A stretch of 64,000 bases of DNA from Bugula neritina (lineage: Eukaryota; Animalia; Bryozoa), in NCBI GenBank assembly GCA_964035545.1, contig OZ037768.1:2016741-2080740 (forward strand). Direction: 5' to 3'. The notes beneath the pieces are model-generated. The model was not told the DNA's origin. It ran no database searches and saw nothing but the letters and a program-made list of their open reading frames with translations. Both the position numbers and the translations under genes were made by a program. Within the stretch, counting starts at the first letter, position 1; every line of letters begins with the position of its first letter. Positions 1-64,000 of the stretch are shown piece by piece.

Positions 1-445
1 ATATATACAGGTTTCACTGTACAATCTAAGGCTGGATTAGACAAGGTTCAACACTTGTACATCAGTAAGCATGCCTTATATGTCAATTAAATGACAAATT
101 CGCACCAAATCAATAAATACCAGATATGTTAAGATAGCAGCTGCTGCTAAGTGAAATTTGCTGCCACTAAGTGAAATATAATGATGAGCTGTGAATGCAT
201 GATGATAGCAAGTAGTATGACTGCAAACAGAGAAACAGATAAATTATTGCAGCTAAACGTAAATAGAGATGCACAAATATATATATATAAATATAATAAC
301 CAACACAGAGTTCAATGTAATGAAGAAATAACAATAATCAACAGCTATGGTTGAGCTACACACTTTGTCTAGTAAACCTGAATAAAAAAGCGTAGCTGGG
401 ATTCTACATGTATGTTATCTACTGAGGAGCGTGCGTAAGGGATTA

Positions 446-15711
<15,266 letters not shown>

Positions 15712-15721
<10 letters not shown>

Positions 15722-15808
15722 CTTGCTGTCTAATTGCTGCCTTGTGGGTGTACACTCAGGAGCTCATAACAATTCCCAATTTATGTTCTCTTTTGAACCA
15801 ATCATAAG
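15712..15808 (-). CDS. CAMKK2: Probable CaMKK start-codon exon (5'UTR plus ATG GGA TGT G; coding part 15712-15721)
   Basis: gttttgtag acceptor, strong Kozak context (aagATGG), in-frame upstream TGA, GTG|gtaagt donor in phase 1. Confidence 0.55.
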
Positions 15809-18800
15809 CTACAAAACAACCATATGGTTTATATGAGTTGAAATAAACATTATGTATAGCTAGTAAGCTGCATTATACTGTTATGTGTAATTACTGAAAT
15901 AACTCTAAACACCTGTCCACATTTAAAACATTTCTGTAAAAAATACACGGTTTTTTACTCAGTGCTGCATCTAGCTAACTACAGCGATTTGTCAGATAGT
16001 TTGCACATTCAACAATATTTGGCCAAGACTGCATTTTTCTATAAACCAATGTGATCAAAGTGACTGAACAGCTGATAACTACAGTCTATACTCTATACAA
16101 ACACAATTTTATGGGTTATTGCTGCTTGAAAGCTGCTTGAATCTGAGTAAATACTTTTTTGCACCCATCAGAGCAGCCAACCAAATACTTTTATGGCAAC
16201 GCAAGTACAGCCGTACCACTCAAACCTAGCACATGTATACACTATATAACGAGGTTTAGTTAGTATATTATTATATTGTACTGCAGATGTAAAGTTTAAT
16301 GCAGGTCTGTTTCAATCCAAGCAGCTATCGTTATATCAGTTCACTGAATGAATAGTTTTGCTGATGACAGAGCAATATTCCCACGATTAGTCAATTTTAT
16401 TTTACTTGTGTAAATAGTCTTTATCTTAAAATGCCTTCCTAATGCCATCATCCAACTACAAACCCCTATCCTTCATAACCTGACTGGGTGTGTTACATAT
16501 TCTAGCTGTGAAAATTTGAGTTATGGCTCATAAAAGAATTATATCTTTACCTTATATAGAATGGGCATAACATATATAAGCTTATAGTTAGATTGTAACA
16601 ATTAAACAGTACATGAAGTTGTAAACTAAGGTACACACCTTCGTACGTGTTAAGCTATTCACTAAGAAGTTGTGATAAGAAGTAGCTACTGATACCTATA
16701 AATGTTGTTGGATTTTTTCTCTCAGACTGGTTTATTGGACAATCAATATGTGATTGAGCTTTCATAACCAATAATTGATGACCTACGCAATGGAAAAAAT
16801 CTTTAATACACCAGAAGAATTTTTCTGTATAAATGTAGTTACAACTCCATTCTTGCAGTTTGTATCATGTGCAATGTCTCATTATTAATGCATCAGAAAT
16901 AGTATATCTAAATTTCAATTTATAATAATTTTTTAACATTTTAATGCTAAATAGTAATACCCTTACGTACTCCAACTAGTTAAAATGTTTCTCCACTACT
17001 TGCCAAGAGGCATCAGCAAGAGAGTTGCCATCTATATTTATAACCTAGAGACAGGAAATGACCTTGACACTTACGATGAATATTATGACAAGTTATTTAT
17101 AGTACATAGGATGTACACAGACAATCATAGCTATTAATTTAACATCATCAAGAGGTGTGGCTCATTCAAAAACATAATACTTAGATATAATTTTACACTT
17201 CCTGATACTCTTCACAACACTTGATGGGTAGTATTGTACAAACATACCAAAATGACTTCAAGTTATCAGTATGTATTCGTTATAAAACAATTATAGCAAA
17301 ATTTGAACCAAAAGTTCTTCAGCTTGCAAAAACAGACTTTTTTATTAACTTGAAAGTAAGCTACAACACTATATAGGGCAGTGAGCTGCCTGCCATAAAG
17401 GTGTGTTTGATGTAAGAAAAGTGGTAGATGTTTACACTATTAGTGCCAAATATTTTAGTATTTTAGATTAGCAGCTGTACAACAGTTTACCCACCTGCAC
17501 TGCAGATTCTACTGATAGACTAGATCAGTAATGTATTATGACTTTAGACTAATAATCTGCATGATTATTGTATAGTTAACCTTATTAGTTCCAAAAAGTT
17601 TCAAATTATACCTATATAAACTGAGCAGTTATATCCAGTATATCGTGTATGAGACTTAAACCCACGTGTGTATTAGTTGCAATAGAGTAGTCATAAATTC
17701 AAAATGATAAAGCAGTTTGCAATACCGATTAGAACGCAGGCCTAATATGTGTTGATGAACTTAAAGCAATTATTATTGTCATGCCTTCAGTGTACAATTT
17801 TCATTTTATAGTACAGAGAAATCTATAACAAATGTTAGACCACCGCAATGCTGTAGATGAAAAGGTGCAGATCATTGAGGAAATTTGAAGTAGATTTACA
17901 TTGTTGAAAAATTTAAAAAAGTTATAAAGTTTATTAAAACATCTTATTTGTAGATAAAAAATGCTTATCTTTACTAATTGCAAAGAGAAATAACACAATG
18001 TTCAATCAAAGCTGGCATGAAACACAAAGAGTAAAAAATATATGAATATAGTTAATCTCTGCAAATATAATTTAGAATTTGATTTTAATGTTCACTTAAA
18101 TATTTTTCTGAGTTCTTGAAACTTGCCAATTTTATGCTACATTCAACTTACTAACTTATTGAGCTCTTTAACTGGTGAAGATGAATCCTTAGAGGTCGAG
18201 TTGTAATATGCTTATGAATGTCTAATACCAACCCCTTAGCTGGAGAAGCAACATCAGTGCCCACAGCCGTGAGAATGTTTGTTAAATTCGCAAACAGCGA
18301 AACTTTACTTTGTTTGGTGTTGGCAATAACTTTTGTATAATTAAAAGAAATGTAAACATAGTTTCACCAGTATGTTTGTATCAACTGTCTTATTTGATAT
18401 TTCAAACATTTAGTAATATGTTAGTTTAGCTGTATAATTGATTACTAAGAAGTGTTTGATTACTTTATACTGTAAACATACCTTATTTCTGGTGAAGAAA
18501 CACATCTCTTTAGTTGATTGACATAAGTAACTAGCTGAATTGTAAAATACTGTATAGATTTGTCAAAGCAAACTTACACCTGTTATATATAACCACAGTG
18601 ATTTTCTTACTACTAATGTTTACTTACAAAAGTTCAATAGTATAAAATGCACTCCACAACTCTACATGCCGTGAAAACAAGTAAAAGTTGAATGATGGTG
18701 CTAAAATCAATAGAGTGTGTGTACTGTATAAAGGGACAGTGATAATCACTAATAAAGCAAATAACAGCAGTGTCACTACTGAATTATAATGCATGAGGGA

Positions 18801-19809
18801 AATGTTTTGTTTTAACAAAGTGGCCCTTTTAATGTCATTCCTAACACTAGCAACGGCAAAAGTGAAGGAATTCAATATTTCGCATTGTCTATGACCTAGC
18901 AATATTCAATACATGTATGACAAGAGAACCATCAGTTACACAATACCATCAGGGCACTCACTAGGTGTAATCAATAAATGAGTTTAAGGAATTCACCCAA
19001 CCTGGTTACAACTCTTCAATGTATTCACCTACTGCTCTGTCTTACAAAAAATCTATCAACTCCACAAGTGTGTATTTTATAAAGCAGAACATTGGGGTGG
19101 CATACAGAAAGCTAGAAATAATTATACTGCTGTTCAGAGAGTTCCACCAGGTTAAGAAACACTGCCAATTCTTTTAGCTTTGATGTTGATGAGAATGTCA
19201 ATCAGAGATGGCATATCTCAACTGCTTTGCATGCAGTAATTGAATTAAAATAATTACATCAACAGGCCCTGGGCCTATGTGAACATTTACAAGATGTAGA
19301 AATTAATATGACTACATATAGATATCATGGGTGGTTTATATTTCTTCTCATATGACAAAGTTAAACCACACTTTCAATTTGCTTAAAAACTATAGGATAA
19401 AAAATAACAATTAATCAATAGTTCACATTTTGTAGCATATTATAATGTTATAATGAATGTAGTTCGATGAGGTGCATTGATATCACAACTCCTAATTGTC
19501 CTACAATTGCTATCAACTGAGTAAAAAAAATCATGTCTGAGCTGCTGTAATATTTTGTTTTCTAATTTTGGTTTGATAAAAAATAACCAAGTAAATTAAA
19601 GTTTCTTTATTTTTACTATTTTTTGATATATAAGCAATGATATGAGTATAATAAACAAATATAAAAGCATATTTTAATCTTTTGATTAAACTAGAGCTTA
19701 TATAATTAAAATATACTTTATATTGGTGGTATGATTAAAAACATAAGTTTACAATCTGAACTCTTGAGTATATATTATAATGTAATTATTGTCTTAAAAA
19801 TTGTTTATC

Positions 19810-19880
19810 GTCTGTTGAGTCACATGATCTGAAACCATACGCAACCCGGATAGTACGATGCAGATGCGCGTGCGCATAGT
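19810..19880. promoter_or_regulatory. Putative TMEM127 promoter, possibly bidirectional with CaMKK
   Basis: CpG cluster in AT-rich DNA; TGCGCGTGCGCA (NRF1-type, 19865-19876); overlapping TGAGTCA / GTCACATGA (AP-1 / MiT-TFE M-box type, 19816-19827); about 900 bp upstream of the TMEM127 ATG. Confidence 0.5.
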
Positions 19881-19904
19881 CAAAATCTGTCAACAAAACT
19901 TTTA

Positions 19905-20700
19905 TCTATACTATTACTATTAGTATTACTATTACTATTGGTGTTAGTATTACTATTAGTATTAGTACTACTATAATATTAAATATAGCTATTACTATTA
20001 GACTTAGTATTAGTGTTACTATAAATATAACTATAATACTGAATAAGTATTATGCAATCCATAATGATAATGTGATATGAGCAGCTTTGGACTCGCTTAG
20101 TCTCGTTTCGTGACTGTTGAGACTGTTGTCAATATTAATATAAATATTAATATTATTAAATTATTATTATTACTATTAATAATGTTATCAACAGACAACA
20201 GCCAGACTCAAAGACTCAGAGTCAGAGTGAGACTGAAAGTCAGATTCACTAACTGAGACTGTTGAACTTAAGAAATAAAGACAAATTGAAAGGGAGTGAA
20301 ATTCAAAACAATTTTATGCCTCTTACTCTTACTGTCTTAGTCTTACTTTTAAGTTTATTAGTATAAATATAAATATAAGTATTACTATTAGTATAACCTT
20401 AACTAAAACTTAATCTTATAGTTATACTTATAGTTATTCTTATAACTAACATAAAATTATAAATATAACTAACTTAAAGTTAAACTAAATCATAAAGCGA
20501 TATTATTACTATTAGTATTACTATTAGTATTAGTATCCGTGTAACCTAAAGGTTGTCCCATTATGATTATCATTACGATTTTGATTATGTGAATAAGTGC
20601 AACATTGACTATAAGTTTTACTGAAAAGTTTTTAACTGATAGTGGTTAACAACAACTACTAGTACTACAACTGTAATTATAACCAAAGTAATTTAATAAA
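19905..20700. repeat. (TATTAG/TATTAC)n hexamer-periodic low-complexity island 2 (TMEM127 5' region)
   Basis: Same motif at 19950 and 20518; additional gactca/gagtca 6-bp periodicity at 20205-20260. Confidence 0.75.
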
Positions 20701-20769
20701 CTATGTAGCTAAAATTTAAAGTATAAAGCAATGTTTAATAATATATTTAATTCAAGGCCAATATTGAAT

Positions 20770-22361
20770 ATGCCTGTGGAGTCTGGCTCTAGACCATCAA
20801 CTCAAACTGAAACTGAATCCCAATCTCAAAGTCATAGCCAGTCTGAGTCTCAGTCCAGTCGTTCCAGAAGTAGAAGTAAGTATGAACGTAATAATAAGTT
20901 TGAGTAAAAACATTTAATTAACACTAATTTTGATTTTCCAGTATGAGTAGGCCTAATGTATTAGATAATTTTATTTCAATTTACAGGTGTTTGTATAGTT
21001 ATAGTGTCCATTAGCCTCAGGCCTGGTAACTGCTTGGAGACTACTTATGCGTGCACTTCCTGTATCATCATATTTTTATTAAAAATAACTTTGTAAATTG
21101 TTTTTAGCCTTATTTTTTAAAGTACCAATTCCTAATTTACTGGTTAAAAATACTAATAATAAAAAGTAAAAGTAGCAACTACTAACCTATAGCTTTCAAA
21201 AGGTGAATAAACTTTTCTACAGTACTTTGACATGAATTAATACTTGTTCAATTTTAAAGTAGATCTGAGGTACACTAGAAGTCTATGCATATCATTTATG
21301 TAGGTTCGCGTTCAAGGTCAGGTGATGGCAGTAGATCTAGGCGTAGAAGTGGGCGCAGAAGGCGACACAGGCGACATCGTGGCTATCCGAAGATTCCGGA
21401 AAGAAACTTTGTTGGTGCCGCATGCTCGATGTTTGCGATAGTTGGGACTTGCACTGGTATACTTTAACATATATAGGCAAATTATGTAATTTTTTGAGCA
21501 TTATACGTACAGTTTCCGTCACGGATGTGGCCGTATTAAACTGTCATTTAAATTTTAAACAAAAATACTTGGCTCATTTATTCTGTGATCTTTTTACCTT
21601 TATGCATACAATTTTAATTACATATAAGGCTCATTTATTCTGTTTAGGGCTGAAAGGCTCAATGGCTGCAATGTAGAAGCCTTTCATGCAGTTTTAGATT
21701 TGTTACTATATTTGTAGCTCTGGCAAAATCTGAGTGCTTTACCTTTCAAGGAGGGAGTTGCAGGGATGGAAACGGACAGTACCTCAGTTCTCTTGGAATC
21801 AGTAACTTCTTTTTCAACGGTTACTTTGTGAACAGCACAACGTACGAATTTCATTCCTTTGGTATGCAGCACCATCTGTACAACTGTTTAGATGCTGGCC
21901 TCCTTTCAGTTCTGAAATCCATACTATCGCTAACTGTCCTCAGCACACTGTTCACTTCTGTTGCATTTGTCCTTGACATTATTGGCCCTAAGCAAAAACA
22001 TCTGATGCTGATTCGTCGGAATGGAGTACTCAACATTTCAGCTGTATTTCTGCTTGTGACAGTGTGTGGCATGTGCTACTGGGCTGCCATGTTGCTCAGT
22101 GTTAATTTACATGCACACAAAAGAGCTAAAGGCAGTAGAGTTCTTGTAGACTTTGGCATCAGCTATTACATTCTCATTAGTGCAGCTGTGTCCAACATTG
22201 TTGCTACAGCCTGCAATTTATTGAGACGATACCCACCGTCACCCCCACCACAACCTGACACTCAGCCTATTCTCAATGATGTTGATCAGCTGTTATTGAG
22301 GGACGAGCCTGTAGTGCCCCCTTCCCACATTGTGCAGGAACCCCCACCATATGTACCCTAA
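20770..22361 (+). CDS. TMEM127: Transmembrane protein 127 (about 300 aa)
   Basis: Exons 20770-20875, 21304-21456, 21718-22361 (903 nt, in phase). Motifs PKIPERNF, CTALA, GGSC, AFVLDIIGPK, YWA, HK..GS.V.V.F..SYY, ATACNLLRRYP and C-terminal PPPYVP match TMEM127 as I recall it (PKQPERSL...ATAANLLRHYP...PPPAYTP). The first coding exon is less certain. Confidence 0.92.
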
Positions 22362-23187
22362 CAAATATTCATTGTTGGCACAATCTTGAGATATTAAGTA
22401 ATTATTGTGAGGTTGTCATGCAAGTCTGCACTATTTTATGTTTCTTAACTATTCTTATGATATTTATAAACGAATCTGTTGCTTATTCCTATTTTGTAGC
22501 ATTTTAATTAACCATTCATTATGTTACATTTCTAATTTACTTTCTCTTTGTCTATTTATGTTACAGCTGAACTGTAATAATAATTATATTACCATTTCTA
22601 GTAACTTGGCAACAGTCCGCAGTCACACTCCCAAAGTTGTGCAATTTGTATTTTAGCCAATGATAAGATGACTAGTTATTTGCAAATATGTTAAATTTTG
22701 TGAGTAACAGCAAACAGAATAGAAGGTAAAAGTAAAGGTAGAGTTGTATAGTAAAATATCTAATGCTACATTGTATTTCCTCATTTTGAAGCCTAGATAC
22801 AAAGAAGAGCAGGTTTTAGTTGGAAAGATACAATGCAAACTGATTCAGTATGAGAAATTTAACTGACCATGAATCATAGCACTTATAATGTATGTAGCTG
22901 TAGTCAATGCACCAAGGGCTTTAACAATAACTATACTGAGAACTCAATTGATATACAATAGCAAAATCTGAACATGAAAATGATTACAATAAAAGTAAAA
23001 TCATTACTGTGACTACATAACTGCAAAGAAAATAAATAATGGTCACAGCAACTAATGAGACGACCCATTGACGAGGTCAGTTAAACTTCCATCATATTAT
23101 ATACTACAGATAATCAATAAAATAGAACCAATTCAAAACTACTAAAGCTAAATAACAGGTTTAGTGTACATAACATAACTGGCAGCT

Positions 23188-24111
23188 TTAATGACACATA
23201 CTAATGGTAACATTTATCCCCAGGTTTCCATTGTCAGCGAACAGACGCGCTATGTTTGTATCAAATACCAAGCAGTCACTATTTTGAATAGCCGATTGAA
23301 CGCCATCATGTATACTTCGGGGAGTTGCTTCCCATGTCAACCGCCTCTTAAGTCCATTCAACTCGAGCCTGTAGGCAAAGTTCTCAGCTGCTTTCCTCGT
23401 ACCTATCAACTGAACAATTGCATAAAACTGTTGATGACCGTCATACTTCTCCTGCTTCTCCAAGACTAGCATAAAACTCTGTCCAAAGCAAGACTGCATC
23501 ATAACCCAGTCAACTGCTCCTGGTAAATTGATGTCGGTAGCTAAAAAGACAATATCCTCCCCTTGTAATGTGGTGATGCTTTTGTGTTGACTAAGCAGGT
23601 GCATCATGACGGCATCTAAAGAGCCTTGCCACTTGCATGAAGCGCCGGGGCAGGGGCAGCAATATGGTCTATACTCGCACACGTCCTCGTGATCAGTTTT
23701 ATCCGTGTGTAACAGAGTCATGGTGCAGCCTCCCGAGGAGTACTTGCAGGGAAAGAGTACAGTAGTGGCCACTTTCTCCATGGCCAGATTTCTTATATTG
23801 CCCAGAGGGGCTCTGCATGTCGGACAACATTGCAGCTTAGGTCTGCATGTCTGGCAGACAATATGGCCGCTCTGGCATTGCATTATGGGCGGCAGAGCGT
23901 AATCAAAACAGACGGGGCATTCAAACAGATTTGCGAGGTCCGGATTGGTTGTTGGTGCGTTCATCATGTTGGGAACAGAAGCCACAGGAGTATTGGTGAC
24001 TGAAGAGGGACTTACTGTGCCGAGTTTGGGTGTCTGCCCGGAGGCCATCCTGGGGTTAGTAGCCACACTGGGCTTGCAGTTGGTGTTGGAGTTCATATCT
24101 TCAACACACAT
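23188..24111 (-). CDS. SIAH1: E3 ubiquitin ligase SIAH / Seven in absentia, single coding exon
   Basis: ORF 23188..24138 (first ATG 24111, alternative 24096): [31 protein letters not shown], two zinc fingers, substrate-binding domain [30 protein letters not shown]...[10 protein letters not shown]. Confidence 0.97.
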
Positions 24112-26164
24112 CAATATACTTGTACAGCTTCTCAGCACATCAACAGAAATTTGTGCAGTGATTTATTTACCACAAAAATCATACGTAATGGAGAGCATGT
24201 AGGATAGTAAAAGTACACTAATGTTTAGCTGAAGTCAAACACTGTAGTGAAACTAACATTTCAATGATTCCTCCAGAAAATGAAGTGATGAAAATATGGT
24301 CTATTAACTAGTTGAAGAGATCGAAACAATACAAATGAGCAAAAATACGAGGAGATTGATGCATCGTCTTTGAAAATTTAGCACTGATGGAAAATCAAAC
24401 CAGTTATGACTATATTTACTTGTATTAATACCTGAAACACCTGCAGAGCTATAATGGCTGACTCCTTAATAGTTGCAAGCCGAAGGCAATCACCAGTTTT
24501 CCTCTAGCTGAGACAAAAATACATCAAGTTGTTTGAATGAAACAGAAGTTGCACAAGTTTTGCAGCTGAAAATCCATAGACTTGAAAGTTCACTGCCAGT
24601 TTAATAAGCATGTGAATCTCATTACACACTATAGATTTGCATACAATGAAGCAAAGGCATTACATACCACATTCATATGTAAAACAGCACCAACAGCAAA
24701 ATACCATAAGTTAAAGCTGTATAGTAGGAAGTCGTTACCCCAAGTGGTTGATAAAAATTTACTTATTTTGCCAATTTACATTTGCTAGTTCAACAATGGC
24801 TTCCTTGTGATAAAAACATTTTTTTAATGCTAGCCTATGATACAGCGTTTCTTTATAAATGTAATTAATATAATTATGATGTAACATTAGCCAATATACA
24901 AAGAATTAGCAAAGTTCAAAAAACTCTAGCTTCCAGGTCAAAGAATAAATCAATTTAAAAAATATGCTGGTAGACTGTATAAAAATTAGAAACAGAGAGA
25001 TGACTGAAAATGTTGAGTTCGGGTTGTACAATACCTGGTCAAACTATTGAGGACTCACTCTGTGTAAGAGTTGTACAAGGTCGAAATGCTACTCCCAGTA
25101 CGTGGAAGGGGGAAAGTCACCAATAAGAGAGAAGAGGTCTTTGCAAATCCCCCTGAGCTTTACACATCTAAATTGCAAGAATATAGTCACATGCAATAAT
25201 AAATGACATGTAGGCTTCAGAGAAAGCAGAGTTTATGTGAAAACAGCGAGCAATTCTGGTGAATATCTTTTCAACTCGAATGTTTTTACAAAAACGTATA
25301 CCTAAAAAAAATTTACAATCATCTTGCCAAATTGGAATTCTTGAACAAAAACAATGTTTATGAGCTTTAAAAGATGCCCAATTCACAATATTTCATTAGA
25401 TTTAACTTCAAAATAGACCTTTCTTACTCATGCATAGCAATCACATGTTTTATGATCACTAAAATAAATCAGTTGGCTAAATTTCATTATTGGTACAGAC
25501 TCAATAATCATGACAACGAATGCCATTCTATGGAGCTATTGTAGAAATAATTTTATTTGCCAAATATAAGTCATACCCAAAATAACTGAACAGGTGAGCT
25601 CTACTTTCAACACTACTGAGTTCTAAAGTTTCATGTAGCCTTAGTCTTTGGGCTCCAGTAGAGTTTGATATTTCTGAGCCCCACTCAACTCAAAAGAACT
25701 CAATTAAAGTGAAACACAATCTGTGACTGCTAGTGGCTATTTTGGGATTCCATTCTAATGTTTCCAGCACCAAGTATTGGACTCAGTAGGTGTGTAAGTG
25801 TGTATAGGTTTGTGTATGTGCTGTTTTCATGCGTCATAAATACAAGGTAAATTCTGAAAAAGAAATGATAATTGCACTACAACAATAGTTTCAACTCTTT
25901 AAAGTTTATTAACTACAGTAACAATATTATAGTTTATAGAAATTAAATGTGATTTAATGTGTAACAAACCTATAAGATACTGTATAGAAAGAACTTAAAG
26001 TTGCAGAATCGAGCCTAAGGTAACTTTTACTTTGAGAATTAGTATAAACAAAAATTTAAAACAGTTTATAGTAACATTTATCTATCATTATATTAAGATC
26101 GATAGTAAGCAGCAAAATTATTGTAAAAGTAAATCAGTGAATTTGCTGTACATGCAATAAATAA

Positions 26165-26623
26165 TTTCTTAAATCTCCGATGTCTATTTTTAGTTAGACA
26201 GTGAAACATCTTTGGACCTTTTTCATCCATTTCCTTACAAAGGTTCTTATTTGGAGCATCCTGAAACTTTTTACAATTCCTGAATGATTCTCTATCTTTC
26301 TCAGTACTAGATAGTTTCCGAACTTTCCATGCCTGTTTCTTCTCAACTGCTTTTTCTAACTCTTCATGCTAAAACTAGGATTCCTTTTCAAGGCAAATTC
26401 CCAGAGATGATTCTTTAACTACCTCTCTAGCTGTGTCAACCTCCATGGGAAATTTCTTCTCCCAGCAGAATCTTTCCATCTCTTTCATTTCTTTAACCTT
26501 CTCAGACAGTCACTGTGTTAGTTCTTCTTGTTGTTTCTGTAGTTTCTATCAGCTAATCTCTTCAACTTTTTCTTTTCAACAACGAATTCTATCTCTACTA
26601 ACTGAGCTGTTACACTTTCTTAT
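26165..26623 (-). pseudogene. Decayed E/K-rich coiled-coil coding fragment (pseudogene or retroelement remnant)
   Basis: One frame reads KEKVEEIS**KLQKQQEELTQ*LSEKVKEMKEMERF...HEELEKAVEKKQAWK... over about 150 codons with 6 TGA/TAG stops and no obvious frameshift. Confidence 0.45.
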
Positions 26624-26899
26624 GGGATAACTTCGCAAATATACGTGATACCATAACCATCAAATTTAACAAAAGGTTAACTGTATTCTTAATTATTGCA
26701 TTTAGCTACGTACTTCAAAAAAATCTAAAAGTGAAAACTATCAATATTGAAGTAAGAGTTGCTATCTTACTACTACTATTATATATTGTGTATCCGTATA
26801 CTTATTAGTTGAATTTAATGAGTCAATTTAAAGATTAGGTTAATTCCTAACAGCAGATAGGAAAATGTTGCGCCAATGGTCAGAGTGTCTAGTACAGTG

Positions 26900-28100
26900 C
26901 TGATACTAGTAGTAGTAATACTAATACTTCAACTATGTTTACTATATTTATAGTTCTAATATTACTACCAACATAAATAATTATAATTAATATTACTATC
27001 ACAAATATACTTAGAATCATTGAACTTGACTCATAAACTTTGAGTTACATTAGAATTATTTTAAGAGTTTTAATTTGTGATAGCAATAAATTTCTACAGT
27101 AATAATGACAATCAGTGTAATATTAACTTTAAGAATATTAAACTTTTAAAAATAAAATTAGTACTGGTAATACTAATAGTACTAGTACTAGTAGATAAGA
27201 GTTTTATTTATATCAAAATTTAAGATATGAACATCAAGTATTACTATTAGAGTATAACTTGAACTATTTCACTTTACAGTAATTGTAAATGAGTGATACT
27301 ATTACTATCAGTATTAACTATGAGAGCTAATAATACTAATTAGTGCTAGTACTAGTACTAGTAGACAGTAGCACTAGTAGTACAAAGTCTAATAGTAATA
27401 CTAATGCTAGTACTTGTATTAATACTAGTAGTATAACTACTACTAGTAGTAGTAGTATAAATATAATATTAACTTAAAACTTGTAAGTGTTACTAGTATT
27501 ACTAGTACTACTCTATTACTACTACTACTAGTAGAGTACTACTACTAGACAGTAGACTAATAAGTAATACTAATACTAATACTAATAGTAATATTAATAA
27601 TCATAAGAGTAAGTTATAGTTATACTTACACTTTATTACTTATACCAAATATAATACTAATAGTAATACTATTAGTATTAGTATTACTAATATACCAAGA
27701 GTAAGAATAAGTCTAAGTCAAAGTGTGTTACATTTACTTTTAGTTTTACAGTAAATTTAAAATTACAATGGTAATACTTATACTAATAGTAATACTAATA
27801 GTGATTAGTAATTACTAATAGACATAGTAATACTAATACTAATACAGTAAATGTAATAGTAATACTAATCCTAATAGTAATACTAATACTAATAGTAATA
27901 CTAATACTAATAGTAATACTAATAGTAATACTAAAGACAAAGTAATACTACTACATTTTACAAGTTTGGAGCTTCATTCGAGTTCACCTTTCACCAGCTA
28001 CGCAAAGAAAGTTTCAAAAATATTAAATTCAAAAAATAAAAAGCCTAATATAAAATTAAATATTAGACTACAAAACTAATTAATAGTAGTCCTAGTAATT
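26900..28100. repeat. (TAATAC/TAATAG)n hexamer-periodic low-complexity island 3 (SIAH first intron)
   Basis: Reverse complement of the same 22-mer at 27877-27898 and 27895-27916. Confidence 0.8.
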
Positions 28101-28102
28101 AC

Positions 28103-28260
28103 CAGGCGAACAGCTCAGCTGGTACCCCAGTGCTAGGGAAACTTGATCGCCTCCATTTCCGGCGAATTTGAGGCAGACTATCGACAACTCCAAAAACAAT
28201 CGTGCGGCGAGAAGTTAACTCTTCATTACGAGCTAGGCTACTGCGTTCAAACCCTGCTAG
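28103..28260 (-). promoter_or_regulatory. Putative SIAH promoter and non-coding first exon
   Basis: GC/CpG-rich patch with CCGGAAATGG (ETS/YY1-like), CTG|GTAATT donor at 28103; matching acceptor tttttgtctcag at 24508 upstream of the SIAH ORF. Confidence 0.5.
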
Positions 28261-29025
28261 CAAAATAGCCCAACAATAATATTAAATATTTTTGGAAAGT
28301 GTGTTGCACACGTCAAGCCTAGTTCAATACATAGTTTTAGTGTTTAATTACTCAACAATGAAACTGAGTACCTCACAAAATTGAGTAAAGAAACACCAAT
28401 TTAAAACTAACAGTTCAGAGATGTTCAGCGATACTATTTTGAGTAGATAAAGCGTTACGGAAACACTAAAGACTATGCATGATTACATAATTTTGCTAGT
28501 AATATTAGCTGTCAAATTACAATTTAAAGCAACATGTATTTACTTGTTACAAGGTATGTTTTGTGTTTTTCCCATACATAAAAATACATTTATAATTATT
28601 TAGATTGTTTCAAATCTAATTATATAAGTTTGAGATATAGCAAGGAAAATTTGTTTACCTAATTTACAAAAAAATATCTCCAGCTTTAGGCATCCTTTCG
28701 AAAATATACTATGACCATGTTAAAATACAAGCCAAATATAATTTTATTGATGGTAAAATACCATAAGTAAATATCAGACGAATTCACAAAAATGAGCAAA
28801 TCATTAACAAAATGGCGCAATGTGATTGGACGGAACTTTGGCTTCATAATATATATCAGTTTAACACTAGTAATAATAAATTAAATATAAAATACTTATT
28901 ATATCTATTGTGAGATAATTCAATAAAACATAAGTTATCAAACGTTTGTAAAATGCCGATGTTATTGTATATCAGACAATTATATTATGTATACAAATAA
29001 TCAAGCCGTTATGTCCCCTTTATGA

Positions 29026-32000
29026 CTAATCATCTAGTTGACAGAGCAATGCGCAGCCTCTCTTTATCCAGTGCTGTACCGGGCGTTTAGTATTCAACAA
29101 CATCTTAACTACAAAGTTAGTGGAATGGCCAGTTGTACTGAGCACACCTTTACGTTCACTTGTCTTGTATACAGGGCACTGGTATCTCTTGTCGGACATG
29201 TCTATGTCTGCCTTCAACGCCGGTTTCAACCAAATCAACGGAACTTTATCATTCAGTATTTTAGGTAGCTGCTCTGTTAGACAGTTCCTAAAACAAGTAA
29301 CAGAATCTTACAATATCTTTGCTAAAGGAAAGTATAAGGCAAGTAAAATAACTATTAGAAGTAGTGGACTAAAAGAACTTTAGATCTTTAGCAGGAAAAG
29401 TTGACAGCGTATTGATATATGCATGTGTCTGTGAGGGAGGATTAAAGGAGTGACAAAATACTCACTCTCTACGGTCCCATCTGGCGCCATCGAGGAACAG
29501 CCCGTAGACGTAAGCACCATCATCTGGGGCATTTTCAGTTCTGTCTTCCCTCAGTAACTGCAGTGTTTAATTATATAATAATATAATATAATAATATAAT
29601 GCTGATATAATAAATCATATAATATGGATGTACTTTCATAATATAATAAATATAATAGCAATATACCCTCATAAAGTAATATAATATAACACTGATAAAC
29701 CTCCATAATATAATATAATAAAAGTAATATACTCACATAATATAATAAATATAATATTGAAATATTAAAAAATAATCTGGAAATAAAATTGCCATGTCTT
29801 CCTGACATAAATTCTCAAAATATATTTCAGATTTACAGGACGATAACTGATGTACCCCAACCTCACAAAATTGCCATATTTAGATAAATACTGCTACTAG
29901 TTTATTATAGAGACCATGCAGATACATTTAGATAGCCATGGTACTCAGTTAACATATAAGGAAATACATCAACACATATATTGTGATGAAACTCTACAGT
30001 CAATAGTTATGAAAAAGAGTAAAGTCTGGTAGCTGTGAGAGTATAACACGGCAATTACCTCGAAGTCAAAGTCTAGAGTGTCAATTGGTATCGTATACTT
30101 TCTAGCATAATTCTGACGGACACCAGTAAGGAAGGCTTGGGTGAAGAAGAAACCAGAAAGCCAGTAATTTGGTGGTTTACTTTCGTCGAACCAGAGTTGA
30201 AGAAAGTTGAGTCTCTCCAGGAAGTCGTTGATGTAGCTGCCGAGTGGTTTGAGGGACGGGTATGAGCGTTTCGCCCACATAGCTGGAATTCTGCCAATTA
30301 GAACACTGGCAGCGACACCTTCCAGCTCCGCAGACATGACAACCAGACCTTTGATGGCCTTCTGCAGGTTGATGAGACTCGTGCGGATTATTGACAGCAA
30401 CCTGCAGTGTAGTGTCAAAGTGCATTGGTATAGGGATAAATAGGTATATATAGATTAATAGTAATTGATAGGGTAAAACTTCAATTTCAAATTACACAAT
30501 TTTTATTTAAAAAAGAGCCTTGAAATTTTACAGGCATGCATGTATAAATGCAATAAACAGAGGTTTGCAAGTTTTTTTGAGATGGCAACTCCAAGAAACT
30601 AGAATTAAAATTTTATAAACAGCTTATAACATGTTATTATAAAATAATGCATACTTTGGTGAAACTCCTGTAATTTAAATAAACTAACACCTTAACATAT
30701 TTCTGTATTGAAATATAAAAGTTAATGCGATGGTAGATGTAGTATTGAATAGTGACACTTACTTGTTGAATCTTTCCATCTCTTGAGTAAGTACTGTATT
30801 CATACTCTCATTGTAAGTCACAGGGAACTTTTTACCTGCAGCCTCCATATCAAAGTTCTTTGGCAACTGAAATGCACATAAAAAATATGCAATACATAAC
30901 CCGGTTGTTGATTTAATTAATATTTTCACCGTAAGTATTTCAAGATTTGTCTTCTCATGAGCACAGAACAGCGTACCAGAACACACACCTTCACAGTAGA
31001 AGAATATAATGTTTCTGCTTAAAAGATGTGGTAACTCAAGCTCAAGTAACTCTAGGAGCTGCATGACTTGGGAATACAAACAGCTTGAATTACCAACCAT
31101 GGTTAGAGTGTACAACTCCAAAACCAATTAATAAAAACTAATTATATAATAAGTTGCATATGACGCGAATACGACACTTAAAAACTTGTACTAGCTTAGA
31201 GTGTCGGAATAAATTGCTGCCATACATCAACAACACTTCCTGTACGAATTGAAACTCAGAAAGAGAAAGTGCTGCTGCTGACCAACCTTGACGAGAATGT
31301 CCTCACAGATAGCGTTGAGGGCCTCATCTGCTTTGCTGCCGGCACCACCGCCACTGGCACCCTGAGTCAGCAGCACAGAGTCAAACAGCTCCTTAGTCTC
31401 CTGCAGCTCTTTGCTGATGTCTACATTGTCATGCATTCCAAATATCTCAGGTAGCTGAGTGGTAGGGAGGTTCTACACGACAAAGTATACGACTTTTATA
31501 TACGAATGAGTCATACTAGCAACTAACTAACTTATTAGTAGTTACCTCTTATTAACAATAAATGAGTTAGGCTATTAGTATACTAATAAAAACTTAGAAA
31601 CTGTAATATTAATTTAATAATTTCGTTCTACCCTCACAAATCAAGCTGCAACAATAAATTGCCAGTTACGAAAAAATATAAAAAATTATTTAAAGAAAAA
31701 TGGCAAACTGGCATTGTGATAACCAGCTTTTACACTAACTCTAACCATTAGTTCAGCAAAGATACAAGTTAATGAATTATAGCACATATGAAATATTGGA
31801 TTGTCAGCAAATGAAAAAACTTGTTGCTACTCAAAAATTATGAGTATTGATTCTTCAGTATTTCCAAGACAATACTAATTCCCATCCCTTCAACCATTTA
31901 TCTTAAAGAAGTACCTTGATGAACTCTACATATTCATCATAAGTTCCTTTAGGAGGAGCGTAGTAGTTGCCACTCGGAGAAAACTTGTACTTGTGATCAT

Positions 32001-35000
32001 CAATAATAGAGGGAGTGTAGAAGTCATTGAGTGTGGTGAGAAGGCACCGTCTATCCCAGTCATCCGTGACTCTCCCGCCGTAGTTACACTCTCCAGCCAT
32101 GTATGAGATGGCGTCAAACGGCACTTCAGTGTACTCATTCAAATACATCTACAATTCACACTTCTTTCAGTACCTTTTTATAATAAAACTGCTTTTATTA
32201 CAACTATTTTTCTGATAAAGATTGAAGCAATCAAATCACAGTAAAATATATAAATATAATTTGACACATCTCTGTTAATCTGTTTGGGTGATGCTAAAGT
32301 TATAACCATAGCATAGGAGAGAGGAGTTATAGATTTTATTCTTCAAGACAGGTAGAAAGTCTAGCAACATACCTGCAACTGTCTAACAGATATCCTGAGA
32401 TCAGATTCATTAAAGCCGTATGAAATATTCCAGCCAAGAGGACCAAACTTCCGTCTCTCTTGAATCAAAGCATGGAAGAAGCAGAGACCAAACAACAGCT
32501 TCTCAAAATGCTATAAACAGAATAGAAATAATATTTTAAATTGGTATAAGTATAATATAACAACTATCATTACAAAATGTCAAGTATATAAAATGATAGC
32601 TATTCATTATACATGATCTTCACTGTAATAAACAAAAGTACAACTAAACTACTTATACAAGTAGCTGAGAGCACATCAACTCACCGGTTGTTTCTCACCG
32701 CAACCGTTGAAGAATTCCTCGTCACTGATTGGATCATTTAGATACGATTGGAGCAGGTTTTGCCGCAGACCGGTGGGAGGTTCGTTAGTCATCTTCACGC
32801 CATTCTGGAGGACAGTTACAGGAAACTTGTTGGAAGGATAGCTTGTGAGCCAGAGTCTGAAGTCGGGGTGGGTCGTCTCCGGCACCAACTCCTCACAGAT
32901 CTTCTCCATGGCCGTCATCCAAGACACGGCCAAGTGGCAGTTCTGGAGCAGAACCCAGGCACCGCTCTGCTTTGCTTCAGTAATCATCTTAGCTGCTATG
33001 GGACCCTGAAACATATCAGTCAGAAGATAACTTTTAGATAGTCTTTCAAAATTTCCACGTAAATTGTAGTTTTTAGTAAGTTAAAGTCAGTACAAAAAAT
33101 TGCTTAAATGTCTAGATAAAACTATGCTGCACGCTTAAGGTTCAAGTGCTAGAATATATTTATAAATATGATATACTAAAAAATACATAATTTAAAAAAA
33201 TGACCTGTAATTATGTTGCTTAAGTTGGATTAAGATGTTAGATTGAATGCTGTTTTTACTCACCTGTCCTTGACCCAGAGAAATGGAGTTGAATCGTTTA
33301 CCACCAAAGCCTTTGTCGTCTGCAAACTTGAGCAGAGCCATAGTTGGGTCAGCACCGGGAGACAGGATGAATATGAGAGGAGCGCAGCAGTTGGAGTCAG
33401 CGTAACTCTTGGCCAAATCAAACGGAGGTGGCTGAACAAACTTATCTCCCAGTTTCTTAGTTACGAACTTTGTGATTGCAGGAATCATCTTATCGGGTCG
33501 AATGCATCTCAGTATCATCATACTCTGGAAATCATTCATTTTTGAGTCCCACGGGGCAGGTAAATCGGCGTTGTGAGGCTCCTTGTTGTCATAAAAATCT
33601 CTCCACACATGAATATTTTCAGCAACATGCTGTCTGTATGAATATAATTCCAAGTGTTGTGTTACATTACAGTATCTTAGAGATATAGTACGAGTAAATT
33701 GACCAACAGGGAACACTGATTTACTAGCTAAATATTCACATTGCAAAATTTACATCATTATTCTCATAATTTCCTGGCTAAAATATAGAAACATTTAATT
33801 GAATATTTATATTTATTCTACAAATTTCATGAAAAATATATTATATATGTATTATACAACTTTAATGTTTCAAGATAATTTTTCTTTCATTTTACAAGCC
33901 TATATATAATATTTAAAAATTGTTTAAACTTTGGAAGCAATTAGTATAGCCTACTAACCTGAACCCTTTAAAGGGGGGCATATCAGAGAGACGACATATC
34001 TCGTCCCAACTCTTCTCTACCAGCCACGAGTTGTCTGGGTTAGGATTCTTGTTGGCTAAACCAACACCTCCAGTGAGGAAGAACATGAATTCTTCCATCA
34101 GCAACTCTTGCTTAGCACTAAAAACACCGACACATACTACTATTATATTGTATCGATAGTTGAACCCTCTCAAACCACATAGACATAAAAGCCATTAGGT
34201 GCAGTAACAGATAAATTTTAAAAGCCTTAGTTCTTTTAATTGTTTTTCTAAATTTTAATTTGGGGCACAAGTTAGGCCTTTCTCAATTTTTCCATTACTG
34301 CACCTACCTCCTCAAAACCAAGAGACTATAGTTATATAGATTCAATTAGCAGCATTTGAACATAAAATCAGCAACTGAACAATTGAACAAATAGTGAATG
34401 AAAAGCTGTTAGTTGGGTGCAAAGTTCTATTTCCTAGTCTGAGTTCCTAAACCCAGTGACCAACTATATATGGGGATAAACTTTAAACTGGGAAAAATGC
34501 ATGGACAGCAGAAACATCTCTAGACAACAGGATAGACAAACGAAACAAGACAAAAGATTTAAAACAGATGGGGAGTGTTTATCAACATGAAGGATTTCTA
34601 AGTATGAACAGATAATTAAATTTTAATTCTACAAAAAATATCTTATAAATTGTAACATTAAAAACCAAGCTTAACATTATTGATTGTGACAGTCCAAAGC
34701 ATGGTGTTATGAGTTATATGCAATTACAGATCAAAATATCATAGAAGCCAGGACATCACAAAGGTCATGACATCACAAAGGTCATGACATCACAAAAGTC
34801 ATGACATCACAAAAGTTATGACATCACAAAGGTTATGACATGACAAGAGATATGACATCTCAAAAATGTAACATGGCATGACATCACAGAGGTTATGACA
34901 TCACAGAGGTTATGACATCACAGAAATAATGACATCATAAAGAGAATGACATTTCCTAAGCACTAGTAAATAAATGATAGCCAGCAGAGGTGTTATATAA

Positions 35001-38000
35001 CAGAAATTAAAATAGGCAAATGGGTGAGTCAACAGCAAACACATGGGTGAGCCGACAGCAAACAAACAGGTGAGCCGACAGCAAACAAACAGGTGAGCCG
35101 ACAGCAAACAAACAGGTGAGCCGACAGCAAACAAACGGGTTAGTCAGCTGCAAACAGCGGCTTCATCTGACCCTTCAGCCATTACTTACAACAAAATCTT
35201 GGAGCAAAGGACAAGGGAGAAGAGAAGTTTGTCCTTTTCAAACAAAGAGCGACATACATTTGTGTAGAGACTGTATGTAAAATGCTCGTTTAGATACCGA
35301 AGTCGCTTGTCAAGAATCCTAGACTTATTGCTGAAATGAAAGAATAAATGACCCATTTGAGTTACAGAATACTAGACAGTAAGGCTGTTGAATCAGGGTC
35401 GACTCGTTTTGAATACAGTTGAAGTTACCAAACTCATCTCAGAGTGTGCTGTATTCCAGGAGCTCTTTTAGATCTAACAGTCTGCGCTGCGTATAACAGA
35501 GTAGATCCTGATTCAACAGTCTCAGCTCATAGACTGAGTACCATACTTACATCTCTAAACCAGTGCAGAGAATAAAGGAGAACACAAGCTTATGTGTGGC
35601 AAACAGAGATCTGCATACATTTTCATATAAAGAATATTGGAAATGCTCCTTCATATAACGAATCCTTTTCTCTAAAATCCTTGACTTATTGCTGTAAAAA
35701 CATGGCTGTATAATACACAGAAAATGTAGATATGTGCTGTCTGTTTATTAATCTGGTATACCAAACATAAAAGTAACATTCTATAAAATAGATATACAGG
35801 TATTAAATTATCCAAAACTTTTAATCGGGTTGAAAAAAAATCTTTCTATTTAAATAAAGCATAAATTTATGTTTTGCACAGCAGTTGAACTTTTTACTCT
35901 CAACTCTAGAGCTTCATTGATGATCCAATTGTTTATTATAGTGTACAGCACAATTAATAAACAATATTATAATTGTCGCTATAATGCATACCTTTTAAAA
36001 GTTCTACGACACTTTTTAAAAACTTCATTTGCCAAAATCTTTGAAATTATAATCAATGGGGTACAAATAAGTGATGAGGCAACAGAAGTAGAACAAACCT
36101 GTCTTGAATGGAGTTGATGAAGAGATTGACAAACCAGGTCAATGAGTACTGGTACATGGGGTCAATATTGGGAAGATCAGCGATGGAGAAGAAAAGATTA
36201 GCTGAGTGCTTAGCTATAGGTCTGTAACCCATACGGGACGCCTCTATCTTCTTCTCAGTCTCCTCAGCAATCTAACAGTTCAAATATACTCATACTGACT
36301 CAATGTTCTACTGTGTATAGTCAATGTTCTACTGTGTATAGTCAATGTTCTACTGTGTATAGTCAATGTTCTACTGTGTATAGTCAATGTTCTACTGTGT
36401 ATAGTCAATGTTCTACTGTGTATAGTCAATGTTCTACTGTGTATAGTCAATGTTCTACTGTATATAGTCAATGTTCTACTGTATATAGTCTATGTTCTAC
36501 TGTGTATAGTCATTGTTCTACTGTGTATAGTCAATGTTCCACTGTGTATAGTCAATGTTCTACTGTGTAGAGTCAATGTTCCACTGTGTATAGTCAATGT
36601 TTTACTGTGTATAGTCAATGTTTCTTTGTAAATAAAAAGCATAGCCAGTTTTGGCATTGTTATATTTCTTATAGTGCCATTATGTCTCCTAGTTAGGAGT
36701 TGAACATGCTAATTTAAAAAGTTACAAATGAGTGTTAGTATAGGGGGCTTATTAACATGTACACTAAAATATTGCAGTTGAATTAATAGTATTGCATTTT
36801 GCCATATTATTAAAATGTTTGAAAAAATATGAGTACGAGACACTAGATTATATGATGCAATGTTGAAATGAATAGAATACAAACTATTAACAGTAGATCT
36901 GAACTACTAATGGTAATAAGCTACATAAAATAAGAAACCAATTGATAAATGAATTACCTTTTGCTTCTTGCTGATTTCATCTGAAAGAATTTTAGAAGAA
37001 TCTAGAATTTGAATAGCACTCTCATCTTCCAGAATGTTCCCCTCGGATGCTGAAAGCGTGTGCAGAATTTTGTCTTCTATTTCCTTCAGCTGCTTCTTGT
37101 TTTGAGCTGAAGTGATAATCAAACCTTGTCTTTCTTCTTCCAATTCTGGTCTAAAATTTTACAAGAAGTTGACATCTGGCTTTAAAAGACTAGATCATGA
37201 CATCACAAGAGCAAACTATGACATCACAAGGGCAGATTATGACATCACAAGAGCAAACTATGACATCACAAGAGCAGACTATGACATCACAATACCAGAC
37301 TATGACATCACAAGAGCATATTATGACATCACAAAAGCAGACTATGACATCACAAGGGCATATTATGACATCACAAGGGCAGATTATGACATCACAAGAG
37401 CAAAATATGACATCACAAGAGCATATTATGACATCACAAAAGCAGACTATGACCTTACAAGGGCAGACTATGACATCACAAGGGCAGATTATGACATCAC
37501 AAGAGCAGACTATGACATCACAAGGGCATATTATGACATCACAAGAGCAGACCATGACATCACAATATGTACACTCACCTTTCTTTGGCAACGACTATAC
37601 CAAGCAGCTGATCTTCAAGACCCTCTGGAGTTATCATAAAGTTGAGTAGAGACACTTTGACAGCTACCTCTGGCAGATAGTGTGGGTTCCTTAGTTTAGT
37701 AGTGATGTAGAATCTGAATTCCTTGTTGTATTCAATAACATTCTCTCCCAGTCTAATCATGTCTACTCCAGCTACAGAATTGAGCAGCAGGTAAAAATGT
37801 AAGATAAACTAAATTTTGACTTTCTAAATATTCTTTTAGTGTGACAATACACACATATGCTTGCATCATGTGTTCCATCAAGCTCTATACCCTACCATTT
37901 TTTTTAAAAAAGTAAAAGAAATTATAAGCATTGAACACCCGAACTTTATAAAATGATTCATATATAAAAATAGAAATGCTAATTTGTAACCCTAAGGCTA

Positions 38001-41000
38001 CGAGAAAGGATTACAGGAAATCACTGAAAATATTTGTCATGATATTTATTGGAATTGCAATTCATTTTTGATAATCAATTTCTAAAATCTTTCATGGAGG
38101 AAAGATGAACTGATCAGCTCATAGTAAATAAAGTTTTGTTGTGAGATTCAATGATAAATAACCAACCAGTTAGAGCTAGTATCTGGTCTCATAATATCAA
38201 AAACTATCTAAAGCTAATATGACAATACAAGATAGTACTATTGTAAGAGATGTGACAAGATGAAGCTACTGATTTCAAGGGAAAGAACTGCATTTATATA
38301 ATCAATAGACTAAATCAGCAGATGTAGTGAGAGGGGCACGAGATATTCCTACTACTGTAATATTTGCAGCTTGCCTGTTTCTAGACCCTCAAGTCTATAT
38401 AACTAGTCTATATGATTTCTCTATATGAAATGCTATAGCTTCTTTCATCACCCATAAGTAGTTGATAGTAATATATACATAGAATAAGAGAGTGTAATTT
38501 TATAATAAAACCCAAATTTTCAGGTTTAATAGAGTGGAAGTGTGGCAATGAAAGACTATGTGAAAATATCAACTTTTGGAAAGTTTAGCCAGTTTGATAA
38601 CTGTTGTCTTCGTTTACACATCATGTGGCATCTAATTTTGGTGCCGGATAAAGTGTTACAATGAAAAACTTGAGCAAAAACTATTTATAGTCACAATAAG
38701 AAGCAGAAATATTAAAAAGTTGTTTATATGCAACACTTGGAATTTCCAGCATTTATTGCACAGCAGATTAATATTCCAGTTTAAATAATTACCCAAGGCA
38801 CTTCACTAGTTTCTACTTGGACCATATTTTATTGATTCTAACACATCAATGTAAAATTACAACATGCATAGCCTAGAACAGTAGTCTGACCAATTCTCAG
38901 ACTAGAAAAAGCTTGTAGAAGTCTTGCAGAAATGTACATAAGAAGGGGTAACACTAAGTAAAGGAGCCGACATGCAATAATGTAGTAGGAAATGCGGAAT
39001 GAATAGTAAATAGTTTAATGAGAACATACTCACCACCAAAACCAGCTGGCAACAACAAATATAAGTCAGTTTCATTTATAAAGATTAGAACAAATTTTTG
39101 TTAAAAGAATTTTACTTTAAACTTACATGATATATAAATCTTATAAAACAATAAGCTATAAACTACATGAAAACACATAAAATCTCAGAATTATAGCCTG
39201 TGCGCAATACAATATTAGCGTGAGTTTTAAGATTGAACTGTACCTTGTTTAAAGGTTTGTTTAAGAAGCAGTGGTTCCAGTGATGGATCCAGCTCTTCCC
39301 CCACATTCTCTAGCAGGAGTGGATTGCCAAACTGGATACAGTTTTCAAGGTTTCTCATGTAGTCCGAGTCAGTGAGTTTGATTACAGAGAGCTGATGGTC
39401 TTTCTCAGAGTTCTTCACCCACTTGTTGGCTTGACCTTGCGGGTCGATCATCAGAGGCCTTCACAATACATAGAGAATAGCCCTGAGACCTTAGCTAACA
39501 TTTTAGATAAAATATTTATATAGTAAAAGCATTTTAGATTGTTTAAAACCATTGAAAATCATAAATACTTTAATTCAATTAACCTAAATGCCATTAGACT
39601 TGGTCTGATGCACCACAGTAGCAAAATATATGATTTAGATATCAAATATCAATCATCTAAATAACAAGATCTCTAGTAAACAACTAGAAAATTATTCTTG
39701 ATTGGCTCATAAATTTGCATAGAAACAGAGAAAATACTATCCAGCATTTACCATCTCTATGATTTGCAGCTGCGGCTCGTAAGTATTAAGACAACACAAG
39801 GCATTAAGGTTTGGATTGCAAGTAAACATCTACAAAGAAAATACGCACCATCTTCTGGCATTGGCTACGATGACTCCATTGTCAATACTAAAGCTGTCCC
39901 GGGGTAAACCGGCAATGTTCCACTGCTGGATTTTAATTGGCTCTCCTAGAGTCTTTGTGAGTGAGAACTCTTTTGAGCACGGAATCTTCTTATCGAAGCA
40001 GAGTTTAGTCCAGTCCAGAATACAATCCTATGTACCAAAATAGAAAGATACAGAAACTGTCGAAAATATTATATTAATATGCATGTAAACTTGGAATATT
40101 TTACATTTATCTAACATTTCAATAGTAACATTTCAGTTCTGTTTCAAAGTGCTAATGAGCTAGCTTTTGTTGTAAGTAAAGTGCGGCTGTAAAACAGTCA
40201 TACTACAAATAGTCTTAGAAAAGGTTGCACGAGAAGCTATGCACACATGTCTATAGTCTGACCTTGACATTTTGCTGGTGACTTACTAGAAGCTAAACTG
40301 ACTGCACTATCACATACCTGGCGGAAAGCCATGGTGAATGGCCCGAGGTACGCCATGACGCCAGACGAGACAAGGACGTCTCCAGACAGATTGTTGTAGA
40401 TGCCTTGTAGTCGTTCTGCTGCTTCAGTCCAGCGAACTTTCTCACCACCGAGTCCACCAATCAGCTTCTCAGCTCTGACCAACTTTTTACCGCAGAGATC
40501 CACCTGTGGCAACACATGGTATAATGGTAACACATGGTATAGTGGCAACACATGGTATAATGGTAACACATGGTATAGTGGCAACACATGGTATAATGGT
40601 AACACATGGTATAGTGGCAACACATGGTATAATGGTAACACATGGTATAGTGGTAACACATGGTATAATGGTAACACATGGTATAGTGGTAAGACATGGT
40701 ATAATGGTAAGACATGGTATAATGGTAAGACATGGTATAGTGGTAACACATGGTATAATGGTAAGACATAGTAAAGCTGTTTGTGATAAATACCGTTTAG
40801 TAGGTCTTTAAAATTTTGATATAAAAACAAACAATGACGTTTACATTGTGCTAATTGCATGTTTTTCCCAGCAAGTTTAGTGTGATTACTCAAGAGTTGT
40901 CTGCTACTTGTACTTAAAATGTAGGAAGGAAACAAGTATTGTGTGATGCCCTCAAACAAACCTGCACACATGAAGAAAAGCAGTTGACTTACTTGAAACT

Positions 41001-41306
41001 CCAGATTTTTTTTCTTATCCACCATTTCCTGGAAAGTCTTCTCCAGATTAGCGAGTCGATCCTGCACGGCCTTCAGCTCAGCTCTCTTGCTGTTCAGCAG
41101 AGCCATAGTCTCGGCCAGCTGGGACTGAGCCTCCTTCAGTTTAGCTTTCTTAGGGGCGACTACCTTGGCCACCCTGTCATATATCTCCATAGCCATAATC
41201 CACCTGGTAAGACCCTCTGCAGCAGAGGACGCTTTCGCTACCTGCAAACAGGTACACTTAAATTACCTGCAGTGGTAAATGGTGGTGGTAGCAGTAGCAG
41301 CAGCAA

Positions 41307-41339
<33 letters not shown>

Positions 41340-44300
41340 CAGTAGTAGTATTGATACCTTAACAGGGTCAAACTCTGGGTTAGTGATGTACTCTTTCCGA
41401 ATTTTAGCCATGACATGTGGAGGAATGTTATCTTTGTCATACTCTTTGAGCATCTGCAGGAATCCCATATCACCCAGAAGTTTCTTAGACGGGCCCCAGT
41501 AGTCTAGAATCTTCTGTCCAGAACCCGAAGGGTCGTTGACTTTTTCGGGCTTTATGTCTTTCATGACGCAAACGGCAGCCATGACGAGCTTAACACCGGA
41601 TGGTGGGCTCTTCATTGACTTCACAATGGTAATGTCAGCAGGCTGGAAAATAAATTAAACTAAATATATAAACAAAGAATATTTATCTACAATACAATGA
41701 ATATAAGTTGATATTTGGTGTATCAAGTATTGATATAATTATCATAGCATACTTTACAATTGCATTTTGATATTTTTTAAACAGAAAAAAATTTGCCACT
41801 TAAAAGATTTAGGACTATTGAAAATGTATAATGTTCTAAAAGCCAAGGATCAAAATTTAAAATATCATAAATATAAGATATATTTTGTCTAAATAAAAAA
41901 ATGGTGCACTTTGCAATTGCCCAATAAATCTCACTTTGAAAAAGCCAATACAAATAAAAATCTCAACCCACTGAATAGCACAATATAACAGTAAACTTAT
42001 TAGTTGATGTCTTCATACTTTCAGCGTATCCAAGGCAGCAAGGGCAGCCTCCAGAGCCGGGATAGCTTCGGCTAAGTCAGCCTCACATTCATCCTTCAGA
42101 GCCTGAGAACTTTCTGCCTGCTCATTGGCTACAGCCTCATCCTTCTGCACCACTTCACTTGTCTTCTGCACCTCTTTGCTCTCCTTCTCTATAACTACCA
42201 TCATCTTGTCCGTCTCTTCTGAAGACTTCACTAACTGTGGCTGCAGATCTTCCAGCTCTTTCTGCATGGCTGACACCTGTGGACACATTTACTAGTATTT
42301 AGAGGTCGCCTACCGACACCTGTAGACATATTTACTAGTATGTAAAGTCGTCTACTGGCTAGCATTTTATAAAGAGAGTCACTTACTGTAATCAGTGCAG
42401 TGTGGTGTGTACACTGGAAACATGTGTTTTATAATTTTGTAAAGAAATAGTAATATTCTAAAATGTAATTATATTTCAAAATAAAAAAAATACAATATAA
42501 AAATATTTCAAGGTATAATACGAGTAATATTATAAAATGACCTGAGATGAAGCAAAAGCAAGTTTTTCGAGACCAACTTCGTATCTCCTTTTTGCTTTCA
42601 TAGTTTCATCTTGCTTAGTACCGAGTAGACCTTTAAAGGAGCCGATAAGTTCGAGATAAGAGGTTGGTGTGACATAATTGTGACGTCCCAACTCTTCCAG
42701 ATACCGTGACGAGAGATCGTCCGCAGACGTATGGAAGGTTTTGCACAGAGAGACACATTCATGTTTCATCCAATCCTCCATCTCCAGACCCTCCAGGTAC
42801 TTGTTACCAACTTTCTCTAGAGCTTCTTCTGGCCAGGCTTGGAACCAATCTATAGTGCAGCAGTTGATGAGGGATGGGAATTGTCGCAGCCTGTTCAACA
42901 AAAGTTTAGTTGGGGTAAGTTTATTTTCAGCAACATGGCTTTCATGATAACATTAAACTAAGAGTAAAGCTGAAAAATCCAATACAATATTAGACTAAAG
43001 TTAGGTTTGCTCTGTCTTTATTGGAATAACACAATCTCAACATAAATGACTGTGAGATAGTCACTGTTAAGAACAATTTAAATGTAACCGTATAAGTTAT
43101 ATTATATAAACATATTATCTAGGCTCATCATTAACTTTGTGGGTCCAGAAAATCTGCTAAACCTGTATTCACTGAGCTGTGACCTAGTGTAGAGGAGTAA
43201 CTTATATAGCGCTGTCTTAGGAGAGGGGTTCAGTGTTCACCAACCTGTTTCTGAAGGCATCACCAATAGGACTAAAGGCTATAACGATGTGTAGATTCTC
43301 CTTGCACCTATTCACAAAGTATGTGAACAGCGCGAGGGGGGTAAAGTCAGCATTTTTATCATCTGTGGCAGCGGTTATGGCTGGTCTCACCAGCTCCATG
43401 ATATCGGCTTTCTCGTCCGTAGCAAACAGGTTGGGCACCTCCCCTGTGTTCAGCAGACTGTCTATGTCTTCCAGGAATGACTCCTAAATTTGGTAATAAT
43501 AAATTCAAAACATCAAATCACAGTTGAAAATTCACTCACCATCAACTTGGTAATTTTAAGCAACAGGTTAGTATTTCAACAATCAAAAATTAACAAAAGC
43601 AACAGCAGAAAGTGTTTAGAAAGTAGATAATACCATTATGTTTAATTATCATAGTTAATTTAAGTTAGTTTAATTATTATAGTAATATATAGTATTTAGT
43701 ACACATGTACTGTCATTCACATAGTATTATGCTAAAGTACACATGTACTATTATTTATATAGTATAATGCTAAAGTACACATGTATATAAACTGTTTGCA
43801 CCTGTTTAATCTGTGAGTCAGCAATCAGGAATGTCGTAGGTTTACCCTCGGCGCCAGCCTTTTTCATGACCCCTTTGATGTCTTCACGCCACTCAAAAGT
43901 TCCGTAGTTCTTAGATATCTCGGGCTGAAAGAAGTCATAGCTGGCCATGGCAGTGGCCAACTTAGTTAAGGATTGTCTCCCACTGCCTCCGACTCCCACG
44001 AGTAGGGCGTGGCCGCCTAAACAACATGAAAATCTTTATAATAAGACACTCAAATAATAATGTTAGCTTAAAATTCTACAATTTTTTTAAAAGAAAACAT
44101 AAAAATATAATATAATGATACAATGTAATATTACACTCTAATATAACATGACAATACAATATAATCTAATTTAATAGTATAATATAATACGATATAATAT
44201 AATATAACATAATAATACAATATAATATGACATACTAGTATAATATAATATCACAATATAACATAATAATTAAATAATAATACAATAATTAAATACTGAT

Positions 44301-46986
44301 GCAATGCACAATACACTGACACCACACAGGATGTAGGCCACACCTACCAGGAGACCGTAGAATTCGGCACATCCTGGACAGATGTTCGAGTACGTATCTG
44401 AATATAACCAGATTCATTCTATTCTTGTGAGTGTTGTTATACTCCTCTAAGCATTGCTCTGCCACTTTGTAAAACTCGTCTATGGAGAATATTTCAGCGT
44501 ACACTCTGTCTTCAGGCTCAGCATCCGGTAGCATGTAGTCTCCTGCAGCAATGTAATACACCGTCTTATTGGTGGAAAACATATTTACAGTGCAACATGC
44601 AATTATATTGGAGGGAAATTTCAACACACTATCTTATTGATAGAGAATATGTCCATAATGTAACATACTATTCCATTGAACGAAAATGTATTGACGATGT
44701 AACATGCAATTCTATTAAAGGAAATGTATTCACAATGTAACAAACAATTCTATTGGAGGAAAATTTCAACACACTACCATATTGGTAGAAAACATATCAC
44801 TAATGTAACACACCATTCTATTGGTGAGAAACGAATCAAGAATGTATTGATGTGCCAGGTTATGATTGTATGCAGCAATAATAAATATCATCACTATTTA
44901 TCCAAGTGACGAAATTTATTTTAGTTCATCTATTTTTGCAGTTTTTATTAATTAGAACATTGACTAGAATAATAAGAATAATCAATCACTAAAGTATTAA
45001 TGTACAAAAGTAGTAGCTAAAATCGAACCGACTAAAACATCAAAAACAGTAACAACTACACTATTAAATAGTCCTTGGGCCCGACTACAGACACAATACA
45101 TACCAAACATGAGACTCCTCAGGTCAATCTCCGTGACCTTGGAATCCTCTGTAAGATGGCCGAATACTGTATCAAAGTTCTCCTTGAACTCTTCCTTCAC
45201 CAACTTCCTCATGAGAGAGAAGAGCCACGCTCTGTCGCTGTCGTCCGTCAGACGGTCGTAGAACACTCGGAATACTTCGTGCACCCAGAGTCTGATCATC
45301 ACCTTCTTATCTTCCACCTGTTTACAACAGAGTCGTCTTCACCTGACTATTCACTTCACACAGCACTAGAATGCTACTAGAAACTCCATATGTATATTAT
45401 TCCAAACTAAGACTGTAGTTAGTGCTGCTTGATGATTTGTTCAGTTTATATACTGAAGCTTACGATTGAAAAGAGAAAATGATATCTCATACAGTGTCTA
45501 CGTGAGCTATTTTATAAAGAACCCAAATGGACACGCTGTTCAGAACCATAAACCATCATACAGTCAAACTATTTACACAACTATTTCAGCATTCATCAAG
45601 TCATGATAATATTGTAACATAATTAACTCTTTGATCCTTATTTATGACTCAGTGACTGACAAATGTAAACAAAAAACAAAAAGTCTCCTAATCTTAAAAT
45701 ATAAATTTAAGCTTCTAGGAAACATTTTAAGGAAGAAAGTGACAACCTAAACATGTTAAAACATTTACACTGCCAAAACTTCAGTCTAGAAAAATATTAA
45801 CAAAATGGGAAAAATATAGGCAATGCATGAAAACTAATAGAAAGGGTTTAATTTAGCACTTATATAACTAATTAAAAATATTCTCAGCTGATAAATCTTA
45901 CACAAGTAGTACTTGAAGTAGTACTTGAAGTACCTGGGGTTTCCTGATGAGACAGACTCCAAGTATGACTCTGCTGAAGTCTCTCAAGTTGAACACGTAG
46001 TGAGACTTGGCAGGGGTGGGCAGCAACTGGAGCATTGCTTCTTTGTACACAGTGAGTGTGGCGCTCACAATCAGGTTAGCTGTAACACACAGCATGTCCT
46101 TGTATTACAATACGTTACATAGTAGGCAGTGTAGAGTATGTAATAACATAAAGTGTTTATAACAAGCCCTGCATAATGTGCAAGTAAATATACTTTAATA
46201 ATGACGATGTGTATACATTCACATTAGATATCTTATGGGCTAACACATCATATGCTTATAGTTACCAGTACTTATAATGAAGTGTCAACATATATGCATC
46301 AAACATTATCTAGGGCAAAAATTTGTGAATAAAGAAAAATTAAAGAAAGGTATACATAAGAACTACACTTCAAAAAAGACAAAACAAAAGTTCACAAATA
46401 GAGGATACATAAACATAAATAGCACATCAAACACTATATTATAAGTGTAAATGTAATATATATGAAAACAATTATTATTTTAGACCAAAAAGCTTACAGC
46501 CAATGAATGACTGTATTAATAACTCACAGCCAATAAGAATCTGTATTTGAAAATAAAACGTATAATAAACAGAATCTCCTACCAACGGTGAAGAAGTCGG
46601 GAGCAAACTCTTGACGTCTGAAGTACGTAGTAACCAGAGTGGAGAAGATCTTAGTCATGGCCTCCTCGTTGAATGGAGTGATGCTAACAATGTTGAAGTG
46701 GCGCAGGAATCTCGGTGTGACGTCGTTTCTGCCACCCCCGGGAGGTCCCATGGCGGAGATGAACTGAATGTCTTGTAAGACTAACTTACTGGTGTCCTTC
46801 ACGTCGTACCTACAGGTGTAAACATGTAAGTGTATAACTGTGTAAATATATACAAGCAAAATCTAAATATAAATAAGCAAAACCTACGCGTAAATACATA
46901 TAAGTAAAATATACGAGTAAATACACATCAGTTGGAGTAATTGATTAAAACAGCAGTTATAGTAGAACTAATGTATACTATCAGTA

Positions 46987-47019
<33 letters not shown>

Positions 47020-50000
47020 CAGTAGTAGTAGTAGTAGCAGTAGCAGTAGCAGTAGCAGTAGTATATACTCCTAGTAGAATCGTAGCATATACTATCAGTA
47101 GCAGTAGTAGTAGTAGTACATACTACTGCTACTAGTAGTATATACTCCTACTAGCAGAGTAGTAGAAAGATATACTACTAGTAAAAGTAGTAGTAACAAC
47201 ATGGACCTACCAATTGCCCTGATCCAGGTACTGTCGGAGAAGCTCTATAGGAGGCTGAGCGCCGTATATCTCTTTGGCCGGCATGTTCAGATCATCAACA
47301 AAGATGATGCATTTCTTACCCATTGGTGGTCCAAACACACCCTTGCGCCGTCTGTCTAACTTAGACATGATGATGAACTGAGTTTGGTTGGCAGACGTCT
47401 GAGCAGACATGTTGACAAATGACGGCAGGTACTCCTCCTTGCTCAGGCCATTCAACATCATATCCTGTACGTAGGCACTCTTACCTTTCAGAGGTAAGAA
47501 AAGCATTTTCATGTAGCACAATAAGTTATATATTTTACAAGCCCTACAATGCAGATACATTACAACACAAAATAAATCCTGCTACATGATACAGTAACCA
47601 TAATATTTTGCTTAAAAAGTAAAAACCAGAAAGAGGATCATTTCTAGAAAGAACTTTCTAGAAACATTTAGCAAACTAGAATTTCTTTGACACCGTTTGT
47701 AGCTGTACTCAGACACACTCACATACACTCGTGTTACAATCGTCAATAAGCAAATATGGCTTCTCACTTCTCAGCCATACTCTCTCACTGAATCATGTAC
47801 ACACCTGTCCCTGTGGGTCCCACAAACAGAATGGGAATCTTGAAACTGATACAGAACTTCATAAGGTAAGTATATCTGACAGTGTCAATAGTCGGTACCA
47901 GAATCTGTCTGATGGGTGTAGAAGCAGGAATAGTTGAGGTCTTAATGTAGTCATTCCAGGACTTCCAGCTACCCCTCCCACCTCTCATCTAAATAGTTTA
48001 GTAAATACTTTGACTAGAATGCACTAACGCAGCTTCGTGTTGAAAAAGAATTTTAAAATAAAACCTAAAGTCTTATGTTAATAGGATATATGCTCATGTA
48101 AGATTGACGTATCATAGAATAAATTTTCTGCATTATAAGTTGCATTCTAGCTTCGAATGTAGATGTAGCTTACTATTTGTTTCAATCTTAGTTCAGACAG
48201 AAAAGTGACTTAATAAAAGTCGTAACTCATAGTATAAAACATGTCCAAAACAAACATACAAAAAGACAGCTGAAGTATTTCTATAAAGATATCTAACTAC
48301 TGAGGGGTACGATGAACTAATAGACGATCTACACACTTTCTACCACAGGTTAATGACTGATGCTAATATTTGATTACTAACACAAAGAGGTTCTAATAGA
48401 CCGAGAAAATTTCACTTAGTTTAGTTTAGCCGTCTTGCGGAAAAATTGAGAAACAGGAACAAATCAATCTTAAAATAATAAACGTGACGTAAAAGTCCTA
48501 CCATAAAACATATGAAGATATATTCAAGTAACAAAACTAATCGTAGAAGCAACAAATAAATTACGTAGAAAAAAAAAGTTGAGCAAGAAATAACAGAAAA
48601 ATGTGACATAATTATAATAGTTAGAGGTTGCTAAGTATAAGATATGACAATACAGGTGCGTGTTAGATGACTTACAGGTATCTGTAAAACATAAGAAATG
48701 CAATCATTATCACGTGAACACAACTCCAATAAACATAACTGACTTTAGCACTATATAAGAACTTGTCATCTCCAATTACAAGTGCATTAGACATTGTAAA
48801 AAAACTGCCTATTTTCTATGCTTTAGAAGCATGTATCATGAATATCTCAGACAAATAATTTATCAACAAATATAACTCTAATTTGTGGCACCTGATCTCT
48901 TAGCTGGAAGGAAAGAAGACACATCTATTAACCCTGACCCCATATAATGTGAGAAAAAATGGTCAGCCTTTGTTGCTTGGCAACCGCAAGTGTTTGCACA
49001 CATTGCATTATCTTGTAATGTGATTAAATCAAATGTTTCATCTCGAAATGTTTGTGTTTTCTATTTACCGACCAATATTTTCATTTCAGGATACTAAAAA
49101 ATGCAGAACAATATTTATTATTGCTAAAACATTGCAAATTATTATTATTTGCCAATGAAATACTTGTTGCTGAGTGAGGGAACAATACTTACGTCATACA
49201 TATAGTCGTAGACTGTGTTCTCATTGGGGAAAGGCAAGTCCATCTTCCCGATAGATTTCGGAGTTGGGTGGGCGTCAATTTTTCCCAGAGTCAATTCTTT
49301 GAGAAAAGCATCAAACTTTGTACGGCCATCTTGGTCACATGTTGCACCAATTGACCAGACAATGGAGAAAAGAAACTGGCCCTGTGATTGGATAAAGTAT
49401 GGTATATAAAAAACTAACTCCTGTGAAGTACTTGTGATTATATAGTATTAACAAACTATACATACTACATTATTATTTGAATAATTCAATTCCAATAATT
49501 CAACATCAATAGCACTTGATGCAAATAAAATTTGATTGGTTAAACTTAGCCTATAACACGGAACTTGAAAATAGTGAAGATTTATTACATATACAAATAC
49601 CTGGCCACATTCAATGGTCATTTTAGACAACAGGGAGATAGAAGAAGGAAAAGTGGAACAGCTAGTGAGATAGAAGAGTGAAAAGTGGAGCAGAGAGATG
49701 ACTTACGATAAGGAAGACTCGTAGGTGTTTGTTTTCTGCTGCCCCTTCAGCCACCAGCACCTCATCCAGCAGCATTCTCACCCACCTCATCAGAGACCAG
49801 ACCAGATTCTGTGTCTTAGATGGACTGTATTCCTAAAAAGATGAGAGGAAATGACTGTCACCATGGAAACCAAATATCTCAACACCCAACTCTCTGCACA
49901 ACATGCACTAACATAAATGTTTCTTTTCTATAGCTAGAGTTGCTCTCTCGATAAAAACTGATAGTTTTCAGATACCTTAATTCTATTTTATTACCCAATA

Positions 50001-53000
50001 TATAAGCAAACACATAATTTTAATTTTAAAAGATGCTTTTTCTTGTATGCTTAGTTACATAATTAAGATGCAAATAAATATTGTGGTCATGGCAGCCAAC
50101 ATATTATAGCAGGGTAATATTTGAGTTACTAGCTATACTATACATCATATTGTGATCATAAAACTACATTCACAATATTATAGGGTAGCAGTATTGGCAA
50201 AATTCGCGTGACAAAATAAAGTAAAACAATAAGAGATGGTGCTGACAATAAAAAGCATTTCTTTTTATAAATAAAATGAGTGAATTTAGGAGATAGTTTG
50301 TGCCCTCAAAAGAGAAGATAACTTACCATAATAGACTCATTCTACGCAATAGATAAGGCGTAATCAGTATGCAACTCTGCATGATAAGAAACTAAAAGCC
50401 TCATTTATAAACAGAGTCAAAATCTGTTTACAGTTTACACACTAATTGCATAATTTCATATTACCATAAGGGAATATTGCGTATAAAATTCTGTAGAAAG
50501 ACTCTAATAGAGCATGTATAGAAGTAGAAATATATAATTTTAAAGCCTATCACTTTCATAATAAGCGTTTTGAAGCCTCATTGCATGAATAAAAAGTCAA
50601 TTTTCTTCCCTATATGAAAATTCTTCAATGCCCCAGCATAAAACTGATGTACCTTTGTATTCTTTCGTATGAAATCTATTGAAGGATCTACCAGCCAATC
50701 AAATAAGCCCTCAAGTAGTTCCATTAGCTCAGGATTCTCGGAAATTGGCGCCGGAAGATCCTGCATCCATGATTTAGCTAAGGGCTTCCATCCGAGAGTG
50801 CTGGGCTCCAGGTATATCATACCACAGCGGCTTACCGTGGCAGGCTGTAAGGTAATATGAGTTTTGGTCAATGTCATAACAACTTATTCCACATTCATAT
50901 TGAGAATTTATACAACAGTAGATGGAGCGCTGTTTAGTTTGTGCAATTAGCATACGTAAAGAGGTAGAACACATTTCCATCTATAACCACTACTTGCTAA
51001 GTTATTAGTAACTATGAATGATGACTATAACTGGTTGACTTACAGAGGCCTGTGACAAGTCCATAGTTTCGAATATCAGACTCATGACGTTGGACATCTG
51101 AATTATCTCCCCGCTCATGAGACACAGCTTCTTGTTGTCGTCTAGCACAGTGTTCATGTTCTCAATCCAGACGGCATCAACAGGGCCGTCAAACAACACC
51201 CACTTCCTGTCCGGGGTGTCTGTAGAGGCAAACTCTCGGAAGGTGTTGGCAGTTATACCGTCAGTCCACTGAAAGTATGCATATCCGTGTAGAGTAGACA
51301 CATAGCAGATGACAACCTAATGTAGGTATATTCGTGTACAGTAGACACATAGCAGATGACAACCTAATGTAGGTATATACATGTACAGTAGACATATAGC
51401 AGATGACAACCTAATGTAGGTATATACATGTACAGTAGACATATAGCAGATGACAGCCTAATGTTTCAATAAATCTATGCTATAGATTTAAATTTTAATC
51501 TGATTTTAAATTTTCTCAAAGAGACTTAAATTTAATGAAACATGAATTTAGCATTATTCAAGTAAAATTAAGAATCCATCATTACTTATAATATGGTCTG
51601 TCGAAAAATAAATACAACACACCAAATTTAGATATAAGAAGGGATTTAAACCATATCTTTTTATGTAAGACAACATTGAGAAATGCCATATATTGGAATT
51701 TGCTAAAAGCTCTTTATATAATATGCTCACTGACAAATATGTAGGACTTGAAACATTATGCAGGATAAAATATATTTGTTTGGGAGTTGTTTACACTACC
51801 TGCCCTTGCCCATCAGACTCCTGTTTTTTTGATTTAAACAAAATAAATTAATAAAATATGAGAAAAGCTCTGAACTGACCAATAAAACTAACTTAAAACT
51901 TTGTAAACCCTGCATCTGAGAATTTTTGTAGATAGAAATAATTTTATTGTATAATCATTTGATTAAGTTTCATTAACATGACAAAAGTTAACTATTTTTC
52001 AACCATATAGAGCCCGAGAAATCAAAAACAAGTAATTTTTATTTCAAAAGTGATATAAATTATTATCATGCTCAATGCTTTTATTAGCTTGACTAGTGCT
52101 ATGTGCGAACAATGATGGCAAAAGGATGTGAGATAGTTACCTCATGAGAAACTGGGTCAAACTGACCGTACAGCTGACCCATAGTGATGGACTTGGGGTT
52201 TATAATCTTATACATAACTTTCTCGTACTCTTCCTGGTGACCTTCGCTGTTCAACAGTGTCATTGCTTCGGCTAAAGTCTGCAACACTTTAGTTTTCCCA
52301 CCCATTGGCTCACCAACCAACATGAAGCTGTAAATTAAATAGACACAGACTTGTATAGAAAGATGTTTGTCCCTCATTAGACTAACAGCAATTATTGCAT
52401 GGTTACTACTGCTTTTGCTGCCGCTATCACTACTCTGCCACTACCATTACCACTAACACTACCGCCACTGTTACTTTTACCACTACAACCACTAGTTACT
52501 ACTACTACAACCACTAGTTACTACTACTACTACTACTACTACAACCGCCACCACCACCACCCACACTTTCAGCACCACCACTTTCAGCACCACCACTTTC
52601 ACCACCCCCACTTTCAGCACCACCACCACCACTGCCGCCACTAGTATTAGCTCTACATACCCATGTCTCACTATCATCATCTCATACGTCTGAATGATCT
52701 TCTCAATAAAGCTGTCGGCTAGCTGAAGTTTGTTCTTCTCACAGACTCTATTGACAGCGCTGAGGAAAAGGTCATAGTCTGCTTTGGGCAGCTCGAGGCC
52801 AGGAAAGAGGTCAGATATGATGCCGTTGAATAGAGGAATGTCGTGTGCTAAGAACTTGGGCAAGTTCACATCAATAATAGACCTGAGCAACTACAACAGA
52901 TAGTAGTGGTGCATTACAATATCAAGTAGTCTGTAAGGGTGGGGAGAAGGGGAACCCAATATCTACAGGAGTTCTCAAACAGTCTTAGGTTATTTAACAT

Positions 53001-56000
53001 TTTATAATATGGCTTAAAAGTATTTATTTTGTATACTTTTTCAATCTCGATCAGGACAGCTCAACCATAACACTATTAAGAATTATCTATAATTTTATTT
53101 TACACCTACAAATTGATTTTTATTGAATTTTTTTTTAAATGCTTGCAATTAGTCTTCTATAGAAATTCAATTCCATTAGTTTATAACTGAACAAAAAATT
53201 TTAAACAATTACAAACTTTATAAACTCTATTAAATAGCTGATTTGAAGAGAAGTTATCTCAAAAACCTACCAGCAAGTTTTCGTCATCATCTGGAAACTT
53301 GAGTTTAAGATTTCCTGCAGCCGAGAGCACAGTTTTCACAGCCCTCATTCCATAGTCGTAGTGAAACTGGCTAGACAACTGCTCAGAACACAGTCTATAA
53401 GTCGTCACAATCTTCACAGAGAGACTTCTGGCATTGAGGAAACCAAAGGAGTAGAGCGAGATCTCAGCAATCATAGCATAGTCTGGGACCATCATCGCCA
53501 CCGTTCTAAACAGTACCTGCAGAACAACTTCAGCTAAACTTCACCAGGACAGAAGTGAAATATATTATATATTATGTTATACTATATATTATAATATATT
53601 ACATTAATTGCATTTTTAAATATATAGAAATTTCAACTTTATTTGCTTTTAAATTATCATCAATAATAATATAATAGGATTATTTCAAGTTCAGGCAAAC
53701 TAAAAGCTTGATTTAGGTATGAAGAATCTTATTCTAGTTCAACAAGTACCATGCGAAATAAGAAAAATCATGAAAAGTTAGACGTGGCATCCAATATCTA
53801 CCTTGAGATTGTCGGGAAGTTCTGAACGACCAGCATAGCCTGGGTTCATAGTGATGCACACGTAGCAGTTAGGGTTGAGCCTCAGCTCCGTCCCTTCAAA
53901 CTCAAAGAACTCAGCCTTCTCTCTCACGGCTCTAATGATACACAGGATCTGCTGGGCTATCACAGACAGCACCTCCAACTCAATCCTGTTAAACTCATCG
54001 AAACACGCCCATGCACCGGCCGAGGCCAAACCCTTGAAAAACTAAAACAGAAACACCAAAAAGATTTAGCAATAAGGTTTAAAAGTTATGTTCTCCTGCA
54101 GCATTTTAGCTAGTCAAAGATTCAGTGTGACTTGGAACGTTTATAAATCAACTATTAAATACTTAGAGATGGTATGATTCCACACCACGACAAGTCTTGT
54201 AGCAAATGCAGAGAATACTTATAAAAATGACATTTACGTAAGAATTATTCAATATGGAGGCCACAAACCTTGCCCATGGCGATGTAGTCCAAGCCATCAG
54301 AGCAGTTGAACACCACACACTGAACTGCCAAGGCTTTGGCTAAATCTTTAGTAGTCTCAGTTTTACCTGTCCCAGCAGGTCCCTCAGGTGCACCATTCAA
54401 GTTCAGGTGGAAAGCACCGACCAAGGTACGATAACATCTGTAATATAATATAAAGTCTCTAATCCTGTGGCTAAATTTCTTAAAATCTGAAAACTTATTG
54501 ACTATTTTATGACACACAATACATATGTATATACACAGTATAACATATACATACATAATGTAACATACATTCACACACAATAGAACATATTCTATACTAT
54601 ACACACAATATAGCATATATACTGTACTAGTAGCCTATGGTCCAACCTGTCTGTTAAAGGGGTGATGACAAGACGCCCCGAGTTTCCAAGGTATTCATAA
54701 GCATATTTCACTGTGGCGTTGGTGATGCGAGAATAGCAGTTCTCTTCCTCCCAGTAGTACCGGAGTTGGGCCAGCCACTGGAAGTCGGTCTCGGACTCCA
54801 CCCCCTTGTTCACCATATCCTCGATCACGTCTCTCGCGTGCACGTCTATTACCACCAGAGCTCCGAGAGTCGTCCGGTTCTGTTTGCTCAGCTTCCCCCT
54901 CACCAACTGCACGATGTGTCCGAGCTGCTCGTCCAGTTTCTGCTTGTAGTCGGCCAGGCCGGCCGTGCCTCCCTCTAGGGCCTCGTGCACCTCTGTGGTC
55001 CAGTATATCTGTGAGACACACAGGACCACCTGGCCGGGCCAGTCCAGTACCCAGTCCTCACGTGCTTCTTCAGCGTACGCCTGTGATATTGTATAACAAG
55101 TCTTATAATAATATGCTGTTATACAGGCAGACATAATTTGATAATACTCTACTTAATTCTCTAGAAAAGTGATAACCTTAAACTCACTAGTACTTGTGTA
55201 TATGTAGTAACTGATAAGTTATTCACATTTGCATGAATTTAGTACACATGTACTTACAATGGTATTTATACAGCACTAGATCTTTAGTACACATGTACTT
55301 ACAGTGGTATACTTATAGTACTAGATATTTAGTACACATTTACTTACAAGCCTTGCTGCCTGGATAACCTCCCTCAGTGACACCAACATAACATCCTGTA
55401 CTTGCAGCAGCCACTTTTCAACAGCCCCTCTCGCCTCTGACGTCGAGATTGTGGAAGCCAGTTTCACCTGACAGCGCAAACAGCAAAAGTCAAAAATCAA
55501 AAAGTTTCAACAAACAATTAGAAAAGCTTTTACAATATCAATACAAAAACATTTTACAGATATTAAATGATTAAAATAACTAATTTGTCAAATAAATTTT
55601 CTCTTTCTTTGCTTGCATAGACTTATCAATGTTCATTTTGTGAAATTTCACTAAATTTATTGTTATTACCTTTTCACCCTCACTGGAGAACATGGCATGA
55701 ATGTCAAGCTTTTTATCAAACTCCAGTTTAGCGATTCCTTCAAAACATTTCTTAAGATGCGGCTGAACTCGGAGTGGATCTTTGGTCTCCGAGAGAATTT
55801 CCAGCATTTCGTCATTTGACAGGAAGAAGAATCTACAGAGTTCATGAACAATTCGTAATGTCATACATGTGGTAATGTTCAAGGTGTAGAGTATGTAGAG
55901 TATTACTTTAATAGAGTGTCTGTAGGTGCAGCATGTGTCGGGAGCAAACAGAAACAATGCACACTGAAAATGGCTGTGGATGACTAAAGATAGCTAAAGG

Positions 56001-59000
56001 TGGCTGAAGTGTACAAAAGAAAAATATTACAATTGCTGATTTGAAATAAGACACTCATGTATACAATGTTCAGAATCAAATATTTTATTTCTGTTGACAA
56101 ACCTGGGAAAGAAGAGTCTTTTCTTTTCCAGGTAAGCATTGAGCCCTTTGTTGATCTTATCCAGAAGACCATTGCTGTCTCTCAACTTCTCCAGCAGACC
56201 TTGCAGATTGGTAGCTTGTAGGACCTGGCAGCAAATACAACAGTTGACAGCAAATATAGCAGTTGACAGCAAACACAATAGTTGGCAGTAAAATATCCAA
56301 ACAAGGAATTGCAGATTTAACCAAAACATACTTGTTATTAGTTGGCTATTTATAGTTCTACTTTATAAATTACTGTACAAAGGCTCCTTGTATTATTTGT
56401 ACTTCAACATCTTATTACATAACAAAACAACACTCAATAGTGTGGAAGAACTCATCTTCAGCCACACCTCTGTATTATACAATCATTTCCCCAGAAGGCA
56501 GCTGCCAGGAAATGGCTTTCTACTGCCTGCCAGTCTCTCACCTTAGGATCTTTCACCACGTGCTTCATAATGTCCTTCCAGTTTCTGTCAACAGTCTGGA
56601 ACATTCTGGCCTCTTCTGGCATCTGAGCCATGATGTCTTCAGAGGAGAAGATGGGCTCGAGATACAACCACTGAGCCTGTACTTTCAGCCATTCATCAAT
56701 GATGTCTTGGATGCGGAACAGTCTCTCCTCCCATTCCTTGAAAATATCAACTCTACTTGTGATATAAAATTTAAAGCAGTTTCTCCGTTTGTACTGGTAA
56801 AGTGAATACATCTCATAATCATAAAGATTAGGTCAAACTGCTTGCCGTCAACACTAAAAACAGCCTACACAGAGTTTACCTACACAATATAAATAGTCTA
56901 CACTTTATGGTATCACCATGTAACACAATATCTTTCTTGTAACAGAGTTCACACAGGCTAGGCTATACTCAGTACCATAACATCTATATGACTCAGTACC
57001 TTGATCTCCTTCTCAAAGGGTTTGATGAAAGGAGAGCCCCTCATGGTGAGAGTTTTGACTATCTGGTCATCCAGCATAGTCTGAATGTCGTCCACGCTGG
57101 CCAAGATGGAGACTCCCGAGTCGCGATACTGCGTCAGTCCGAACGACATCGGCTCCCAGTCCTCCATCATCCTCAGCATGGCTTTCTCCAGAGAGTGTTC
57201 CTTGGTGGCGGCAGCACTAGATGCAATAGATGATGACTTAACAGCTAACTTATAACGTGAAAGATATGACAATAAGAAATGAAAATAACCAAGTATAGCT
57301 AAGAAATAAAATTTAATAAAAAACACTCAATAACAATTGTATATTATATATATAATATATATGTACTATATTATATACAGTGTGACACAATAAAATAGAT
57401 ATAATATTAGAGCATTATATATATAATATTATAATGGAATATATAAAAAGTATTAAAAAATATATACAAGATATAGACAAATATATGTAATGAAAAAAAT
57501 CAGTAAATTTCCAACAATGAAAGACAACTAAAAAACACAGAATATATTTATACCTGATTCCTTCATACTCATCCATGTGTTCAGCTAGATTTAGCTTCAG
57601 TACCTTTCTCAAAGTAGTCCCAGAGTTGGGGGTGATATCAAAGCCCGCAATCTCTGACATAATTGTCCAATGGCGGGCTCTGATGCCAGGGTTACACAGT
57701 ATAGATATGGTAGGAATGTATTCCTACAATTCATACATGCAACACATTGAGTTTATATACTGCAGATATCTCAGATATGTATGCTATATACACGCAATAC
57801 TACAAATGTTTAAACAGGCACCTTAAAGCCGTTGATATTCTCCATAGTGTTACTACAGACTGTTAGAGACGCAGGCGGCAGCACCTCAGGCAGCTCTTCC
57901 TCTTTCTCTCCGTCGTCTGTGTCGAATTTCTTTTTCTTCTTCCTTTCTCTCTCCAACTCTTGCCTCTCCGTCTAAATACCCCAAACATACATCATGACCT
58001 TTCTGTTAAACAATATTACCTTTATATTATATTATTACTATATGGTATTATAATATCATGATATTAGCACTAAGTTATGTAACAGAAGTATCTTTATCTA
58101 GGCGAACATATTATAAAAAATCTGTTTTTCTTAAATTAGTTTGAATATCTAGTTTAATCAGAGCTGTGAAGTTGCGGTTACAGACTTTCTAAAGTCATAC
58201 GAATAATTCTGTTTTGTGTAATAATAGTGGATGGTCAAATTGCTATCTTATATCTTTAGTGGCAACAGAAGAACACAAGTATTAGTAAAAGTCATAAGTG
58301 AAAGAAGCAGGAGATGTTAAGTATAAAATAATAGTACCCTCATGAGCAGGTAAAGGTATGCATATCTAGAGAGTACAGAACTGCTACAAAATAATAGTCA
58401 AACAAGAATGTTTCTACTTGCACTCAGACTATTGACAAAAGGCAACATATATCAATAAGGACAGTGCAGACGCCAGCCTAGAACATTGCAGAAGGCAATA
58501 TCCAAGTCCTCAGGCTAGAACTCATAAGATTGACAACATCGACATAAAATAGTGAACAATGTGAAGCCTACCTCGTCCAATAAAACATAGGACCAGAGGT
58601 CCAGGCCATACTGGGCCGCTTCCTTAAGTACACAATTACTAACATACATTAGCAGTTAGTAACACATTTTAGACCAGAGATCCAGCCCGAACCAGACTGC
58701 TAACAAAGGTGCTAAGTAAATGGCTGATTATAAGGCTATACCTGCTACACTATACTACACTATACTATATTTTGCAACAAAATATCACTAGTTCAAAGTA
58801 GACTAGAACCACAGTGGACCAGTACCACAGTGGACCAGTACCACAGTGGACTAGTACCACTGTGGTACTAGTCTACTATGGTACTATTCTACTGTGGTAC
58901 TGGTCCACTGTGGTACTAGTCCACTGTGGTACTGGTCCAATGTGGTACTAGTCCACTGTGGTACTAGTCCACTGTGGTACTAGTTCACTGTGGTGATATA

Positions 59001-62000
59001 ATTGCTTTATTGATAGACAAGGTAGATGGCTGTGAAAGTTATTATTGCTCAACAAAATATATAACTTGTTATTAGTCAATTTCTGAAATGGCTGGTTTTC
59101 CCAGACCATCAATCAGTCAAAAAGAAAAGATAACTCCTTAAAAATAATTTTATTTTTTCCCATTGTGAGCCAATGCACTACACTAGCTGTAGAAAATGTT
59201 GAGAAGCTGCCAATAAAACTCCAGCCTGACTTGAAGAACCAAGGCTATACTAGACTATAAATTGACTATATGAAGCCTGAGGTGTATAAATCTATATAAC
59301 AATTCTCATCAACGAAATAAGCCCAACTATAAGCATGAATGAACGATCATTTGCTGAAGTAAAAAATTTTTTTTCAGAAACTTATATCAGAAAACTGCAC
59401 AAATATAGAGCAACCAAATTCTTTAATCAAGCAAAAATTTTATATTTTAAAACTATTACCTATTAATATAAGTAACAGGAAATACAAAGTTAGAAATTAC
59501 ACAATGCAATATAATACGACTTCAATTACAGCTAAATACTTCATAGCAACTACATGGCACCTCACCTGTAGCTTTTTAAATTTATTGTTGAAGAATTTTT
59601 GAATTTTGTACAACTCCCTCCAATACTCGTCAACTTCGCTCTCGATGACCTCCGAGTCAAGGTCAAGGAAAGCGCCATCTGTCCACTTCTTCTCTGCCCG
59701 CTGCCACTTGACTACCACATTGAACAGCTTGAAGAAGGGATCAATGGAGGAGGCAATCTCGTCCACAACAGGATACTGGCTGACGGGGTATTTGTATAAC
59801 GCCTGAAACACAGAGTCTTACTCTTATCTCTATTGGTATATACTACAGACTAACACAGAGCACTACACACTAACACAGAGCAATATACACTAACACAGAG
59901 TACTACACACTAACACAGAGTAATACACACTAACACAGAGTAATACACACTAACACACAGTAATACACAGTAATACATAGTACTACACACTAACACAGAG
60001 TAATACACACTGACACAGAGTAATACACACTGACACAGAGTAATACACACTAACACAGAGTAATACACACTAACACAGAGTACTACACACTAACACAGAG
60101 TAATACACACTAACACAGAGTAATACACACTAACACAGAGTAATACACACTGACACAGAGTAATATACACTAACACAGAGTAATACACACTAACACAGAG
60201 TAATACACACTGACACAGAGTAATACACACTAACACAGAGTAATACACACTAACACAGAGTAATACAGACTAACACAGAGTACTACACACTAACACAGAG
60301 TAATACACACTAACACAGAGTAATACACACTAACACAGAGTAATACACACTAACACAGAGTAATACACACTAACACAGAGTAATATACACTAACACAGAG
60401 TAATACACACTAACACAGAGTAATACACACTGACACAGAGTAATACACACTAACACAGAGTAATACACACTAACACAGAGTAATACAGACTAACACAGAG
60501 TACTACACACTAACACAGAGTAATACACACTAACACAGAGTAATACACACTAACACAGAGTAATACACACTAACACAGAGTAATACACACTAACACAGAG
60601 TAATACAGACTAACACAGAGTAATACACACTGACACAGAGTAATACACACTGACACAGAGTAATACACACTAACACAGAGTAATACAGACTAACACAGAG
60701 TAATACACACTGACACAGAGTAATACACACTGACACAGAGTAATACACACTAACACAGAGTAATACACACTAACACAGAGTAATACACACTGACACAGAG
60801 TAATACACACTAACACAGAGTAATACACACTAACACAGAGTACTACACACTAACACAGATAGAAACAGGAAATCAGACCTCTTCCTTGTTTAGCCAAGAG
60901 ATGCTCTCCTGTGCGTCTGCCAGTCTCTTCTGCACGGCTCGGATGTCCTGCACGTACTGCCCCATCATGTCCAGCTCTCCGTACTCGTTGAACTCGTCTA
61001 CTCGCTGTCGCAGTTTCTCTAACTCCAGCATAACCTTTTCTTTCTTCTCCAGCAGCTGCTTTTCTCCGTCCAGTTTGCTGGCTTCTATCAGCTCGTCGTT
61101 CTTATCGAACACCGGGTTGATTCTCTGGGGCCAGGTGAGCACCTCAGCATTGAGGTCAAGGTCACCTAGTGACAGGAAATACAGAGATCAGTATATGACA
61201 AGGCAGCTGTGCAAAAGATTGATGAATTTTGGGTTTGCGACACTTGCTATTTGATCTCAAAAAATATTTTATTTTTTTGTCAAAAAAATTGTGAATTCTG
61301 ACTGAATGCTGCTGCATTAGTAAAGATGGCGTCGTTTATTAGTGAAATGGCAGTATAGTTACAACTGCCTCTTTGTGAAGTTGACCAGCTACTGCTACTG
61401 GCTAGACTAAGTATAAAAACTAGAAGCATGAAATAAGCCAGAGCAAAGTAAGTTCTATTACCTAATGTGAAGATATATCAACATAGCAATTGTCACAGTT
61501 CATTCATGTACATGTATGGCTACCTGTACAGCACAAACTATGGGGGCAGTTGGCAATGAAAAGGTTTTTAGTTGAATTAACTTTGAATTTATATGCTAAA
61601 AAGATCCAATTGAATAACCATAATCAACTTTTAATCATATTATTCCTCTTTTCAGAAACAGACTTCAAGTATGGAAGAAACAAAAGATAAATGTCCAGGA
61701 GACTTGCATAGCGATTAGTAAAAACAAAACAAAATGGTTGACTAATTAAAAGTATGCAGAGTGCAATAATACCAACATTCTGTTTAATGAATATATAATA
61801 ATATACTGTAAGTTTTAATGCTATCTACTGCAGCTATACACTGGCAAACTATAAATGCTAATTAAACAAGAAGCAGACGCTGCAGATCACCTTGCTCAAA
61901 GAGATAAGCCTCCATGAGGTACTGAAGTCTCTCCATGGCATTTCTGATTCGCTCATTCAGCTTTATCATGCCATTAGTACGAGCCTCCTCCACAAACTGC

Positions 62001-64000
62001 ACCATAGACATGAGCTCTTCGCTGTTTTCAGGAGGCTGTAGAGATCGAGTCTGTATCATCATGAACTCCGATATAATTCTAAAACATTTACACCCACAAA
62101 CTGCAATAAAGTAAATAAAAGTTTTCACATTCTTTCACCAAAATCCAATTGATCGGTGAATTAACATGACAAATTGTTCCTAGTTATACAGCATCAAGTT
62201 TTCAGTTCTACATTTTGGTAACTTCTCATAAAGCACAACAACTATACTGGATTTGTGGTAAAATTAGCCAGGATTTGTCTCCCCAGAGCTACTTACGACT
62301 TGTTCTCAACTCTGTGGTCATCAGTGACTCTAGTGAGGAGGATGTTGGCCAGGTCCTTGGCAGCGTCAGCAAGTCCTCTCTTCAGATCCTCGCAGTCCAG
62401 TCTGATCATGTCGAAGGTTTCGATACTCGGTAGGGCAAGGATTTCCTTCGCCACCGACTTGTATTTCTCAATCAACTGTAAGTTTATCTCTTATATTAGA
62501 CTTCATTGTCAGCGTAATATAATGTTTATGTTATACATGTGTGAGTGTGGGAATTTTAAACTAACAAATTTATACAATATGATAGGCCCTGGAATAATAA
62601 ATAAAACATGGATGAACAAACCAGTATCGAAAAAGACATATTCTTTTGCGCATCAAAATACAGAGTAACTCTTAAGCAGATACAGAGTAACTATCAAGTA
62701 GAGTTGTCAATTAACTTGCCTCAGTGTATTCTTCAAAAGTCTGTTTTGAAGCCATAAATTTCTTTATCTCACTTTCGGCATCTCCATTGACTATGTAGTT
62801 ATATCTTTCATCTGTAGTGAAAATATCAGTTTCATTATTTTTAATTTAGTTACCCTATGTAGTCTCTTGCGCTTTGAAATCATCATTTCACTAAAACTTT
62901 TACCCCACATAGATCTATTATTTTTTTCTCATCATCATATTATAGTAGTTTGACTGTGTACTATACTAAAGTGTAGCATACAGTTAAATACTCACAGAAA
63001 GACTGGAGATGAGCTTTAGGCTCCTCAAAATTTCTCCTGACAGCTTCTTTCAGCTTCACATGAGCTGCTTGAATAATGTGGTCAGCGACCAAAGCTGGTG
63101 TGTTGGTAACAGTGTTACCTCCAGATAGCCAAGAGTAAACCTGAGTGTGATAAACATGAGTATGAGTAATGGTAGAAGTAACAGAAGTTGAGATGAGTCA
63201 GAGTGGTAGTGTATCACATGAGATGAGTCAGAGTGGTAGTGTAGAAGAATTATACAAGGCAGAGACAAAATTGCAGCACTAACGAGTCATAGTGAAAATG
63301 GTGAATGATAATTTTGTTTTATTCAGCCATTCCCAGTTTTGCTCTAGGAATAGAATGAGGAAAATTTTAAACATAAACATAATCTACGTAACATGTTTTT
63401 AAATTAGAAGCAACCATGGCCTCTGCTTTTTCTCATTAAGTGTGTGTGTAAGTGTGTCTGTGTGTCTGTGTGCCTGCCTATGTGCATGCGTGTGTAGGTC
63501 TAATGTGTGTGTTAATCTCTAAGCATACTTACAGTTGGCACACTCTGCATTGTTTTACAGATCAGTGTAACCACAAACAGAGCCAGCTCTTCGAGCTCCT
63601 CATATTGAGGGTAGAACTGCATCTTCCTGTCATCAAAGGTCAGCTCCATACGAAGCAGGGGCAGGTTTTCCTTATTGTTCTCGTCAAAGAGGGAAACCCA
63701 GGAGTCTATGGTTCGTACAAGCAGGTCTTTGATCTGTGGTCAAAGAATGTGGTGCAACATTACTTCCGTATAGGGCATCTGCTATTGATAGACGTACATA
63801 TTATACCCTATAGTATAAACTGATGTAATTTTCTTACCTGGTTAGAAATGAGAGTAGTGACGGAGTTATAGAAGCTTTCCTGTTTGTCAGGTTTGATGCT
63901 GGTGAAGGCACTTTTGTCGGTGAAAAGGTTGATGATACTCGGGTACCAAGTGTGCATCAGCTTGTCTTCTGTCTTCTCACACTCGAGGATTATGTTATTT
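29026..64000 (-). CDS. DNAH12: Dynein axonemal heavy chain 12 (inner-arm, single-headed type); 5' end lies beyond right edge
   Basis: 54 phase-consistent exon slots: 63838->64000, 63533-63733, 62996-63140, 62720-62811, 62297-62475, 61891-62078, 60879-61165, 59566-59802, 57822-57971, 57554-57723, 57000-57216, 56542-56736, 56103-56224, 55670-55832, 55348-55467, 54647-55080, 54269-54437, 53802-54041, 53271-53516, 52661-52890, 52141-52327, 51044-51268, 50653-50844, 49707-49832, 49193-49381, 47805-47988, 47211-47484, 46583-46809, 45934-46079, 45104-45317, 44348-44542, 43802-44016, 43245-43483, 42542-42890, 42019-42276, 41358-41642, 40993-41241, 40318-40503, 39849-40027, 39244-39458, 37579-37771, 36958-37150, 36099-36271, [35551-35691 or 35190-35330], 33959-34117, 33264-33633, 32685-33005, 32373-32510, 31915-32148, 31287-31472, 30763-30866, 30059-30401, 29466-29557, 29026-29287. 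P-loops [33 protein letters not shown]; C-terminus [15 protein letters not shown]. Tail motifs ([40 protein letters not shown]) and [15 protein letters not shown] resemble DNAH12 more than DNAH7 or DNAH3. Confidence 0.93.
29570..29765. repeat. AT-rich degenerate tandem repeat next to a DNAH12 acceptor
   Basis: ataatataata-type periodicity. Confidence 0.6.
34196..34306. repeat. Short inverted-repeat element (possible decayed Tc1/mariner-type MITE)
   Basis: taggtgcagtaa ... ttactgcaccta, perfect 12-bp inverted repeat with TA ends. Confidence 0.4.
34750..34940. repeat. 17-bp minisatellite with ATGACATCACA core
   Basis: About 10 degenerate units (atgacatcacaaaggtc). Confidence 0.9.
35018..35155. 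repeat. 23-bp minisatellite (gtgagccgacagcaaacaaacag)
   Basis: About 6 units, 34 nt from the donor of exon copy A. Confidence 0.9.
35190..35330 (-). CDS. DNAH12: DNAH12 duplicated exon, copy A (canonical-like: [46 protein letters not shown])
   Basis: 141 nt, tttcatttcag acceptor, gtaagt donor, phase 2-2. Confidence 0.92.
35385..35519 (-). other. Intronic RNA stem-loop between the duplicated DNAH12 exons
   Basis: Arms 35385-35405 and 35499-35519: 13-bp perfect inverted repeat (ctgttgaatcagg / cctgattcaacag) extending to 21 nt with 2 mismatches; inner 8-bp gaatacag/ctgtattc pair. Confidence 0.75.
35551..35691 (-). CDS. DNAH12: DNAH12 duplicated exon, copy B (variant: [46 protein letters not shown])
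   Basis: 141 nt, tttttacag acceptor, gtaagt donor, phase 2-2, no stops, 30/46 aa identical to copy A. Confidence 0.85.
36299..36622. repeat. 21-bp minisatellite (tcaatgttctactgtgtatag)
   Basis: About 15 units. Confidence 0.95.
37197..37565. repeat. 21-bp minisatellite with ATGACATCACA core
   Basis: About 17 units (tatgacatcacaagagcagac) filling most of the intron. Confidence 0.95.
39034..39045 (-). CDS. DNAH12: Candidate 12-nt DNAH12 microexon (adds AGFG)
   Basis: ctgac...tttgttgttgccag|CTGGTTTTGGTG|gtgagt; frame-preserving in a phase-1 intron. Confidence 0.5.
40506..40770. repeat. 18-bp minisatellite (tggtaacacatggtataa)
   Basis: About 14 units running into the acceptor of exon 40503. 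Confidence 0.95.
41278..41350. repeat. (AGC/AGT)n trinucleotide repeat
   Basis: Direct inspection. Confidence 0.9.
43698..43790. repeat. 38-bp tandem repeat with AGTACACATGTA core
   Basis: Core at 43698, 43736, 43774. Confidence 0.8.
44100..44290. repeat. (AATAT)n-like degenerate pentamer repeat
   Basis: Direct inspection. Confidence 0.75.
46982..47195. repeat. (AGT/AGC)n trinucleotide repeat
   Basis: Direct inspection. Confidence 0.9.
48676..48681 (-). CDS. DNAH12: Candidate 6-nt DNAH12 microexon (adds IP)
   Basis: tgcatttcttatgttttacag|ATACCT|gtaagt; frame-preserving in a phase-0 intron. Confidence 0.4.
51274..51463. repeat. 47-bp minisatellite x4
   Basis: gtagacacatagcagatgacaacctaatgtaggtata... 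at 51294, 51341, 51388, 51435. Confidence 0.93.
52400..52645. repeat. (ACT/ACC)n and 15-bp caccaccactttcag repeats
   Basis: Direct inspection. Confidence 0.88.
55239..55347. repeat. 45-bp tandem repeat with AGTACACATGTACTTAC core, includes the donor site
   Basis: Core at 55241, 55286, 55331. Confidence 0.8.
58801..58995. repeat. Fold-back (inverted) 16-bp minisatellite
   Basis: accacagtggaccagt units flip to their reverse complement about base 58861. Confidence 0.9.
59840..60860. repeat. 20-bp minisatellite (taatacacactaacacagag) filling a whole intron
   Basis: About 50 near-identical units in the 59803-60878 intron. Confidence 0.97.

Follow-up and report, generated by a model that had tools for sequence, protein, structure and literature searches.

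Why does a dynein heavy chain gene keep two versions of one small exon side by side, and what becomes of them in the messenger RNA? The question is raised by a 64,000-nt stretch of Bugula neritina DNA, called the window here, in which two neighbouring exons, A and B, fit the same place in the gene. They might be alternatives spliced in one at a time, they might be stacked within a single motor, or they might be one working exon and the leftover of its duplication; the pair might even have been created during assembly. The parts of the gene that bear on the question are as follows.

35330..35190, minus strand: exon A, 141 nt in phase 2-2, the canonical copy, downstream of B (from sequence anatomy)
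35691..35551, minus strand: exon B, 141 nt in phase 2-2, the B-type copy, upstream of A (from sequence anatomy)
36099..36271, minus strand: constitutive upstream exon, whose donor is common to A and B (from RNA joints)
33959..34117, minus strand: constitutive downstream exon, which begins AKQELL (from joints 35190>34117 and 33959>33633)
36958..37152, minus strand: exon preceding the upstream exon, with the end of the AAA5 large domain (from Pfam AAA_9 and RNA)
33263..33633, minus strand: exon following the downstream exon, with the start of the AAA6 P-loop region (from Pfam Dynein_heavy and RNA)
35331..35550, minus strand: intron between B and A, 220 nt, containing an inverted repeat

The initial annotation of this DNA had described two 141-nt exons of phase 2-2, bounded by AG and GTAAGT, either of which joins its neighbours in frame, and the sequence bears this out. 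Each copy is preceded by a pyrimidine tract and AG and followed by GTAAGT. The first base of each, a C, completes a serine codon (AG|C) after the ...NSIQD of the upstream exon, and the last two bases, with the T of the downstream exon, give phenylalanine in A and isoleucine in B. The copies are identical at 91 of 141 nucleotides (65%) and 30 of 46 amino acids (65%), with no stop codons and no indels between them; half of the shared residues (15 of the 30) are written with different codons, for instance AGT/TCT for serine and CGA/AGG or CGC/AGA for arginine. Recomputing the amino-acid identity and the codon count returned the values first given. By the NG86 method dN between A and B is about 0.30 and dS is saturated. 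In a six-frame search of the whole 216-Mb assembly, A and B are each other's best match (E = 4e-15), followed by single exons of four paralogous dynein genes; given this genome-wide E value and the reciprocity of the matches, the likeness is not due to chance. Within the window we found no third copy of the exon and no further duplicated coding exon of the dynein gene. A match at 2302-2692 was considered as another duplicate exon and rejected, as it is merely a 21-nt tandem repeat.

Which motor the pair belongs to, and where in it, was approached through solved structures and Pfam, with exons searched individually rather than as a joined transcript. Human DNAH12 (8j07 chain g1) is the best solved chain for both A (67 bits) and B (54 bits), and both copies align to its residues 3179-3224; DNAH7 comes second, with 52 and 44 bits. 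Four exons in all have this chain as their top solved structure (67, 54, 180 and 86 bits, against 52, 44, 165 and 85 for DNAH7), with a small margin in one of the four (86 versus 85 bits). These matches support a gene encoding a putative single-headed inner-arm dynein heavy chain of the DNAH12 type. Pfam gave no match to A, B, the upstream exon or the downstream exon taken singly, and the domain position of the pair was set through the next exons outward. Exon 36958-37152 contains positions 163-222 of the 222 of AAA_9 (the AAA5 large domain), and the last 42 residues of exon 33263-33633 correspond to positions 2-42 of Dynein_heavy, the start of the AAA6 P-loop model. By these boundaries the order around the pair is AAA5 large domain, lid region and AAA6 P-loop, with A or B occupying residues ~58-104 of the ~238-residue stretch between the end of AAA_9 and the P-loop. 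Judged from this position, the 47 residues of the exon are predicted to form about two helices in the lid region of AAA5. The two exons preceding A/B encode a long charged helical sequence, which we take to be the buttress hairpin familiar from dynein structures, so that a place for the pair directly after this hairpin is plausible. The annotation's assignment to DNAH12 and to the AAA5 small domain thus agrees with both the best structural matches and the Pfam boundaries, and its view of copy A as the canonical DNAH12 sequence fits the match to human residues 3179-3224.

The alignment also bears on how many copies one motor can hold. On human DNAH12, residues 3121-3177 are covered by the upstream exon, 3179-3224 by either member of the pair and 3279-3401 by exon 33263-33633; as these segments are collinear, there is room for just one copy. 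In every solved dynein chain, each copy matched a single significant stretch.

RNA contigs from four runs, belonging to four studies, carry GT..AG joints and therefore represent spliced RNA. The joints 36099>35330 and 35190>34117, which take in A, are present in all four runs, and one contig of run X7 (1,208 nt) spans five exons including A, with B skipped. Use of B is documented in run X2, in which a 130-nt contig joins 21 nt of the end of the upstream exon to positions 35691..35583 of B (joint 36099>35691). This contig matches B at 113 of 113 bases, and its junction was verified letter by letter. Its depth is 8.0 and that of the A contig of the same run 13.6, such that B makes up about a third of the combined depth. 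The contigs of X2 break at, or 21 nt before, the divergence of A and B, which sets in 9 nt after the start of the exon, as expected of a two-branch assembly graph in which both branches are present; the A contig itself leads without a break from 21 nt of upstream-exon sequence across A to the exons downstream, and the 5' end of A shows no branch of the kind that a B-to-A joint would produce. The B contig ends 32 nt short of the 3' end of B, which places the joint 35551>34117 outside its reach. Contigs of the other three runs lack B, including those of X1 with a depth of about 400x on A, so that use of B differs strongly between samples. No B-to-A joint (35551>35330) occurs in the contigs of the four runs, which show presence rather than absence. 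Of the junctions by which the annotation had proposed to judge the pair, 36099>35330 and 35190>34117 (four runs) and 36099>35691 (X2) were therefore seen, and 35551>34117 and 35551>35330 were not.

Between 33263 and 37152, 1-5% of exon positions differ between the RNA contigs and the window, mainly by transitions, and the differences recur across studies; high natural polymorphism or a sibling lineage seems a better account of them than editing. Beyond this generally high polymorphism, nothing suggests that the pair arose in assembly, as an artefact or through a haplotype that was collapsed or duplicated, and we regard the chance of this as negligible. Identity between the copies is no more than 65% at the DNA level and the changes cluster at synonymous sites, the same arrangement recurs in independent assemblies of other species, and the perfectly matching contig of X2 places B in RNA.

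The recurrence in other species emerged from a search with the B peptide, which returned short genomic open-frame fragments, after which the surrounding DNA was fetched. A subset of the fragments carries the B-type signature (HFQY, an acidic residue after LY, and FA.HK). Clusters of two to three intact 141-nt copies are present in seven other lineages, represented by about eight to nine assemblies, and in six of these seven lineages a B-type copy comes first and an A-type copy last. The loci are arranged as follows.

L001 (GCA_013332975.1): upstream exon, B-type copy, divergent middle copy, A-type copy, downstream exon
L002/L003 (two contigs of one assembly): B-type copy and two A-like copies
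L004: B-type copy and two A-like copies
L005: B-type copy, then A-type copy
L008: B-type copy, then A-type copy
L009/L010: B-type copy, then A-type copy
L016: B-type copy, then A-type copy
L007: two copies, the first less B-like
L006: single copy
L015 (GCA_022702875.1): decayed B-type relic upstream of two intact 141-nt copies

All 22 intact copies in these relatives are exactly 141 nt long, begin with C or T after an AG and are followed by GT[AG]AGT. Searches with the B peptide and with P0005 gave genomic fragments only, and no spliced transcript with a B-type copy from another species. One of the intact copies in L015 has some B-type residues (E at 23, MHK at 32-34), a mix that suggests turnover within the cluster. 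The L007 open-frame fragment P0026 has a long, repetitive-looking translated tail after its A-type exon.

A maximum-likelihood tree of the copies, with the paralog exons as root, unites the upstream B-type copies of the window and six further loci, seven in all, in one clade together with two stray fragments (support 99/98); the A-type copies fall with the single-copy sequences in a group that is not resolved. Fragment P0019, which is identical to a human DNAH12 segment and possibly human, was left out of the tree. Forcing all upstream copies, including that of L007, into one clade is not rejected (AU test, p 0.34). Taken with the support for the B-type clade, this makes a single old duplication the simplest reading. 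Dating the event by dS was considered and rejected because synonymous sites are saturated in most cross-species pairs; dS exceeds 0.9 in all pairs but one.

Both copies appear to be held to their own sequence. Cross-species dN ranges from 0.2 to 0.4 for B and from 0.03 to 0.21 for A, and the rate of evolution of B is roughly double that of A. For the three copies of the one close pair, L002/L004, dN/dS is 0.085, 0.083 and 0. Five positions separate the types consistently across species (A versus B): T/Q at 18, C/T/S versus E/D/K at 23, E versus A/V at 31, D/H at 33 and L/V at 36. The low dN/dS and the conservation of type-specific residues indicate purifying selection on both copies, each for its own sequence. 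The annotation had proposed an old duplication with both copies under purifying selection, and this proposal is strongly supported by the intact orthologues of both types in several assemblies that lie far apart in descent and by an omega of about 0.08 where it is measurable.

These observations weigh on the idea that B is a non-functional relic of exon duplication, occasionally spliced in as noise. Its absence from the contigs of three of the four runs, one with about 400x on A, its roughly twofold faster evolution and the decay of the B-type copy in one lineage (L015) would all be natural for such a relic. Yet B-type copies are intact, exactly 141 nt long and equipped with splice sites in the window and six lineages in the face of saturated synonymous divergence, omega in the close pair is about 0.08, the type-specific residues are conserved and the share of B in X2 is a third and not a trace. 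The relic in L015 (positions 294-434), with four stops and no donor site, shows what becomes of a copy released from selection. We therefore think it very unlikely that B is only noise.

The reading we favour, and consider probable, is that an ancient tandem exon duplication has been kept as an alternative-exon cluster, most likely with one copy per mRNA, giving two motors. The common donor at 36099 would be joined to A by default, as in all samples, or else to B, which is abundant in only some of them; B would then be joined to the downstream exon with A skipped, and most likely only one copy would reach the mRNA. The two resulting motors would differ at few positions, with T to Q at 18, C/T/S to an acidic or basic residue at 23, E to A at 31, D to H at 33 and L to V at 36. 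The isoforms may differ in motor behaviour, and the choice between A and B may be specific to cell type or stage. That one isoform would serve sperm and the other somatic cilia, as first proposed, is a guess.

Double inclusion must be weighed against this reading: 141 being a multiple of three, an mRNA with both copies would stay in frame, and surveillance of frame shifts is not applicable as a means of exclusion. B could thus be an optional cassette included together with A, in which case some motors would carry a 47-residue in-frame tandem repeat of two helices. The intact frame, an intron between B and A that at 220 nt is long enough for splicing, and a B-to-downstream junction that was not observed are all compatible with a cassette. 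What makes it improbable in our judgement is that solved dynein chains match each copy once and human DNAH12 is collinear with a single copy, and that the three copies in relatives, two of them 68-70 nt apart in L002 and L004, fit choice better than stacking. The unbranched 5' end of A in the A contig of X2 points the same way, weakly, since contig building removes minor paths. The mutual exclusion claimed in the annotation accordingly stands in part: transcripts with A alone exist and B is spliced to the same upstream donor, and strict exclusion is likely but unproven. We regard it as likely because only one copy fits the fold, because relatives have three copies and because two of these in L002 and L004 are separated by introns of 68-70 nt.

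How alternative splicing to one copy might be enforced is suggested in part by these introns. In mutually exclusive exons governed by steric interference, which account for 9% of human clusters, donor and branch point are separated by less than 50 nt (Hatje et al. 2017, PMC5740500). Copies 2 and 3 are set apart by an intron of just 70 nt in L002 (4950-5019) and 68 nt in L004 (4875-4942), a textbook layout for steric exclusion and by length short enough for it to act between those copies. In the window, by contrast, the intron between B and A measures 220 nt, so that simple linear steric hindrance is not applicable and exclusion would need a putative RNA fold that shortens the intron in a similar way. 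A candidate is the inverted repeat within it, with arms of 24 nt (35382-35405 and 35499-35522) that are 88% complementary around a 93-nt loop; the fold z-score of the hairpin is -1.6, which is weak. If formed, it would leave about 47 nt between the donor of B and the presumed branch point, a TAAC motif about 32 nt before the acceptor of A that was guessed by eye and not predicted by a tool, and could block B-to-A splicing sterically. We hold this role of the hairpin with low confidence. The hairpin is not conserved in sequence at other loci, with an analogous hairpin in L005. The repeat is unique in the genome, and for this reason we rejected an origin as a mobile-element remnant. Docking and selector pairing between introns was also looked for, and no match of 14 nt or longer came up.

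Mutually exclusive exons are a well-known kind of alternative splicing. Drosophila muscle myosin makes its isoforms by swapping homologous exons for small elements of the motor domain, and the kinetic effects and tissue specificity of these alternative exons have been tested experimentally. The pair described here is alike in that homologous exons would be swapped inside one motor gene, in a different motor family; whereas the effects of the myosin isoforms are known by experiment, the dynein pair is known from genomic sequence and RNA contigs. Pillmann et al. (2011, PMC3228551), who name the muscle myosin heavy chain gene of Drosophila as a test case, reported a mutually exclusive exon in DHC1, the cytoplasmic dynein heavy chain of Schistosoma mansoni; for some dynein heavy chain genes alternative splice forms of the motor domain have been mentioned with no detail (Kollmar 2016, PMC5100056).

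The Schistosoma exon is the closest parallel. It too is a tandem duplicate of a motor-domain exon with the same length, split codons at both ends and strong homology, and its status as an alternative exon was likewise deduced from a dynein alignment that can accommodate no more than one copy. DHC1 is cytoplasmic dynein 1, whereas the gene in the window is of the axonemal, single-headed inner-arm DNAH12 type, and here the pair is orthologous across lineages, is expanded to three copies in some and has RNA for both acceptors. By the standards used to recognize mutually exclusive clusters (Pillmann 2011, Hatje 2017), A and B are neighbours of equal length, share the same phase, have canonical splice sites and are homologous versions of one structural element. 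We found no paper on such an exon pair in DNAH12 or any inner-arm dynein, in keeping with the annotation, which knew of no mutually exclusive exons in an inner-arm dynein heavy chain. A dynein example of this kind of splicing exists, and the DNAH12-type pair is apparently undescribed.

The diversity of axonemal dyneins is usually explained by gene duplication, with one gene per arm position. A conserved and selected exon switch in the motor ring of one inner-arm dynein would add tuning at the level of isoforms and, if true, would be the dynein counterpart of the alternative-exon system of muscle myosin. A wider reading, about which we are slightly more doubtful than convinced, is that a regulated two-state switch of the AAA5 lid, adjacent to the buttress and three-state in some lineages, is older than several invertebrate lineages and that different cilia and flagella use different versions. 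If so, larval swimming cilia, feeding cilia and sperm could run on different versions of the motor. The lid positions that evolution has maintained in two states (18, 23, 31, 33 and 36) offer experiments a handle on the effect of this region on motor output and on the use of either form in different cilia. The locus is also a case for annotation, as gene predictors will drop B or stack both copies.

Several features of the surrounding DNA are recorded as observations in their own right. The introns on both sides of the pair are filled by minisatellites with units of 17, 23 and 21 nt (34700-34970, 34994-35177 and 36279-36400). A pair of 34-nt inverted repeats lies at 34196-34306, in the intron between exon A and the downstream exon, and a piece of about 40 nt at 34274-34313 occurs in many unrelated RNA contigs with differing flanks (summed depth 15,155 in X1); this piece probably represents the end of a mobile element or a short dispersed repeat, of a type frequent in transcripts. 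Finally, at about 717000-1770000 of contig C239 in genome G000, the exon peptide has hundreds of weak, regularly spaced matches (E 0.02-0.8) in long open frames, which look like a large tandem array unrelated to dynein.
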